This document shows positions 1-20,448 of a DNA stretch of 20,448 bases, piece after piece. The stretch comes from a virus. The position numbers and the translations under genes were made by a program. Below the pieces are notes generated by a model, which was not told the origin of the DNA, did not search any database, and was given only the letters and a program-made list of their open reading frames with translations. The first letter of the stretch is position 1, and each line of letters starts with the position of its first letter. Where the stretch lies: positions 1-20,448 of the IMG/VR virus record IMGVR_UViG_3300040770_000293; one strand, 5' to 3'.

Positions 1-123
1 CAGCTACTAATCGCAATAGCGGGATTTGGCTGAAATTAAAACGGTTTTGTACTTGGAGAAATTGGCGAAACCTCCAAAAAAATTGAATTTTAACCCGCTA
101 CATCGCCTAGTAGCAGAACGTTA
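1..123 (+). repeat. attC-like recombination site (left end truncated by window edge)
   Basis: Arms GCTACTAATCGCAATAGCGGG (3-23) and CCCGCTACATCGCCTAGTAGC (94-114) pair at 16/21 positions, followed by AGAAC-GTTA (120-123); same layout as the 956-1084 site. Confidence 0.75.
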
Positions 124-206
124 TATGATAGCTTAACCAAAATTCCGCAGAAAACTAAAACGGAAAAATAGCAGTTTGAAAGCGTTACTAAATAAAAAAT
201 AATATA

Positions 207-458
207 ATGCAATACCAACCAACAGAAGAGCAAATCCAAAAATGGGGGCAAAAAATCACAGAGTCCTTATATGGGTTTACAAAAGAGGATTTAGAACCAT
301 TATTTGAAAAATATGTTTTACCTATTTACAGAATGATTGCAAGAAGCCCTGTAGAAAAATCTAAATGGAAAATTGTAAACCGTGAAACAGGAGAAGAGTA
401 CTCTTTAGAAACAGCCAGAAAAGAGTTAATAGAACAGAAATTAGTTAATTGGAAATAA
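207..458 (+). CDS. hypothetical protein directly downstream of an attC-like site (cassette gene)
   Basis: 83 aa ORF with A/T-rich leader and ATG; overlaps the next gene convergently at 441-458. Confidence 0.7.
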   Translation: MQYQPTEEQIQKWGQKITESLYGFTKEDLEPLFEKYVLPIYRMIARSPVEKSKWKIVNRETGEEYSLETARKELIEQKLVNWK

Positions 459-653
459 TTCACTTTCAGGAATAGCAAATTCATCTCCTCCATCAGGATA
501 TGCTTTATATAGCCAAGCAATTCTTTGAGCAGGTGTTCTATCCCAACGAGATATTAAAATAACTGTTGTTTCTAACTTTGAGTTAGGATTTATAATTTTT
601 AAAATATCTCCTTCTTGATATTTTGGCACTTTTAGTTCAGACTTTTTAGCCAT
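441..653 (-). CDS. small hypothetical protein, SH3/KOW-like beta pattern
   Basis: PKYQEGDILKI...WLY...IPESEL; 2-nt gap to the upstream minus-strand ORF. Confidence 0.7.
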   Translation of the reverse strand: MAKKSELKVPKYQEGDILKIINPNSKLETTVILISRWDRTPAQRIAWLYKAYPDGGDEFAIPESELFPIN

Positions 654-655
654 AA

Positions 656-877
656 TTATTGTTTTAATCTTAATTCAGAGTGATAGACTCTATATTCTTT
701 TTTTGTTTCAATGTCTCTAATCCAATAGTTTTCTATAAAAGGTCTATCTTCAAAACTTCCGTCCTTATTTGGTAAAACATCTATAACTTGATACGAAGCG
801 TCAGAAAGGACACCATTACGGGAAGTGTACAATACTAAATCATTAACAGTAAATTTACAAGAACCAAATTTATGCAT
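656..877 (-). CDS. small hypothetical protein, SH3/KOW-like beta pattern
   Basis: CKFTVNDLVLY...YWI...VYHSEL; A/T-rich leader and promoter-like sequence upstream on the minus strand. Confidence 0.7.
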   Translation of the reverse strand: MHKFGSCKFTVNDLVLYTSRNGVLSDASYQVIDVLPNKDGSFEDRPFIENYWIRDIETKKEYRVYHSELRLKQ

Positions 878-887
878 AATAAATATT

Positions 888-923
888 TTTGCCGAAAGTA
901 CTAAAAAGAATTATATTTGGAAA
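888..923. promoter_or_regulatory. overlapping divergent Bacteroidota-type promoters
   Basis: + strand TTTG(888-891)-N20-TATATTTG(912-919), a full consensus match; - strand TTTC(923-920)-N19-TACTTTCG(900-893), one mismatch per box. Confidence 0.55.
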
Positions 924-955
924 GGAATATTAAAATAAAAACAACAACGAAGTCA

Positions 956-1084
956 TAACAGCGGTTTGTAGCTATTGTGGCAATTAGGCTTATTTGGAAT
1001 AATTTTGGCGGAAATAAAAATTAATAATAATCGGTTTTGAATGGTGTTGACTCCGCCACAACAGCTTCAAGCCGCAGAACGTTG
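956..1084 (+). repeat. attC-like recombination site
   Basis: TAAC(956-959)-A-GCGGTTTGTAGCTATTGTGGC(961-981)...GCCACAACAGCTTCAAGCCGC(1055-1075)-AGAAC-GTTG(1081-1084); 18/21 Watson-Crick pairs. Confidence 0.8.
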
Positions 1085-1135
1085 CACATTTCAAGTAATA
1101 AACATATAAATTGCATTATCCTTGCAATAAAATTT

Positions 1136-1166
1136 AAGCAGAGACCTAAAAGTTTCTGCTTTTTTG
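1136..1166 (+). terminator. rho-independent terminator
   Basis: AAGCAGAGAC-CTAAAA-GTTTCTGCTT stem-loop running into a T tract. Confidence 0.8.
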
Positions 1167-1167
1167 T

Positions 1168-1198
1168 TTTGTATAATGAAATAAGTTTTGTATATTTG
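1168..1198 (+). promoter_or_regulatory. Bacteroidota sigma70-type promoter
   Basis: TTTG(1168-1171)-N19-TATATTTG(1191-1198), 17 nt before ATG 1216. Confidence 0.75.
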
Positions 1199-1215
1199 TA
1201 AAAAATAAATACATT

Positions 1216-1596
1216 ATGACAATAAATAGAACTTTAGATAAATGGGAAACTTTTACAAACAAACTAGTAGAGCACTTTATTAAAAAATATTTTGAATTAG
1301 AGGATGAAGAAATAACAGTGGATTGGATTGGAGATGACGTAGGATCAGTTTGTATGATTAACGATTACTTCTTCAATATGAGTGATATTAAGTTTTGCCT
1401 AAAAAATAATGTAGAGGTTAATAAATTGTTTGAGTGGTACGACTATGTTATTGAAACTCCAGATGAATATATAAATTTAAACTCTTTTAATATGGGAGCA
1501 GAATCTGTTATAAAATCCCGCAAAGAAAGTTTAGAGAAAAGTAAAATAGCAGTAGAGGAATCAGAAAAACTATTTTTTAAAATGTTAAAAGATTAA
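1216..1596 (+). CDS. hypothetical phage protein
   Basis: 126 aa, first gene after promoter. Confidence 0.8.
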   Translation: MTINRTLDKWETFTNKLVEHFIKKYFELEDEEITVDWIGDDVGSVCMINDYFFNMSDIKFCLKNNVEVNKLFEWYDYVIETPDEYINLNSFNMGAESVIKSRKESLEKSKIAVEESEKLFFKMLKD

Positions 1597-1598
1597 TT

Positions 1599-2186
1599 AT
1601 GAGAATAACAACTAGAATTAAGAATTTTATATTTCTTTGGCGGGAAAATAAAAAAGATACAATGAGAGAAGACTTTAATGTAGATAATATATTAAATCTT
1701 ATTAAAATCTTGTATAAAACAAAAGGATGTATAGTTAGAAATTTAACTTGTTCCATAATTAGAAAACATAGAAAAGAACACCCTTACAGAGTTAAAGATT
1801 ATTCCAAAGTAAAACAGTTATATGACAGTTTAATACCTTTAGATTTTTCAAAAGTAACTGTTGACAGTTATGTTGTAAAGTTTTCTGTGGAGTATCCTGT
1901 TAAAGGTAATAGATGGTGTGAATATTATGTTGATAGAGGAGGAGATGTAAGCACTTATAAAGTTCATAGTAAAAAATCTAGTCCTTACAGTTATTGGAGC
2001 TTGGAAGACTATAGGGGTGAGTGGAATCATTTTACTGTTTTAAAAGAAAAAACTTTAAGAGCTTTCCGTTTTGCTACAGAGATAGAGATTGAGAACTTTA
2101 AAAATCGCCGAAAAAACTATGAAACAAAGTTAAAACAGATAGAAGAAAAACAAAAAGAGATAGACAAATTACGTAGCGAATTATAA
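1599..2186 (+). CDS. hypothetical phage protein with C-terminal coiled coil
   Basis: 195 aa, 2-nt gap from previous gene. Confidence 0.8.
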   Translation: MRITTRIKNFIFLWRENKKDTMREDFNVDNILNLIKILYKTKGCIVRNLTCSIIRKHRKEHPYRVKDYSKVKQLYDSLIPLDFSKVTVDSYVVKFSVEYPVKGNRWCEYYVDRGGDVSTYKVHSKKSSPYSYWSLEDYRGEWNHFTVLKEKTLRAFRFATEIEIENFKNRRKNYETKLKQIEEKQKEIDKLRSEL

Positions 2187-2191
2187 CAAAT

Positions 2192-2431
2192 ATGGTACTT
2201 AGATTATATAAAGTAGATGAAGTTACAGGTAAATGTACAGGAGCTAAAAGAGATTATCCTTCAAAAGAACATTTCATTAAATATGGATTAGAGACTTATG
2301 AAAGATATGATAGGGAGTATTACTCAGAAAACCGCCCTACGGGGACAAAAGCTAAGCTTTGCTTTTTAAATGAAAACAATAAATGGGAAGAGTTACATAA
2401 AAGTATTGTAGAGGAGATAATAAAAGGATAG
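2192..2431 (+). CDS. hypothetical protein
   Basis: 79 aa, tight operon packing. Confidence 0.75.
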   Translation: MVLRLYKVDEVTGKCTGAKRDYPSKEHFIKYGLETYERYDREYYSENRPTGTKAKLCFLNENNKWEELHKSIVEEIIKG

Positions 2432-2433
2432 TT

Positions 2434-2637
2434 ATGAAAGTAAAAGAAAAAAGGATAGTGTTTCAAGTATGGAACGAAGATGACAATAGTAAAACAGGTT
2501 GGATATCTTACGGCTGGGTATTTAAAGATAGTTGGGATTATATACGAGATTTAGATTGGACAGTAGTAGAGCACTTAGAATCAGATAAATTTGGAAATCC
2601 TACGTTAGGTGTTGCTGAGAAAGAAACAGAGATATAA
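2434..2637 (+). CDS. hypothetical protein
   Basis: 67 aa, tight operon packing. Confidence 0.75.
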   Translation: MKVKEKRIVFQVWNEDDNSKTGWISYGWVFKDSWDYIRDLDWTVVEHLESDKFGNPTLGVAEKETEI

Positions 2638-2813
2638 TGACAGAAGAGGAGATAGAAAAATATAGACTAACATCTATGAGTAACGGTTGGTATAGAAGTC
2701 AACAAGGATTGATATTTATGCCAGGAGATTACAAAAGAGCTTACTTATCAAAAGTATTTAAAATGAATGAACAAGATGATAATACAAATAAATTAATATT
2801 AAATAAATTATGA
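2637..2813 (+). CDS. hypothetical protein (58 aa, not in ORF track)
   Basis: MTEEEIEKYRL...LNKL; TAATG overlap upstream and ATGA overlap downstream. Confidence 0.65.
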   Translation: MTEEEIEKYRLTSMSNGWYRSQQGLIFMPGDYKRAYLSKVFKMNEQDDNTNKLILNKL

Positions 2814-3109
2814 AAAATAAAGTGACATTTGCAGAAGAGCCAACTCTATTTGAAGAAATATCTGAGTTTGAAATAGACTCTATTCAAGACCATAGGAGAG
2901 GAAGCGGTTTTTGGCGAGAAGATATTATAGAATTAAAAGCAGAACATAAAGAATACTTTCTTGAAGTAAAAGATTTTGAACAGTATTTAGGAACTTGGAA
3001 AACTAATCAAGTTTTGTGGGACAGTGAATATGGTTTTGAAGAAACATTTTCAGAACTTTACAGAGTTGAGAAAGAAGAGATACTTTCCTATGAGTGGGTA
3101 ACAGTATAA
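2810..3109 (+). CDS. acidic hypothetical protein
   Basis: 99 aa, E/D-rich, operon packing. Confidence 0.8.
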   Translation: MKNKVTFAEEPTLFEEISEFEIDSIQDHRRGSGFWREDIIELKAEHKEYFLEVKDFEQYLGTWKTNQVLWDSEYGFEETFSELYRVEKEEILSYEWVTV

Positions 3110-3112
3110 ATT

Positions 3113-3322
3113 ATGACAAACAAGGAAGAAATAATAGCAGCTCTAATAAATGTAGGTTTTACTAGAAGATATGATGGAGATGACTCTAATTGGATTTATA
3201 AAAGTTATTCAATAAAAATAAAAGAAAATGCGACTCTAACAGATGTATTTAAACTTTTAATGAGAGCTTCAGAAACAATAAAAATTTGGGAAATAAAATC
3301 AGTATTAAATATATTACAATAA
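3113..3322 (+). CDS. hypothetical protein
   Basis: 69 aa, operon packing. Confidence 0.7.
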   Translation: MTNKEEIIAALINVGFTRRYDGDDSNWIYKSYSIKIKENATLTDVFKLLMRASETIKIWEIKSVLNILQ

Positions 3323-3324
3323 AA

Positions 3325-3639
3325 ATGATAGAAACAGTAGAACAATTAAAAGAAAGAAGACCAGAATTGGTTAGTGAATTTGAAGCTATGAGCCGAGAAG
3401 AATTATTAAATCAAATTTACTTAGAAGTTATTGATGGAATAAACATGGAAGATAGAGTGCAACTATTTATGTCAGAGTGTACAGATATGAGTAAGACAAC
3501 TTACACTTTAGAAACTCTTAAAAAATTGATTAATGACAGGCGTATTAGAGATATTAGTTTTTTCTGTGAAGCTATGTTGGAAGACATTGAAGGTATGGAT
3601 ATAGAAGAAGTAAAACAGTATTTAATAGAAGAGGTATAA
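3325..3639 (+). CDS. acidic helical hypothetical protein
   Basis: ATG 3325, 2 nt after the previous stop, preferred over the track start at 3286. Confidence 0.75.
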   Translation: MIETVEQLKERRPELVSEFEAMSREELLNQIYLEVIDGINMEDRVQLFMSECTDMSKTTYTLETLKKLINDRRIRDISFFCEAMLEDIEGMDIEEVKQYLIEEV

Positions 3640-3641
3640 AA

Positions 3642-3881
3642 ATGAATTTAGAAGAATTATCACACGACACATTTTACAGAATGGAAAACTACAGTCAAAT
3701 TGTTATTGACTTAGTTTCAGACGCAGAAGACTTATATACTTATGAAGAAAATAAGTATGGTTTTGGAGCTTTAGCTTATACAGTTGGAAATGTCATTGAG
3801 GTTATAGATAAAACTAGAGAGCACGATTTAAAAGCTTTGAAAGACCTTTACAGAATATTAATGGACGAATTAGAAAAATAA
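3642..3881 (+). CDS. hypothetical protein
   Basis: 79 aa, operon packing. Confidence 0.75.
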   Translation: MNLEELSHDTFYRMENYSQIVIDLVSDAEDLYTYEENKYGFGALAYTVGNVIEVIDKTREHDLKALKDLYRILMDELEK

Positions 3882-3883
3882 AA

Positions 3884-4165
3884 ATGACTTTAGAACAAAT
3901 TAAAAACAAACAAGAACTACTCAATGAAGACCTTTACACCTTATTATCAAACTTAAGTGTAGTAGTAGAAAGAGTAGTTGGAGCACAATCTATGAAAGAA
4001 CAAGAACTAGCTTTATCAGACTTTCCAGGATCAGGATTACTATTTGAAATAACAAACAGTCAAAACCTTACAGAAGACTGTATTAGTAGACTTTTTGACT
4101 ATCAAAGACTTTTAAGTAATGGGGTATATAGTCCTGTAGAACCTTGTGTTGAAGTAAAAAATTGA
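3884..4165 (+). CDS. hypothetical protein
   Basis: 93 aa, last gene before terminator. Confidence 0.75.
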   Translation: MTLEQIKNKQELLNEDLYTLLSNLSVVVERVVGAQSMKEQELALSDFPGSGLLFEITNSQNLTEDCISRLFDYQRLLSNGVYSPVEPCVEVKN

Positions 4166-4200
4166 AAATTATAATAAAGTAGTATCTGACATAAACCACT

Positions 4201-4241
4201 AAAGGGTAAGGAGAACTAAAAAGCTCCCTGCCCTTTTTTTT
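4201..4241 (+). terminator. rho-independent terminator
   Basis: AAAGGGTAAGGAG...CTCCCTGCCCTTT stem running into a T8 tract. Confidence 0.75.
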
Positions 4242-4348
4242 GTATCCTATGGTGTAATTATATAGAGGGGTTAGGTAAAAATAAAAACTTGATATGTAAT
4301 TAAATTTATAACTACATAGTATTTCAATACCTTTAACAAAAAAATATT

Positions 4349-5434
4349 ATGGCAACAGGTAAGATAAATCACATAGGTGAGGTTTTTGGAAATTTAGAAG
4401 TAGTAGGCGAAGCGGAAGGCTATAAACAACCAAGTGGTAAGTTTGTAAAAAAAGTTTTATGCAAATGCTTATGCGGAACAGAAAAAATAATAGTTTACAA
4501 AGATTTAAAAAGTGGGGATACTAAATCCTGTGGATGCTATAGAAACAGTTTTAAAAACGACATTGTTAAAAATAATGTTTATGGGTTATTGACTATCATA
4601 GAAGAAGTTGAAAAATACATAAGTCCTGGCGGAGCTAAAACTAGAAGGGTGCTTTGCGAATGTGCTTGTGGTAAAAAGAAAGAGTACAACTTACAAACTT
4701 TGAAGTCGGGTAATAATAAAGATTGCGGTTGTGTTTTTAAAAAAGAGGTCGCTCTAAAAAGAAAAATAAAAGAAGATATCACTGTTAAAAAAGAGGTTAC
4801 TTTAAAACCAGAAGATACAAAAGAAGAGCAATGGAAAGAATCAATAATAAGCAGTGATTACTTAGTAAGTACTTTAGGAAGAATGTTTTCAACTAAATCA
4901 AATAACTACTTAAATACTAACAGAACTAGCATTAGGTTACATATAAATAAAATTGAAAAAGAATATGTCATATCTAAAATTATTTACGAAACATTTATAG
5001 AAAAAATAGACACTGTTAAATACCTTATATTTTTTATAGATGAAAACAATTTAAATTCTTCACTAAATAATTTATTTCTAGCTCGGCGTACAAAAGTAGG
5101 TAGTTCAAATTGGGTTACTAGGTTATACGCTGCTATGAAAACTAATGGAAAAGAAAAGTTAGGACAGAGATTTAAAGAAAGAACTGTTTCTAAAAAACAA
5201 TTAATAGATTTATATAAAGAACAAAAAGGATTATCTTATTTTTTAGGTATTAAAATGGATATGACGTGTAGCGATAAATTACTATCAGTTTCTGTTGATA
5301 GAATAGATAACGATAAGGATTATATAGAGGGAAATATTAGATTGGTGACAAGATTTGAAAATATGGGTAGACGGGATGCAACTTCAGAAGAATTTTCTAA
5401 CTTTTGTAAAAAATTAAAATACAATAATTTTTAA
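4349..5434 (+). CDS. composite HNH-type (homing) endonuclease
   Basis: Two N-terminal G-x-L-x-V...LCxCxCG...LKSG...CGC zinc-binding repeats, a NUMOD4-like segment EQWK...YLVSTLGR, a degenerate HNH (FFIDENNLNSSLNNL) and a C-terminal SVDRIDNDKDYIEGNIRLVTRFEN nuclease motif. Confidence 0.8.
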   Translation: MATGKINHIGEVFGNLEVVGEAEGYKQPSGKFVKKVLCKCLCGTEKIIVYKDLKSGDTKSCGCYRNSFKNDIVKNNVYGLLTIIEEVEKYISPGGAKTRRVLCECACGKKKEYNLQTLKSGNNKDCGCVFKKEVALKRKIKEDITVKKEVTLKPEDTKEEQWKESIISSDYLVSTLGRMFSTKSNNYLNTNRTSIRLHINKIEKEYVISKIIYETFIEKIDTVKYLIFFIDENNLNSSLNNLFLARRTKVGSSNWVTRLYAAMKTNGKEKLGQRFKERTVSKKQLIDLYKEQKGLSYFLGIKMDMTCSDKLLSVSVDRIDNDKDYIEGNIRLVTRFENMGRRDATSEEFSNFCKKLKYNNF

Positions 5435-5927
5435 AATGTTGAGTGTCTATTTGCTTCTATATCGTCCTACTAGAGAGACCCCCGCAAAAAAGTAAGATTC
5501 TTCCTAACCCCCACCTACATTTTTCAAGGCTTCAAAAATTTCCCACCAAAACCCAAAAAACACTTTTCAGAATTTGAACTTTGCACCTATTTAACATTTA
5601 TCTTATAGTATATCACTATATAGGCTTAAATACTTGTTTTAAGACTTTTTAAGGCACTATTTTAGTAGTCTTGGTATCTAAGTATTACTTTATTTAATTT
5701 GTAGCTTAATTGCAAAATTCAATATTTGTATAATAATTCTTACGCTCAATTGTTTAGCCCTTTTCTTACTTTATATACTTTGTAAGAATTTACTAACTCT
5801 GTTAAGCCTTGATTTTGTTGACTTCTTAATATTTATTGAAAATAGTTACCTTTTTTGTATTGTTTTACTCTAGTGTTGTTGTATCTTTGACCCAACAAAT
5901 AACAACAACCATTTAAACACTTATATT
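5435..5927. other. long non-coding block, possible genome terminus or packaging region
   Basis: About 490 nt without an ORF; C-runs then T-rich on the + strand, unlike the purine-rich coding flanks. Confidence 0.4.
5860..5889 (+). promoter_or_regulatory. Bacteroidota sigma70-type promoter
   Basis: TTG(5860-5862)-N19-TATCTTTG(5882-5889) ahead of ATG 5928. Confidence 0.65.
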
Positions 5928-6179
5928 ATGCTTAACTACCAAAAATTAATGGATAACGACCCTACGGAATACGAAAGATTTTTAAACAGTTTAGGGCAAG
6001 AGATTGTATTTTACGAACATCCTTTTAAAGGCGATGAAGCCGAAGTAATATGCGTATGCCATAAATTGAAATTGGCTTCATATAGCGGATTTTTTGAGAC
6101 TTCTGATATGTTAGAAGATCATAAAGAATATGAACCAACTTTTGTTGATGGTAAGTATTTAGTTGGTGGTTGGGAATAA
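5928..6179 (+). CDS. hypothetical early phage protein
   Basis: 83 aa; FYEHPFKGDEAEVI motif; follows promoter. Confidence 0.8.
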   Translation: MLNYQKLMDNDPTEYERFLNSLGQEIVFYEHPFKGDEAEVICVCHKLKLASYSGFFETSDMLEDHKEYEPTFVDGKYLVGGWE

Positions 6180-6251
6180 CTAACCTTTGCTTTTTATTCT
6201 TTTTTGGCGCAAAATTAAAAAAGAAAATTTTAACCTTTAAATAATAATATT

Positions 6252-6425
6252 ATGATACTTAATAGCGTTTACCTTCTTATTTTTATAGCAGTTTTATTTG
6301 TTGTAGTTTCTTTTTTGGCGCAAAAAACTGAGAAACAATTTATAGTGAAGTTTGGAATAGTTTTAATTATTGTCTTCTCACTTACATTTTTCAACTTACT
6401 TTTAACACTAACAAATCAAATATAA
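6252..6425 (+). CDS. small membrane protein (57 aa, 2 TM; not in ORF track)
   Basis: MILNSVYLLIFIAVLFVVVSFLAQK...FGIVLIIVFSLTFFNLLL. Confidence 0.6.
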   Translation: MILNSVYLLIFIAVLFVVVSFLAQKTEKQFIVKFGIVLIIVFSLTFFNLLLTLTNQI

Positions 6426-6429
6426 TATT

Positions 6430-6597
6430 ATGAAAATGTTAAACAACGGTATGCAATGCGAAATTTTAAAGGTATTTAAAAACGCTTCAAACAATACAAA
6501 GATAGTTAACGAACAAACGGTATTTACTGACTTGTTACGGGTTAAACTTTCAAGCGGTAAAATAGTATTAATTTGTGAGTCTGAACTAGAAAACTAA
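6430..6597 (+). CDS. hypothetical protein (55 aa; not in ORF track)
   Basis: MKMLNNGMQCEIL...LICESELEN, A/T-rich leader. Confidence 0.6.
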   Translation: MKMLNNGMQCEILKVFKNASNNTKIVNEQTVFTDLLRVKLSSGKIVLICESELEN

Positions 6598-6602
6598 AAG
6601 TT

Positions 6603-6680
6603 ATGACAAAGATATTAAATAAAATTTATAGAGAATTAACGGAACTTGGTAGAATTGCTGGACAAATAAAAAGACAATAA
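6603..6680 (+). CDS. possible 25 aa peptide
   Basis: MTKILNKIYRELTELGRIAGQIKRQ fills the gap between operon genes. Confidence 0.35.
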   Translation: MTKILNKIYRELTELGRIAGQIKRQ

Positions 6681-6698
6681 AAACTAAAAAATAGTATT

Positions 6699-7112
6699 AT
6701 GAAGAGTAAAAGAGAATTTTTAAAAGAAGTAAGCAGTCAAAAATTAGCCAATGCAGTTATAAACCAAATAGGGCTACCATTTAAAGAGTTGTTACAGTAT
6801 GCAAATGATTATCGGGATGCAAGTGGAGGAGTGAGTGGTTTTATTTATTATGTTGATACGCATAAATTCGCAATAAAAAACAGAAAGGAAATTGTAAAAC
6901 TGTTAGAAGAGTATTCAGATAGTTTAGGCGAAAATGTAATAGACTTTGTAAAGGAGTTTCAATGTTTAGAACTAGATAAGGAAGACTTAAAAGAATTGTA
7001 TAAGTTTTTAGGCGGTGCGAAGGTGGAACAAAGTAGTATAACAAATGCTTTGGCTTGGTTCGCTCTTGAAACAATTATTTATGAACTTATAAACTATAAA
7101 GAAAATGACTAA
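6699..7112 (+). CDS. conserved phage early-region protein of unknown function
   Basis: Motifs SGGVSGFIYYVDT and NALAWFALE, recalled from a widespread phage family (not searched). Confidence 0.75.
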   Translation: MKSKREFLKEVSSQKLANAVINQIGLPFKELLQYANDYRDASGGVSGFIYYVDTHKFAIKNRKEIVKLLEEYSDSLGENVIDFVKEFQCLELDKEDLKELYKFLGGAKVEQSSITNALAWFALETIIYELINYKEND

Positions 7113-7416
7113 TAAAGAAAAGGTTAATTTGTACTTAGACTACGTGAACAACTATTTAACAGTTGGTAAGTTTTCACTGAACAACGGTTTAACGTTTAAT
7201 GAAGCAGTTATAGTTATTAGTGAGGGTAAAGCATTAAATGAAGAATTGGCGCAAAAGAAAAAAATAAAAGGGAATAATCTAATAACAACCGTTTCAAACA
7301 TACTTAACAAAAGAGTAACAGAAACGGAAGCCAAACAATTTGCTCTAGATAACTACGGAATTTTAGCCACACATATAAGGCAAAATTTTATAGAAAAGAA
7401 TAGGAATAACCAATAA
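7105..7416 (+). CDS. hypothetical phage protein
   Basis: 103 aa; YLDYVNNYLTVGKF motif; overlaps previous stop. Confidence 0.75.
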   Translation: MTNKEKVNLYLDYVNNYLTVGKFSLNNGLTFNEAVIVISEGKALNEELAQKKKIKGNNLITTVSNILNKRVTETEAKQFALDNYGILATHIRQNFIEKNRNNQ

Positions 7417-7423
7417 AAATTAT

Positions 7424-7431
7424 TATCTTTG
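7424..7431 (+). promoter_or_regulatory. -7 promoter box
   Basis: TATCTTTG 30 nt upstream of ATG 7462; no clear -33 box. Confidence 0.45.
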
Positions 7432-7461
7432 CTTTTTATTGGTAATCAAAACAAGTCAAAA

Positions 7462-7683
7462 ATGTATATAATCATAAACAAAGCAACACAAGAAAGTGCA
7501 ATAATCAAAGAAAAAATAGCCGTTTCCTCTTATATAGGTAAAAGTGTGAGTACAATTTATAGAAACAAGGAGTTAAAATGGTGGGAAACTGACAAGTTTT
7601 TAATTTATAACCCTCAAATAATACTATTAAAGAGTAATAGAGGGGGTAAAAACAACTTTAAAGGGACAAATGATATGTATTGA
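7462..7683 (+). CDS. small basic protein with HTH/NUMOD1-like motif
   Basis: AVSSYIGKSVSTIYR resembles a helix-turn-helix; ATG 7462 preferred over TTG 7429. Confidence 0.6.
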   Translation: MYIIINKATQESAIIKEKIAVSSYIGKSVSTIYRNKELKWWETDKFLIYNPQIILLKSNRGGKNNFKGTNDMY

Positions 7684-7734
7684 TTAACAAAACAAATCAC
7701 AAAAATCCGCAAAACAATAAAAAACAGAAGAAAA

Positions 7735-7920
7735 ATGGAACTAATTACCCTATACGCAACTAGAGAAAGAAAGAGTCCTTACAACATACAAACTATACTA
7801 AGATATAAAGATGGTAAAGTAAAAGCAGTCTTCAGTAGTATGCTAAAACAACCTCGAAAAGGTACTAAAACCCTGATTATCAATTGTTTTAGGTACAAAA
7901 TTAATTGGGATAACGTTTAA
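7735..7920 (+). CDS. small basic hypothetical protein
   Basis: 61 aa, A-rich leader. Confidence 0.65.
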   Translation: MELITLYATRERKSPYNIQTILRYKDGKVKAVFSSMLKQPRKGTKTLIINCFRYKINWDNV

Positions 7921-7927
7921 AAATGAG

Positions 7928-7943
7928 TGTTCCACGTGGAACC
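7928..7943. promoter_or_regulatory. parS: parS-like ParB binding palindrome
   Basis: TGTTCCACGTGGAACC; perfect 14-bp palindrome 7929-7942, 15/16 to TGTTCCACGTGGAACA; intergenic. Confidence 0.7.
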
Positions 7944-8058
7944 TTTATAAGGTGGACACCACTAAGTACTGTAAATAAAGGGCTTAATAAGCCTTAAACC
8001 ATATTACTGAATCGAGGGCGTTTCGTTATAAAAATATTATTAACATAAATTAACAGTT

Positions 8059-8415
8059 ATGCAAACAAAGCAACTATTAACAATAGAATTTAGATATACT
8101 AATAAAAGAACAGACGATTATAAAACTAGAACAGTAACTATAGGAGTTTATGATACTTTTGATGGGGCTGTATTGGATGGAAATAAACAATTAGAGCTAC
8201 TTGAAAGCAAATTTCCCTTGCATAAGTTTCCAAGTGGTAAGCAAGCCAATAGAGAAAGGTTTAGTTTAAATGGAGGATGTTTTGGAAGTAAAAATACTTT
8301 AATTAATAACTTAGCTTATTTGAAAGCACCCTTTGATTTTTACTTTAAAATCACTGAACTTAAGTACTTATCTTTAGAGGATAGTTTGTTAATGGTTATG
8401 GAGGATATGAAATAA
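8059..8415 (+). CDS. hypothetical phage protein
   Basis: 118 aa ORF with typical leader. Confidence 0.8.
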   Translation: MQTKQLLTIEFRYTNKRTDDYKTRTVTIGVYDTFDGAVLDGNKQLELLESKFPLHKFPSGKQANRERFSLNGGCFGSKNTLINNLAYLKAPFDFYFKITELKYLSLEDSLLMVMEDMK

Positions 8416-8455
8416 CTGTTTTTAATTTTCTTTTGCGGAAATTTAACTAAAAAAG

Positions 8456-8487
8456 TTTGTATAAACAGACAAAAAACACTATCTTTG
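8456..8487 (+). promoter_or_regulatory. Bacteroidota sigma70-type promoter
   Basis: TTTG(8456-8459)-N20-TATCTTTG(8480-8487). Confidence 0.75.
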
Positions 8488-8510
8488 ATTAACAAATAAA
8501 ACAAATAACT

Positions 8511-8729
8511 ATGACAATTACACTATATTTACAGAAAGAAACTTTATTAAGAGATTTAGAAACACTAAAAGGAGTGTTTAATGCAAAACAACCCGAAGTA
8601 GTTCAATCAATTCGTAATTATTTACCATCTTTAAATATATCTTCAAGTGAATTTACTAGAGATAACGTAATTATTCAAGTAAGTCCCGAAGAGTTTGCGT
8701 TAATAGGAATATTTAATGGAGGTTTATAA
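8511..8729 (+). CDS. hypothetical protein
   Basis: 72 aa, follows promoter. Confidence 0.75.
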   Translation: MTITLYLQKETLLRDLETLKGVFNAKQPEVVQSIRNYLPSLNISSSEFTRDNVIIQVSPEEFALIGIFNGGL

Positions 8730-8842
8730 ATAATTAATTTTTAATATCCTATTTTTATTTTCAGTTTTTTATGCCGAAATTTAAATTATAATAATAACTA
8801 ATAGATTTAGACGCTTTTATCTTTAAAAAAGACGTGCCAAAT

Positions 8843-9433
8843 ATGAGAACAATTAGAACAAAGGTTTACAAGTTTGAAGAGTTGAACGAGGAAGCAAAAC
8901 AAGTTGCAATTGAAAGAGTAAGACAAGATTATTACGAATATAATGATTTTGCAAGTTGGGCAGTTGACGATTGCGCCTTATTTGAACCAATACAAACGGA
9001 ATTAGATTTAATAGATTTTAAAGGAAATGATTTTATCATTTCTAATAATAGAAAAAAAATATACTTTGATACAGATAGGAGTAGTTTTTTAGATTGTGCC
9101 GAAGCATTAAAAGTTGAACACTGTGATTATTTTTACAAGTGGTTAGGTATTATAGATGAATTTCTTTTACAAAAAATTAATTTTGAAATTTACACGCCTA
9201 ATTATATAAATGCAGATACAACCATTGAATTTACTTGTGACGAGGATTTTGATTGTTTTACAAATGAGGAAGAAACAGTTTTAGCTTTTTCTAAACTAAA
9301 ATTTGATAATCATATTCAAAGTGTTTTAAAAAGAATAGAATCAGAAATTAATTATAGATTTACAGATGAAGCTATAATAGAAGATATTTTAGCTAATGAA
9401 TATGAATTTTTAAGTAATGGTAAACAATTTTAA
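8843..9433 (+). CDS. conserved acidic phage protein of unknown function
   Basis: N-term MRTIRTKVYKFEELNEEAKQVAIE and C-term TDEAIIEDILANEYEFLSNG resemble a widespread phage/MGE family (recalled); ATG 8843 preferred over GTG 8834. Confidence 0.8.
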   Translation: MRTIRTKVYKFEELNEEAKQVAIERVRQDYYEYNDFASWAVDDCALFEPIQTELDLIDFKGNDFIISNNRKKIYFDTDRSSFLDCAEALKVEHCDYFYKWLGIIDEFLLQKINFEIYTPNYINADTTIEFTCDEDFDCFTNEEETVLAFSKLKFDNHIQSVLKRIESEINYRFTDEAIIEDILANEYEFLSNGKQF

Positions 9434-9435
9434 TT

Positions 9436-9600
9436 ATGAAACTAATAAAACAGTCAAAGAAAAATAATATTAAAGTATTTGAACACTTTAATAAAAATGA
9501 AGGCACTTACTTTGTAGTCACTAATTACAGCAATACAAAATTTGTAGAAAAGTTATCAGATAGAAATTTAAGAGATTTAAATAGGTATTTAAAACTATGA
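9436..9600 (+). CDS. hypothetical protein (54 aa; not in ORF track)
   Basis: MKLIKQSKKN...YLKL; ATGA overlap with the next gene. Confidence 0.6.
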   Translation: MKLIKQSKKNNIKVFEHFNKNEGTYFVVTNYSNTKFVEKLSDRNLRDLNRYLKL

Positions 9601-9884
9601 AAATATATAATCCCGAACCTCTAAAACTTATTAGAGTATCAATAAGTAAAGCAAACGAAAAAACACAATACATTAACTTTAAAGATACAACACACAAAGA
9701 AGTAATTGACAACCTATCAAACTATATAGATAGCTTTAATTTAAGTGTTTTAAATAAAGGTGATAGAATACGCTTAGATATTAGAGAATGTTTAGGAGGC
9801 AAGAACGGTAAAAGTAAGAGTGTATCGTTTATAGGTTTAACAGTTTCTCAAATGCACGAAAAAATAATTAAAAAATACTCTTAA
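9597..9884 (+). CDS. hypothetical protein
   Basis: 95 aa. Confidence 0.75.
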   Translation: MKIYNPEPLKLIRVSISKANEKTQYINFKDTTHKEVIDNLSNYIDSFNLSVLNKGDRIRLDIRECLGGKNGKSKSVSFIGLTVSQMHEKIIKKYS

Positions 9885-9911
9885 ATAATTTTTTTATTCA
9901 ATAATTAGTTG

Positions 9912-9919
9912 TATATTTG
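9912..9919 (+). promoter_or_regulatory. -7 promoter box
   Basis: TATATTTG in the gap before ATG 9957. Confidence 0.55.
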
Positions 9920-9956
9920 TACAAGAAATAAATTATAACACTTAAAAAATAATACT

Positions 9957-10370
9957 ATGTTAGATACTAGAGAATTACAAACAGAAAGAGAAGATTTAGA
10001 ACAACAGATTTTAGATAGTTTTTTACAAGAGTTTCCACAATATGAAGATATGACTGATAACTTTGAAGATATTCGTTTTGAAGAGGAAGAAATTGAGAGT
10101 TGGAAAGAAGAGTGGTTAGATGAGATAGTAACCATTACAGATATTGAAAAATTAGAATATGAAATTGGTTCAGAATGGGAGTATGGAGTAACTTTGATTG
10201 AGGAAGATGAGTTTGAAGATTATTGTGAGGAATTTGTTGAAGACTGTTATGGTTTAAAAGATGTTCCCTCTTTAATTAGAAATAATATTAATTGGGAGGG
10301 CGTTGTATACGATATGAGACAAGATTATTCAGAGGTTGTTTATAATGGTAATACATATTTATACAGATGA
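9957..10370 (+). CDS. ArdA-like antirestriction / DNA-mimic protein
   Basis: About 30% D+E; FEDYCEEFVEDCYGLKDVPSLIRNNINWEGVVYDM resembles the ArdA C-terminal domain. Confidence 0.65.
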   Translation: MLDTRELQTEREDLEQQILDSFLQEFPQYEDMTDNFEDIRFEEEEIESWKEEWLDEIVTITDIEKLEYEIGSEWEYGVTLIEEDEFEDYCEEFVEDCYGLKDVPSLIRNNINWEGVVYDMRQDYSEVVYNGNTYLYR

Positions 10371-10663
10371 GAAATTATAAAAAATACCGTTCAACAGTTG
10401 TAGATTTATTTCAATCTTTTTTGGCGGAAAAAATAGAAAAGAGAGAGTTAATCTTTGCACTAACAGAAATTGACAAAGAGATAAGAAAAAATCCTAAAAC
10501 ATTAAAAGGTTTATGGTTTAAATTCTTTAAAGATGATGCAGGAGCAACTACTATAGCAGATTTATATTATGATATTGACAGCAAAGTTAATCAAAGCTAT
10601 ATCTTTGAATGTATGCAAATATCAATAGACAACCCAAAAGAATTACAAATATACTATTCTTAA
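10367..10663 (+). CDS. hypothetical protein
   Basis: 98 aa, ATGA overlap. Confidence 0.75.
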   Translation: MRNYKKYRSTVVDLFQSFLAEKIEKRELIFALTEIDKEIRKNPKTLKGLWFKFFKDDAGATTIADLYYDIDSKVNQSYIFECMQISIDNPKELQIYYS

Positions 10664-10674
10664 AAACTAAAAAT

Positions 10675-11268
10675 ATGAAAACTACAATAAACACAAACTT
10701 GTTTCCTATCATTTCAGTTGGTATGTATGATAGTTATTTGTCACCCGAAAATATGTTTGATGACTATCAAATTAACGAGGACTTTGAAAATGGTGATTTT
10801 GATATGACTGCGGAAGATTATTGGAATAGATTTGACAACGAAAAATATACAAAAGAAATTCAGCATCAAGCAGATAATCTTTTAAGCGGAGAAATTGAAG
10901 CGGAAGGTATCACAATTAAAATTGAAGTTGGTGAGTTGTATAGTCCTAGATTTTACAATTTTGCAACCGACCAAGTAGAATTGACAGTTGACTATGACAA
11001 AGATGAGATCTTAAATTTCGCAAAAGAAAATAAAGAAGAGTTCAACAGTTTCTTAAAAGACAATTACAGTTCTTACGATGGTTTTTCAAGCAGTACAGCT
11101 AATAACTATTCAGAATGGTTAGAAGACTTCACAACAGATAATGTACAAAGTATTGGAGCAGTATTGACTTTTATCTTTGAAGATGAGATAGACGACTATC
11201 AAGAAAATTTTTTAGAAACTTGTAACGAAAATATATTTTATTCAGAGTTTATTAGAGAAACCATTTAA
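10675..11268 (+). CDS. conserved acidic phage protein
   Basis: Motifs LYSPRFYNFATD and YSSYDGFSS; strongly acidic; ATG 10675 preferred over 10609. Confidence 0.8.
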   Translation: MKTTINTNLFPIISVGMYDSYLSPENMFDDYQINEDFENGDFDMTAEDYWNRFDNEKYTKEIQHQADNLLSGEIEAEGITIKIEVGELYSPRFYNFATDQVELTVDYDKDEILNFAKENKEEFNSFLKDNYSSYDGFSSSTANNYSEWLEDFTTDNVQSIGAVLTFIFEDEIDDYQENFLETCNENIFYSEFIRETI

Positions 11269-11278
11269 AAATAATATT

Positions 11279-11449
11279 ATGAAAATAGATAGAGAATTAT
11301 TAGAAACAACAAACTCTGTTTATAGAATTACAAATCTTTTAGAAGACGATTTTAAACATATCGAGCAGTATTTAAGCAGGGAGTTTATAGAGATTTTATA
11401 TAAGGAGAGAGAAAACCTTATCGATGAAGAACAAAGACGAAACATTTAA
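11279..11449 (+). CDS. hypothetical protein (56 aa; not in ORF track)
   Basis: MKIDRELLET...EQRRNI. Confidence 0.6.
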   Translation: MKIDRELLETTNSVYRITNLLEDDFKHIEQYLSREFIEILYKERENLIDEEQRRNI

Positions 11450-11461
11450 AAACAGAAAATT

Positions 11462-11635
11462 ATGACACATAAAACATTTTATTTAAACAATACAGCAAAA
11501 CACCACGTAAACGAATACGTAAATAGTGAAGGCGACCATTACTCGGATTTAGTCAGTTATGAGTCAAGAGTTGCGAGTTATAACCATTTAACAAATGAAA
11601 TGAGTGTTTACGGGTATTACAGTGCAACAACATAA
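11462..11635 (+). pseudogene. 5' part of a small phage gene interrupted by the GIY-YIG gene
   Basis: 57 aa MTHKTFY...LVSYESRVA...YGYYSATT*, ending mid-motif. Confidence 0.6.
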
Positions 11636-11719
11636 AAAATTATTTAATATAAATTAATTAGTTTTCATATATAAAAAAGTTTTATTATATTTACCCATAT
11701 TAATAAAACTAATTGTAAA

Positions 11720-12769
11720 ATGGTAAAATTTGAATGGACTTTAGAATTATGTAAACAGGAATCTATAAAATACACTAGAAAAATCGACTTTTTAAAATCT
11801 TGTGGACAAGCTTATAGGATAGCTCATAAAAAAGGATGGTTAAATGAGATTTGTTCTCATATGGTTGAAGGTAGAAAACCTAATAGGTATTGGAACAAAG
11901 AAAATTGTGCGAAAGAAGCAAGTAAGTATAAACACAAGAAAGATTTTCAAGAAAACAACCCTTCTGCTTATGTTGTTGCACATAGAAGTGGATGGCTTGA
12001 AGAAATATGTAGTCATATGATTCCTTTAGGTAATATACAAAAAAGGTATATTTATAAGGCAATTTTTTATGATGATTGTGTTTATATTGGTTTAACGTGT
12101 AATCCTGAAAAGAGGTTTAATAGCCATTTATCAGATGAAAAAAGTTCAGTTTATAAACATATGTTAGAAACTAACAGTAAACCTGTTTTTGAGTTAATCA
12201 GTGATACACTTTATTCAAAAGAGGACGCTTCCGAATTGGAGGATTTAATAGTCGAAGAATATAAAAAATTAGGTAAGTGCATCCTTAATAAAAATAAAGC
12301 AGGGGGATTAGGAGGAGGAAAAATAAAATGGACTTTTGAAATATGTAGATTAGAGGCGTTAAAATATACTACTAAAAAAGAATTTATTTTAAACAATGAA
12401 AATGCTTATAATGCGTGTTTAAAAAATAAATGGATAGGTTTGGTATGTTCTCATATGGTTGAACTTAAAAAACTTAACAATTATTGGACTAAAGAAAGAT
12501 GCCATGAAAAAGCATTAAAATACTCTTTACGTTCTCAATTTATAAAAGAAGCTAATAGTATTTACAGCAAAGCCTTTGCAAAAGGATGGGCGGAGGAAAT
12601 TTGTTCACATATGATAGATACTAGAAAATCAAGAAATTATTGGAATTACGAGAATTGTAAAACAGAGGCAAAAAAATACACAAATAGGTTTAAATTTAAA
12701 ATAGGTTCGAGCGGAGCTTTTGGATGGGCTAGAAAAAATAATTGGTTAGAAGATTTCTTTCCAAAATAA
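11720..12769 (+). CDS. GIY-YIG homing endonuclease with five ~52 aa repeats
   Basis: YIY...VYIGLT...KRFNSH...ASELE...ILN catalytic domain, flanked by two plus three WxxExCxxEAxKY...AY...GWLxEICSHM repeats. Confidence 0.85.
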   Translation: MVKFEWTLELCKQESIKYTRKIDFLKSCGQAYRIAHKKGWLNEICSHMVEGRKPNRYWNKENCAKEASKYKHKKDFQENNPSAYVVAHRSGWLEEICSHMIPLGNIQKRYIYKAIFYDDCVYIGLTCNPEKRFNSHLSDEKSSVYKHMLETNSKPVFELISDTLYSKEDASELEDLIVEEYKKLGKCILNKNKAGGLGGGKIKWTFEICRLEALKYTTKKEFILNNENAYNACLKNKWIGLVCSHMVELKKLNNYWTKERCHEKALKYSLRSQFIKEANSIYSKAFAKGWAEEICSHMIDTRKSRNYWNYENCKTEAKKYTNRFKFKIGSSGAFGWARKNNWLEDFFPK

Positions 12770-12775
12770 TTAAAT

Positions 12776-12847
12776 CAAAATTTATTTCTCGAATACTATG
12801 GTTTTGACAAGTGCAACAAAAAAGAATTAGAAAACTATAATAACTAG
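12776..12847 (+). pseudogene. 3' remnant of the interrupted gene
   Basis: Start-less frame QNLFLEYYGFDKCNKKELENYNN* right after the endonuclease stop. Confidence 0.55.
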
Positions 12848-12929
12848 ATACATATTAATAATGGCGTATACAGGAATTATTGGTAGGAATGTATACGCTC
12901 GTTATTATTTAATTTAAAAAGGTTTAATT

Positions 12930-13190
12930 ATGAAAAACTTAGAAGAATACCTAGAAGTACATTATGATATAGTAGAATTTATATCAGAACATTTAACAGC
13001 TTGGAAAGGTGATGATGCTTGGTCAACAATATTAAAACGATATAAAGAGCAAGGGAGAGGTGCAATGTATGAATTAGCAAAAGAGTGGGTTGATATTTTT
13101 ATGAGAGATTATGAAAATATTGAGTGGGGAGTTGATTTAGAGTATTACGATACAATTGAAGAGTTTTGCAGAATTAAAAATAAAGAATAG
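12930..13190 (+). CDS. hypothetical phage protein
   Basis: 86 aa, acidic. Confidence 0.8.
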   Translation: MKNLEEYLEVHYDIVEFISEHLTAWKGDDAWSTILKRYKEQGRGAMYELAKEWVDIFMRDYENIEWGVDLEYYDTIEEFCRIKNKE

Positions 13191-13192
13191 TT

Positions 13193-13420
13193 ATGAATAC
13201 ATACTTGAATACTCTAATGGAATCAGAAGAAATTCAGTTTTATTTAAGAAACTTTGGAGGAGGTTTAAAGAAAAATCCAACATATAGAAAATATGAAAAT
13301 TTAAGTAAAACAGAAATACTTAGATTATATGATTTAGTTAATAATAGAACTTCTAATTTATCTAAAAAGGAAAGAGATTTAGTTATTTATTTCGCCGAAA
13401 AACAACTTAAAAAGATTTAA
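13193..13420 (+). CDS. hypothetical protein
   Basis: 75 aa, operon packing. Confidence 0.75.
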   Translation: MNTYLNTLMESEEIQFYLRNFGGGLKKNPTYRKYENLSKTEILRLYDLVNNRTSNLSKKERDLVIYFAEKQLKKI

Positions 13421-13422
13421 TT

Positions 13423-13647
13423 ATGAAAACTAAAAGAGAATTAGCAGAAAATCAAATTAGAATACAAGAAGCTATGCAAAATGCAGGTTTTAATGTAGTA
13501 ACTTGTGGTAATTGTGGGAATATACTTTTACACGAAATAGAAGATGAAAGTATTGAATGTTTTTGTGAGCAAGAAATGGATTTAAGTGATTGTCCAGACT
13601 TTTGGTATGAAGGCTGTCAAGATAATGTAGAATTTAACCAAGAGTAA
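13423..13647 (+). CDS. small zinc-ribbon protein
   Basis: CGNCG...CFC...DCPD cysteine pattern. Confidence 0.75.
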   Translation: MKTKRELAENQIRIQEAMQNAGFNVVTCGNCGNILLHEIEDESIECFCEQEMDLSDCPDFWYEGCQDNVEFNQE

Positions 13648-13649
13648 TT

Positions 13650-13829
13650 ATGAGGAAGTTATTTAGATTATCAGTTATTATAACAATATTCTTCACTGTT
13701 TTATTCTTTTTTGCGTGGATTTTTGAAGCAAACACTTATAGATTGGATAGATGTATGTATTATTCTGTTTCAACAACAGTTTGTTTATTTGGAATTAATT
13801 TATTATTTGGATTTAGGGGAGAAAATTAA
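13650..13829 (+). CDS. small membrane protein (59 aa; not in ORF track)
   Basis: MRKLFRLSVIITIFFTVLFFFAWIF... with two hydrophobic segments. Confidence 0.6.
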   Translation: MRKLFRLSVIITIFFTVLFFFAWIFEANTYRLDRCMYYSVSTTVCLFGINLLFGFRGEN

Positions 13830-13849
13830 AAACACTAAAATTTAATATT

Positions 13850-14080
13850 ATGGAAAAGTTTGCAAGAAAAGATAGTGTTAGGGGAAAGGGGATGAATGAA
13901 GGTTATTGTTTTAATGATGGTGATTTTTATTGTGCTTCATCATTAGATGCCTTAGATAAATGTGAACAATTAGGTTATGATACAATGGATGAAGCTTTTG
14001 ATGATGAAGTGTATTATTGGACAGAATGGGAAGTAGAGGAGGAATATTATGATGAAGAAGGGAATGAATATTTAAATTAA
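13850..14080 (+). CDS. very acidic small phage protein
   Basis: GKGMNEGY...YYWTEWEVEEEYYDEEG. Confidence 0.8.
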   Translation: MEKFARKDSVRGKGMNEGYCFNDGDFYCASSLDALDKCEQLGYDTMDEAFDDEVYYWTEWEVEEEYYDEEGNEYLN

Positions 14081-14085
14081 TTATT

Positions 14086-14241
14086 ATGAATAGCATTAAC
14101 GAAATAAACTTCTATATTAATATTGTATTAAATTTTCAGTTTTGGGCAATTATCCCAGCTTTAAATATTAATATAAATTCAAGAGAATTGGAGTTTGAAT
14201 GGTTATGTTTAGGAATTTATTTAGGCTTAAAAAATGGATAA
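14086..14241 (+). CDS. hydrophobic hypothetical protein (51 aa; not in ORF track)
   Basis: MNSINEINFY...FEWLCLGIYLG; fills an operon gap. Confidence 0.55.
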   Translation: MNSINEINFYINIVLNFQFWAIIPALNININSRELEFEWLCLGIYLGLKNG

Positions 14242-14620
14242 GGATATACTTTTACAGAAAATAAAAGATAAAAAATATAATCACGAACAGTTATTAAGTT
14301 GGGTAACAGTTTTACCAGCAAATCCTGAAAAAAGAAAACCTATTGAATATAAAGCAGGAGATGTTCTTATGCACGGAGTATTTAAGCACCCTTACATACT
14401 TTTAAAGAAGAGAAAAACAGATTGGGTTTGTGGTTTATTAACTTCAGAAGAAAATTGTCCAGAAATATTAGAAGTTTGTCAATCCAGGTTTTTCTCAACT
14501 AATTACATAACTAAAGCATTATTTACAACAACAGAAATACAAGGTAGTTTTATTAATGTTTATGGAAATGATTCTCACCTAAAAAAGGTTTTAATTAAAC
14601 TAAAAGAAAATTTAAAATGA
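14234..14620 (+). CDS. hypothetical phage protein
   Basis: 128 aa. Confidence 0.8.
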   Translation: MDKDILLQKIKDKKYNHEQLLSWVTVLPANPEKRKPIEYKAGDVLMHGVFKHPYILLKKRKTDWVCGLLTSEENCPEILEVCQSRFFSTNYITKALFTTTEIQGSFINVYGNDSHLKKVLIKLKENLK

Positions 14621-15045
14621 AAAAATTAATTATAATATTATTATTCCCTTTATTAGGGTATAGTCAAAATACAGTATCAACCTTAGTAGGTTACAAATCA
14701 TTTGAAGTAAACTTTAAAATGAAGGGAGATTTAAATTACGGAGTTGCTGTTTCTATAACTGACGCAAAAGAAGTTGCTAAAAGAGCTACAAGAATGGATC
14801 ATCCAAATAAACATATTGCAAAAGACAAACTAACACCTTCACTGTTTTTCTTAATTGGAGCTACTTTTGAAGATATTACAATTACAGGTAAATTAGGTGC
14901 AACTTATTTTGAACAAAATATAAACGGCAAAAAAGAAGCTCAAAATATTTATAGAAGTGTAGGGGTGCAAGTCCAATATAAAAAATTTATATTCTCTTAT
15001 GATAGTGCAAATTCAGCTATGATAGGTTATGAAATTACATTATAA
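14617..15045 (+). CDS. exported protein, probable small outer-membrane beta-barrel
   Basis: Signal peptide MKKLIIILLFPLLGYS/Q, alternating hydrophobic beta strands, C-terminal IGYEITL. Confidence 0.65.
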   Translation: MKKLIIILLFPLLGYSQNTVSTLVGYKSFEVNFKMKGDLNYGVAVSITDAKEVAKRATRMDHPNKHIAKDKLTPSLFFLIGATFEDITITGKLGATYFEQNINGKKEAQNIYRSVGVQVQYKKFIFSYDSANSAMIGYEITL

Positions 15046-15047
15046 TT

Positions 15048-15218
15048 ATGGATATTCAAGAGGTTATAAACACCTTAAAAAACTATAAAGGTAAAACACT
15101 ATCAACAGATAAAGCCTGTTGGTTTTGGAGAATTCAAATAGACACTTACAATTTAATAAACAGAAATATTATTGAAGAAATTATTTTAGAGGGAGAAACA
15201 TTTTATAAAATTTTATAA
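15048..15218 (+). CDS. hypothetical protein (56 aa; not in ORF track)
   Basis: MDIQEVINTL...FYKIL. Confidence 0.6.
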   Translation: MDIQEVINTLKNYKGKTLSTDKACWFWRIQIDTYNLINRNIIEEIILEGETFYKIL

Positions 15219-15227
15219 AAGATAAGA

Positions 15228-15455
15228 ATGAAAAAAGTATTAATTGTAGGCGCAGATATTCCTATGGGAGCGCAAATAGCAAAATCAATGCAAGAAATAG
15301 AAAGAGGAATAGAAATAGTGACTAATAATCACGAAATTAAAGATGTAATGAGAAGTGAATGGTTGCTTAAAAATGAAGTTATAGAGCCATTGATTACTAT
15401 TACTGATAAAAATGGAAATTACTTTGAAAAACCAAAATCTAAATATCATAAATAA
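15228..15455 (+). CDS. hypothetical protein
   Basis: 75 aa; its stop TAA is part of TAAC 15453-15456. Confidence 0.7.
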   Translation: MKKVLIVGADIPMGAQIAKSMQEIERGIEIVTNNHEIKDVMRSEWLLKNEVIEPLITITDKNGNYFEKPKSKYHK

Positions 15456-15571
15456 CGTAATCGTAGCCTTGCTACTAGCTGTTATAGGTTGTGGCGGGTA
15501 GATTCGGCAAATAGACCTTATCGTGTGTTAGGGATATACCACGAAATACTAATCAATCAAAATTTATAAAA

Positions 15572-15853
15572 ATGACACATTTAGAAAAAGCAAAAGAGAT
15601 TTTAGAAAAAGTCAACAACGGTAAAATATCAAAAGCATTATGGGAAAATTGTTCAAATTATGCTAAAACAGATTTAAAAAGAAAAGCATTTTTGATAGTG
15701 GATGAAGTTGTTTCAGCACTCACGGAACTAGGAGAAGAACTTCATAATAAACAAGGTAGTGATTCTTACAATGCAAGGTGCTTAAATCACGATAAAAAAG
15801 CATATTACAAAGATGTAAGAGAGTCTATCGGTAATTTTAATCTACTCCAATAG
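15572..15853 (+). CDS. hypothetical protein, cassette 1
   Basis: 93 aa; stop lies 2 nt before the cassette end motif. Confidence 0.75.
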   Translation: MTHLEKAKEILEKVNNGKISKALWENCSNYAKTDLKRKAFLIVDEVVSALTELGEELHNKQGSDSYNARCLNHDKKAYYKDVRESIGNFNLLQ

Positions 15854-15864
15854 GCGGTTATCCC

Positions 15865-15987
15865 TAACGGATGGTGCTATACTTAGTGCCGATTTATGAA
15901 AACGAATTATTCTAACTAAAAAAAACGAACTTATGAAAACAGAAGTTAATAATACCGAAAACGAGGCATTGAGTATAGCAGGTGTTA
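15865..15987 (-). repeat. attC-like site (inverted relative to 956-1084)
   Basis: TAAC-GGATGG-TGCTATACTTAGTGCC(15875-15890)...GGCATTGAGTATAGCA(15965-15980)-GGT-GTTA; 14 WC plus 2 G.T pairs. Confidence 0.8.
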
Positions 15988-16229
15988 CCAGTAGTGTTTC
16001 TCATGATGATTGGCTATCAAAATTTAATAAGACAAAAGAGGGTAAAATGTTCAATCTTAATTATGAATTTAAAAGTTTAATTAATCCACTAACAAGAGGC
16101 AGTGTTAATCATTTATCTTATTTATCAAATGCTTTATGGATTGCTGTTAAAGGGACTAAAATGCAAGATGATGCTGAAGAAATGATAAAAAATATTTATC
16201 CTGATTTTTTTAATGATGTTACTAAATAA
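15933..16229 (+). CDS. hypothetical protein, cassette 2 first gene; starts inside the att hairpin loop
   Basis: N-terminal EALSIAGVTSS is encoded by the right arm and the GTTA core. Confidence 0.75.
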   Translation: MKTEVNNTENEALSIAGVTSSVSHDDWLSKFNKTKEGKMFNLNYEFKSLINPLTRGSVNHLSYLSNALWIAVKGTKMQDDAEEMIKNIYPDFFNDVTK

Positions 16230-16232
16230 ACT

Positions 16233-16457
16233 ATGGAAAATCCAAATATAAATACAAAGGTTGTTCATTCTGAATCAAAGAATGCTTGGAATATAATAGG
16301 CACAAGTTTAGGTGCAAAATATAAAATAGCAAGAATACCATATTTAACTACAAGTAATGAAATAATTGATACTACAGAAAAATCAGAAGCGTTAAGACAT
16401 GCGAAATTCATAAGTGAATGTTTCAATAAATCAGATTATATTTTACCGCTACTGTAG
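16233..16457 (+). CDS. hypothetical protein, cassette 2 second gene
   Basis: 74 aa; stop abuts the cassette end motif. Confidence 0.75.
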   Translation: MENPNINTKVVHSESKNAWNIIGTSLGAKYKIARIPYLTTSNEIIDTTEKSEALRHAKFISECFNKSDYILPLL

Positions 16458-16466
16458 CATTACTGG

Positions 16467-16596
16467 TAACGTTTCGCACATAGGCGAAGGCAATTGCTGA
16501 CAAAAAACAATAATTATATTAATTATAAATAACAACAAAATGAAAACAAAATTTAAATTCAATACCCAATTAATTGCTTGCGCTTATGTGCTGTTA
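16467..16596 (-). repeat. attC-like site (inverted)
   Basis: TAAC-GTTTC-GCACATAGGCGAAGGCAATTG(16476-16496)...TAATTGCTTGCGCTTATGTGC(16571-16591)-T-GTTA. Confidence 0.8.
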
Positions 16597-16788
16597 GTAG
16601 CTGTGTTTATTTTTAGCTTAAAAAATAAGATAGTTAAAGAGACAAATTTAGATTATGAAACCTACAAAGTAGTCGAAAAAGTAGAAGATAGTCAAAAAGA
16701 AATAGAAGAAAAAGAATGTGGTCATATTTTCCTTAATAAATATTGTAGGCTTTGTAAAGAATATCGTCTTCGTCAACAGGGTTTCTAA
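16540..16788 (+). CDS. hypothetical membrane-anchored Cys-containing protein, cassette 3; starts inside the att loop
   Basis: Hydrophobic LIACAYVLLVAVFIF is encoded largely by the att arm and core; C-terminal CGH...CRLC. Confidence 0.65.
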   Translation: MKTKFKFNTQLIACAYVLLVAVFIFSLKNKIVKETNLDYETYKVVEKVEDSQKEIEEKECGHIFLNKYCRLCKEYRLRQQGF

Positions 16789-16797
16789 CATTGCTAC

Positions 16798-16880
16798 TAA
16801 CGGAAAAGCTTGTAGCTGTATGCCACCGCAATCGTGAATAAAAGCAGGGAGTTTCTGCATATAGCTACAAGCGTATGTTA
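16798..16880 (-). repeat. attC-like site (inverted)
   Basis: TAAC-GGAAAA-GCTTGTAGCTGTATGC(16808-16823)...GCATATAGCTACAAGC(16857-16872)-GTAT-GTTA; 15 WC plus 1 G.T pair. Confidence 0.8.
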
Positions 16881-16915
16881 GGGCAAGTACGGATTATTAA
16901 ACTAAAAATATTGTT

Positions 16916-17314
16916 ATGAAAAATGAATTAAGAATTGGGAATTTTATTTCAAGATTAGACTTAGGAAGCGGAATACCAAGAACTGAACAAATATTAGAGT
17001 TATTAGAAAAAAGAGCAGTTGCTTCTGGACCTTGTAGAGTAATTATTTTATATGAAGATATTAAACCAATACCGTTAACAGAAGAATGGCTACGCAAATT
17101 TAATGCAGAAAGCTACTTTACTTCTGACCCACAAGAAATACAAGCGAGCAAAGCTTTTAAATTTGGAGATGTAAAAATTCATATGTGTAATGAGGATGTA
17201 GAGGAATTTATGTTTGAATCATTTGAGTTTATTAAAATAAAAACAGTTCATCAGCTACAAAATTTATATTTCGCACTCACAGGAACTGAATTGACTTATG
17301 AAAACAAAACATAG
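16916..17314 (+). CDS. conserved Bacteroidota phage protein, cassette 4
   Basis: NELRIGN...IKPIPLTEEWL...VHQLQNLYFALTG motifs, recalled from a common Bacteroidota phage family. Confidence 0.8.
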   Translation: MKNELRIGNFISRLDLGSGIPRTEQILELLEKRAVASGPCRVIILYEDIKPIPLTEEWLRKFNAESYFTSDPQEIQASKAFKFGDVKIHMCNEDVEEFMFESFEFIKIKTVHQLQNLYFALTGTELTYENKT

Positions 17315-17377
17315 TATTTGCCGTAACTTGTGCATACACGTAACTAATGTGGTAACTCAACACTAAAATAAAGTCCT

Positions 17378-17638
17378 ATGATTACCACATTACAATTTAA
17401 ATACGGTTTTACATATAAAAATGTAAACTATGGATGGAAAGATAAAAAGTTATATAAATTGCCTTACTTAAAAGATAATAGGTCTTACGGTTTAAAAGAA
17501 ATTCCTTTTTATGTTTTTAAGGCGACAATTGTATATAACATTCAAAGACAAAAACTAACTATAAATAAATTAAAATTTTTAACAAAAAGTATAGACTATA
17601 AATTAGAAATAGTTGAAGCTGATACAATACCATTTTAA
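17378..17638 (+). CDS. basic hypothetical protein
   Basis: 86 aa. Confidence 0.7.
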   Translation: MITTLQFKYGFTYKNVNYGWKDKKLYKLPYLKDNRSYGLKEIPFYVFKATIVYNIQRQKLTINKLKFLTKSIDYKLEIVEADTIPF

Positions 17639-17642
17639 AATT

Positions 17643-17873
17643 ATGACACAAAGAATTAAAAGTTGGAGAGAAAATAGAAAACAGTCAAATCACGAAAGAG
17701 AGTTAATGACTAGGAAAGAAACAATATTGTATAACCTTTTAAATGATTTAACTACAGAGGAGAGTTTAAATATGTTTGAAGATATTAATAGTTTGTTTTT
17801 AAGTAATGTTAATAGTAGGTTACAGTCTATTAGTGAAGAGAAGTTATTAATTGAAAAGTTTTTAAGTAAATAA
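17643..17873 (+). CDS. hypothetical protein
   Basis: ATG 17643 preferred over the track start at 17613. Confidence 0.7.
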   Translation: MTQRIKSWRENRKQSNHERELMTRKETILYNLLNDLTTEESLNMFEDINSLFLSNVNSRLQSISEEKLLIEKFLSK

Positions 17874-17908
17874 AGACTGTTTTATTTTTTATCTCGCCGA
17901 AAAAGTAA

Positions 17909-17916
17909 TATATTTG
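17909..17916 (+). promoter_or_regulatory. -7 promoter box
   Basis: TATATTTG before ATG 17933. Confidence 0.55.
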
Positions 17917-17932
17917 TAAAAAATTAATAAAT

Positions 17933-18055
17933 ATGTATACTGAAAAAGATTTAGAAAGAGCTTTTCAAGCTGGTAATAGGTTGCCAATATCTCGTAACGA
18001 AACAGTTATAAAAGAAAATTTTGAGCAATGGGTTAAAAAAAACAAAAATAAATAG
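17933..18055 (+). CDS. hypothetical protein (40 aa; not in ORF track)
   Basis: MYTEKDLERAFQAG...FEQWVKK. Confidence 0.6.
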   Translation: MYTEKDLERAFQAGNRLPISRNETVIKENFEQWVKKNKNK

Positions 18056-18057
18056 GT

Positions 18058-18231
18058 ATGGAAAAATTAATTTATCTTGAAGCCACACTCAATATTTTGG
18101 CGCAAAAAGATTTAGAACAAACTCAAAACTTAGTAGCTCAAGGAACTATAAAAGAAATAGAATTAGAAAGCGGAGCACAAGGATATAAGTATTTATTAAT
18201 AACTGAAAAAAACAATGAATCAAACAATTAA
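18058..18231 (+). CDS. hypothetical protein (57 aa; not in ORF track)
   Basis: MEKLIYLEATL...; fills an operon gap. Confidence 0.55.
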   Translation: MEKLIYLEATLNILAQKDLEQTQNLVAQGTIKEIELESGAQGYKYLLITEKNNESNN

Positions 18232-19183
18232 AAAAATCAATGAAGAAAAAGTCTTATTCTTCGATTTAGAAGTAGTAAGGCGTAACAAGGATTTAGATAT
18301 AAACTCTAAGGAATTTGAATTGTTTCAAAAGAAAACTAGAAACATAGAAACAGATGAATTATTACCTGATGATGAAGTAGTAGAACAATATAATAAAAGA
18401 GCTGCATTAAAAATGTGTTACACTAAAATTGTATCTGTTGGTGTAGGTTTTATTAAAGATGGAGAAGTTCACATAAAAGCTTTAGAAGGAGATGAAGAGA
18501 GCGTTTTGAGACAATTCTGCTCTATTGCAAATACCTTTGATTATGTTTGTGGCGCAAATATTTTAGGATATGACCTCCCAATGGTTGCAGTTAATGGCAT
18601 GAGGTATTTCAATGTAACTGAAAACTTAGTTGATAGATTTTTGACAAGTGGGAAAAAATCATGGAACTTAGACAGATGCTTAGACTTAATGGATATTTTT
18701 AAGGGCACTCATTATGCAAATACTTCTTTAGACGAAATGTGTTATCATTTTAATATACCAAGTCCTAAAACAGATTTAGATGGCTCTATGGTTTCAAATG
18801 AATATTGGAATAATGGGTTAGATAAAATTAATTCTTATGTTAAACAAGATGTTTTTGCAGGAATTAATATATTTAAAAAAATGCGTTTTGAACAACCATT
18901 TGAAGTATTTATTGACAAGAACCAAACTACAACTGTACAGCCTTTTGCAGAAGATTTACCAATTCTTGAAAAAATTTACAAGGCTACAAATTTAGATATT
19001 AAAACAAAAGAAAAGTTAGAAAAATTATTGTCAAAAAAGAAAGTGACTAAAAAAGAGAAATTAATATTAGAAGATATATTAGTTAGTCTATATATTGACA
19101 ACACTATGTTTGCGTCAGATAAAGTAGAAGTTAAAGTGAGAAAAAAACAAGAAATTAAAGAAATTTTAGATGCAATCAAATAA
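18215..19183 (+). CDS. DEDD 3'-5' exonuclease (PolB-like proofreading domain, stand-alone)
   Basis: ExoI FFDLE, ExoII GANILGYDLP, ExoIII YVKQDV. Confidence 0.85.
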   Translation: MNQTIKKINEEKVLFFDLEVVRRNKDLDINSKEFELFQKKTRNIETDELLPDDEVVEQYNKRAALKMCYTKIVSVGVGFIKDGEVHIKALEGDEESVLRQFCSIANTFDYVCGANILGYDLPMVAVNGMRYFNVTENLVDRFLTSGKKSWNLDRCLDLMDIFKGTHYANTSLDEMCYHFNIPSPKTDLDGSMVSNEYWNNGLDKINSYVKQDVFAGINIFKKMRFEQPFEVFIDKNQTTTVQPFAEDLPILEKIYKATNLDIKTKEKLEKLLSKKKVTKKEKLILEDILVSLYIDNTMFASDKVEVKVRKKQEIKEILDAIK

Positions 19184-19856
19184 AATATTACCAAAAATAT
19201 ATGAAGATGGTCAAGGAAACTATCCTCAACATAAAGGAAAGCCTAAGTTAAGTTATTCTGCTTATAATAGTTTTTTAGAAGATGGGTATAGAGGAGAAAT
19301 GTTTGCTAATTATTTTTTAGGTTTAAGTAATGATGGAAATATTTTCACTTCATACGGTTCAAAATGTGGACAATATTTTGAGGATAAAACCGATACAGGG
19401 TTAACTGATTTTGATCGTTCTGTTATTGACTCTATAAAAAGACCTGAAAATGCTAGATATGAATCTGAAATAGTTGTTGACAGAGGTTGGTATGTTATAC
19501 AAGGATTTTCAGATAGGGAATATTTTCACCAAGATGGGTTAGTAGTAGAAGATTTAAAGACAGGAGCTGTAAGTTCAAAAGTTTCTTATTATGGTAGTGA
19601 CGACTATCAACAGACAACACTTTACTCTTATCAAAGAGAGGTGGAAGGTCATAATATCATAAACTCAAGAGTTATACTTTTGGACAGAAAAGGAAACGGG
19701 CAAGAAAAGTACCCACTAAGGCTTACAGGAGATGTAAAATATATTGAAACTCCATATTCTACAGAGCGTGCAGAAAAGTTCTTAAAAAAGTTTGACGAAG
19801 TAGCTGAACAAATATCCGAGTATTATAAAGTTTACAATAAGTTTTTTACAAAATAA
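19170..19856 (+). CDS. PD-(D/E)XK nuclease (RecB-like phage exonuclease)
   Basis: LSYSAY, ESEI, IQGFSD, VEDLKTG and QTTLY motifs. Confidence 0.85.
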   Translation: MQSNKILPKIYEDGQGNYPQHKGKPKLSYSAYNSFLEDGYRGEMFANYFLGLSNDGNIFTSYGSKCGQYFEDKTDTGLTDFDRSVIDSIKRPENARYESEIVVDRGWYVIQGFSDREYFHQDGLVVEDLKTGAVSSKVSYYGSDDYQQTTLYSYQREVEGHNIINSRVILLDRKGNGQEKYPLRLTGDVKYIETPYSTERAEKFLKKFDEVAEQISEYYKVYNKFFTK

Positions 19857-19867
19857 ATAGAAATAAA

Positions 19868-19899
19868 TTTGCAAGAGTAAAACATTAGTTGTATATTTG
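19868..19899 (+). promoter_or_regulatory. Bacteroidota sigma70-type promoter
   Basis: TTTG(19868-19871)-N20-TATATTTG(19892-19899). Confidence 0.75.
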
Positions 19900-19930
19900 T
19901 TAAAGAAATAAATTTAAAACAAAAATTAAA

Positions 19931-20056
19931 ATGAAAGAAGTGTCAAAAGATTTTTACAGTAGAAACAATGCAAGTACTTACAGTGAAAAAGTACAAGGAA
20001 GCAGTTCTTATGATTCAGAAACAGGAAAAACAACTGTAACCCATTACGAAGAATAG
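19931..20056 (+). CDS. hypothetical peptide (41 aa; not in ORF track)
   Basis: MKEVSKDFYSRNN...THYEE, after a promoter and A-rich leader. Confidence 0.5.
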   Translation: MKEVSKDFYSRNNASTYSEKVQGSSSYDSETGKTTVTHYEE

Positions 20057-20360
20057 ATTAAATTTAAAACACGCATAGAAAAGCAAACAAATAGTAAATA
20101 GAATTTGTAAAAGTAAAACGCAAACCCGTAGTTGATTATAACCGTAAGCTTTGCAACAAGGTGTGTAAATAAGGGGGCACACTACAACACTGGATGACCT
20201 CTTTACAAAACTATTTATTACAACACTACAAGAGGTGTTAAGTTTGTTGAGTAAGATAAATAAGTATGTAGAATGTCAATGGACAACGTTAGTATACTGA
20301 AAATATTTATTCCTATCTTGAAGGATGTGTGTTATTTTTAAAATAAATTAAATAAAAATT

Positions 20361-20448
20361 ATGAAAGAAGACTTGAGACATGATATGCAGAATGAAGCTG
20401 TCCAACTGGATAAATTAGAGTTTGGAGATGGTGAGACTGAAAGAAATG
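20361..20448 (+). CDS. 5' end of a gene running off the window
   Basis: MKEDLRHDMQNEAVQLDKLEFGDGETERN..., A/T-rich leader. Confidence 0.55.
   Translation, partial: MKEDLRHDMQNEAVQLDKLEFGDGETERN

Follow-up and report, generated by a model that had tools for sequence, protein, structure and literature searches.

Integrons are the closest described counterparts of the locus analysed here. Their attC sites carry extrahelical bases and fold best on the non-coding strand, and no case of a cassette pointing towards the promoter is on record (PMC5027507, in the sections available). In the accessible part of PMC4889954, an insertion of about 35 residues near patch III is treated as the mark of the integron integrase IntI, and the origin of new integron cassettes is called unknown. 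As far as the available text of PMC9024848 goes, a single complete integron is known from Bacteroidetes proper, and surveys report almost none. CALINs have been reported in phages, including Polaribacter phage P12002L (Qi et al. 2023, PMC9892861). In the available portion of that paper the P12002L sites are treated as ordinary attC, their divergent directions are noted, no cognate recombinase is named, and, of the six sites, only P12002L_attC1 failed to be recombined by IntI1. In the literature that we searched, with most subscription papers outside its reach, we found no description of a hairpin-cassette system of reversed polarity, and the accessible portions of PMC8618304 and PMC8565304 hold nothing specific to one. 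Here we analyse a phage array of units with self-pairing ends and hairpin sites which, from comparison of sequences, was probably built by small tyrosine recombinases of Bacteroidota. These enzymes are predicted to act on the coding strand in its folded form, in an integron-like manner and with reversed polarity.

The window, by which we mean the whole stretch of 20,448 nt that was analysed, comprises the first 20 kb of a virus record of 98.5 kb (30% G+C, estimated to be 70% complete) and is made up of a series of small ORFs of one orientation, with homing endonucleases and an exonuclease. For the exonuclease there are 28 matching phage records (14 Cellulophaga, 11 Flavobacterium, 3 uncultured), from which we infer a Bacteroidota host. 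A preliminary description had proposed four consecutive units with self-complementary, cassette-specific ends, separated by hairpins and each closed by an ORF that stops close to the end motif. All four end pairs lie where that description placed them. Over the ten bases past the GTTA/TAAC core, the cognate ends of units 1–4 form 7, 8, 8 and 8 Watson-Crick pairs, as against 1–6 in the 12 non-cognate combinations within the array; in related arrays only 3.1% of non-cognate end pairs reach 7/10. The stop codons, close to the end motif as described, end 15, 13, 13 and 13 nt ahead of the last base of their units. Hairpins do separate the units, with three full sites (B, C and D; stems of 16–21 positions), but the site before unit 1 has decayed and no hairpin folds 3′ of unit 4. 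The features are collected in the table below.

Features of the array and of neighbouring sites in the window (coordinates in nt; site-model scores in bits)
Feature	Position	Strand	Remarks
Hairpin site	1..123	-	Cut by the contig end after the G of the GTTA core; 31 bits, E=2e-5
Hairpin site of a second, decayed array	946..1084	-	58 bits, E=2e-12; outside the training set
75-aa ORF	15228..15455	+	76%-identical homologue inside a bracketed array unit of L163
Site A, decayed	15476..15530	+	Core now TAGC (15476); 5′ arm degenerate, 3′ arm consensus-like
Unit 1	15527..15868	+	End frame and 93-aa ORF (15572-15853); 7/10 paired ends
Hairpin site B	15865..15987	+	Start codon of the 98-aa ORF in the loop; 83 bits (training-set member)
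Unit 2	15984..16470	+	98-aa ORF (15933-16229) and 74-aa ORF (16233-16457) in one frame
Hairpin site C	16467..16596	+	Start codon of the 82-aa ORF in the loop; 87 bits (training-set member)
Unit 3	16593..16801	+	82-aa ORF (16540-16788) with hydrophobic N-terminal stretch; 8/10 paired ends, G·T at position 7
Hairpin site D	16798..16880	+	Short class, 75 nt between cores; from the stem scan
Unit 4	16877..17327	+	132-aa ORF (16916-17314), PHROG 10066; ~95%-identical copies in contigs of other studies
Terminal half-site, candidate	17324..17345	+	Resembles chromosomal half-sites; fails the consensus pattern for the half-site

End complementarity by itself is not above chance in this AT-rich genome, in which 31 GTT..AAC end pairs reach 12/14. 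Three other such pairs (27813, 49484 and 75014) come without hairpins and look like chance. Stems with TAAC..GTTA cores, by comparison, are confined in the 98.5-kb record to sites B, C and D, and five shuffles of the record returned 0, 0, 1, 0 and 1. Since matching ends alone are common, it is the combination of ends and hairpins that carries the signal. Site A was missed by the stem scan, and a model of the site, built from 40 sites with B and C among its training set, gives only a weak match near it (15394-15494, E=0.002). The two minus-strand sites in the table lie beyond the array first described.

Relatives of the ORF upstream of the array sit in other arrays, and this 75-aa ORF is probably a former cassette gene without its original 5′ end, judging from its homologue in L163. 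At its other side the array ends ~890 nt ahead of the exonuclease gene, and the candidate half-site there is possibly an attI-like insertion site or a secondary site. The 86-aa ORF downstream of the array has no relative in viral contigs, and a search for an empty allele of the array locus found none. The cargo is of phage type, as had been proposed. It falls into two PHROGs without assigned function and Atlas clusters without a name, with no Pfam family above cut-off and no PADLOC match; no family exceeds its cut-off for the unit-3 ORF, and the unit-1 protein returned just three short, weak matches from metagenome contigs. Promoter scans revealed no excess of promoter-like sites in the array.

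Across 222 distinct sites, the coding strand is the better folder in 191, through G·T (441 positions) as against A·C (76 positions), and the longest ORF lies on this better-folding strand in 147/151 units. Covariation of the inner stem amounts to 0.73, compared with 0.16 after shuffling and at most 0.13 after sliding, and 16/18 pairs change on both sides, with the reservation that the structure was derived from the same sequences, which biases the pair counts in its favour. No bulge is conserved in the inner stem. A G·T pair is fixed at position ten of the inner arm (183/199 sites), and it has a counterpart at position ten of the outer arm, which the two ends of one unit make up, in 77% of units. 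The central loop is uneven, with a 5′ spacer of 8-9 nt in 179/199 sites and 5 nt on the 3′ side. In 189 units the ends pair at 6.9/10, against 3.5 for shuffled partners and likewise 3.5 across a site; because ends pair within units and not across sites, a complete two-fold symmetric substrate exists only in the circular unit. Spacer length differs between the double-stranded half-site and the folded site.

None of the sites matches an Rfam family. Flavo-1 RNA (RF01705) was considered as the identity of the hairpins and rejected: it has no match in the window array or at five phage loci, and its one match in three chromosomal arrays lies upstream of a recombinase gene, at no site. The available parts of PMC2864571 and PMC9723704 name Flavo-1 with no link to cassettes.

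The preliminary description had attributed the array to an integrase encoded elsewhere in the phage or by the host, and a tyrosine recombinase is indeed linked to such arrays in relatives. A related phage, whose exonuclease is 60% identical, carries a similar array (ends matching at 12-13/14 in four scored units) followed by a truncated integrase ORF with PF13495. Used as a query, this ORF retrieved 53 viral loci, several of them near-duplicates, of which 43 encode a protein of 259-269 aa; the array-linked phage enzyme is represented by a tyrosine recombinase of 266 aa. The linkage is strictly one-sided, with 204 sites in 211 kb upstream of the recombinase genes and 0 in 251 kb downstream. At least one site is present at 45/53 loci, and six of the eight siteless loci offer under 200 nt of sequence upstream. 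A conserved half-site stands some 45-70 nt ahead of the recombinase start codon, variable up to TAA and platform-constant thereafter. At least 46 of 47 recombinase proteins keep the six catalytic residues.

Among five related phage records, sites and recombinase occur together in two and are both absent from the other three, two of which are complete; in the relative L083 a unit, the half-site and the recombinase stand ~2 kb ahead of the exonuclease gene. Among named phage isolates, the best matches to the recombinase are annotated integrases at 36-39% identity. The enzyme extends to chromosomes: homologues of ~40% identity occur in 51/201 genomes sampled from the phylum of one Chitinophagaceae genome, and the site model matches 33/40 genomes, 26 of which had been chosen for having a recombinase homologue. 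Of the arrays in ten chromosomal regions that were selected for sites close to the recombinase gene, nine lie on its 3′ side and are convergent with it, and one lies on its 5′ side, co-oriented as in phages. The conserved half-site precedes the recombinase gene in phages and follows it in chromosomes, and cargo points towards the recombinase in both layouts. Cargo of arrays elsewhere includes DNA methyltransferases.

The recombinase is not IntI, going by several comparisons of protein sequence. All 9 proteins scored fall below the cut-off of the integron-integrase model TIGR02249 (146-221 bits against 265), and five array-rich genomes gave no match above that cut-off. The spacing from the catalytic K to H-x-x-R is 54-61 residues in 22/22 proteins compared with 102-103 in the two IntI-type proteins measured, and at the IntI insertion the recombinases are ~42 residues shorter. 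IntI was sought in the class of genome G209 and not found there; the IntI references were therefore taken from annotated phages. In the resulting tree the phage and chromosomal enzymes group together (99/95), separately from four IntI-type proteins (100/99) and from the XerC/D-like proteins of hosts; the tree gives no clear order of branching between this clade, IntI and archaeal XerA. The best sequence matches are XerA-type enzymes, and the predicted fold (pLDDT 83.5) best matches XerA and IntI4. The proteins score below the XerC and XerD cut-offs, and five of six chromosomal ones pass the archaeal XerA model narrowly. The available part of PMC8138268 describes a subgroup of integron-like recombinases whose insertion is incompletely conserved, and the array-linked enzymes may belong to it.

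In the 98.5-kb, 70%-complete record itself, searches with Pfam, with the query P0001 and with a profile of 47 proteins in six frames found no tyrosine recombinase. The array is thus likely, on its resemblance to the linked arrays, an orphan member of the recombinase-linked system, and it may be served in trans or frozen; if served, it would depend on an enzyme supplied by the 30% of the genome that is missing, by the host or by a co-infecting phage. No excised circle was seen in eight contig sets, a type of data that drops rare forms. A joint 16875->15526 present in two runs was examined as a circle of the array and rejected, since only ~45 nt match on each side; the sequence is that of a different cassette, one that combines a hairpin of D type with a frame of unit-1 type.

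A second property, the polarity of the mobile unit, sets the array apart from integron cassettes. Among 12 homologous unit pairs, the upstream hairpin alone was kept in four, both hairpins in two, neither in six and the downstream hairpin alone in none; the three pairs that involve the window all share neither hairpin. The upstream hairpin contains the start codon in 64/147 units; units 2 and 3 of the window show this arrangement. In contigs of other studies, the unit-4 matches (~95%) set in with the TAAC of site D or just past it and either stop at 17327 (two of them exactly) or continue into other hairpins, the end of unit 1 is followed by differing hairpins at 15869, and matches in other runs start or stop at the TAAC cores at 15864, 15869, 16798 and 17327. 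It is most likely, from these alignments, that the mobile unit consists of a hairpin, a gene and an end, cut at AA/C and thus turned round with respect to integrons: the hairpin travels with its downstream gene, which gives a polarity opposite to that of integron cassettes.

In relatives, compared as the preliminary description had proposed, neighbours change at TAAC cores, and in other contigs hairpins also change partner at the GTTA side. These partner changes, together with the six of 12 homologous pairs that share neither hairpin, speak against a single cut at AA/C and are left unexplained by it. The outer arm is also mismatched inside the array (3.5/10), which is a difficulty for excision. 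We hypothesise that a second strand exchange between folded circles swaps the hairpins.

The end pairs, although described at first as cassette-specific, proved to be frames that enclose other genes elsewhere. With the 5′ end of unit 1 as the sole query against viral contigs, 14 loci were retrieved, of which 12 have the same 3′ end, down to its imperfect pairing, and these 12 enclose 11 different ORFs; the unit-4 frame encloses other ORFs in 6/8 viral loci. None of the ORFs in the reused frames is homologous to those of the window, and a few are distantly related to each other. Similarity of the frames extends through the leader towards the ATG and sets in again close to or at the stop codon, in many cases a TAG that adjoins the end. 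The core's TAA serves as the stop in 52 of 217 units, and 48 stops end at exactly 13 nt from the end of their unit. The claim of reuse rests on two families, picked by their 5′ ends alone, and a more general test of it is circular over the first 12 bases and at background level beyond.

The 98-aa gene of unit 2 occurs alone in the unit-2 frame in L042/L043 (82% identical from 15983), and its 74-aa gene occurs in another frame in L087, so that the unit joins a gene found alone in the same frame to a gene found in a different one. Moreover, the 3′ arm of the D-type hairpin precedes both unit-1 and unit-4 frames in other phages. Since frames are reused, unit 2 is combined and one hairpin type precedes two frames, we conclude that hairpin, frame and gene reassort. 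Among distant homologues, 0/81 of the unit-4 gene are bracketed and 10/12 of the 74-aa gene are unbracketed; as most are unbracketed, genes move into or out of frames. That the boundaries of the cargo are precise could be due to a capture step, or to the usual mosaicism of phages with selection retaining the intact genes. Taken jointly, these observations allow a tentative proposal, to which we give a good deal less than even weight, of another single-strand cassette system alongside integrons. Its enzyme, without the IntI insertion, would read the symmetric G·T mispairs and be able to complete both strand exchanges between folded circles, by which cassettes would swap hairpins, and its reusable frames would take up unrelated phage ORFs from start to stop codon. 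If true, Bacteroidota phages would show cassette creation in progress.

The mechanism that we consider probable for the array can be set out as follows. The mobile unit would comprise the hairpin, a leader, the gene and the end, and would be released when the folded coding strand is cut at AA/C in its 5′ arm. Pairing of the two ends in the resulting circle would give a full outer binding arm, and the circle would then insert at the double-stranded half-site adjoining the recombinase gene. The cargo, facing that half-site, would be transcribed from phage promoters upstream of the array and not from a Pc-like promoter. Counting against this mechanism are the different spacer lengths of half-site and folded site, the absence of circles from the eight contig sets, the failure to find a recombinase in the record and the unbracketed distant homologues of the unit-4 gene. 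We infer that recombination acts on folded single strands. Integron-like shuffling of cassettes, as initially put forward, thus stands as regards the structure-conserved sites and the recombinase linked to them in relatives, but not as regards polarity; and the enzyme linked to the arrays is a tyrosine recombinase but not IntI, with none found in the record.

An array of the same origin might by now be a frozen relic that no longer moves, which is a real possibility though not the one we favour. It would explain the decay of site A and of the second, minus-strand array, the end of unit 4 that departs from its family form (CCG for CCC), the record without a recombinase and the truncation of recombinase ORFs at 10/53 phage loci. 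Sites B, C and D nevertheless retain their cores and G·T pairs, unit 4 is ~95% identical to copies in other contexts, and the record, being 70% complete, ends inside the second array. Mobility on folded DNA could also be questioned altogether, with Xer-type recombination acting on double-stranded DNA as in pdif modules and the hairpins kept for an RNA role in translation or processing. The XerA-type sequence and fold matches, the absence of the IntI insertion needed for single-strand recognition, and the fact that the better-folding coding strand is also the mRNA would all fit. We consider this unlikely because the unit ends covary across the gene and abut the hairpin only in the circle, because arm sequence varies freely with pairing kept, and because a substrate of folded DNA agrees with the mispair being fixed at symmetric positions.

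Two further readings fare worse. Ordinary integron cassettes (a CALIN) with canonical attC, moved by IntI, would share the AAC/GTT cores, the ~125-nt sites and the promoterless single genes, and would have a precedent in the CALINs reported in phages (in the available portion of PMC9892861). This reading is very improbable and largely refuted by the enzymes, which stay at 146-221 bits against a cut-off of 265 with none above it in five array-rich genomes, by the site model, which finds 0 matches in two canonical integron phages, by the hairpin going with the downstream gene, and by the failure of P12002L_attC1 with IntI1 reported in the same text. That the hairpins are independent miniature mobile repeats or structured RNAs, with incidental gene-flanking matches, would agree with hairpin families recurring beside different neighbours and with the single sites of many phages, and yet we give it hardly any credence: neither complementarity nor duplication is seen across the site (3.5/10), against strong complementarity across the gene, the linkage to the recombinase is strictly one-sided, no Rfam family matches the sites, and no empty and filled alleles differing by the hairpin alone were seen.

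A recombinase-linked, polarity-reversed system of this kind would have several consequences. Bacteroidota and their phages may have a gene-capture system that current tools miss, given that 33 of the 40 chosen genomes match the site model and that arrays in phages are filled with such sites. The enzyme is without the element thought necessary for hairpin recombination and so offers a test of what that chemistry requires. Where the same end pair surrounds unrelated ORFs, or a single gene occurs in two different frames, there are defined junctions on which cassette formation can be studied. The methyltransferase cargo of arrays elsewhere bears on phage counter-defence.

In common with integrons, above all the sedentary chromosomal ones and CALINs, the system has a tyrosine recombinase next to an array of single-gene units that have no promoters; it also shares AAC/GTT cores, structurally conserved sites, ends that pair within the unit, one strand that folds better through G·T pairs, a main site class of ~125 nt and the existence of orphan arrays. 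It differs in that ends pair over ~13 nt whereas those of integrons pair over 7 nt, and in that the enzyme forms a separate clade without the insertion of IntI. An attC has two 5-nt spacers and extrahelical bases opposite the cleaved AAC, while the sites here have fixed G·T pairs in both arms and an uneven central loop. The attC follows its gene and is folded on the non-coding strand; here, the hairpin lies upstream of the gene, often encodes its start and is folded on the coding strand. Finally, a Pc promoter at attI drives integron cassettes, whereas the genes here point towards the half-site.

Xer and XerA recombinases and dif-flanked (pdif) modules provide a second comparison, in which XerC and XerD act on sequence-conserved double-stranded sites. 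Like them, the system has a short two-domain recombinase, without an arm-binding domain in its phage form, and two roughly symmetric arms around a 6-7 nt spacer. In contrast to them, arm pairing is conserved here and arm sequence is not, and a single enzyme stands beside a polar array. The 'reverse' integrons of Treponema, as presented in the accessible part of PMC4889954, resemble the phage platforms in having the recombinase on the same strand as the cassette genes, but they use a true IntI and canonical attC, whereas here the recombinase gene lies downstream and the sites are inverted.

A further precedent is P12002L, in which attC-like sites, as given in the available portion of its report, lie among methyltransferase genes of a Bacteroidota phage. 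P12002L_attC1 sits on the coding strand just before the methyltransferase gene gp35, and the ends of the gp35 unit pair at 8/10. It appears, by geometry and end pairing only, to be of the same site type as those of the window; the site model does not match P12002L at E 0.05. In sum, the system behaves in an integron-like manner and yet does not qualify as an integron.

A variant of unit 4, the last cassette of the main array, occurs in three contig sets from other studies (X2, X3 and X4), where the unit gives way to a hairpin-like arm at window position 17310, 17 nt before its usual end. The early junction falls at an AAAC within the end of the gene, which suggests that a secondary site was used. 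The second, decayed array is directed off the contig, and the G of the GTTA in its last site forms the contig end. A recombinase would be expected off the contig, past this array.

A promoter-like pattern gave 6 intergenic matches in the window against 2.2 expected, none of them inside the main array; these motifs resemble Bacteroidota-type promoters.

Features located in the window and at related loci
Feature	Location	Strand	Detail
Promoter-like intergenic motifs	window 13378-13402, 17880-17916, 888-919, 1168-1198, 8456-8487, 19868-19899		
Homing-endonuclease-like genes, two	window 4349-5434 and 11720-12769		free-standing; HNH-type and GIY-YIG-like
Acidic ORF, 137-aa	window 9957-10370		weak match, PHROG 2059, E=8e-4
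142-aa ORF	window 14617-15045		signal-peptide-like start
Second, decayed array	window 1-1084	minus	two sites, two small ORFs
L084 cassette cargo	L084 382-1137 and 1308-2096		includes DNA methyltransferase (PF01555) and second methyltransferase-like ORF
Flavo-1 match	L206 972-1060		39 bits, below cut-off of 42

Elsewhere in the window, the homing-endonuclease-like genes are set amid small early-type genes, and the acidic ORF weakly matches an anti-restriction protein family. The 142-aa ORF had no family match; a comparable secreted-looking ORF lies 5' of the exonuclease in the related phage L084.

Directly 3' of its methyltransferase cargo, L084 carries a truncated recombinase. A single phage record, G206, encodes two divergent recombinases (at loci L238 and L239), with ~40% identity to the phage tyrosine recombinase query P0001, each preceded by its own array and half-site, the conserved putative insertion site.

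At three chromosomal loci (L202, L203 and L211), where the recombinase gene is convergent, an inverted repeat separates the recombinase stop from the half-site. At L206, the sub-cut-off match to the Flavo-1 RNA motif (RF01705) lies ~200 nt 5' of the chromosomal recombinase gene. Many chromosomal recombinases (L167, L173, L181, L185) are held in open frames of 350-590 aa and, in contrast to the phage form, bear long N-terminal extensions.
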